From an uncultured Rickettsia sp. (GTDB lineage: Bacteria > Pseudomonadota > Alphaproteobacteria > Rickettsiales > UBA1997): a DNA stretch of 36,335 bases. The stretch covers positions 1 to 36,335 of the forward strand of contig CAYPUN010000001.1 in assembly GCA_964413985.1 (NCBI GenBank), read 5' to 3'. Under the pieces are notes generated by a model that was given only the letters and a program-made list of their open reading frames with translations, ran no database searches and was not told where the DNA came from. A program made the translations under genes and the position numbers. Each line of letters starts with the position of its first letter. Position 1 is the first letter of the stretch. Positions 1-36,335 of the stretch are shown in pieces.

Positions 1-350
1 CCATATTTTATCACATCAAGCCCGCCTTCAGTTGTCACCTCTTGACGTTTTTCTGGCACAATGCAAACAGCGTGCGGCCTTGTTTTAAGAGCAATTGCAA
101 GCATTTCTTCAGTTGCCGCCATCTCCAAATTGATCGGCAATTTTATCGCTTTTTTCAGCGCCACCAAATCTTCATCGCGAATGTGACGACGATCTTCGCG
201 CAAATGAATTGTGATTCCGTGCGCCCCAAATTTTTGCGCAAGAATTGCCGCTTTCACAGGGCTTGGATGCGCTCCACCTCTGGCGTTGCGAATTGTTGCA
301 ACGTGATCAATATTCACCCCAAGCCTAATTTTTCTGACGCTTTTTTTCAT
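1..350 (-). CDS. pdxJ: pyridoxine 5'-phosphate synthase PdxJ, N-terminal part (gene runs off the left window edge)
   Basis: Absent from the ORF track because it is open at the window edge. My reverse-complement translation from the ATG at 350-348 reads [35 protein letters not shown]...[21 protein letters not shown]. This matches the PdxJ hallmarks LGVNIDHxATxRNARG and HLREDRRHI. It overlaps the 3' end of the upstream MFS gene by 26 nt. Confidence 0.85.
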
Positions 351-1479
351 ACAAAAATATAAAAATAAAATAACCAATATTGGCCAAAATTATCGTAATA
401 AAAAATCCATAAAAATCAAAAAGTGAAATCAAAGCCCCGCCAATAAAGGCTCCAAGCAATTGTCCAATTGAAGCAATTGATTGAAAAGTTGAATTTGACG
501 CAATTAGTTTTTCTTTTGGAAATGATTCATTAGCAATGGTGATTGAAGCCACAAAAATCAAGGCTGTAAAGCAGCCAAAGAAAAAATAAATTGCAAGCAA
601 CGCCACAAAAGAATGATAGAAAAACAATCCGCAAGACATTATCACCAAGCAGCCAACAAAGCCGGTGAGGATCATTTTATAGCGATCATATTTGTTGACT
701 AAAAACCCGGCATACAAATCGCAAAAACCGCTGGCCATAAAGGCTCCAATCAACATGCCAGAATTTTCAGGGCTGATATTTACTTTGGCGCCAAAAACAA
801 CACTCAGCAAAACCAAGCAGCCACATTGTATTTCAAGTAGCAGGCGCGCTGTTGCAATGCGTGGTTGCTGTCTAAAAAATTCGCTAATTTTAATTCGATG
901 CGCATCAATATTTCTTGGACGAGTGCGTCTTGCAAGCAGCAAAATCAAGCCCGAAATCGCAATTAAAGAAGAGGACGTCAAAAATGATGTATAATTTTGC
1001 GCCCCTAAATTTTTCACTACAAACGCGCCAATCACAATGCCAACACAAAAAGTGGTGGTAATAAGCGCCAGCGCAATGCTGCGGACTTCATTCTTAATCA
1101 AAATATTTATCCAGCTTTGGCGAATAATATAAAGTCCAAACCAGCAAAAACCGTTGATAACACAGATTGCAAGCCATAGAGAAAAATTTTGATAAAAGAA
1201 AATAACTGCAATATTTAGTGCATAAAGCAAACTAAAAAGCAGCGACGATCTTAGAGCGCCAAGCTTCGCAATAATTTTGCTTAAATAAAAAGAAATAAAA
1301 ATACTAGCGCAAATTTCAGCCGCAGTTGCAATGCCAATCAAAAATGGCGACACATTATGTTTTATCAAAATCGCTGGCAAGGCAATAATATTGATGCCAA
1401 AGGCCACCGATCCAGCTAAAATACTAGCAAACAAAATACACAAACCAAAAATATTTTGGCGATTGGAAGTTTTAGTCAT
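325..1479 (-). CDS. MFS-type membrane transporter (substrate unknown)
   Basis: 384-aa ORF that is almost entirely hydrophobic, with about 12 predicted helices and a basic central loop ([13 protein letters not shown]), which is typical MFS topology. No specific subfamily recognised. Confidence 0.7.
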
Positions 1480-1556
1480 TTATGTCACTTGAAAGATTAG
1501 AGTGTTTAAATTAGAATCATCGAAGCGTTATAATAAGTCAACATTTTGAGAAGTCG

Positions 1557-3467
1557 ATGAGTAAATCTCCGCTTTTAGATAAAATAAAATTTCCACGCGA
1601 TTTGCGCCAATTTCCGCATGAAGATTTGCCGCAAATTGCCGACGAACTTCGCCGCGAAACAATTTCTGCTGTCTCGCAAACTGGCGGACACCTTGGCGCA
1701 GGCCTTGGCGTTGTAGAGCTAACCGTTGCACTCCATTATGTTTTTGACACGCCAAATGATCGCTTGATTTGGGATGTTGGCCACCAAGCCTATCCGCACA
1801 AAATTCTCACGGGCCGCCGCGACAGAATGCGCACCATCCGCCAGCCCGAAGGCCTTGCCGGTTTCACGCGTCGCGCCGAAAGTGAATATGATCCATTTGG
1901 GGCAGGGCACAGCTCCACCTCTATCTCGGCAGCACTTGGAATTTCTGTCGCCAAAAAACTTAGCGGCGAAAAATCGCACACAATTGCGGTGATTGGTGAC
2001 GGCGCAATTTCCGCTGGCATGGCCTACGAAGCCATGAACAACGCGGGCGCACTGCCGGATGAATTTTATATCAACAACCGCCTCATCGTCATTTTAAACG
2101 ACAACGACATGTCAATTGCGCCGCCAACAGGGGCGATGTCACACTATCTCTCGCGTTTGGCCGCATCAAAATCATATTTAAAAATTCGCGATTTCTCCAA
2201 AAAAATTTCGCACAAACTCAATGCTGACGGCATCGCTCACGGTTTGCGCAAATTTGAAAAAGCCGCCAAAGAATGGTGGATGGGCGGCAACATTTTTGAA
2301 GAGATGGGCTTTTATTACATCGGCCCCATTGACGGCCACAACCTCGAAGTGCTGGTGCCAATTCTACAAAATATCCGCGACGACAATTCAACCGATCCAA
2401 TCCTCATCCACTGCGTCACACAAAAGGGCAAAGGCTATAACGAGGTGATGCAAAGCAACGACAAACTGCATGCAGTTTCAAAGTTTGATCCCGAAACAGG
2501 AGTGCCGCAAGCCGCCAAATCACTGCATCCATCCTATAGCAAAATTTTTGGCACAAGGTTAAGCGAGCTTGCAAAAACTGATGAAAAAATTATCGCCATC
2601 ACTGCCGCAATGCCTGCGGGCACTGGTCTCGACGGCTTTGCCACTGCGCATCCACAAAAGTTTTTCGATGTCGGAATTGCCGAACAACACGCCGTAACCT
2701 TCGCCGCCGGCCTTGCCAGCGAAGGCCTCAAGCCATATGCTGCAATTTATTCCACCTTCCTACAACGTGCATATGATCAAGTGGTGCACGATGTTGCAGT
2801 GCAAAATTTGCCTGTGCGTTTTGCCATTGACCGCGCCGGCTTCGTAGGTGCTGACGGCCCAACCCACGCGGGCTCATTCGATGTCGCCTATCTCATAAAT
2901 TTACCAAACTTCGTGTTGATGGCCGCTTCCGATGGCCAAGAATTAGTAAAAATGGTCAACACCGCCAACTCAATCAACAACCGCCCCAGCGCCTTCAGAT
3001 TCCCACGCGCCGAGGCCGAATCAGAAATAAATTTCACCGACAACGAAATCTTACAAATCGGCAAAGGTAGAATTATCAACGCCGGAAGCTGTGTTGCAAT
3101 TTTATCCTACGGCTCAATGCTCACGCAATCTCTCGCCGCCGCCGCACAAATAAAACAACAATTCGGCTTCGAACCAACAATCGCCGACGCCAGATTTGCC
3201 AAGCCTTTTGACGAATCTCTCGTCACCAATCTCGCCAAAAATCACGAAATCCTAATCACCATCGAAGAAGGCGCCATCGGCGGTTTTGGCTCCGCAATCG
3301 CCAATTTCCTAATAAACTCATCCTTGATCGAGCGCGAAAATTTCAAATTCCGCTCCCTCTTTATGAGCGACAATTTCATCGAGCAAAACACCATCCCCAA
3401 AATGCAAGAAGAGGCGGGCGTGTCAGCAAATGCTATAGTTGAGCTGGTCAAAAAACTAAAAAACTAG
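1557..3467 (+). CDS. dxs: 1-deoxy-D-xylulose-5-phosphate synthase
   Basis: 636 aa. Has the N-terminal [22 protein letters not shown] motif, the TPP-binding [19 protein letters not shown]...NDN motif, and the transketolase-like middle and C-terminal domains ([18 protein letters not shown]). Confidence 0.95.
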
Positions 3468-3578
3468 GCAACAAACAACCCATCAATTTCTCAAGTTAAA
3501 TTCCTCTTAAATCCACTTGAAACTAAAAATTGTATTTTATATAACGGTAAATAATTATTAACCGAACCATATAAATAT

Positions 3579-4142
3579 ATGCCTTTATACAGCGTTTCTG
3601 AATCTAAAGAAGAAGTTATTATCTCGAACGATAGTCCAGAATATATCACGCAAAAACAATTAGAGAATACTATTGACAACGACAATCTGCAAAAATTAAC
3701 TTTACATAATTGCGCACCTTTGCAAGCGGCAGATTCTGAAAGAAGAAGTCCTGGTTTTTTTCGACAAATAAAAGCAAAAGAAGTTAAAGTAACCGGAGAT
3801 GATCAAATAGAATTTGCTGCTCTTGTCAATCTTTTATGCAATGAAAATGTTAACAAAATCACTATTCAGATAAATTCTCGATTGATTGATAACGAATCGA
3901 TTGCAGAACTTCTAAAGGATAATCATAATTTGGTCGAACTTAAAATTCTTGATTACCCAGACAAGAGCAATATCTATTCTTTAACAGAAAAGTGCTCCCA
4001 ATATCTTCAAAGAAACCTAGATGAGAAGACTCGTCGCGAGTCAGCTACTCAAGCAGGTGAACCTCAAGCGTCTGCAGCGGCAGCATCAGCGGCACCAGCT
4101 TCAGCAGCAGATACAACAAAGAAGCGTCCTCACGCCTTATAA
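3579..4142 (+). CDS. hypothetical protein, possible RNI-type leucine-rich-repeat fold with an Ala-rich C-terminal tail
   Basis: 187-aa ORF with its own AT-rich upstream region. Contains LRR-like segments (LQKLTLHNC; NKITIQINSRLIDNESIAELLKDNHNLVELKILDY). The tail is QASAAAASAAPASAADTTKKRPHAL. I recognise no conserved enzyme motif. Confidence 0.55.
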   Translation: MPLYSVSESKEEVIISNDSPEYITQKQLENTIDNDNLQKLTLHNCAPLQAADSERRSPGFFRQIKAKEVKVTGDDQIEFAALVNLLCNENVNKITIQINSRLIDNESIAELLKDNHNLVELKILDYPDKSNIYSLTEKCSQYLQRNLDEKTRRESATQAGEPQASAAAASAAPASAADTTKKRPHAL

Positions 4143-4289
4143 AATCTCAACCAAAAGAGAGCTATTTTATAGATTTTTCCCATAAATCAAAAACTAAATA
4201 GCTCTCAAACCCAACACCTCTTGCCATTTTAAAAAAACATTTTATCATAAAAAAAGCTTTTTACCCATAATTTTATTGATCTCGCTATC

Positions 4290-5087
4290 ATGGCCGAATT
4301 CCAATTACCAAAAAATTCTCAAATCGACAAAAAAGCTGGCAAAACCTACAAATCAAGCACTGCCAGCAAAAACACTCGCATTTTCGAAATCTATCGCTAC
4401 GACCCAGAAGATGCCGAGAAAAAAAATCCCCACATCGACAAATTCGAAGTTGACCTAGACAATTGCGGCCCCATGATCCTCGACGCTCTCATCAAAATCA
4501 AAGCCGAGCACGATTCATCGCTAACCTTCCGCCGCTCTTGTCGCGAAGGAATTTGCGGCTCATGCTCGATGAACATAGACGGCTCTAACACTCTGGCTTG
4601 CACCAAATCAATTTCTGATTGCAAATCATCAAACGTAAAAATTTATCCATTGCCGCACATGCCCGTGGTTAAAGACCTCGTGCCTGATCTCAGTCATTTT
4701 TATGACCAGCTAAAATCAATCGAGCCATGGCTGCAAGCATCAGAGCCAGCCAATCAAAACAAAGAAAGGCTCCAAACCCCACAAGAGCGCGAAAAACTCG
4801 ACGGCCTTTATGAGTGCATTTTGTGCGCTTGCTGCTCAACCTCGTGCCCAAGCTATTGGTGGAACGGCGATCAATATCTCGGGCCTGCAGTGCTTTTGCA
4901 AGCCTATCGCTTTCTTGCTGATTCACGCGACGAAGCTACAGCCAAGCGCCTTGACGCCCTTGAAGATCCGTTCAAACTTTATCGCTGCCACACAATCATG
5001 AACTGCGCCAACGTTTGCCCCAAAGGCCTCAACCCCGCGCAGGCAATTGCCACCATCAAAGGCATGATTGCAGATCGCAAAGCATAA
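4290..5087 (+). CDS. sdhB: succinate dehydrogenase iron-sulfur subunit
   Basis: Has three Cys clusters: [31 protein letters not shown] and [17 protein letters not shown]. At 265 aa it is the typical SdhB length. Confidence 0.95.
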
Positions 5088-5521
5088 TGCAAAGTCCAAA
5101 AGTCGAAATTTACACAGACGGCGCATGCAGCGGCAATCCAGGCCCCGGTGGCTGGGGCGCCGTTTTGCTCTATAAAGAACACATCAAAAAAATCTCCGGT
5201 CACGAAAACGAAACCACCAACAATCGCATGGAAATTCGCGCCGTCATCGAGGCTCTCAAAGCCCTCAAAAAGCCAGCGCAGGTCGTGGTTTACACCGACA
5301 GCAAATATGTGCAAAGCGGCATCAACGAATGGATCCACTCATGGAAAATGAAGGGCTGGAAAGGTGCCAACAAAAAGCCAATAAAAAATGTCGATTTGTG
5401 GAAAGAGCTAGACGAAGAAGCGGCAAAACATCAGATAGAATGGCTCTGGGTAAAAGGGCACAGCGGCAATCAATATAACGAAATCGCAGATCAATTGGCC
5501 ACAGCAGCAATCAAAAGATAG
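5087..5521 (+). CDS. rnhA: ribonuclease HI
   Basis: The track ORF 5015-5521 overlaps sdhB. The homologous start is [24 protein letters not shown] at 5087, with the ATG overlapping the sdhB TAA (TAATG). RNase H motifs are TDGA...NNRMEI...TDS...HSGNxxNExADxLA. Confidence 0.9.
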   Translation: MQSPKVEIYTDGACSGNPGPGGWGAVLLYKEHIKKISGHENETTNNRMEIRAVIEALKALKKPAQVVVYTDSKYVQSGINEWIHSWKMKGWKGANKKPIKNVDLWKELDEEAAKHQIEWLWVKGHSGNQYNEIADQLATAAIKR

Positions 5522-5560
5522 ATCTTAAGGCTTACTCACACTCGAATCTTTAAATAAGAC

Positions 5561-5600
5561 AAAAAAAAGAGGCGAAGAAAAAATCTTCACCTCTTTTTTT
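5561..5600. terminator. putative bidirectional rho-independent terminator between convergent rnhA and rplY
   Basis: An A-run is followed by the stem gaggcgaaga (5569-5578), an aaaaa loop and tcttcacctc (5584-5593), with one C/A mismatch. This is followed by a T-run at 5594-5600. Confidence 0.5.
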
Positions 5601-5622
5601 AAAACACAATATCAAACAAAAA

Positions 5623-6339
5623 CTATTTCTTCTTGTCATCTTTAGCAGGAGCCTTAGCTGCAGGAGCTTTAGCCGCACCAGCCGCACCAGCCGCAGGAGC
5701 AGCGCCACCAGCCGCAGGAGCACCAGCTGCACCAGCTGCAGCAGCGTCACCGCCACCAACTGCTTGTTCTTCTTCAGCTTTGCCGCGACCAATAATACTT
5801 GCAATCAAAAAGCTATCTTTTCTAGCCAAAGAAACGCCAGCAGGAAGTTTCAAATTTTGGCTTCTAACTTTGCTGCCAACTTGAAGAGTTGAAGCATCAA
5901 AATCGATTTTTTCAGGAATGCTGTTTGCATTTTCGCAAATAACAGAAATTTTTCTTAAAACAACGTGCAAAAATCCACCTTTTTTCAAACCAGGAGTTCT
6001 ATCCAAATTGACAAAATTGATTTTTGGTTGCGCTTTGAAAGATTTGGTTTCATCGCAATTGATAAGCTCAATGTGAACTGGTTGATCAGAAACTGGATCA
6101 AGCTCAACTTTGTGAGTGATAGTTTTGATTTTTTTGCCAGCAAGTTCAATTTCAGCAACGCGAGTTTGCACGTTTCCTTTCAAGAACTCTAACTCAAATT
6201 CTCTTTTGTCAACGCTGATGTTGATGTTGCCATTTTTTGAATAAATCACAGCAGGAATCTTGCCTGAATTTTTGATTCTTCTTGCTTCTAAAGAGCCGAG
6301 TTTTTCTCTTTTTTCTGCTTTTAATTGAAAGCTAGACAT
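5623..6339 (-). CDS. rplY: 50S ribosomal protein L25 / general stress protein Ctc, with an Ala/Gly/Pro-rich C-terminal tail
   Basis: The N-terminus LKAEKREKLGSLEARRIKNSGKIPAVIYSKNGN is typical of L25/Ctc. The last ~50 aa are low-complexity (AAAAGAAGAPAAGGAAPAAGAAGAAKAPAAKAPAKDDKKK). Confidence 0.9.
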   Translation of the reverse strand: MSSFQLKAEKREKLGSLEARRIKNSGKIPAVIYSKNGNINISVDKREFELEFLKGNVQTRVAEIELAGKKIKTITHKVELDPVSDQPVHIELINCDETKSFKAQPKINFVNLDRTPGLKKGGFLHVVLRKISVICENANSIPEKIDFDASTLQVGSKVRSQNLKLPAGVSLARKDSFLIASIIGRGKAEEEQAVGGGDAAAAGAAGAPAAGGAAPAAGAAGAAKAPAAKAPAKDDKKK

Positions 6340-6415
6340 AAAATATGTAAACGAAATAATTATTATATAAAATATAGGGGCAGCAAATATAGAGTTTTCC
6401 TAACAAATAATCAAG

Positions 6416-6889
6416 TTATTTTTTCTCCACTTGCTTTATCGCCTCCAAAACCTCTTCCACATGGCCATTCACCTTTACAGAAGTCCAAATTTTGCTGATT
6501 TTGCCAATTTTGTTAATCAAAAATGTGCTGCGATCAATGCCCATATATTTGCGTCCCAACATCGATTTTTCTTTGATAACGTCATAATCTTTGCAAGTTT
6601 TTTGCGTTTCATCGGCCAAAAGCGTAACTTTTAGCGCATATTTTTCGACAAATTTGCAATGGCTTTTCACGCTATCTTTAGAAATTCCAAGAACCACGGC
6701 ATCAAGAGCTTCAAACTCTTTCAGCTTTTTTGTAAAATCTTGCGCTTCAATCGTGCATCCAGGGGTGTCGTCTTTTGGATAAAAATAAAGCACAACATTT
6801 TTTCCCTTCAAATCTGACAAAGAAATTTCTTCGCCGTCATTGCTTGGCAGAGAAAAGGCCGGAGCATTTTTTCCAACTTCAATTTTCAT
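6416..6889 (-). CDS. bcp: thiol peroxidase / peroxiredoxin Bcp
   Basis: 157 aa. YFYPKDDTPGCTIEAQDF contains the peroxidatic Cys motif PGCT of the AhpC/TSA-Bcp family. Confidence 0.9.
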   Translation of the reverse strand: MKIEVGKNAPAFSLPSNDGEEISLSDLKGKNVVLYFYPKDDTPGCTIEAQDFTKKLKEFEALDAVVLGISKDSVKSHCKFVEKYALKVTLLADETQKTCKDYDVIKEKSMLGRKYMGIDRSTFLINKIGKISKIWTSVKVNGHVEEVLEAIKQVEKK

Positions 6890-7476
6890 TATTTTTTAGT
6901 GGTTGTTTTTTTCTTTTTTTTCGGCTTTTCAACTTCCACTTCGCCAACAGCTTTAACGGTCAAAATGATGTCGTTAAATTGTGATTGGCTGCAAAGTCCA
7001 AGCAACACAACGTCGCGCGGCTTAATGTTTTTCAAGTTCCAATGGGTGCGATTGCGAATCGAATCGATCATTGCATCAGTGGTTCCAATCAGTTTTTTAA
7101 CCTGCAAATTGGTGATTTCTGGATAATATTTGAGCAGATATGCAATGCCGTCTGGCTTGTCTTGGCGGCGCGCAATTGGCGTATATTTGCCCGATTTTTT
7201 TGAGTTGCTTTTGATCTCTGCCGCAGCGTTGCGATTTAAGATCAAAGACGCATCAACATTGGCTTCGCAGCGCTTGATTTCTGCTTCGGTCAGCTGTCCT
7301 GAATAAACAGGATTTTGGCCGATGATGCCAGCAGCAACGTCGCCGTCAGCAATTCCTTGCACTTCAAGTTCGTGCAAACCGCAAAAACGCGCGATCTGAT
7401 CGAAGGTTAGTGATGTATTTTCAACGAGCCACACTGCAGTTGCCTTGCGCATCAAAGGAAGATCTTGTTCTGTCAT
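6889..7476 (-). CDS. DUF1013-family protein (annotated in some databases as cell-cycle regulator TrcR)
   Basis: PLMRKATAVWLVENTSLTFDQIARFCGLHELEVQGIADGDVA is the conserved N-terminal signature I recognise for alphaproteobacterial DUF1013. Its stop overlaps the bcp start by 1 nt (TAATG). Confidence 0.8.
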   Translation of the reverse strand: MTEQDLPLMRKATAVWLVENTSLTFDQIARFCGLHELEVQGIADGDVAAGIIGQNPVYSGQLTEAEIKRCEANVDASLILNRNAAAEIKSNSKKSGKYTPIARRQDKPDGIAYLLKYYPEITNLQVKKLIGTTDAMIDSIRNRTHWNLKNIKPRDVVLLGLCSQSQFNDIILTVKAVGEVEVEKPKKKKKTTTKK

Positions 7477-7555
7477 TTTGTTTTATTTTGAAATTGTAAT
7501 TAGATTTGACCATCTATAGTCTGATCTTAATCTAAAAACGGTTTTAAAAGCAAGT

Positions 7556-8410
7556 ATGAAAAATTGGAATTATCAAAATTTTACAGTTTATCAGTTTGAT
7601 GAATTGGACAGCACCAACAGCCACGCGGCTGCAATGGCAAATGCGGGCAAGTTGTTCGATCGCGAGATTGTTATGGCAAATTGCCAAAATGCAGGGCGAG
7701 GGCGTATGGACAGGGCTTGGGCATCGCCAAAAGGCAATTTATATTTTTCTTTGTTGCTGCGCGAAGCCTTGAATCTCAAGGATGTAGGGCAGATTTCTTT
7801 TTTGGCAATTGTGGCTTTGAGGCTTGCAATTGAAGGTTTGGTGGATGGTTTGTTGCCCACAGAAGATTCTTCGCTCAAATTTGATGCAGAGCCAAAAGTG
7901 CCAAAAGTAGATTCGTCGCCAAAATTGAACACAAAGCCAAAAATCGAAAACAAATGGCCAAACGACTTGCTGCTTGATGAAAAAAAACTTGCCGGAATTT
8001 TGCTCGAAAGCAAATTTAATCAAGAAAAGTGCGAATTTGTCGTGCTTGGAATTGGCGTCAACATTGCCTCCAGCCCTGATAACACAATTTTTCCTGCCAC
8101 AAATTTAGCGCACCACAATATCAAAATCACGCCAGAAAATTTGCTGCGAGAATTTTTGGCGCAGTTTGAAATTCTTTATCAAAATTGGTTGAGTTTTGGT
8201 TTTCAAAATGTTCGCAAAGCTTGGCTTTCTAAGGCTTATCGCCTGAAGGAAGAAATTGTAGTGAAGGTTGAAGGCAAGGAAATAAAAGGCGTGTTTGAAG
8301 ATTTGGATGTTGATGGAGCCTTGATTTTAAAGGTTGAGGGTGATTCAGAAAATGAAAATAATTTAGGAAATGATGGTTTGAAAAAAATATTTTATGGCGA
8401 TATAAGTTAA
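7556..8410 (+). CDS. birA: biotin--[acetyl-CoA-carboxylase] ligase, class I (no N-terminal HTH), with a lineage-specific insertion
   Basis: Has the GRGRMDRAWASPKGNLYFS (GRGRxxRxW) and KWPNDLLLDEKKLAGILLE motifs. About 35 extra residues precede KWPND. Confidence 0.85.
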   Translation: MKNWNYQNFTVYQFDELDSTNSHAAAMANAGKLFDREIVMANCQNAGRGRMDRAWASPKGNLYFSLLLREALNLKDVGQISFLAIVALRLAIEGLVDGLLPTEDSSLKFDAEPKVPKVDSSPKLNTKPKIENKWPNDLLLDEKKLAGILLESKFNQEKCEFVVLGIGVNIASSPDNTIFPATNLAHHNIKITPENLLREFLAQFEILYQNWLSFGFQNVRKAWLSKAYRLKEEIVVKVEGKEIKGVFEDLDVDGALILKVEGDSENENNLGNDGLKKIFYGDIS

Positions 8411-8494
8411 AAATGCGCCAGAAATCATGCTAAAATTACGATTTAAACCAGAAAATTAATTCTAGCAAAATCAGCGCCAGCACGCCGATCTCGC

Positions 8495-9559
8495 CTATTC
8501 TTCACTCAACTTGCGCGCTTGATCATCCGCCGTCAAAGCATCAATAAACTCATCCAATTCGCCAAGCATAATTTCGTCAATGCGATAAGATGTCATGTTG
8601 ATGCGATGGTCAGTGACGCGGCTTTGCGGAAAGTTATAAGTGCGAATACGCTCAGAACGATCACCGCTTCCAACTTGCTCTTTACGTGCCGCAGCCCGCT
8701 CTCTGTCTTGCCTCTCGCGCTCTGCATCATAAATTCTCGAACGCAAAACTTTCATCGCTTTCTCGCGATTTTTAATTTGCGATTTTTCATCCTGCATCGA
8801 AACCACCACACCAGTTGGAATGTGAGTGATGCGAACCGCAGAGTCTGTAGTGTTCACCGATTGTCCACCGGGGCCAGAAGAGCGAAAAACATCGATACGC
8901 AAATCTTTTTCTTCAATTTTAATATCAACTTCTTCAGCCTCTGGAAGTATGGCAACCGTGGCTGCAGAGGTGTGAACGCGACCCGAGGCCTCGGTTTCTG
9001 GCACTCTTTGCACGCGATGCGCGCCAGATTCAAATTTTAAACGCGCAAATGCGCCACGTCCCACAATCAATGCTGACGCGTCTTTATAGCCACCAAGTCC
9101 AGTTGTAGAAAGTTCCAAAATTTCAAATTTCCAACGTTTTTTTTCAGCATATTTTTGATACATGTGAAAAAGTTTATAACCAAAAAGTGCAGCCTCTTCG
9201 CCGCCAGTGCCGGCGCGAATTTCAAGGATTGCGTTCTTTTCATCCGCCACATCTTTTGGCAATAACGCAATTTTAATTTCTTGCTCAACAACAGGAATTC
9301 GTTTGGCCAGCAGCATTTTTTCTTCTTCCATCATATCTTTCATTTCCTTGTCAGTTGTGCTTGCAAGGCCATCTTCAATTTCTTTTAATTCTTTTTGCGT
9401 TTTGTGATATTCATGAATAAGCGCAACAATTGGCATCAAATCAGAATGCTCCTTTGAAACCTTGGCATAGTTAGAGCCAAGCGCATTTGGATCGAGTAAT
9501 TTTTTCTCAAGTTCGTCAAATTTTGTGACCAAACCGTCTAATTTTTGCGTAAATGACAT
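8495..9559 (-). CDS. prfA: peptide chain release factor 1
   Basis: Has the GGQ motif ([23 protein letters not shown]). The RF1-type PxT tripeptide context is [17 protein letters not shown]. Confidence 0.95.
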
Positions 9560-9633
9560 TTTTATGGAAGAAATAGAATCAATATTTATAATAGGACATA
9601 TTAAACTAACAATCGCTTATAAATCAAGGTTAA

Positions 9634-11199
9634 ATGGATCAGAAAAATTTTTATATCACCTCACCAATATATTATGTAAATGACGTGCCGCATATTGGCC
9701 ACGCTTACACCTCAATTGCTTGCGACGTTCAAGCCAGATTTCGCAAGGCTCAAGGCATGGATGTGCGTTTTTTGACAGGCACTGACGAACATGGCCAGAA
9801 GGTTGAAAAATCTGCCTTAGCGCGCGGTTTGCAGCCACAAGAATTTTGCGATCAAGTTTCGTCAAAGTTCAGCGAGCTGGCGCAAATGCTGGGTTTGTCG
9901 CATGATGATTTTATTCGCACCACGCAAGAGCGTCACAAAATTTGTGCGCAAGAATTTTGGCGCCGCCTAGAAGCGCGCGGTTTCATCTATAAAGATGTTT
10001 ATGAAGGATGGTATGCTCTGCGTGACGAAGCTTTTTATAACGAAGACGAAATCACTGACGGCAAGGCTCCAAGCGGTGCCGAAGTTTCTTGGCACAAAGA
10101 AGAAAGTTATTTTTTTAAACTTTCGGCCTTTCAAGAAAAATTGTTGATGCTTTATGAAGCCGCGCCAGACTTCATCTCGCCGCAATCAAAAATGAACGAA
10201 GTTTTGTCTTTTGTTAAAGGTGGCTTGAAAGATTTATCAATTTCGCGCAGCTCTTTTTCATGGGGAATCAAAATTCCAAATGACGAAAAACACGTGATGT
10301 ATGTGTGGCTCGACGCGCTCACCAACTACATCTCGGCGCTTGGGTTTCCGGATGAAAAAGGTGAGCTATATCAAAAATTTTGGTGCAACACTTTCGAATC
10401 ACCCGTGCATATTGTTGGCAAAGATATTTTGCGCTTTCATGCGGTTTATTGGCCGGCATTCCTTATGGCTGCTGATTTGCCGCTGCCAAACAAAATTTTT
10501 GCGCATGGCTGGTGGACAAATCAAGGTCAAAAAATTTCAAAATCTGTGGGCAATGTGATTGATCCGTTCAAAGAAATTGAATGGCTAGAATCGCTTGGCT
10601 GCAGCAATGAGGTGGCCATCGATTATTTCAAATATTTTTTAATGCGCGAAGTGCCATTTGGAAATGATGGCGACTATTCTCGCGAAAATATGTTGACACG
10701 CGTCAATGCTGAGCTGGCGAACAATATCGGCAATTTAACGCAGCGCTCGCTCTCGATGATTTTCAAAAACAATAACGGCGAAATCGTTGATATCAAAGGC
10801 TTTGTGCTTGGTCAAGATTTGTTAAAAAACGGCTATCAATTGCAAGAAAAAATCGCAGAAAAAATGGATCGTTTTGCCTACGACCAAGCCATTGGCGAGA
10901 TAATTCAATTTGCATCTTTGTGCAATCAGTTTATCAATGACAACGCGCCATGGACTCTCAAAAAAGATGGCAAAATTGACGAAATGAACCTTGTTTTGTC
11001 AACAATTGCAGAGGCTTTGCGCTTAATATCCATCAGCTTGCAGCCATTTTTGCCAAATCTAAGCAAGCACATTATGAGCTTTTTGCAAGTTGATGAAAAA
11101 TGTCGCATGATGATGCATGTGGATAAAAAATATGCTTTGGTCGAAGGCCACAAAATTATTGAGCCTAAGATTGTTTTTTGTCGAATTGAAAATAAATAA
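9634..11199 (+). CDS. metG: methionine--tRNA ligase (short form, no C-terminal tRNA-binding domain)
   Basis: Has the HIGH motif (PHIGHAYT) and the KMSKS motif (KISKSVGN). At 521 aa it resembles the MetRS form typical of alphaproteobacteria. Confidence 0.95.
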   Translation: MDQKNFYITSPIYYVNDVPHIGHAYTSIACDVQARFRKAQGMDVRFLTGTDEHGQKVEKSALARGLQPQEFCDQVSSKFSELAQMLGLSHDDFIRTTQERHKICAQEFWRRLEARGFIYKDVYEGWYALRDEAFYNEDEITDGKAPSGAEVSWHKEESYFFKLSAFQEKLLMLYEAAPDFISPQSKMNEVLSFVKGGLKDLSISRSSFSWGIKIPNDEKHVMYVWLDALTNYISALGFPDEKGELYQKFWCNTFESPVHIVGKDILRFHAVYWPAFLMAADLPLPNKIFAHGWWTNQGQKISKSVGNVIDPFKEIEWLESLGCSNEVAIDYFKYFLMREVPFGNDGDYSRENMLTRVNAELANNIGNLTQRSLSMIFKNNNGEIVDIKGFVLGQDLLKNGYQLQEKIAEKMDRFAYDQAIGEIIQFASLCNQFINDNAPWTLKKDGKIDEMNLVLSTIAEALRLISISLQPFLPNLSKHIMSFLQVDEKCRMMMHVDKKYALVEGHKIIEPKIVFCRIENK

Positions 11200-11202
11200 A
11201 TC

Positions 11203-11841
11203 ATGGCACAAAATTATCATACTATCATGACTGCAAACAAAGAATCATCTTCAGGCGGCAAGCCAGAAGGCTCTAGCACCGAGCACAAAACTTTAAGAAG
11301 ACAACAATCTTTTTCGCAGCGCCTTTCTCATGCATTTGAAAGTGGCAAAGATGCTGGTGAAAAATTGGGCAATGTGGCGAGTGAAATCGCTGACAGCGCG
11401 GCTGAGTGGATCAACAACAATCCAAAAAAAGTAAAAGCAATTGCGGCGATCACTGCAACTGTTGTTGGTGCTTTTACAAGCGGCATTGGCGGCATTGCTG
11501 CTGCAGCTGCGCTGGCTGTGGCGGAAGAGGCTATTGCAAAACTTGCTTCCAACAGAGTTGATACAATTCAAAAAAGAGAAAACGCTTTGCAAGAGAGAGA
11601 AAAAAATGGTGTTGATGGAAAAGGAAAAGAGCTTGAAAGCTTGTCACCAGCGGATCAGGTCACTCAGATGCTAAAAAATATCAGCGACAAAATGTCGGAA
11701 ATGGAAAAAGATAGCGCGGTTTCAAAAGAGCATTTAGATGCGATCAGAAAAAATTTAGGTAGCATGCAGCAAGCTTCGCAATCTTGGTCTGAAAGGGCTG
11801 AAGCCACTAAGCCAAAAGGCGAAGAATTTGGCGGCAGATAA
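11203..11841 (+). CDS. hypothetical protein with a central hydrophobic hairpin and C-terminal EEFGGR
   Basis: 212-aa ORF packed between metG (3-nt gap) and xthA (TAATG overlap). The hydrophobic stretch is AIAAITATVVGAFTSGIGGIAAAAALAVAEEAIA (aa ~78-112). The flanks are polar and charged, and I recognise no family. Confidence 0.6.
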   Translation: MAQNYHTIMTANKESSSGGKPEGSSTEHKTLRRQQSFSQRLSHAFESGKDAGEKLGNVASEIADSAAEWINNNPKKVKAIAAITATVVGAFTSGIGGIAAAAALAVAEEAIAKLASNRVDTIQKRENALQEREKNGVDGKGKELESLSPADQVTQMLKNISDKMSEMEKDSAVSKEHLDAIRKNLGSMQQASQSWSERAEATKPKGEEFGGR

Positions 11842-12641
11842 TGAAAATAATTTCTTGGAACATCAACTCGCTGCGACTGCGTCTGCCACTGCTCAAAACC
11901 CTTGTTCAAACACACAGCCCCGATATAATTTGTCTGCAAGAAATCAAAGTTTGCGATGAAGATTTTCCGCTGCTTGAAGTGCGAGCTTTGGGCTATAATT
12001 TTGTCGAATTTTGCGGTGAAAAATCTTATAACGGCGTGGCGATTTTATCAAAATTTCCGCTGCAAAAAGCCAGCAGAATCGACATTCACAACTATGGTCA
12101 CAAACGCCACATCAGCGCGGTTTTGGACACTAAAATTGGCGAGATAGAATTGCACAATTTTTATGTGCCGGCGGGTGGTGATATTCCTGACATTTCTCTC
12201 AACGACAAATTCGATCACAAACTAAAATTCGTTGATTGGATGACAGATTATTTCGCGCCGCAAAAAGATAAAAAAATTATTATTGTTGGTGATTTTAATA
12301 TTGCTCCAAAGCCAAATGATGTCTGGTCGCATAAGCAATTGTTGAAAGTTGTTTCGCACACGCCAATTGAGGTTGACAAATTAAACAAACTGCAGGCGAG
12401 CCTTGATTTTGTTGATACGCATCGTATGTTTGTGGATGACTCGGAAAAACTTTATAGCTGGTGGAGCTATCGGGGGCTTGATCCGTTTAAGTCTGATCGT
12501 GGGCGTCGGTTGGATCACATTTGGGCGACGCCGAATTTGAAAAATCATATTCAGAATTTTGCTATTTATAAAGATTTTCGTGTTGCGCGTCAGCCGTCGG
12601 ATCATGTGCCGATTGCTACGGAGTTCTCCTTTAACGGTTAA
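11841..12641 (+). CDS. xthA: exodeoxyribonuclease III
   Basis: MKIISWNINSLRLR...LQEIK...GDFNIAP...DHVPI matches the ExoIII/AP-endonuclease (EEP) motifs. Confidence 0.9.
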   Translation: MKIISWNINSLRLRLPLLKTLVQTHSPDIICLQEIKVCDEDFPLLEVRALGYNFVEFCGEKSYNGVAILSKFPLQKASRIDIHNYGHKRHISAVLDTKIGEIELHNFYVPAGGDIPDISLNDKFDHKLKFVDWMTDYFAPQKDKKIIIVGDFNIAPKPNDVWSHKQLLKVVSHTPIEVDKLNKLQASLDFVDTHRMFVDDSEKLYSWWSYRGLDPFKSDRGRRLDHIWATPNLKNHIQNFAIYKDFRVARQPSDHVPIATEFSFNG

Positions 12642-12647
12642 TGTTGA

Positions 12648-12779
12648 ATTTTTATATTTTAAAATTTGCGTAGCAAAGGCGTGGGGATGGTACTTCGCCC
12701 CTCAGACAGTGGCGCGCCAAAACTCGGTTCGAAATACCATCCCCACGCCTTTGCTACGCAAATTTTAAAATATAAAAAT
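12648..12779. repeat. long intergenic palindrome (45-bp perfect arms, 42-nt centre)
   Basis: Arm 12648-12692 (atttttatattttaaaatttgcgtagcaaaggcgtggggatggta) is the exact reverse complement of 12735-12779. It starts 7 nt after the xthA stop. Confidence 0.9.
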
Positions 12780-12915
12780 CACTATTTAATTTTTTAAAAA
12801 CTGGGGTTTTTAAGGTTTTTGGTTTTTGTAATTTTTTAGAATTTTTGCCAATTTCTGCAAAATATTCCTTTCGCACTCTTACTTAAAGTTTTGTTAAAAA
12901 AATAATAAAAATTCT

Positions 12916-13059
12916 GAATTGTTTTGTTTGATAAATTGAGTGGTAAGAATATTTGCGTAGCCCCGCTTAGCTTTTTTTAAACCGACGAGGTTTAAAAAAA
13001 GGTTGCCGTAGGGGCGTAGCAAATATTCTTACCACTCAATTTATCAAACAAAACAATTC
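12916..13059. repeat. long intergenic palindrome, core family 1 (41-bp perfect arms around a 57-nt conserved core)
   Basis: Arm 12916-12956 is the exact reverse complement of 13019-13059. Core 12961-13017 is 56/57 identical to 35210-35266. Confidence 0.9.
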
Positions 13060-13227
13060 TCTACATTCCAAACAAAGCCAACATTTTCAAACAAAACAAT
13101 TCTCAACTTGAGATTTAGTTTCTAAAATATCTTTTCTTTTAAAAATTCCTTTTTACAATTCTTCAAGAATTTCTTTATAATAATTTTTTAAGCGGCAATC
13201 AAAAACGCTGCGAAGGTAATATTTACA

Positions 13228-13566
13228 ATGTCTGAGACTGTTAAAATAATTTTTGTTGTTAAAGGTGAACCAAAAGAATTTGTCGTGCCGCTTGGCACAA
13301 CGGTTCTTGAGGCTGCACACAATAACGATATCGATCTTGAAGGCGCGTGCGAAGGCTCGCTTGCTTGTTCTACATGCCATGTTGTAGTTGAAAAAAAATT
13401 CTACGATATGCTTGAAGCCCCAAGCGAAGACGAGGAAGACATGCTTGATTTAGCTTTCGGTTTAACCCCAACTTCGCGTTTGGGTTGCCAAATTGTTATG
13501 ACGAAAGAGCTCGACGGCCTCACTCTGGTTGTGCCAGATGAGACTCGCAATGTTTCGCTTAAATAA
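13228..13566 (+). CDS. adrenodoxin-type [2Fe-2S] ferredoxin
   Basis: 112 aa. Has the CEGSLACSTCHV (C-x5-C-x2-C) motif and a distal Cys in RLGCQI, the classical vertebrate-type ferredoxin pattern. Confidence 0.9.
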   Translation: MSETVKIIFVVKGEPKEFVVPLGTTVLEAAHNNDIDLEGACEGSLACSTCHVVVEKKFYDMLEAPSEDEEDMLDLAFGLTPTSRLGCQIVMTKELDGLTLVVPDETRNVSLK

Positions 13567-13581
13567 TAAAATATTTCAAAT

Positions 13582-15222
13582 ATGAACAGAAGCATCTTGA
13601 TAAAAGTAGCAGTGGCGCTATTGGTTGTGATTTTGCTACATAGCGTATTTTGGTTTTTCAAAACTGGACAGCTCGAAAAGCATCTTAACAATTTTGTTAC
13701 CGAAAACAACACGGCCATTTCAGCTGCTGAAATCAAGGTTGCGGGCTATCCTTTCTCACAAAAAATTGTGGCAAAAGATTTGAAATTCACAATTCCAAAT
13801 TCAGCTTTCAGCAAATATCAAATTATTGTAAAAGATTTTGAAGCAAGCGCTGGAATTTTCAGCAAAGATTTCACAGTTGATGTTGCAGACAAAATCACTG
13901 TGCAAGATTTAGATGGCAATATTGGTAATGTTGAATTTGCACAAATGCCAAAAATTTCTTTCTCTATTTCAGATGGAATCGTGTCAAGCTTCTCTTACGC
14001 CGACAACGGTTACAAGATTTTCGACATCGACAAAAACATCATTTATAGCGCAGCTTCTTCAACAATCAATTTGGTTTCAACAATTGATTCTAGCGATCAA
14101 ATCACTTCTAAACTAAACGTTGCAGTGAGAGAAATCGAAGGTTTCGATGTGATCGACATTTATAGAAATTCTTCTGAGAAAAAAATTATTGATGGCATCA
14201 AAACTGGCGAAATTTCGCTTGGAAGCGGTGCTGCTGTTGCAATGATTGGCAGCGATCCATCTTTTGCAAGCAACGCTGCAAACCCTGCTGCGCCCAACGC
14301 GCCAGTGGTTGTGCCAACTGCAACAAGTGATTCAGCGATGACGCCTCCAGCTTCTGCACCATCTCCAGCTGCGGCTGCAGCAAATGCTGCAAAGGCTGCC
14401 GCTTCGGCTCAACAAGCTGCTGCGCCAAACGGCGCTCCAGTTGCTGGCGCTGCACCTGTTGCCGCTGCGCCAAATCAAGCTCCAGTTGTTGGAACTCCGG
14501 CTGATATAGCCGCAAAAGTTGCTTCTGGTGCCGCAATTCCTTCTGCAGCCGCTCCAGCTGCTGTTCCTGGCGTTGCTGCTGCAAATGTTGCAACTCAAAC
14601 TGCAGACGCAGCAAAAGCAACAATCGATCCATCAAAGCCTGCAGCTCTTGATGTTGCAAGCTTGATCGCAAAAAGCGATGTCACAAAATCGAACTTAATT
14701 ATCGACATCGAATATGTTCTAACTCCAACTAAAAATGATCAGCAAGGCTCTGTTCCACTTGACCCTGCTCAAATGCAAGAAAATGCCACTCAATATAGCA
14801 GAGTCGTAAAAGTCAACAATATCGAGTTTTCAAATGCGCTTTACAAAATCTCTTTAAACGGCCAAGTAAACTATTTTCAAGACGACAATTTGCCATCAGG
14901 TTTTGTAACGGTGAAAATCGAAAACATCGACAAATTTGTTGAATATGTCGCAACCGGTTTCACGCAAATTGTTGAGCAAAAGCAAATCGTGCCAAGCGTT
15001 CAATCTAACGATTTGGCGGCTCAATCTTCACAAACTCAAAGCACAGCATATCAAGATTTCTTAAGAAAAATCTCGGCTTCACTTGGCAATGTGTCAAAAG
15101 AATTGGCTGACAAAAATCAGCTTACAAAAGACAATGTTGCTTTGTTTGATATGCGTCGCGAAAAAAATCTTGAGTTCATCATCAACGAAACTCCATTGCG
15201 CGAAGTTTTAGGAAAATTCTAA
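13582..15222 (+). CDS. membrane-anchored hypothetical protein (possibly DUF2125-like) with a long Ala/Pro-rich insert
   Basis: 546 aa. It has an N-terminal TM anchor (ILIKVAVALLVVILLHSVFWFF) and a ~140-aa A/P/V-rich central tract. A hairpin terminator lies downstream. The family assignment is from memory of the N-terminal pattern only and is weak. Confidence 0.6.
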   Translation: MNRSILIKVAVALLVVILLHSVFWFFKTGQLEKHLNNFVTENNTAISAAEIKVAGYPFSQKIVAKDLKFTIPNSAFSKYQIIVKDFEASAGIFSKDFTVDVADKITVQDLDGNIGNVEFAQMPKISFSISDGIVSSFSYADNGYKIFDIDKNIIYSAASSTINLVSTIDSSDQITSKLNVAVREIEGFDVIDIYRNSSEKKIIDGIKTGEISLGSGAAVAMIGSDPSFASNAANPAAPNAPVVVPTATSDSAMTPPASAPSPAAAAANAAKAAASAQQAAAPNGAPVAGAAPVAAAPNQAPVVGTPADIAAKVASGAAIPSAAAPAAVPGVAAANVATQTADAAKATIDPSKPAALDVASLIAKSDVTKSNLIIDIEYVLTPTKNDQQGSVPLDPAQMQENATQYSRVVKVNNIEFSNALYKISLNGQVNYFQDDNLPSGFVTVKIENIDKFVEYVATGFTQIVEQKQIVPSVQSNDLAAQSSQTQSTAYQDFLRKISASLGNVSKELADKNQLTKDNVALFDMRREKNLEFIINETPLREVLGKF

Positions 15223-15292
15223 TTAAGGAAGAAGCGGCGAGGGTGCCAAGCTATTGACTCCCTCGCATCTTTCTTCACAAATATTTATCTGA

Positions 15293-15318
15293 AGGCGGAT
15301 CAAAACTCCGCCTTTTTT
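15293..15318 (+). terminator. rho-independent terminator after the 546-aa ORF
   Basis: Stem aggcgga (15293-15299) and tccgcct (15307-15313) with a 7-nt loop, followed by a T-run. Confidence 0.6.
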
Positions 15319-15332
15319 ATTGTCAAAAATAA

Positions 15333-16220
15333 ATGAAAATTTCACAAGCTCTGCAAGTGGCGCAAAAAAAACTGCAAGAAAAAAACATCGACAATCCAGC
15401 CTTTGAAGCCTTGATTTTGTTGATGTCGTCCACATCATTCACCAAAGAAAAAATAGTTTTCAACCCCGATTTGTTGCTTGAAAAAAATCAAGAAAATGAT
15501 TTTTTTGCCAAAATTTCACGCCGTCAAAATCGCGAACCGGTGTCGCATATCATTGGCAAGCGCGAATTTTATGGCTATGATTTTGTGGTAACAAAAAACG
15601 TCCTCGACCCGCGCCCAGACTCAGAAGCTTTGGTGGAGTTGGTGCTTGAAAATATCGCCAACAAAACCCAAGAACTAAAAATTTTAGAGCTCGGTGTTGG
15701 CTCTGGCTGCCTAACAATTTCGCTGCTAAAAAATTTGCCAAATGCCAGCGCAACAGGTGTCGACATCAGCCCCAAGGCATTAGAAATTGCGCAAAAAAAC
15801 GCCGCAAACAATCAAGTGGAAAATCGTTTCAAGCTGCTTGAGTCAAATTTATTCAGCGCGCTAGAAGTGGAGGCGGCGCAAAAAAGGGCGGCACAAAAAT
15901 TCGACATCATAATCTCCAACCCGCCATATATTCCCGCTGCCGAAATTGAAAATTTAAGTGATGAGGTGAGGTTGTTTGAACCAAGGCTGGCGCTTGACGG
16001 CGGCATTGACGGCTTAGATTTTTATCGCCAAATTGCCGCACAAGCAAAAAACTTTCTAACGCCACAAGGTCTTGTGTTTCTAGAGGTGGGCCACGATCAA
16101 TCGCGCCAAGTGAGTGAAATTTTTGCCGCGCAAGAATTTGAGGCGAGGGCAATCAAGCGAGATCTGGCGGGGTTTGAGAGGGCGCTGATGTTTGAAATCG
16201 CGCGCTCTATTTTTATCTAG
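15333..16220 (+). CDS. prmC: release factor glutamine methyltransferase (HemK/PrmC)
   Basis: Has the SAM-binding LELGVGSGCL motif, the catalytic IISNPPYI (NPPY) motif and EPRLALDGGIDGLDFY. Confidence 0.9.
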   Translation: MKISQALQVAQKKLQEKNIDNPAFEALILLMSSTSFTKEKIVFNPDLLLEKNQENDFFAKISRRQNREPVSHIIGKREFYGYDFVVTKNVLDPRPDSEALVELVLENIANKTQELKILELGVGSGCLTISLLKNLPNASATGVDISPKALEIAQKNAANNQVENRFKLLESNLFSALEVEAAQKRAAQKFDIIISNPPYIPAAEIENLSDEVRLFEPRLALDGGIDGLDFYRQIAAQAKNFLTPQGLVFLEVGHDQSRQVSEIFAAQEFEARAIKRDLAGFERALMFEIARSIFI

Positions 16221-16231
16221 AGGAAATTCTC

Positions 16232-18697
16232 CTATCTTTGATAAGAGTCGTTTTTGCTAGCCTCGCTTTGATCGGCGGCAGAACCTCCTCCAAATTTTTC
16301 AACCATACTCTGCACGTGACCTTTTTCACCCGCTTTCGGCTCATTGCTGCCCTTTTTTTCCTTCACCTCTTCTGTTGTAAGACTTTCTATGGTATTGGAT
16401 ACGTCATTTGATCTTTGTTCCCTCTTGCTCTTCATCTTTTCCATGGCAATAACTACCTCGTTGCGCGCATTTTCTGCCGCAAGTCTACCTTGATCAGATT
16501 CTGCAACATTATCATCTTTTTTACTTGAAACCTCAGGTTTTTTATCATCCTCGGTTTGTTGTCCGCTCTGAGGAAGTGAAGGGGTTGTATTATTTTTTGT
16601 TTCCGCAACTTGAGCAGAATTTGATGCTTGAGCGGTTTCAGCTTCTGCCGCTTTATTGGTTAGCTTGTCATCGTCAAGATCGTTATTTGCGCCTTTGGCT
16701 TCCGACCCTTGTTGTTGCGCACCAAGTGTGTCAGCAGCCATCGCTTCAAGGCTAAGTGGTCCAGCTAAAGTATTGACTCCAGTATTCAATGCTTGCTCAA
16801 CCCCAGCACTATTGCTTTGGCCACTATTAGCCTGCGTCAAGATCTCTGAAGCGACACCTAAATGGTCTTTGGCAATTTTAACGCCTCCTTGCAAATCTTG
16901 CGCTATTGCTGCATTGGCCACTAGTGATGCTAAGTCTTGCGCTTCTTCTGCCACACCAGCGCCGACGGCTGGAGTTGTTGCGTCAGGCTCTGGTTCTGTT
17001 GGGGCGCTTGCAGGTTGCCCTGAAGGAGCCGCAGTGGTGGTGGTGGTGATCTTTTTTGATGTCAATGGTCCAGTTCCAGCTACATTTAGAGGGGGTTTGT
17101 TAACATCCGGCTCTTCTTCCTCTCCCTCATTCTCTTTCTCCGCCTCTGACTCAACTTCCTTCTCCCCCTCTTTCTCCTTCTTCAACCCATCCTTGCCAGT
17201 CATAGCCTCTTCAAGCTCCTCTGGTTTTTCGCCTTTCGTAATTTTCTGAAAATATTCAGCCGCAGACAGGTCCGCATCTTCGTCTTTCTCTTTTCCTTCC
17301 TCCTCAGCAACGTCCTGAATCTTCTCAGGTTTCTTGCGGCTTAAAAGAAAAATACCAGCAGCAATAATGCCAGCAATCGCCAAAGGCGGGCACAAAACCG
17401 CGGTGGTGCCAATTGCTGCAATGGCAACAATTCCCTTCACCCCTTGCTTCGCCATTTCGACTTTCTTTTTCAAATCTTCATCAAGCGGCTTATAAGGATA
17501 TTTTCCCTTTTCTTGCACAATTCCATTTTGCTTGCCCTGCGCTGCAAGTTTTTTAGCCTCTTCTTCCTCTTTTTCCTTGGCCTTTCTTTCGGCATAAGCG
17601 TCAGGATTCACCAACTCTTCCGTTCTGTCAGAAACAAATTCTTTAAATTTATCAACCGCACTTTGCGCAACGCCTATTAAAGGATTGTTTTTTGGGGTTA
17701 GGTCTAAAAGTTCCGCTAGATTTGTGCCAAGATGATTAAAGTCAGTTTCAGGTGTCGGATTGTCTTCTTCAAGAAAGCCAAATAATCTCGCTAAATTTTT
17801 TAAGAAACCAATTTTAACCTTAGGATCAACATCTGTTTTATCTGCACCAAAGACCTCTGCAACCGCAGAATGAAACGCAAAAAATGCTGTGTCTTTTTGA
17901 GATAATTCAACGTTTTTTTGAGAATAAAAACCGCTTCGAAATTTTTCTAGTGCCGCTGTGTCATTTTCATCTTTTATGCCAGCAATTCCTTCAAGATTTG
18001 ACTTTGCAACGCCCTTCCTATCTGGGTCTATAACAATTGACTTTTGAATTGTTTCAAGAAGAAATTTTGCGTCTTTTTCTTGTTGTTCTTGTTCTGGGGT
18101 TTTTGGTGTTGGTGTGGTTGTTGTTGGCGCTGTTGGTGCGGTTGCGGTTGGGGTAGCTGCTGTTGCCGTGGCAGGTGTTGCGGGTGTTGTCGTGGCTGTT
18201 GGTGTTGCAGCTGCGGCTGCTGGTGTTGTAGGTGTTGCGGTCGCAGGTGTTGCTGCTGTAGGCGTGGTTGCTGCAGTAGCTGTTGGCGCCGCTCCAGCTG
18301 GGTTTGGTGTGGCTGGCACAGTGCTAGTAGCTACAGTAGTACCACCAAGTGCAGCGCCTCCAGTTGTGACTGCGTTACCTGTGGTTGTATTTAGTGGATC
18401 TGGTGCAGCGGCTCTTGATGTCGCTGGCACTGGTTCCATATATAATTGTTCCTGAGGAGTACTGCCTGCGGGGGCTGTAGTTCTAGCTGGAGGGGTTGGC
18501 AATTTTTCATCCCCCACAAGCACTCTTGGTTCAGCATATATGTCATTGTCATTAAGAAAATCTGTCTCTGCGTTAGTGTTTCTCAAGCTAAGATCTCCAC
18601 CAGTGGATCCTGCATTATAAAACCCAGTGGTAGTATCATCTGGACTTGCTGCGGTTGTAGTGGTTGTCGCCTTATCGTAGAAAGTATTATTCGTCAC
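16232..18697 (-). CDS. large lineage-specific protein with a T/A/P-rich tract, a hydrophobic hairpin, an acidic K/E-rich region and a C-terminal KFGG motif
   Basis: 821-aa ORF with a GTG start in the track. Aa ~95-200 are almost only T/A/P. The hairpin is GIVAIAAIGTTAVLCPPLAIAGIIAAGIFLL (aa ~422-452). I recognise no enzyme motifs. An in-frame ATG-initiated extension, interrupted by one TAA, lies upstream (see findings). Confidence 0.7.
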   Translation of the reverse strand: MTNNTFYDKATTTTTAASPDDTTTGFYNAGSTGGDLSLRNTNAETDFLNDNDIYAEPRVLVGDEKLPTPPARTTAPAGSTPQEQLYMEPVPATSRAAAPDPLNTTTGNAVTTGGAALGGTTVATSTVPATPNPAGAAPTATAATTPTAATPATATPTTPAAAAATPTATTTPATPATATAATPTATAPTAPTTTTPTPKTPEQEQQEKDAKFLLETIQKSIVIDPDRKGVAKSNLEGIAGIKDENDTAALEKFRSGFYSQKNVELSQKDTAFFAFHSAVAEVFGADKTDVDPKVKIGFLKNLARLFGFLEEDNPTPETDFNHLGTNLAELLDLTPKNNPLIGVAQSAVDKFKEFVSDRTEELVNPDAYAERKAKEKEEEEAKKLAAQGKQNGIVQEKGKYPYKPLDEDLKKKVEMAKQGVKGIVAIAAIGTTAVLCPPLAIAGIIAAGIFLLSRKKPEKIQDVAEEEGKEKDEDADLSAAEYFQKITKGEKPEELEEAMTGKDGLKKEKEGEKEVESEAEKENEGEEEEPDVNKPPLNVAGTGPLTSKKITTTTTAAPSGQPASAPTEPEPDATTPAVGAGVAEEAQDLASLVANAAIAQDLQGGVKIAKDHLGVASEILTQANSGQSNSAGVEQALNTGVNTLAGPLSLEAMAADTLGAQQQGSEAKGANNDLDDDKLTNKAAEAETAQASNSAQVAETKNNTTPSLPQSGQQTEDDKKPEVSSKKDDNVAESDQGRLAAENARNEVVIAMEKMKSKREQRSNDVSNTIESLTTEEVKEKKGSNEPKAGEKGHVQSMVEKFGGGSAADQSEASKNDSYQR

Positions 18698-18825
18698 TTC
18701 TTTTTCTTGCGTTGCTGTAGCGTATAGTCGATTATTGTTTTACGCAGCTTCTTGTTCAGCTGTATATGGTTTTATTGGAGTTACTTGGTTTTTTTTATCA
18801 TCCATAACAATCCTTAAATAAAAAT

Positions 18826-18902
18826 TGGTGGGTGGTAGAGAACTCGAATCTCCGACCTCTACGATGTCAACGTAGCGCTCTAACCAACTGAGCTAACCAC
18901 CC
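18826..18902 (-). tRNA. tRNA-Val (anticodon GAC), CCA encoded
   Basis: The reverse complement GGGTGGTTAGCTCAGTTGGTTAGAGCGCTACGTTGACATCGTAGAGGTCGGAGATTCGAGTTCTCTACCACCCACCA folds by hand into a cloverleaf. The acceptor stem is GGGTGGT/ACCACCC, the D-stem GCTC/GAGC, the anticodon stem CTACG/CGTAG with loop TTGACAT, and the T-stem GGAGA/TCTCT. Confidence 0.9.
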
Positions 18903-18995
18903 AAAAATAAACAATATTTAAGAACTATACAGCAATATCGCATAATATGCAAATTTTTTGCAAAGACCACCCCCACCAATTGTAGCTTGGTGAGT

Positions 18996-20366
18996 CTATA
19001 TACCAAATCCACCCGCGCCAGCGTTGTTTTCTTGCATCATCTGTTCCAGCGCGTTCTTATCAATCTTGCCAAATTTCTTCATCATTTTTTGCATCTGCTT
19101 ATATTTTTTGAGCAGGCGATTTATTTCTTGAATATTTGTGCCTGCGCCCGCGGCAATCCTTCTTTTGCGCGACGAGCTCATAATCAAGCTATCAGGATTT
19201 TTGCGCTCTTTTTTTGTCATCGACAAAATAATTGCCTCTTGTCGTTTTAGCTCTGTCTCAATATCGCCCATTTTGCTGAGATGCTCGGCAATTTTTCCAG
19301 CCCCAGGAAGCAGCTTGATGATTGACTTCATGCCGCCCATCTTTTTTGTGTTGCGAATTTGCGACAACAAATCTTCAAAATCAAACTGGCCTTTTTGCAT
19401 TTTTTTGGCCGCTTTTTCCATCTCGTTTTGATCGAAAACTTCTTGCGCTTTTTCAACCAACGAAACCACGTCGCCCATGCCGATAATTCTGGATGCAATG
19501 CGTTTTGGATCAAACTCTTCAAACTCTTCAACTTTTTCGCCAACACCAATAAATTTGATTGGACAATTTGTGGCGGCCTTCATGGTGAGAGCAACGCCAC
19601 CGCGGCCATCGCCGTCAAGTCTGGTTAAAATTGTGCCGGTGAGGGTGAGTTTTTCGTGGAAAATTTTGGCGATGTTCAACGCATCTTGGCCAATCAGCGA
19701 ATCGACCACCAGCAAGATTTCAACTGGGTTGGCGATGTTTTTGATGGCGATCAATTCTTGCATCAGCTCATCATTGATGGCGGTGCGGCCTGCAGTGTCG
19801 AGAATCAAGACATCGCTGCCAATTTTGATGGCTTGAGAAATAGCGCGTTTAGTGATCTCGAGCGGTTTTTCGCTTTCAACAATTTCTAAAGAATCAACCG
19901 CAACTTTTTGCGCAAGAATTTCCAACTGCTTTTGCGCCGCTGGTCTGTAGGTGTCAAGCGATGCTAATAAAACTTTTTTGTGATTTTTGTTTTTGAGGCG
20001 TAGTGCTAATTTTGCTGCGGAGGTGGTTTTGCCTGCACCTTGCAAGCCAACAAACATAAGGATTGCTGGCGGTTTGGTGCTGAAATTTATTTCGGATTTT
20101 TCGCTGCCAAGCAATTTGACCAACTCGTCATTGACGATTTTTACAATCATCTGACCGGGTGAAACGCTTTTCACCACTTGCTGGCCAAGAGCTTCTTGCT
20201 TGACTTTTTCGATAAAATCTTTGGCGATCGACAAAGAAACATCGGCTTCGAGCAACGCCACTCTAATTTGGCGCATCACGTCATTTAGATCATCTTCGCC
20301 GATAAATTTTTTGCCGGAAAGAGAATCAAAAATTTTGCCGATGTTTTTTGTTATGTTGTCTAACAT
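18996..20366 (-). CDS. ffh: signal recognition particle protein Ffh
   Basis: Has the GTPase motifs GLQGAGKTT, DTAGR and TRLDGD. The M domain is Met-rich (KKMGGMKSIIKLLPG...MQKMMKKF). Confidence 0.95.
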   Translation of the reverse strand: MLDNITKNIGKIFDSLSGKKFIGEDDLNDVMRQIRVALLEADVSLSIAKDFIEKVKQEALGQQVVKSVSPGQMIVKIVNDELVKLLGSEKSEINFSTKPPAILMFVGLQGAGKTTSAAKLALRLKNKNHKKVLLASLDTYRPAAQKQLEILAQKVAVDSLEIVESEKPLEITKRAISQAIKIGSDVLILDTAGRTAINDELMQELIAIKNIANPVEILLVVDSLIGQDALNIAKIFHEKLTLTGTILTRLDGDGRGGVALTMKAATNCPIKFIGVGEKVEEFEEFDPKRIASRIIGMGDVVSLVEKAQEVFDQNEMEKAAKKMQKGQFDFEDLLSQIRNTKKMGGMKSIIKLLPGAGKIAEHLSKMGDIETELKRQEAIILSMTKKERKNPDSLIMSSSRKRRIAAGAGTNIQEINRLLKKYKQMQKMMKKFGKIDKNALEQMMQENNAGAGGFGI

Positions 20367-20441
20367 GAGTAAGAAATTGTTTGGGCAACATTAAATTTGG
20401 TGCCCGCGAATGCCAAAAACAGCTGTTTGGGACTGTTTTTT

Positions 20442-20864
20442 CTACTCAACAATTTCATATCCTGCGAAGAAAAATGCGATTTCGTTTTTTGCATTTTCCA
20501 AGCTGTCAGAACCGTGAACTGAGTTTGCTTCAATTGATTCAGCAAATTCTTTGCGGATAGTGCCTGCAGCAGCGTCTTTAGGGTTTGTAGCGCCCATGAT
20601 TTCGCGATTTTTTGCAACAGCATTTTCGCCTTTCAAAACTTGCACAACAACTGGGCCAGAGATCATAAACTTCACCAGATCATTGAAAAAAGGGCGCGCT
20701 TTGTGCACAGCATAAAAGCTTTCAGCCATTGCTTGGCTAAGTTGCATTCTTCTTTGAGCAACGATTGATAGGCCAGCTTTTTCAAATTTAGTGTTGATGG
20801 CACCAGTCAAGTTGCGTCTGGTTGCGTCTGGTTTGATGATAGATAAAGTTAGTTCAGTTGTCAT
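20442..20864 (-). CDS. ndk: nucleoside diphosphate kinase
   Basis: 140 aa. Starts TLSIIKPDA and has the active-site NSVHGSDS. Confidence 0.95.
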
Positions 20865-20908
20865 GATTTAAAAATGTTGTTAATGGCCAAAATGGCGAAA
20901 AATTAGGA

Positions 20909-21002
20909 ATTATTCCTTTGTTACAGGTGATATAGCTCTTAGCCGCGACTGAGCCACGCTTGGAGCGTCTAAGAGCTATATCACCTGTAACAAAGGAATA
21001 AT
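20909..21002. repeat. long intergenic palindrome, core family 2 (34-bp perfect arms, 26-nt centre)
   Basis: Arm 20909-20942 (attattcctttgttacaggtgatatagctcttag) is the exact reverse complement of 20969-21002. The centre ccgcgactgagccacgcttggagcgt resembles 25162-25188. Confidence 0.9.
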
Positions 21003-21103
21003 CGCTTAAAATTATAAAAATCTTATTGTTTTTGTCAACTATTAGTTGCTTTTGTGAGGCTGTTTTGTTAGTTTTGATGTGGGTTTAAAAATTTCTCAAA
21101 AAA

Positions 21104-21451
21104 ATGAAAAAACAAAATTCAAAAAAAGCTGCCAATTTGTTAAGTTTTGATGATTTGGCAGAAATTGTAAAACGCAAAATAGCCAGCAAAGAGAAGGGTT
21201 CGTATAGCTATGAGATTGCGAAGCAAGGTGTTGAAAAAATTACTAGAAAAATTGGTGAAGAAGCTTTAGAAGTTGTGATTGCGGCATTTTTAAATCAGCA
21301 AAAAAGCAGCAAAAAATTGCATCAAGAATTGGTTGGTGAATTGTGCGATTTGTTTTATCACAGCATGATTTTAATGGCGGCGCAAGGTGTTGAAATGCAA
21401 GAAATTTTGCAAGAATTTACAAAACGCAACAACAAAAAATCGAAAAAATGA
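21104..21451 (+). CDS. hisE: phosphoribosyl-ATP pyrophosphohydrolase (HisE, MazG-like)
   Basis: GSYSYEIAKQGVEKITRKIGEEALEVVIAA...ELCDLFYHSMILMAAQGV matches the HisE pattern (GSYTxxL...KxGEEAxExxIA...ExADLLYHxxVLL). Its stop overlaps the erpA start (ATGA). Confidence 0.75.
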   Translation: MKKQNSKKAANLLSFDDLAEIVKRKIASKEKGSYSYEIAKQGVEKITRKIGEEALEVVIAAFLNQQKSSKKLHQELVGELCDLFYHSMILMAAQGVEMQEILQEFTKRNNKKSKK

Positions 21452-21795
21452 GTGAAATAAAAACCCCTATTACATTCACTCAGTCAGCATCGGCGCGCAT
21501 TGTTGAGCTTTTGCAAAAGCCAAAAAATCAGGGCAAGTTTTTTCGCGTTGGGGTTTCTAGTGGTGGTTGCAGCGGCTTTCAATATTTGTTCAATTTGGAT
21601 GATAAGCATGGCGAAGATGATTTGGAGGTTTTGGCAAGCGATGGCGCTGTTATTGGCTTCACCGATGAAACATCGCTCGATTTTTTGAAAGATTGCACGG
21701 TTGATTTTGTTAATGAGCTTGGGGCGTCTTATTTTAAAGTAATAAATCCGCAAGCCAAGGCTAGCTGTGGTTGCGGATCGTCTTTTGCGGTTTAA
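21448..21795 (+). CDS. erpA: iron-sulfur cluster insertion protein (HesB/IscA/ErpA family)
   Basis: 115 aa. Has GGCSGFQY and a C-terminal CGCGSSF. Confidence 0.85.
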   Translation: MSEIKTPITFTQSASARIVELLQKPKNQGKFFRVGVSSGGCSGFQYLFNLDDKHGEDDLEVLASDGAVIGFTDETSLDFLKDCTVDFVNELGASYFKVINPQAKASCGCGSSFAV

Positions 21796-21810
21796 ATTTT
21801 AGTTAAAAAA

Positions 21811-22674
21811 ATGATTTCATTTCAGCAAATTATTCTTCAGTTACAAAATTTTTGGGCAAAGCAGGGCTGCGCGATCTTACAGCCTGTTGATCTTGAGGTT
21901 GGTGCTGGCACTTTGCATCAAGCCACAGTTTTGCGTGCAATTGGCAAAAAACCATGGAAAGTTGCTTATGCACAACCATGTCGCCGCCCTACAGACGCGC
22001 GTTATGGCGCCAATCCAAATCGCTTAAGTCACTATTATCAATTTCAAGTTTTTTTGAAACCAGCGCCACAAAATATTCGCGAACTATATTTGCAAAGCCT
22101 TGAATTGATTGGGCTGGATGTCAAAAACAACGATGTGCGTTTTGTTGAAGATGACTGGGAAAACCCTACAGTTGGCGCGGCCGGACTTGGTTTTGAAGTG
22201 TGGTTCAATGGCATGGAAGTGACACAATTCACCTATATGCAACAAGTTGGCGGCATTGAATGCAGCTTGGTTGCAGGCGAAATCACATATGGGTTGGAGC
22301 GAATAGCCATGCATGTTCAGGGCGTTGACAACATTTTTGACATCAATTGGAACGGCGGCGAAGGCGAAGAAAAAATCAGCTATGGCGATGTTTTTTTAGA
22401 AAGCGAAAAACAGAATTCGGCCTTTATTTTAGAGCATTCAAACCCACAAGTTTTGTTGCGCAATTTTTCTGAGTGCGAAGAAATGTCAAAAGCTTTGCTT
22501 GCAAAAAACCTGCCAATTCCAGCATATGAGCAAGCTCTCAAGACGAGTCACTTGCTAAATTTGCTTGATGCAAGAGGTGCGATTTCGGCAACGGAGCGCG
22601 CCAGCTATATCGCTAGAGTGCGCAATTTGGTGCGTGCTGTTTGCGAAGCAATTGAAAACAACCCTCATTATTAA
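21811..22674 (+). CDS. glyQ: glycine--tRNA ligase alpha subunit
   Basis: [22 protein letters not shown]...[15 protein letters not shown]...YYQFQV is highly conserved GlyQ sequence. Confidence 0.95.
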
Positions 22675-22689
22675 ACAAAATAAAAGCAT

Positions 22690-25122
22690 ATGATTGAAAC
22701 TATCTCTGGAATTTTAAATACAGTGCCGCACCTTGGTTTGCTTGTCTTCGCGCTATGTTTGTTTTTTGCTTATAGCGGCGCGGCGCTATATTTTTATCTG
22801 CTGGCTTTTGCAGTTTATTTTTTGAGCTGTGATTTTGGTGGCACTTTCTGGATTGCTTATGCGGTCTTGTCGTTAGTGCTTGCAACGCCTATCATTCGTC
22901 AAAATATATTGACCAGATTTATTGTTGTGGCAATTGCAAAATTGGGCTTGTTGCCAAAAATTTCTGAAACTGAGAAGATCGCCCTCACATCAGGAACAGT
23001 GTGGGTTGATGGCCAATTGTTTTCTGGCAAACCAAATTTCAAATGGATTTTTTCGCAAAAATATCCGCATCTCACCAAAGAAGAGCAAAGTTTTTTGGAT
23101 AACGAAGTTGAAGAAGTTTGCAAAATGTGCGTTGATTATGACGTGCAGCGCGCGCGTGACTTGTCTCCAGCGGTTTGGCAATATATCAAAGACAAAAAGT
23201 TTTTGGGTATGATTATTTCGCGCGAGTATGGTGGGCTTGGTTTTTCGGCCTATGCTCACAGCTGTGTGATTCAAAAACTTGCATCGCGCTCAGTGCCTTT
23301 GGCCATCACTGTCATGGTTCCGAACTCACTTGGGCCCGCAGAATTGTTATTGCATTATGGCACCAAAGAGCAGCAAGATCACTATTTGCCACGTCTTGCT
23401 GATGGTCGTGAACTGCCATGTTTCGCGCTTACAGAGCCAACGGCTGGCAGCGATGCAACTTCAATCATTTCTAACGGCGTTTTGTTTAAAGATGCTGCTG
23501 GCGAAGTGAAAATTCGTCTAAATTGGAACAAGCGTTATATCACGCTGGGCGCGGTTGCAACGGTGATTGGTGTTGCATTTCAATTGCGTGATCCAGATAA
23601 AATTTTGTCAGATAAAGAAGATTTGGGAATCACTTGCGCCCTTATACCTCATGACACCAAAGGTGTTATTCAAGGCAGAAGACATGACCCACTCAGCACG
23701 CCTTTTATCAATTCGCCACTCAATGGTGAAAATGTTGAAGTGCCTTTAAGCTATGTGATTGGCGGGCAAAACGGGGGAGGGACGGGTTGGAAAATGTTGA
23801 TGGAATGTTTGGCGGCGGGTCGCGGAATTTCTTTGCCATCAACAAGTTGTGGTGGTGCAAAAATGGTCACCAGATCAGTGGTTGACTATGTCGCCATCCG
23901 TCAACAATTTGGCACTGCAATTGGAAAATTTGAAGGTGTTGAAGAAGTTTTGGCGCGCATGATTGGCAGAACCTATACATCTGAAGCCTTGCGCCGCTTC
24001 ACTGCGGGCGCTGTTGATTCTGGTGCAAAACCTGCTGTTATAAGTGCAATTGCCAAATATCACGGCACCGAAATGTTTCGCCAAGTGATCAATGATGGTA
24101 TGGATATCATGGCTGGACGCGCTATTATCAGGGGTCCGCGCAATTTGATTGCCAACGCATATTTTTCAGCACCAATTTCAATTACAGTTGAAGGTGCCAA
24201 TATTATGACGCGATCTTTGATGCATTTTGGTCAAGGTGCAATCATGTGCCACCCTTATGCCTACAAGGAAGTTGAGGCTTTAGAAAAAGGCGACATCAAG
24301 GCTTTTGACGCCGCATTTTTCTCGCACATAAAACATTTGTTAAGAAATTTAACGCGCTCAATTGCGCTTTCAATCACGCGCGGGCGCTTGGTTTGCACCT
24401 CATGCTTGTCAAAAAATAATATGGTTGCCAAATATCAACGCAAAATTTCATGGGCATCTGCAAGTTTTGCATTGCTTGCCGACATTGCAATGGCGCGCTT
24501 TGGTGGCGATTTGAAACGCAAAGAAAAACTCAATGGACGTTATGGCGACATCCTTTCCGCCCTTTATTTGGCGGTGTGTGTGCTAAAAAAATTCCAAGAA
24601 GATGGTGAGAAAAAAGAAGATGAAGCAATTGTTGAATATGCTTTGAAAGAGCTGTTTGGCAAGGCGCAGACTGGCTTTGAAGGAATTTATCAAAATTTAT
24701 TTTCCGGATTTGGTAAAATTGTTTTATTGCCATTTGCATTTTTTGCACGCTTCAACGCCTTTGTTTGTCCGGCTTCAGACGTGTTGAGTCACAAATTGTC
24801 AAAAGATATAATGCAAAATTCAAGCCAGCGTCATGCGCTCACTGAGGGAATTTTTGTCAGCCAAGATAAAAATGATAATTTGGGCAGATTAGAAAATGCT
24901 CTCAAGCTATATGAGGCAAGTGCTCCAGCGCTTGACAAAATTAAAAACGCAATTCGCGCCAAAACTTTGCCACGCAAAAGGCCAGAAGATTTGCTTGATT
25001 TAGCGCAGCAAAAATCAATTATTTCTCAGCAAGAAATGCGCGCTTTGCAAGAAAGTTTTGCCGCCGTGCTAGACGCCATGCAGGTTGACGAATATAGCAT
25101 GGAAGAATATAAGAAAATTTAA
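22690..25122 (+). CDS. fadE: large acyl-CoA dehydrogenase, FadE-type, with an N-terminal membrane region
   Basis: 810 aa. It has N-terminal hydrophobic helices and an ACAD core (CFALTEPTAGSDATS; GxxGxGWKMLMECLAAGR). Size and architecture are like enterobacterial FadE. Confidence 0.8.
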   Translation: MIETISGILNTVPHLGLLVFALCLFFAYSGAALYFYLLAFAVYFLSCDFGGTFWIAYAVLSLVLATPIIRQNILTRFIVVAIAKLGLLPKISETEKIALTSGTVWVDGQLFSGKPNFKWIFSQKYPHLTKEEQSFLDNEVEEVCKMCVDYDVQRARDLSPAVWQYIKDKKFLGMIISREYGGLGFSAYAHSCVIQKLASRSVPLAITVMVPNSLGPAELLLHYGTKEQQDHYLPRLADGRELPCFALTEPTAGSDATSIISNGVLFKDAAGEVKIRLNWNKRYITLGAVATVIGVAFQLRDPDKILSDKEDLGITCALIPHDTKGVIQGRRHDPLSTPFINSPLNGENVEVPLSYVIGGQNGGGTGWKMLMECLAAGRGISLPSTSCGGAKMVTRSVVDYVAIRQQFGTAIGKFEGVEEVLARMIGRTYTSEALRRFTAGAVDSGAKPAVISAIAKYHGTEMFRQVINDGMDIMAGRAIIRGPRNLIANAYFSAPISITVEGANIMTRSLMHFGQGAIMCHPYAYKEVEALEKGDIKAFDAAFFSHIKHLLRNLTRSIALSITRGRLVCTSCLSKNNMVAKYQRKISWASASFALLADIAMARFGGDLKRKEKLNGRYGDILSALYLAVCVLKKFQEDGEKKEDEAIVEYALKELFGKAQTGFEGIYQNLFSGFGKIVLLPFAFFARFNAFVCPASDVLSHKLSKDIMQNSSQRHALTEGIFVSQDKNDNLGRLENALKLYEASAPALDKIKNAIRAKTLPRKRPEDLLDLAQQKSIISQQEMRALQESFAAVLDAMQVDEYSMEEYKKI

Positions 25123-25126
25123 TTAT

Positions 25127-36335: not shown

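Follow-up and report, generated by a model that had tools for sequence, protein, structure and literature searches.

Two loci of the window (the whole 36,335-nt stretch of DNA that was analysed) carry long, perfectly paired palindromes, which share one apical core, termed X, although their arms differ. We tentatively favour, with somewhat less than even confidence, the explanation that both loci are modular foldback repeats of a MITE- or REPIN-like type, in which the core is a young apical module placed in two older hairpins and template switching keeps the arms perfect. The elements look like a kind that is common in this bacterial group, odd in detail rather than representing a new kind of system.

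Palindromes of the window and their gene setting

The window is a housekeeping stretch of chromosome from an uncultured, freshwater, Rickettsiales-like bacterium. It contains four long palindromes, all of them within its largest intergenic spacers (Table 1). X-A and X-B carry the X core, while the other two are referred to as I1 and I5. I1 begins 7 nt past the stop codon of an ExoIII-like gene and includes the mini-hairpin TTTGC-GTA-GCAAA inside its arms. X-B is located in a divergent spacer of 245 nt, bounded by dcd (-) and by a Na+/H+ exchanger gene, which starts at 35380 (+) and continues beyond the window end; this locus is thus not flanked by two minus-strand genes. The statement of the original prediction that no transposase is nearby can be extended to the whole 36-kb window, since neither a transposase nor an integrase or Y1_Tnp domain was detected among its ORFs. 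Some candidate annotations were discarded: the genes downstream of X-A are not groES/groEL but encode a 2Fe-2S ferredoxin and a 546-aa protein without Pfam match, the 118-aa ORF at 35700-36056 (-) is spurious, the 'mini hairpin' at 35434-35461 is not a family member but a chance match inside the Na+/H+ exchanger gene, and a match to the I1 arm end in marine relatives proved to be coding sequence.

The window probably derives from a metagenome assembly and fold-back chimeras do occur in amplified DNA, which would be compatible with an assembly or amplification artefact (chimeric fold-back reads). Nevertheless, this origin is extremely improbable. The palindromes are contig-internal and exclusively intergenic with intact genes on either side, one core is found at two loci, and analogues are present in dozens of independent assemblies, with identical orthologues across samples.

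Table 1. Coordinates of palindromes, arms, linkers and cores in the window
Feature	Position	Strand	Description
Palindrome I1	12648..12779		Arms 12648-12697/12730-12779, 50 nt, one mismatch; 136 nt upstream of X-A
I1 centre ('Y core')			32 nt, CCCCTCAGACAG-TGGCGCGCCA-AAACTCGGTT
X-A left arm	12916..12956		41 nt; 41/41 complementary to 13019-13059; G+C 0.27, equal to intergenic background; outer about 20 nt resemble a terminal inverted repeat (GAATTGTTTTGTTTGATAAATT...)
X-A left linker GTA	12957..12959	+	Unpaired, faces GTA at 13016-13018; 3x3 internal loop in predicted fold
X core copy A	12960..13017	+	57/58 vs 35209-35266; predicted -18.4 kcal/mol, z -4.8; closing stem GCCCC/GGGGC, asymmetric internal loops, 13-bp A+T stem CTTTTTTTAAACC/GGTTTAAAAAAAG, 5-nt loop GACGA
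X-A right arm	13019..13059		41 nt; perfect complement of 12916-12956
Solo partial copy of X-A right-arm end and flank	13079..13107		TTTTCAAACAAAACAATTCTCAAC; 20 nt downstream of X-A
Palindrome I5	20909..21002		Arms 20909-20946/20965-21002, 38 nt, one mismatch; 18-nt centre; divergent ndk / PRA-PH spacer
X-B left arm	35168..35205		38 nt, ATTGTGATATTTTGAAATTAAT...; 38/38 complementary to 35268-35305
X core copy B	35209..35266	+	Loop GATGA; same + strand orientation as copy A
X-B right arm	35268..35305		38 nt; element ends 34 nt from dcd start codon

The X core

The shared core described by the original prediction is real and comprises 58 nt. The two copies are identical at all positions but one, and this single difference (C/T at 12986/35235) falls in the 5-nt loop of the inner hairpin. 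The 13-bp stem of the core shows zero compensatory changes between copies A and B. The core alone was predicted to form a stable fold (-18.4 kcal/mol, z about -5). Its G+C content of 0.48 contrasts with that of the arms (0.27-0.29) and of the intergenic DNA (0.29). X contains GTAG two or three times, or GTGG, and just two copies of it were found, in direct orientation.

X is so far restricted to this window. Its inner hairpin was absent from 185,579 species-representative genomes and from the JGI metagenome and IMG/VR collections in exact-pattern scans, and an nhmmer profile search of the window plus about 2.9 Mb of relatives detected no decayed copies. The five matches obtained in a scan for the outer motifs were all chance hits in unrelated coding DNA. 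The idea that the arms serve as spacers or guides against phage was dropped, as two arm 20-mers had no match in IMG/VR, although this is a weak test.

Arms and core junctions

The complete self-complementarity of both pairs of arms was upheld (41/41 and 38/38), so that the elements possess perfect inverted arms of 41 and 38 nt as the terminal inverted repeats of a MITE. In X-B, pairing runs on into the core and extends over 46 nt with one G-T position. The folding-energy calculation, which had been proposed as a check on the prediction, gave predicted values of -63 kcal/mol for X-A and -65 kcal/mol for X-B as single-stranded DNA, with z-scores of about -16 (-15.9 and -16.6, respectively) relative to shuffles at about -15 +/- 3 kcal/mol.

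The claim that the arms of the two loci are unrelated stood only in part. Compared directly, the X-A and X-B arms showed no significant similarity (12/22 at the ends with p=0.08, and p=0.42 in a global alignment), and the inner arms are unrelated. However, both arms start with ATTGT and their outer 22 nt resemble the end of the third element, the palindrome at 12648: 15/22 positions agree for X-A (from 12918, p=0.003) and 16/22 for X-B (p=0.0009), where the p values refer to ATT-anchored intergenic 22-mers and are uncorrected for about 6-12 comparisons. Because coding DNA also yields 16/22 matches by chance, this resemblance is moderate evidence only. The outermost bases are a self-complementary AT...AT in three of the four palindromes, and X-A has GAAT...ATTC with TCT on both sides; a palindromic target duplication of 2-4 nt at these ends would look the same as arm sequence. 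The solo partial copy downstream of X-A belongs to an inverted-repeat pair (I8, 12909-12934/13084-13109, 85%) and agrees with the X-A arm end at 17/22 positions.

Core and arms are joined alike at the two loci: the left arm ends 3 nt short of the shared 58-mer and the right arm begins 1 nt beyond it. Deleting 59 nt (12960-13018 or 35209-35267) restores perfect hairpins of 41 and 38 bp with the tips TTTGC-GTA-GCAAA (triloop GTA) and GTTAC-TAC-GTAAC (triloop TAC), for which -43 and -40 kcal/mol were predicted. GTA and TAC are one triloop read on opposite strands, and the reconstituted tip, the 14-mer ATTTGCGTAGCAAA, is found uninterrupted within the arms of I1, 250 nt upstream. The core junctions, GTA^ and TAC^, together with the GTAG repeats fit insertion beside a fixed short motif, as judged from two cases only. 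X-A, but not X-B, is bracketed by the 7-nt direct repeat GCGTAGC. Restoration of the triloops depends partly on how the 3+1 unshared bases are assigned, and these can equally be read as linkers of the element, TAC...GTA, the left one being inverted in copy A. The left linker of X-A is indeed the reverse complement of the TAC found at the equivalent place in X-B; such a GTA instead of TAC is a hint of template switching, suggestive only.

Three explanations had been offered in the original prediction, and the first of them, entry of a small mobile hairpin into the centre of a palindrome, is favoured by the junction geometry, the restored triloops, the occurrence of ATTTGCGTAGCAAA in the neighbouring palindrome, the G+C contrast between core and arms and the lack of further core copies in the collections searched.

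Palindromes in related genomes

Palindromes of this kind are abundant in related genomes of the freshwater Rickettsiales-like clade. The nearest genomes revealed by protein-guided searches are only 76-88% identical at the protein level (77% for the best ExoIII-like protein and 88% for the best dcd product), therefore the intergenic DNA is not alignable. Across genera, palindromes were found at the same three spacers, namely the one following the ExoIII-like gene and those separating ndk from PRA-PH and dcd from the exchanger gene. The motifs of the Y core recur at locus L087, where they hold the corresponding place behind the ExoIII-like gene and are enclosed by perfect 42-nt arms of unrelated sequence, and also at L081 (17689-17849); they are conserved between genera and keep one orientation relative to the ExoIII-like gene. 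In L003 the ndk / PRA-PH spacer carries another palindrome (10703-10802), and in L081 it has a Y-like element. Identical orthologous copies of elements occur in different samples.

The recurrence at three spacers, the conserved and uniformly oriented Y-core motifs and the extremely stable predicted structures are all consistent with a host function, in which a structured RNA (small RNA, UTR element or bidirectional terminator) or a protein-binding DNA site would require a conserved tip and a stem that merely pairs. We consider this very unlikely on several grounds. Among the covariance models of Rfam 15, no family corresponded to X; tRNA-Val alone reached the threshold in the window and the sub-threshold matches were generic long-hairpin models of microRNA precursors. 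A terminator-like U tract, which would follow the G+C-rich stem of an intrinsic terminator, is lacking from both elements, and two of the sites are divergent promoter spacers. The orientation of the core relative to the adjacent genes is opposite at the two loci. In the nearest relatives the ExoIII-fdx spacer measures 67-145 nt and is free of palindromes, compared with 587 nt and two palindromes in the window, and the strongest promoter-like site for fdx sits downstream of X-A. In addition, related elements are high-copy and break assemblies.

Between strains of the relatives, whole palindromes were present or absent and were bordered by short TA-containing duplications. Examples are L005, for which L006 and L032 represent empty sites, and L017, located at the MetRS stop codon; an element of the W family (see below) that is nested inside another repeat is present in L166 and L170 and missing from L167. 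In all available filled/empty comparisons the empty site was devoid of both arms. This result bears on the second explanation of the original prediction, an inverted duplication of the local flank, according to which the core would have been inserted in ordinary intergenic DNA and the arms made later, when synthesis folded back or switched template with the core hairpin as primer. The G+C content of the arms, which equals the intergenic background, would agree with such an origin, as would the stem-extending template switching known from relatives (3 nt, L089 vs L090) and from the literature and the third, incomplete occurrence of the X-A arm end 20 nt downstream. Moreover, the left arm of L087 overlaps the final 8 nt of the ExoIII-like gene and these nucleotides are ancestral as judged by L001, but a palindromic TTATAA or TA duplication explains the overlap equally well. 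Considering that the empty sites lacked both arms in every available comparison, that the arm ends at both X loci look like those of a third element, as would not be expected of locus-specific flanks, and that a 3x3 mismatch separates the arms of X-A from the supposed primer hairpin, we regard this explanation as quite unlikely.

The third explanation, intra-palindrome correction, is supported as far as the perfection of the arms is concerned. In the relatives, arms show mirrored substitutions, hybrid elements exist (L223 and L262), and one copy has been symmetrised (L264). The comparison of L089 and L090, two loci with 98% identity, revealed that the centre matches at 17/22 positions in inverted and at 5/22 in direct orientation, as well as the 3-nt stem-extending change mentioned above. 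A second putative centre inversion, L166 vs L170, found no support when scored. Clustered changes that raise complementarity and spacer inversion, the features by which template switching is recognised, are thus both seen in the relatives, and the arm changes found there match published template-switch signatures (PMC8604942, PMC8794818). Correction of this type would explain the perfection of the arms; it does not explain the shared core. Many palindromes of the relatives are assembled from inverted pairs of REP-like 'TGTCA + hairpin' units.

A foldback family with the same pattern in sister genomes

A comparable exact-pattern search of sister genomes identified a foldback family, W, with 104 loci (L174-L277), which was not found in the literature searched. 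In W elements the end bases (TA|TACC...) are conserved, the stem, about 34 nt long, co-varies, and the apical module, likewise conserved, has bulges at fixed places; the W core is flanked by the 5-nt direct repeat CTTCG. They are high-copy and break assemblies, many copies lying at contig ends. The family repeats the pattern of X within one genome, namely a near-identical core and common end bases on mid-stems that are unlike each other. An example is the pair L195 and L229 from a single MAG: the ends are shared (ATATACCAAAC) and identity reaches about 96% over a core of about 100 nt, but only about 45% over the mid-arms of about 20 nt. Dissimilar arms were found in 551 of the 1030 palindrome pairs with a common centre. 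The W core is 96-98% identical within a genome and, between genera with protein identities of about 70-75%, still 88-95% identical. Subfamilies of W that differ in their arms carry compensatory changes in the inner stems of the core. Coreless hairpins with W-type ends were not found in this sample, which is biased towards W cores. X and W are alike in their three-part design and in having near-identical cores on different stems in one genome. They differ in that they have no sequence similarity, and W is widespread across genera, high-copy and fixed in stem length.

The W family shows that the statement of the original prediction that an ordinary MITE would have the opposite pattern was too strong, as a MITE-like family with 104 loci has the same one. 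It also means that the near-identity of the X cores alone is no proof of recency, because the W core stays alike while the mid-stems differ. The main alternative, which is possible though rather unlikely, is that X-A and X-B are old paralogues of one foldback MITE family, whose core and end bases are constrained by enzyme recognition and whose stems drift with compensation and are occasionally swapped by recombination. W behaves in this way, as exemplified by L195 and L229, by the centre-sharing pairs with dissimilar arms and by the conservation of its core between genera; hybrids with one swapped arm exist, and both X arms start with ATTGT and resemble the I1 ends. Three differences speak against it. 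X has no compensatory change over its 13-bp stem and 58 nt, in contrast to the inner stems of the W subfamilies; an old constrained core would be expected in related genomes, as is that of W, and X was present in no collection searched; and the X arms differ in length (41 and 38 nt), whereas W stems are fixed at about 34 nt.

Discussion

Our preferred reading takes the two loci for copies of a foldback repeat that is non-coding and non-autonomous and belongs to the modular MITE/REPIN-like type abundant in the clade. Such an element would have short ends, ATTGT...ACAAT, as part of a terminal repeat of about 20 nt that has diverged; a long stem that is free to change while its arms pair; and an apical module. 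The X core, counted as 58-59 nt, would be an apical module that is younger and G+C-richer than its stems and that may have entered two older, already diverged hairpins where the tip triloop (C-GTA-G) meets the stem. The module could have inserted into the single-stranded tip, or it could have been acquired from another element through copy-choice (microhomology) transfer. Independently of this, hairpin-templated template switching (quasi-palindrome correction) may have used one arm as a template for the other. We infer from the two copies that X itself has moved, and in this order of events; the agent might be a single-strand-specific HUH/RAYT-like enzyme or plain template switching during replication, both of which are guesses. 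As far as the sequences allow such a judgement, the age contrast (57/58 in the core, with arms at chance level except for their ends) would fit a younger core, and the absence of X elsewhere contrasts with the old, constrained W core, found 104 times. The reading is weakened by there being only two X copies, by the presence of the 7-nt repeat in copy A alone, by the failure to find coreless hairpins of the W type in the W-biased sample and by the moderate similarity of the arm ends.

A more far-reaching interpretation, which we consider doubtful, is that X and W represent an undescribed type of mobile hairpin, in which the bulged apical module rather than terminal repeats is the recognition determinant, the stem end sets the boundaries, the stem is free to vary and the module moves into hairpin tips. 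Transfer of the module could then be carried out, for example, by a single-strand-specific enzyme or by replication copy-choice, and X would be a structure-defined, hairpin-tip-targeting transposon.

Small streamlined genomes are expected to purge selfish DNA; nonetheless, this clade packs its few permissive spacers with long perfect hairpins. The usual rule of small transposable repeats is reversed in them, as the centre and a few end bases are conserved and the stems change yet stay paired. If the modular reading with a young core is confirmed, these elements offer a natural system for studying how template switching maintains and reshapes bacterial palindromes, and a test of hairpin tips as integration targets and of which part of an element is read by the mobilising enzyme. 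On the practical side, the repeats break metagenome assemblies and could possibly serve as strain markers. Should X instead prove to be an ordinary burst of repeats that has two arm subfamilies, the finding would be routine.

Comparison with known systems

Integron attC sites were not matched by the elements: conservation is at the tip and not at the base, the neighbours are housekeeping genes, and the window has no integrase. The IS200/IS605-derived PATE has no terminal inverted repeats, carries subterminal imperfect hairpins at both ends and inserts without duplication 3' of a fixed tetra- or pentanucleotide; the whole elements studied here are unlike it in having long terminal inverted arms, although the X core taken alone would be compatible, in its two cases, with such an insertion beside a short fixed motif.

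Quasi-palindrome correction as formulated in the Ripley model (PMC8604942, PMC8794818, PMC5941160) accounts for perfect arms, mirrored multi-base changes, spacer inversion and stem extension, but it is a mutational process and not an element, and leaves one core in two stems unexplained. Insertion sequences targeting palindromic repeats are documented (PMC3184786, PMC1525189). IS1397/ISKpn1, IS621 and ISPpu9 (PMC1525189, PMC3184786) resemble X as mobile DNA that enters the centre or edge of palindromic repeats and forms nested elements; they are, however, full insertion sequences encoding a transposase, whereas X has 58-59 nt and encodes nothing, and its targeting of the stem-loop junction is deduced from two cases only.

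REPINs, which are REP doublets mobilised by RAYT Y1 transposases, and BIMEs (PMC3116915, PMC2817692, PMC3333891) are likewise short, non-coding, intergenic hairpins with inverted arms around a spacer, with a mosaic organisation in which complementarity is maintained, and the GTAG/GTGG motifs of X recall REP heads. In REPINs, however, the arms are conserved and the spacer varies, a pattern seen in many palindromes of the relatives and not in X, whose centre is conserved (57/58) while its arms differ. The arms of the X elements are, moreover, A+T-rich, 38-41 nt long, perfect and devoid of an internal hairpin, and the direct orientation of the two X copies does not fit the arrangement of a REP doublet.

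Hairpin MITEs such as Correia/NEMIS, bcr1 and the Rickettsia palindromic elements (PMC3184786), the last of these likened to X by general description, are similar in being non-autonomous, 80-170 nt long, intergenic and equipped with terminal inverted repeats, and the elements of the relatives share with them short TA-containing duplications and presence/absence polymorphism. Fold-preserving compensatory changes have been reported for bcr1 (PMC3184786). The classical families conserve a terminal repeat of about 20-30 nt and vary in the interior, whereas here a few end bases and the central module are conserved.

Structure of the X elements

The original prediction described a near-identical hairpin core at two loci, X-A and X-B, flanked at each by perfectly self-complementary arms, and the elements were found as described, with one difference in 58 nt between the cores and every arm position paired (see the table). 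The sole mismatch, C/T at 12986/35235, falls in the loop (5 nt) of the inner hairpin, whose 13-bp stem is A+T. Predicted single-stranded DNA folds of the elements reached -63 and -65 kcal/mol, compared with approximately -15 +/- 3 kcal/mol for shuffled sequences (z approximately -16). The repeat structure of X is beyond chance; it is a real feature with secure statistics.

The G+C content is 48% in the core, 27-29% in the arms and 29% in the intergenic background. In both copies, the arms halt 3 nt ahead of the shared 58-mer and restart 1 nt past it. Removal of 59 nt leaves the perfect hairpins TTTGC-GTA-GCAAA and GTTAC-TAC-GTAAC, which have one triloop on opposite strands, and the reconstituted tip, ATTTGCGTAGCAAA, was found intact 250 nt off, within the arms of the palindrome I1. 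A 7-nt direct repeat, GCGTAGC, is present on both sides of X-A. Alternatively, the 3+1 unshared bases can be taken as linkers owned by the element, the left one being inverted in copy A. The claim that the arms are unrelated between the loci did not hold entirely. Their direct comparison was not significant (ends 12/22, p=0.08; global alignment p=0.42), but both arms start with ATTGT and their outer 22 nt agree with the I1 ends at 15/22 and 16/22 positions (p=0.003 and 0.0009 against ATT-anchored intergenic 22-mers). Kinship of the arm ends with I1 is moderately supported by these matches, chance 16/22 matches being found also in coding DNA.

Palindromic features of the window and of loci from related genomes (L-numbers)
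Feature	Position	Location	Description
X-A core	12960-13017	ExoIII-like gene/fdx spacer, upstream of best promoter-like site for fdx	58 nt
X-A arms	12916-12956, 13019-13059		inverted, 41/41 nt complementary
X-B core	35209-35266	divergent 245-nt spacer, dcd/Na+/H+ exchanger gene	58 nt
X-B arms	35168-35205, 35268-35305		inverted, 38/38 nt complementary
I1	12648-12779	ExoIII-like gene/fdx spacer, 136 nt upstream of X-A	50-nt arms, one mismatch, 32-nt centre
I5	20909-21002	divergent ndk/PRA-PH spacer	38-nt arms, 18-nt centre
I1-like centres	L087 1044-1181; L081 17689-17849		
ndk/PRA-PH palindromes	L003 10703-10802; L081 17689-17849		
AGATCCTGAAACAAGTTCAGGATGACG-armed doublets	L166 9876-9959; L167 9821-9964, 17330-17437		REPIN-like
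Orthologous palindromes	L089 14481-14574; L090 15485-15566		REPIN-like, flanks 98% identical
Further W elements	L166 17328-17488; L093 9675-9894; L089 1-160		

Genomic context and distribution

The window is an ordinary chromosomal stretch of housekeeping genes (dxs, sdhB, rnhA, prfA, metG, an ExoIII-like nuclease, a 2Fe-2S ferredoxin, prmC, ffh, ndk, glyQ, dxr, rbfA, dcd and tRNA-Val). The earlier remark that no transposase is nearby holds for the entire window, which likewise encodes no integrase or Y1 nuclease. I1 and I5 are two further long palindromes that had been overlooked, and all four palindromes occupy the three largest intergenic spacers. Neither X copy is intrinsic-terminator-like, and the Rfam matches of the window palindromes were generic long hairpins only.

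Several other features of the window were recorded. The Na+/H+ exchanger gene (35380-36335, +) extends past the window end and is missing from the ORF list, and the listed 118-aa ORF inside it (35700-36056, -) is spurious. ORFs 13582-15222 (+), 16232-18697 (-), 11203-11841 (+) and 3579-4142 (+), of 546, 821, 212 and 187 aa, lack Pfam matches; relatives also have the 546-aa protein beside fdx, conserved only across its N-terminal ~200 residues (48-66% identity). A 45-nt direct repeat (89% identical, 2.2 kb apart) has one copy at 29102-29146, 44 nt upstream of a 759-aa cytidylyltransferase-like gene (26779-29058, -), and the other at 31285-31329, in the 3' end of the neighbouring M50 peptidase gene and 78 nt upstream of a 684-aa paralogue (29153-31207, -); the repeat could be an upstream signal common to genes duplicated in tandem.

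Protein-guided searches placed the window among uncultured freshwater Rickettsiales-like alphaproteobacteria; of the genomes available, the closest showed only 76-77% protein identity for the ExoIII-like nuclease and 87-88% for dcd, and window proteins had no exact match. Exact scans of genome, metagenome and viral collections gave no match to the X inner hairpin, the five matches of an outer-motif scan were all due to chance, and profile searching, which covered the window and ~2.9 Mb of loci from relatives, detected no X beyond the two copies. In the nearest relatives with the order ExoIII-like, fdx, 546-aa protein, prmC, the spacer is palindrome-free and 67-145 nt long, compared with 587 nt and two palindromes in the window, so the palindromes of the ExoIII-like/fdx spacer were probably gained in the window lineage.

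Palindromes across the clade

In ~2 Mb of related loci, 47 palindromes with perfect 20-56-nt arms were found, many of REPIN-like architecture, in which a REP-like unit (TGTCA, then a short hairpin) is paired with an inverted copy. Comparison of filled with empty sites shows entire palindromes, both arms together, being gained or lost as units. The 94-nt palindrome of L005 is missing in L006 and L032 (flanks 92-96% identical), with a TTTAA (or TA) duplication at the site; the L017 element lies inside CTAG at the metG stop codon, the displaced gene end being still legible downstream; and L166 and L170 carry a 161-nt element, nested in an arm of another repeat, that L167 lacks, the dcd proteins of all three being identical. 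These comparisons weigh against the proposal that the X arms were built by inverted duplication of local flank, because both arms are missing at every empty site seen in relatives, and the X arm ends, moreover, resemble another element. Of the three origins first proposed, this one has the least support. Two observations leave it a low probability: the ExoIII-like gene shares its final 8 nt with the L087 arm, which palindromic duplication would explain equally well, and part of the X-A arm end recurs, as a third copy, at 13079-13107.

The three palindrome-bearing spacers of the window carry different palindromes in other genera, for which few permissive sites in compact genomes are the most economical explanation. 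At the I1 centre, motifs CTCAGACA(G/T) and (A)AACTCG flank a variable 10-55-nt hairpin, and they reappear with wholly different arms in two other genera: the L087 element is placed as I1, directly past the ExoIII-like stop codon, and has perfect 42-nt arms, while the L081 arms are only 79% complementary. Three genera have a long palindrome in the ndk/PRA-PH spacer, with arms all different. CTTAGC, CTGAGCC and GGAGC occur in the 18-nt I5 centre in the same order as in the L081 element on the opposite strand, suggesting an orthologue that has flipped and decayed. The dcd/exchanger spacer of the closest dcd relatives contains a REPIN-like doublet with AGATCCTGAAACAAGTTCAGGATGACG arms, whose centre expanded from 30 to 88 nt via tandem duplication; one strain repeats these arms elsewhere around another centre. 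At 16.55-16.72 kb of L166 (also in L170 and L167), a REPIN adjoins 11-12-nt units (TTAGATCTAAA-like) in tandem, the copy number of which differs among strains with identical dcd proteins.

The W family and possible constraint on cores

One exact pattern, made from the core seen in L093, L089 and L166, defined the foldback family W and retrieved 104 loci (L174-L277), every one from freshwater Rickettsiales-like MAGs; numerous copies sit at the end of a contig, as a high-copy repeat would. The W element (~160 nt) has TA flanks, a TACC start, ~34-nt co-varying stems and a ~100-nt apical module built around GTATCACTTGATAC, a palindrome; the asymmetric bulges of the module are fixed, and both its edges carry the 5-nt direct repeat CTTCG. 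Between genera that are ~70-75% identical in their proteins, the W core retains 88-98% identity. Most copies of one genome have arms alike, which is ordinary MITE behaviour, but several subfamilies exist side by side that combine one core with differing stem modules; L195 and L229, from one MAG, have common ends and ~96% identical cores, their mid-arms being only ~45% identical. Since W subfamilies behave likewise, an identical core with differing paired arms is a family trait of the clade rather than a unique oddity. The expectation that an ordinary MITE or REP would show the opposite pattern proved too strong, as MITE-like W has a common core with dissimilar arms (551 of 1030 palindrome pairs with a common centre). 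W and the other specific sequences were absent from the literature searched.

W cores indicate that near-identity can be kept by constraint alone, so the X copies could similarly be old paralogues with a constrained core. This is the main rival reading, which we consider less likely than a young core: the two X cores lack the compensatory differences that W subfamilies with different arms have, and X, unlike W, is not found in relatives.

Arm homogenization and the origin of X

Template switching between inverted-repeat arms has published signatures, namely arm homogenization, spacer inversion and stem extension (PMC8604942, PMC8794818, PMC5941160). The 22-nt centres of the orthologous L089 and L090 palindromes are mutually inverted (17/22 inverted vs 5/22 direct), and a 3-base change in L089 gives a longer stem; judged by its sequence, the pair is a clean natural example of probable template-switch or arm-recombination products. 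In W arms, a substitution on one side is mirrored on the other, hybrids with one swapped arm combine left and right arms of different subfamilies (L223, first element of L262), and L264 is symmetrized, its 40-nt perfect arms spanning even the normally bulged core. Intermediate-like W copies (L223, L262, L264, L196, L249/L244/L273) include hybrids, copies with one half overwritten by the other and core-truncated halves. Because relatives display the published signatures, intra-palindrome correction, one of the original proposals, is a well-supported cause of the perfect arms, although it is silent on the shared core.

The entry of a core into existing palindromes, also proposed originally, is favoured by the junctions, the I1 tip and the G+C contrast, in an argument drawn from two copies. 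Considering these together with the arm ends, the lack of compensation and the absence in relatives, we favour a young module inside old, diverged hairpins of one family. The core may have entered by insertion at the stem-loop junction or by copy-choice transfer via GCGTAG microhomology, and template switching would uphold the perfection of the arms. The original interpretation was correct in part. Our best explanation, held tentatively at somewhat below even odds, is a modular foldback MITE/REPIN-like repeat, in which a 58-59-nt apical module is common to two older hairpins and template switching keeps the arms perfect.

Comparison with known systems

REPINs/BIMEs are the closest named relatives of the clade palindromes generally, but X breaks their rule of conserved arms and variable spacer. 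Hairpin MITEs (Correia, bcr1 and Rickettsia palindromic elements) are similar in size and location, and in the TA-type duplications seen in relatives of the window, but they conserve terminal repeats. Insertion sequences targeting REP palindromes provide a precedent for nesting (PMC3184786, PMC1525189), although these, unlike X, encode transposases.
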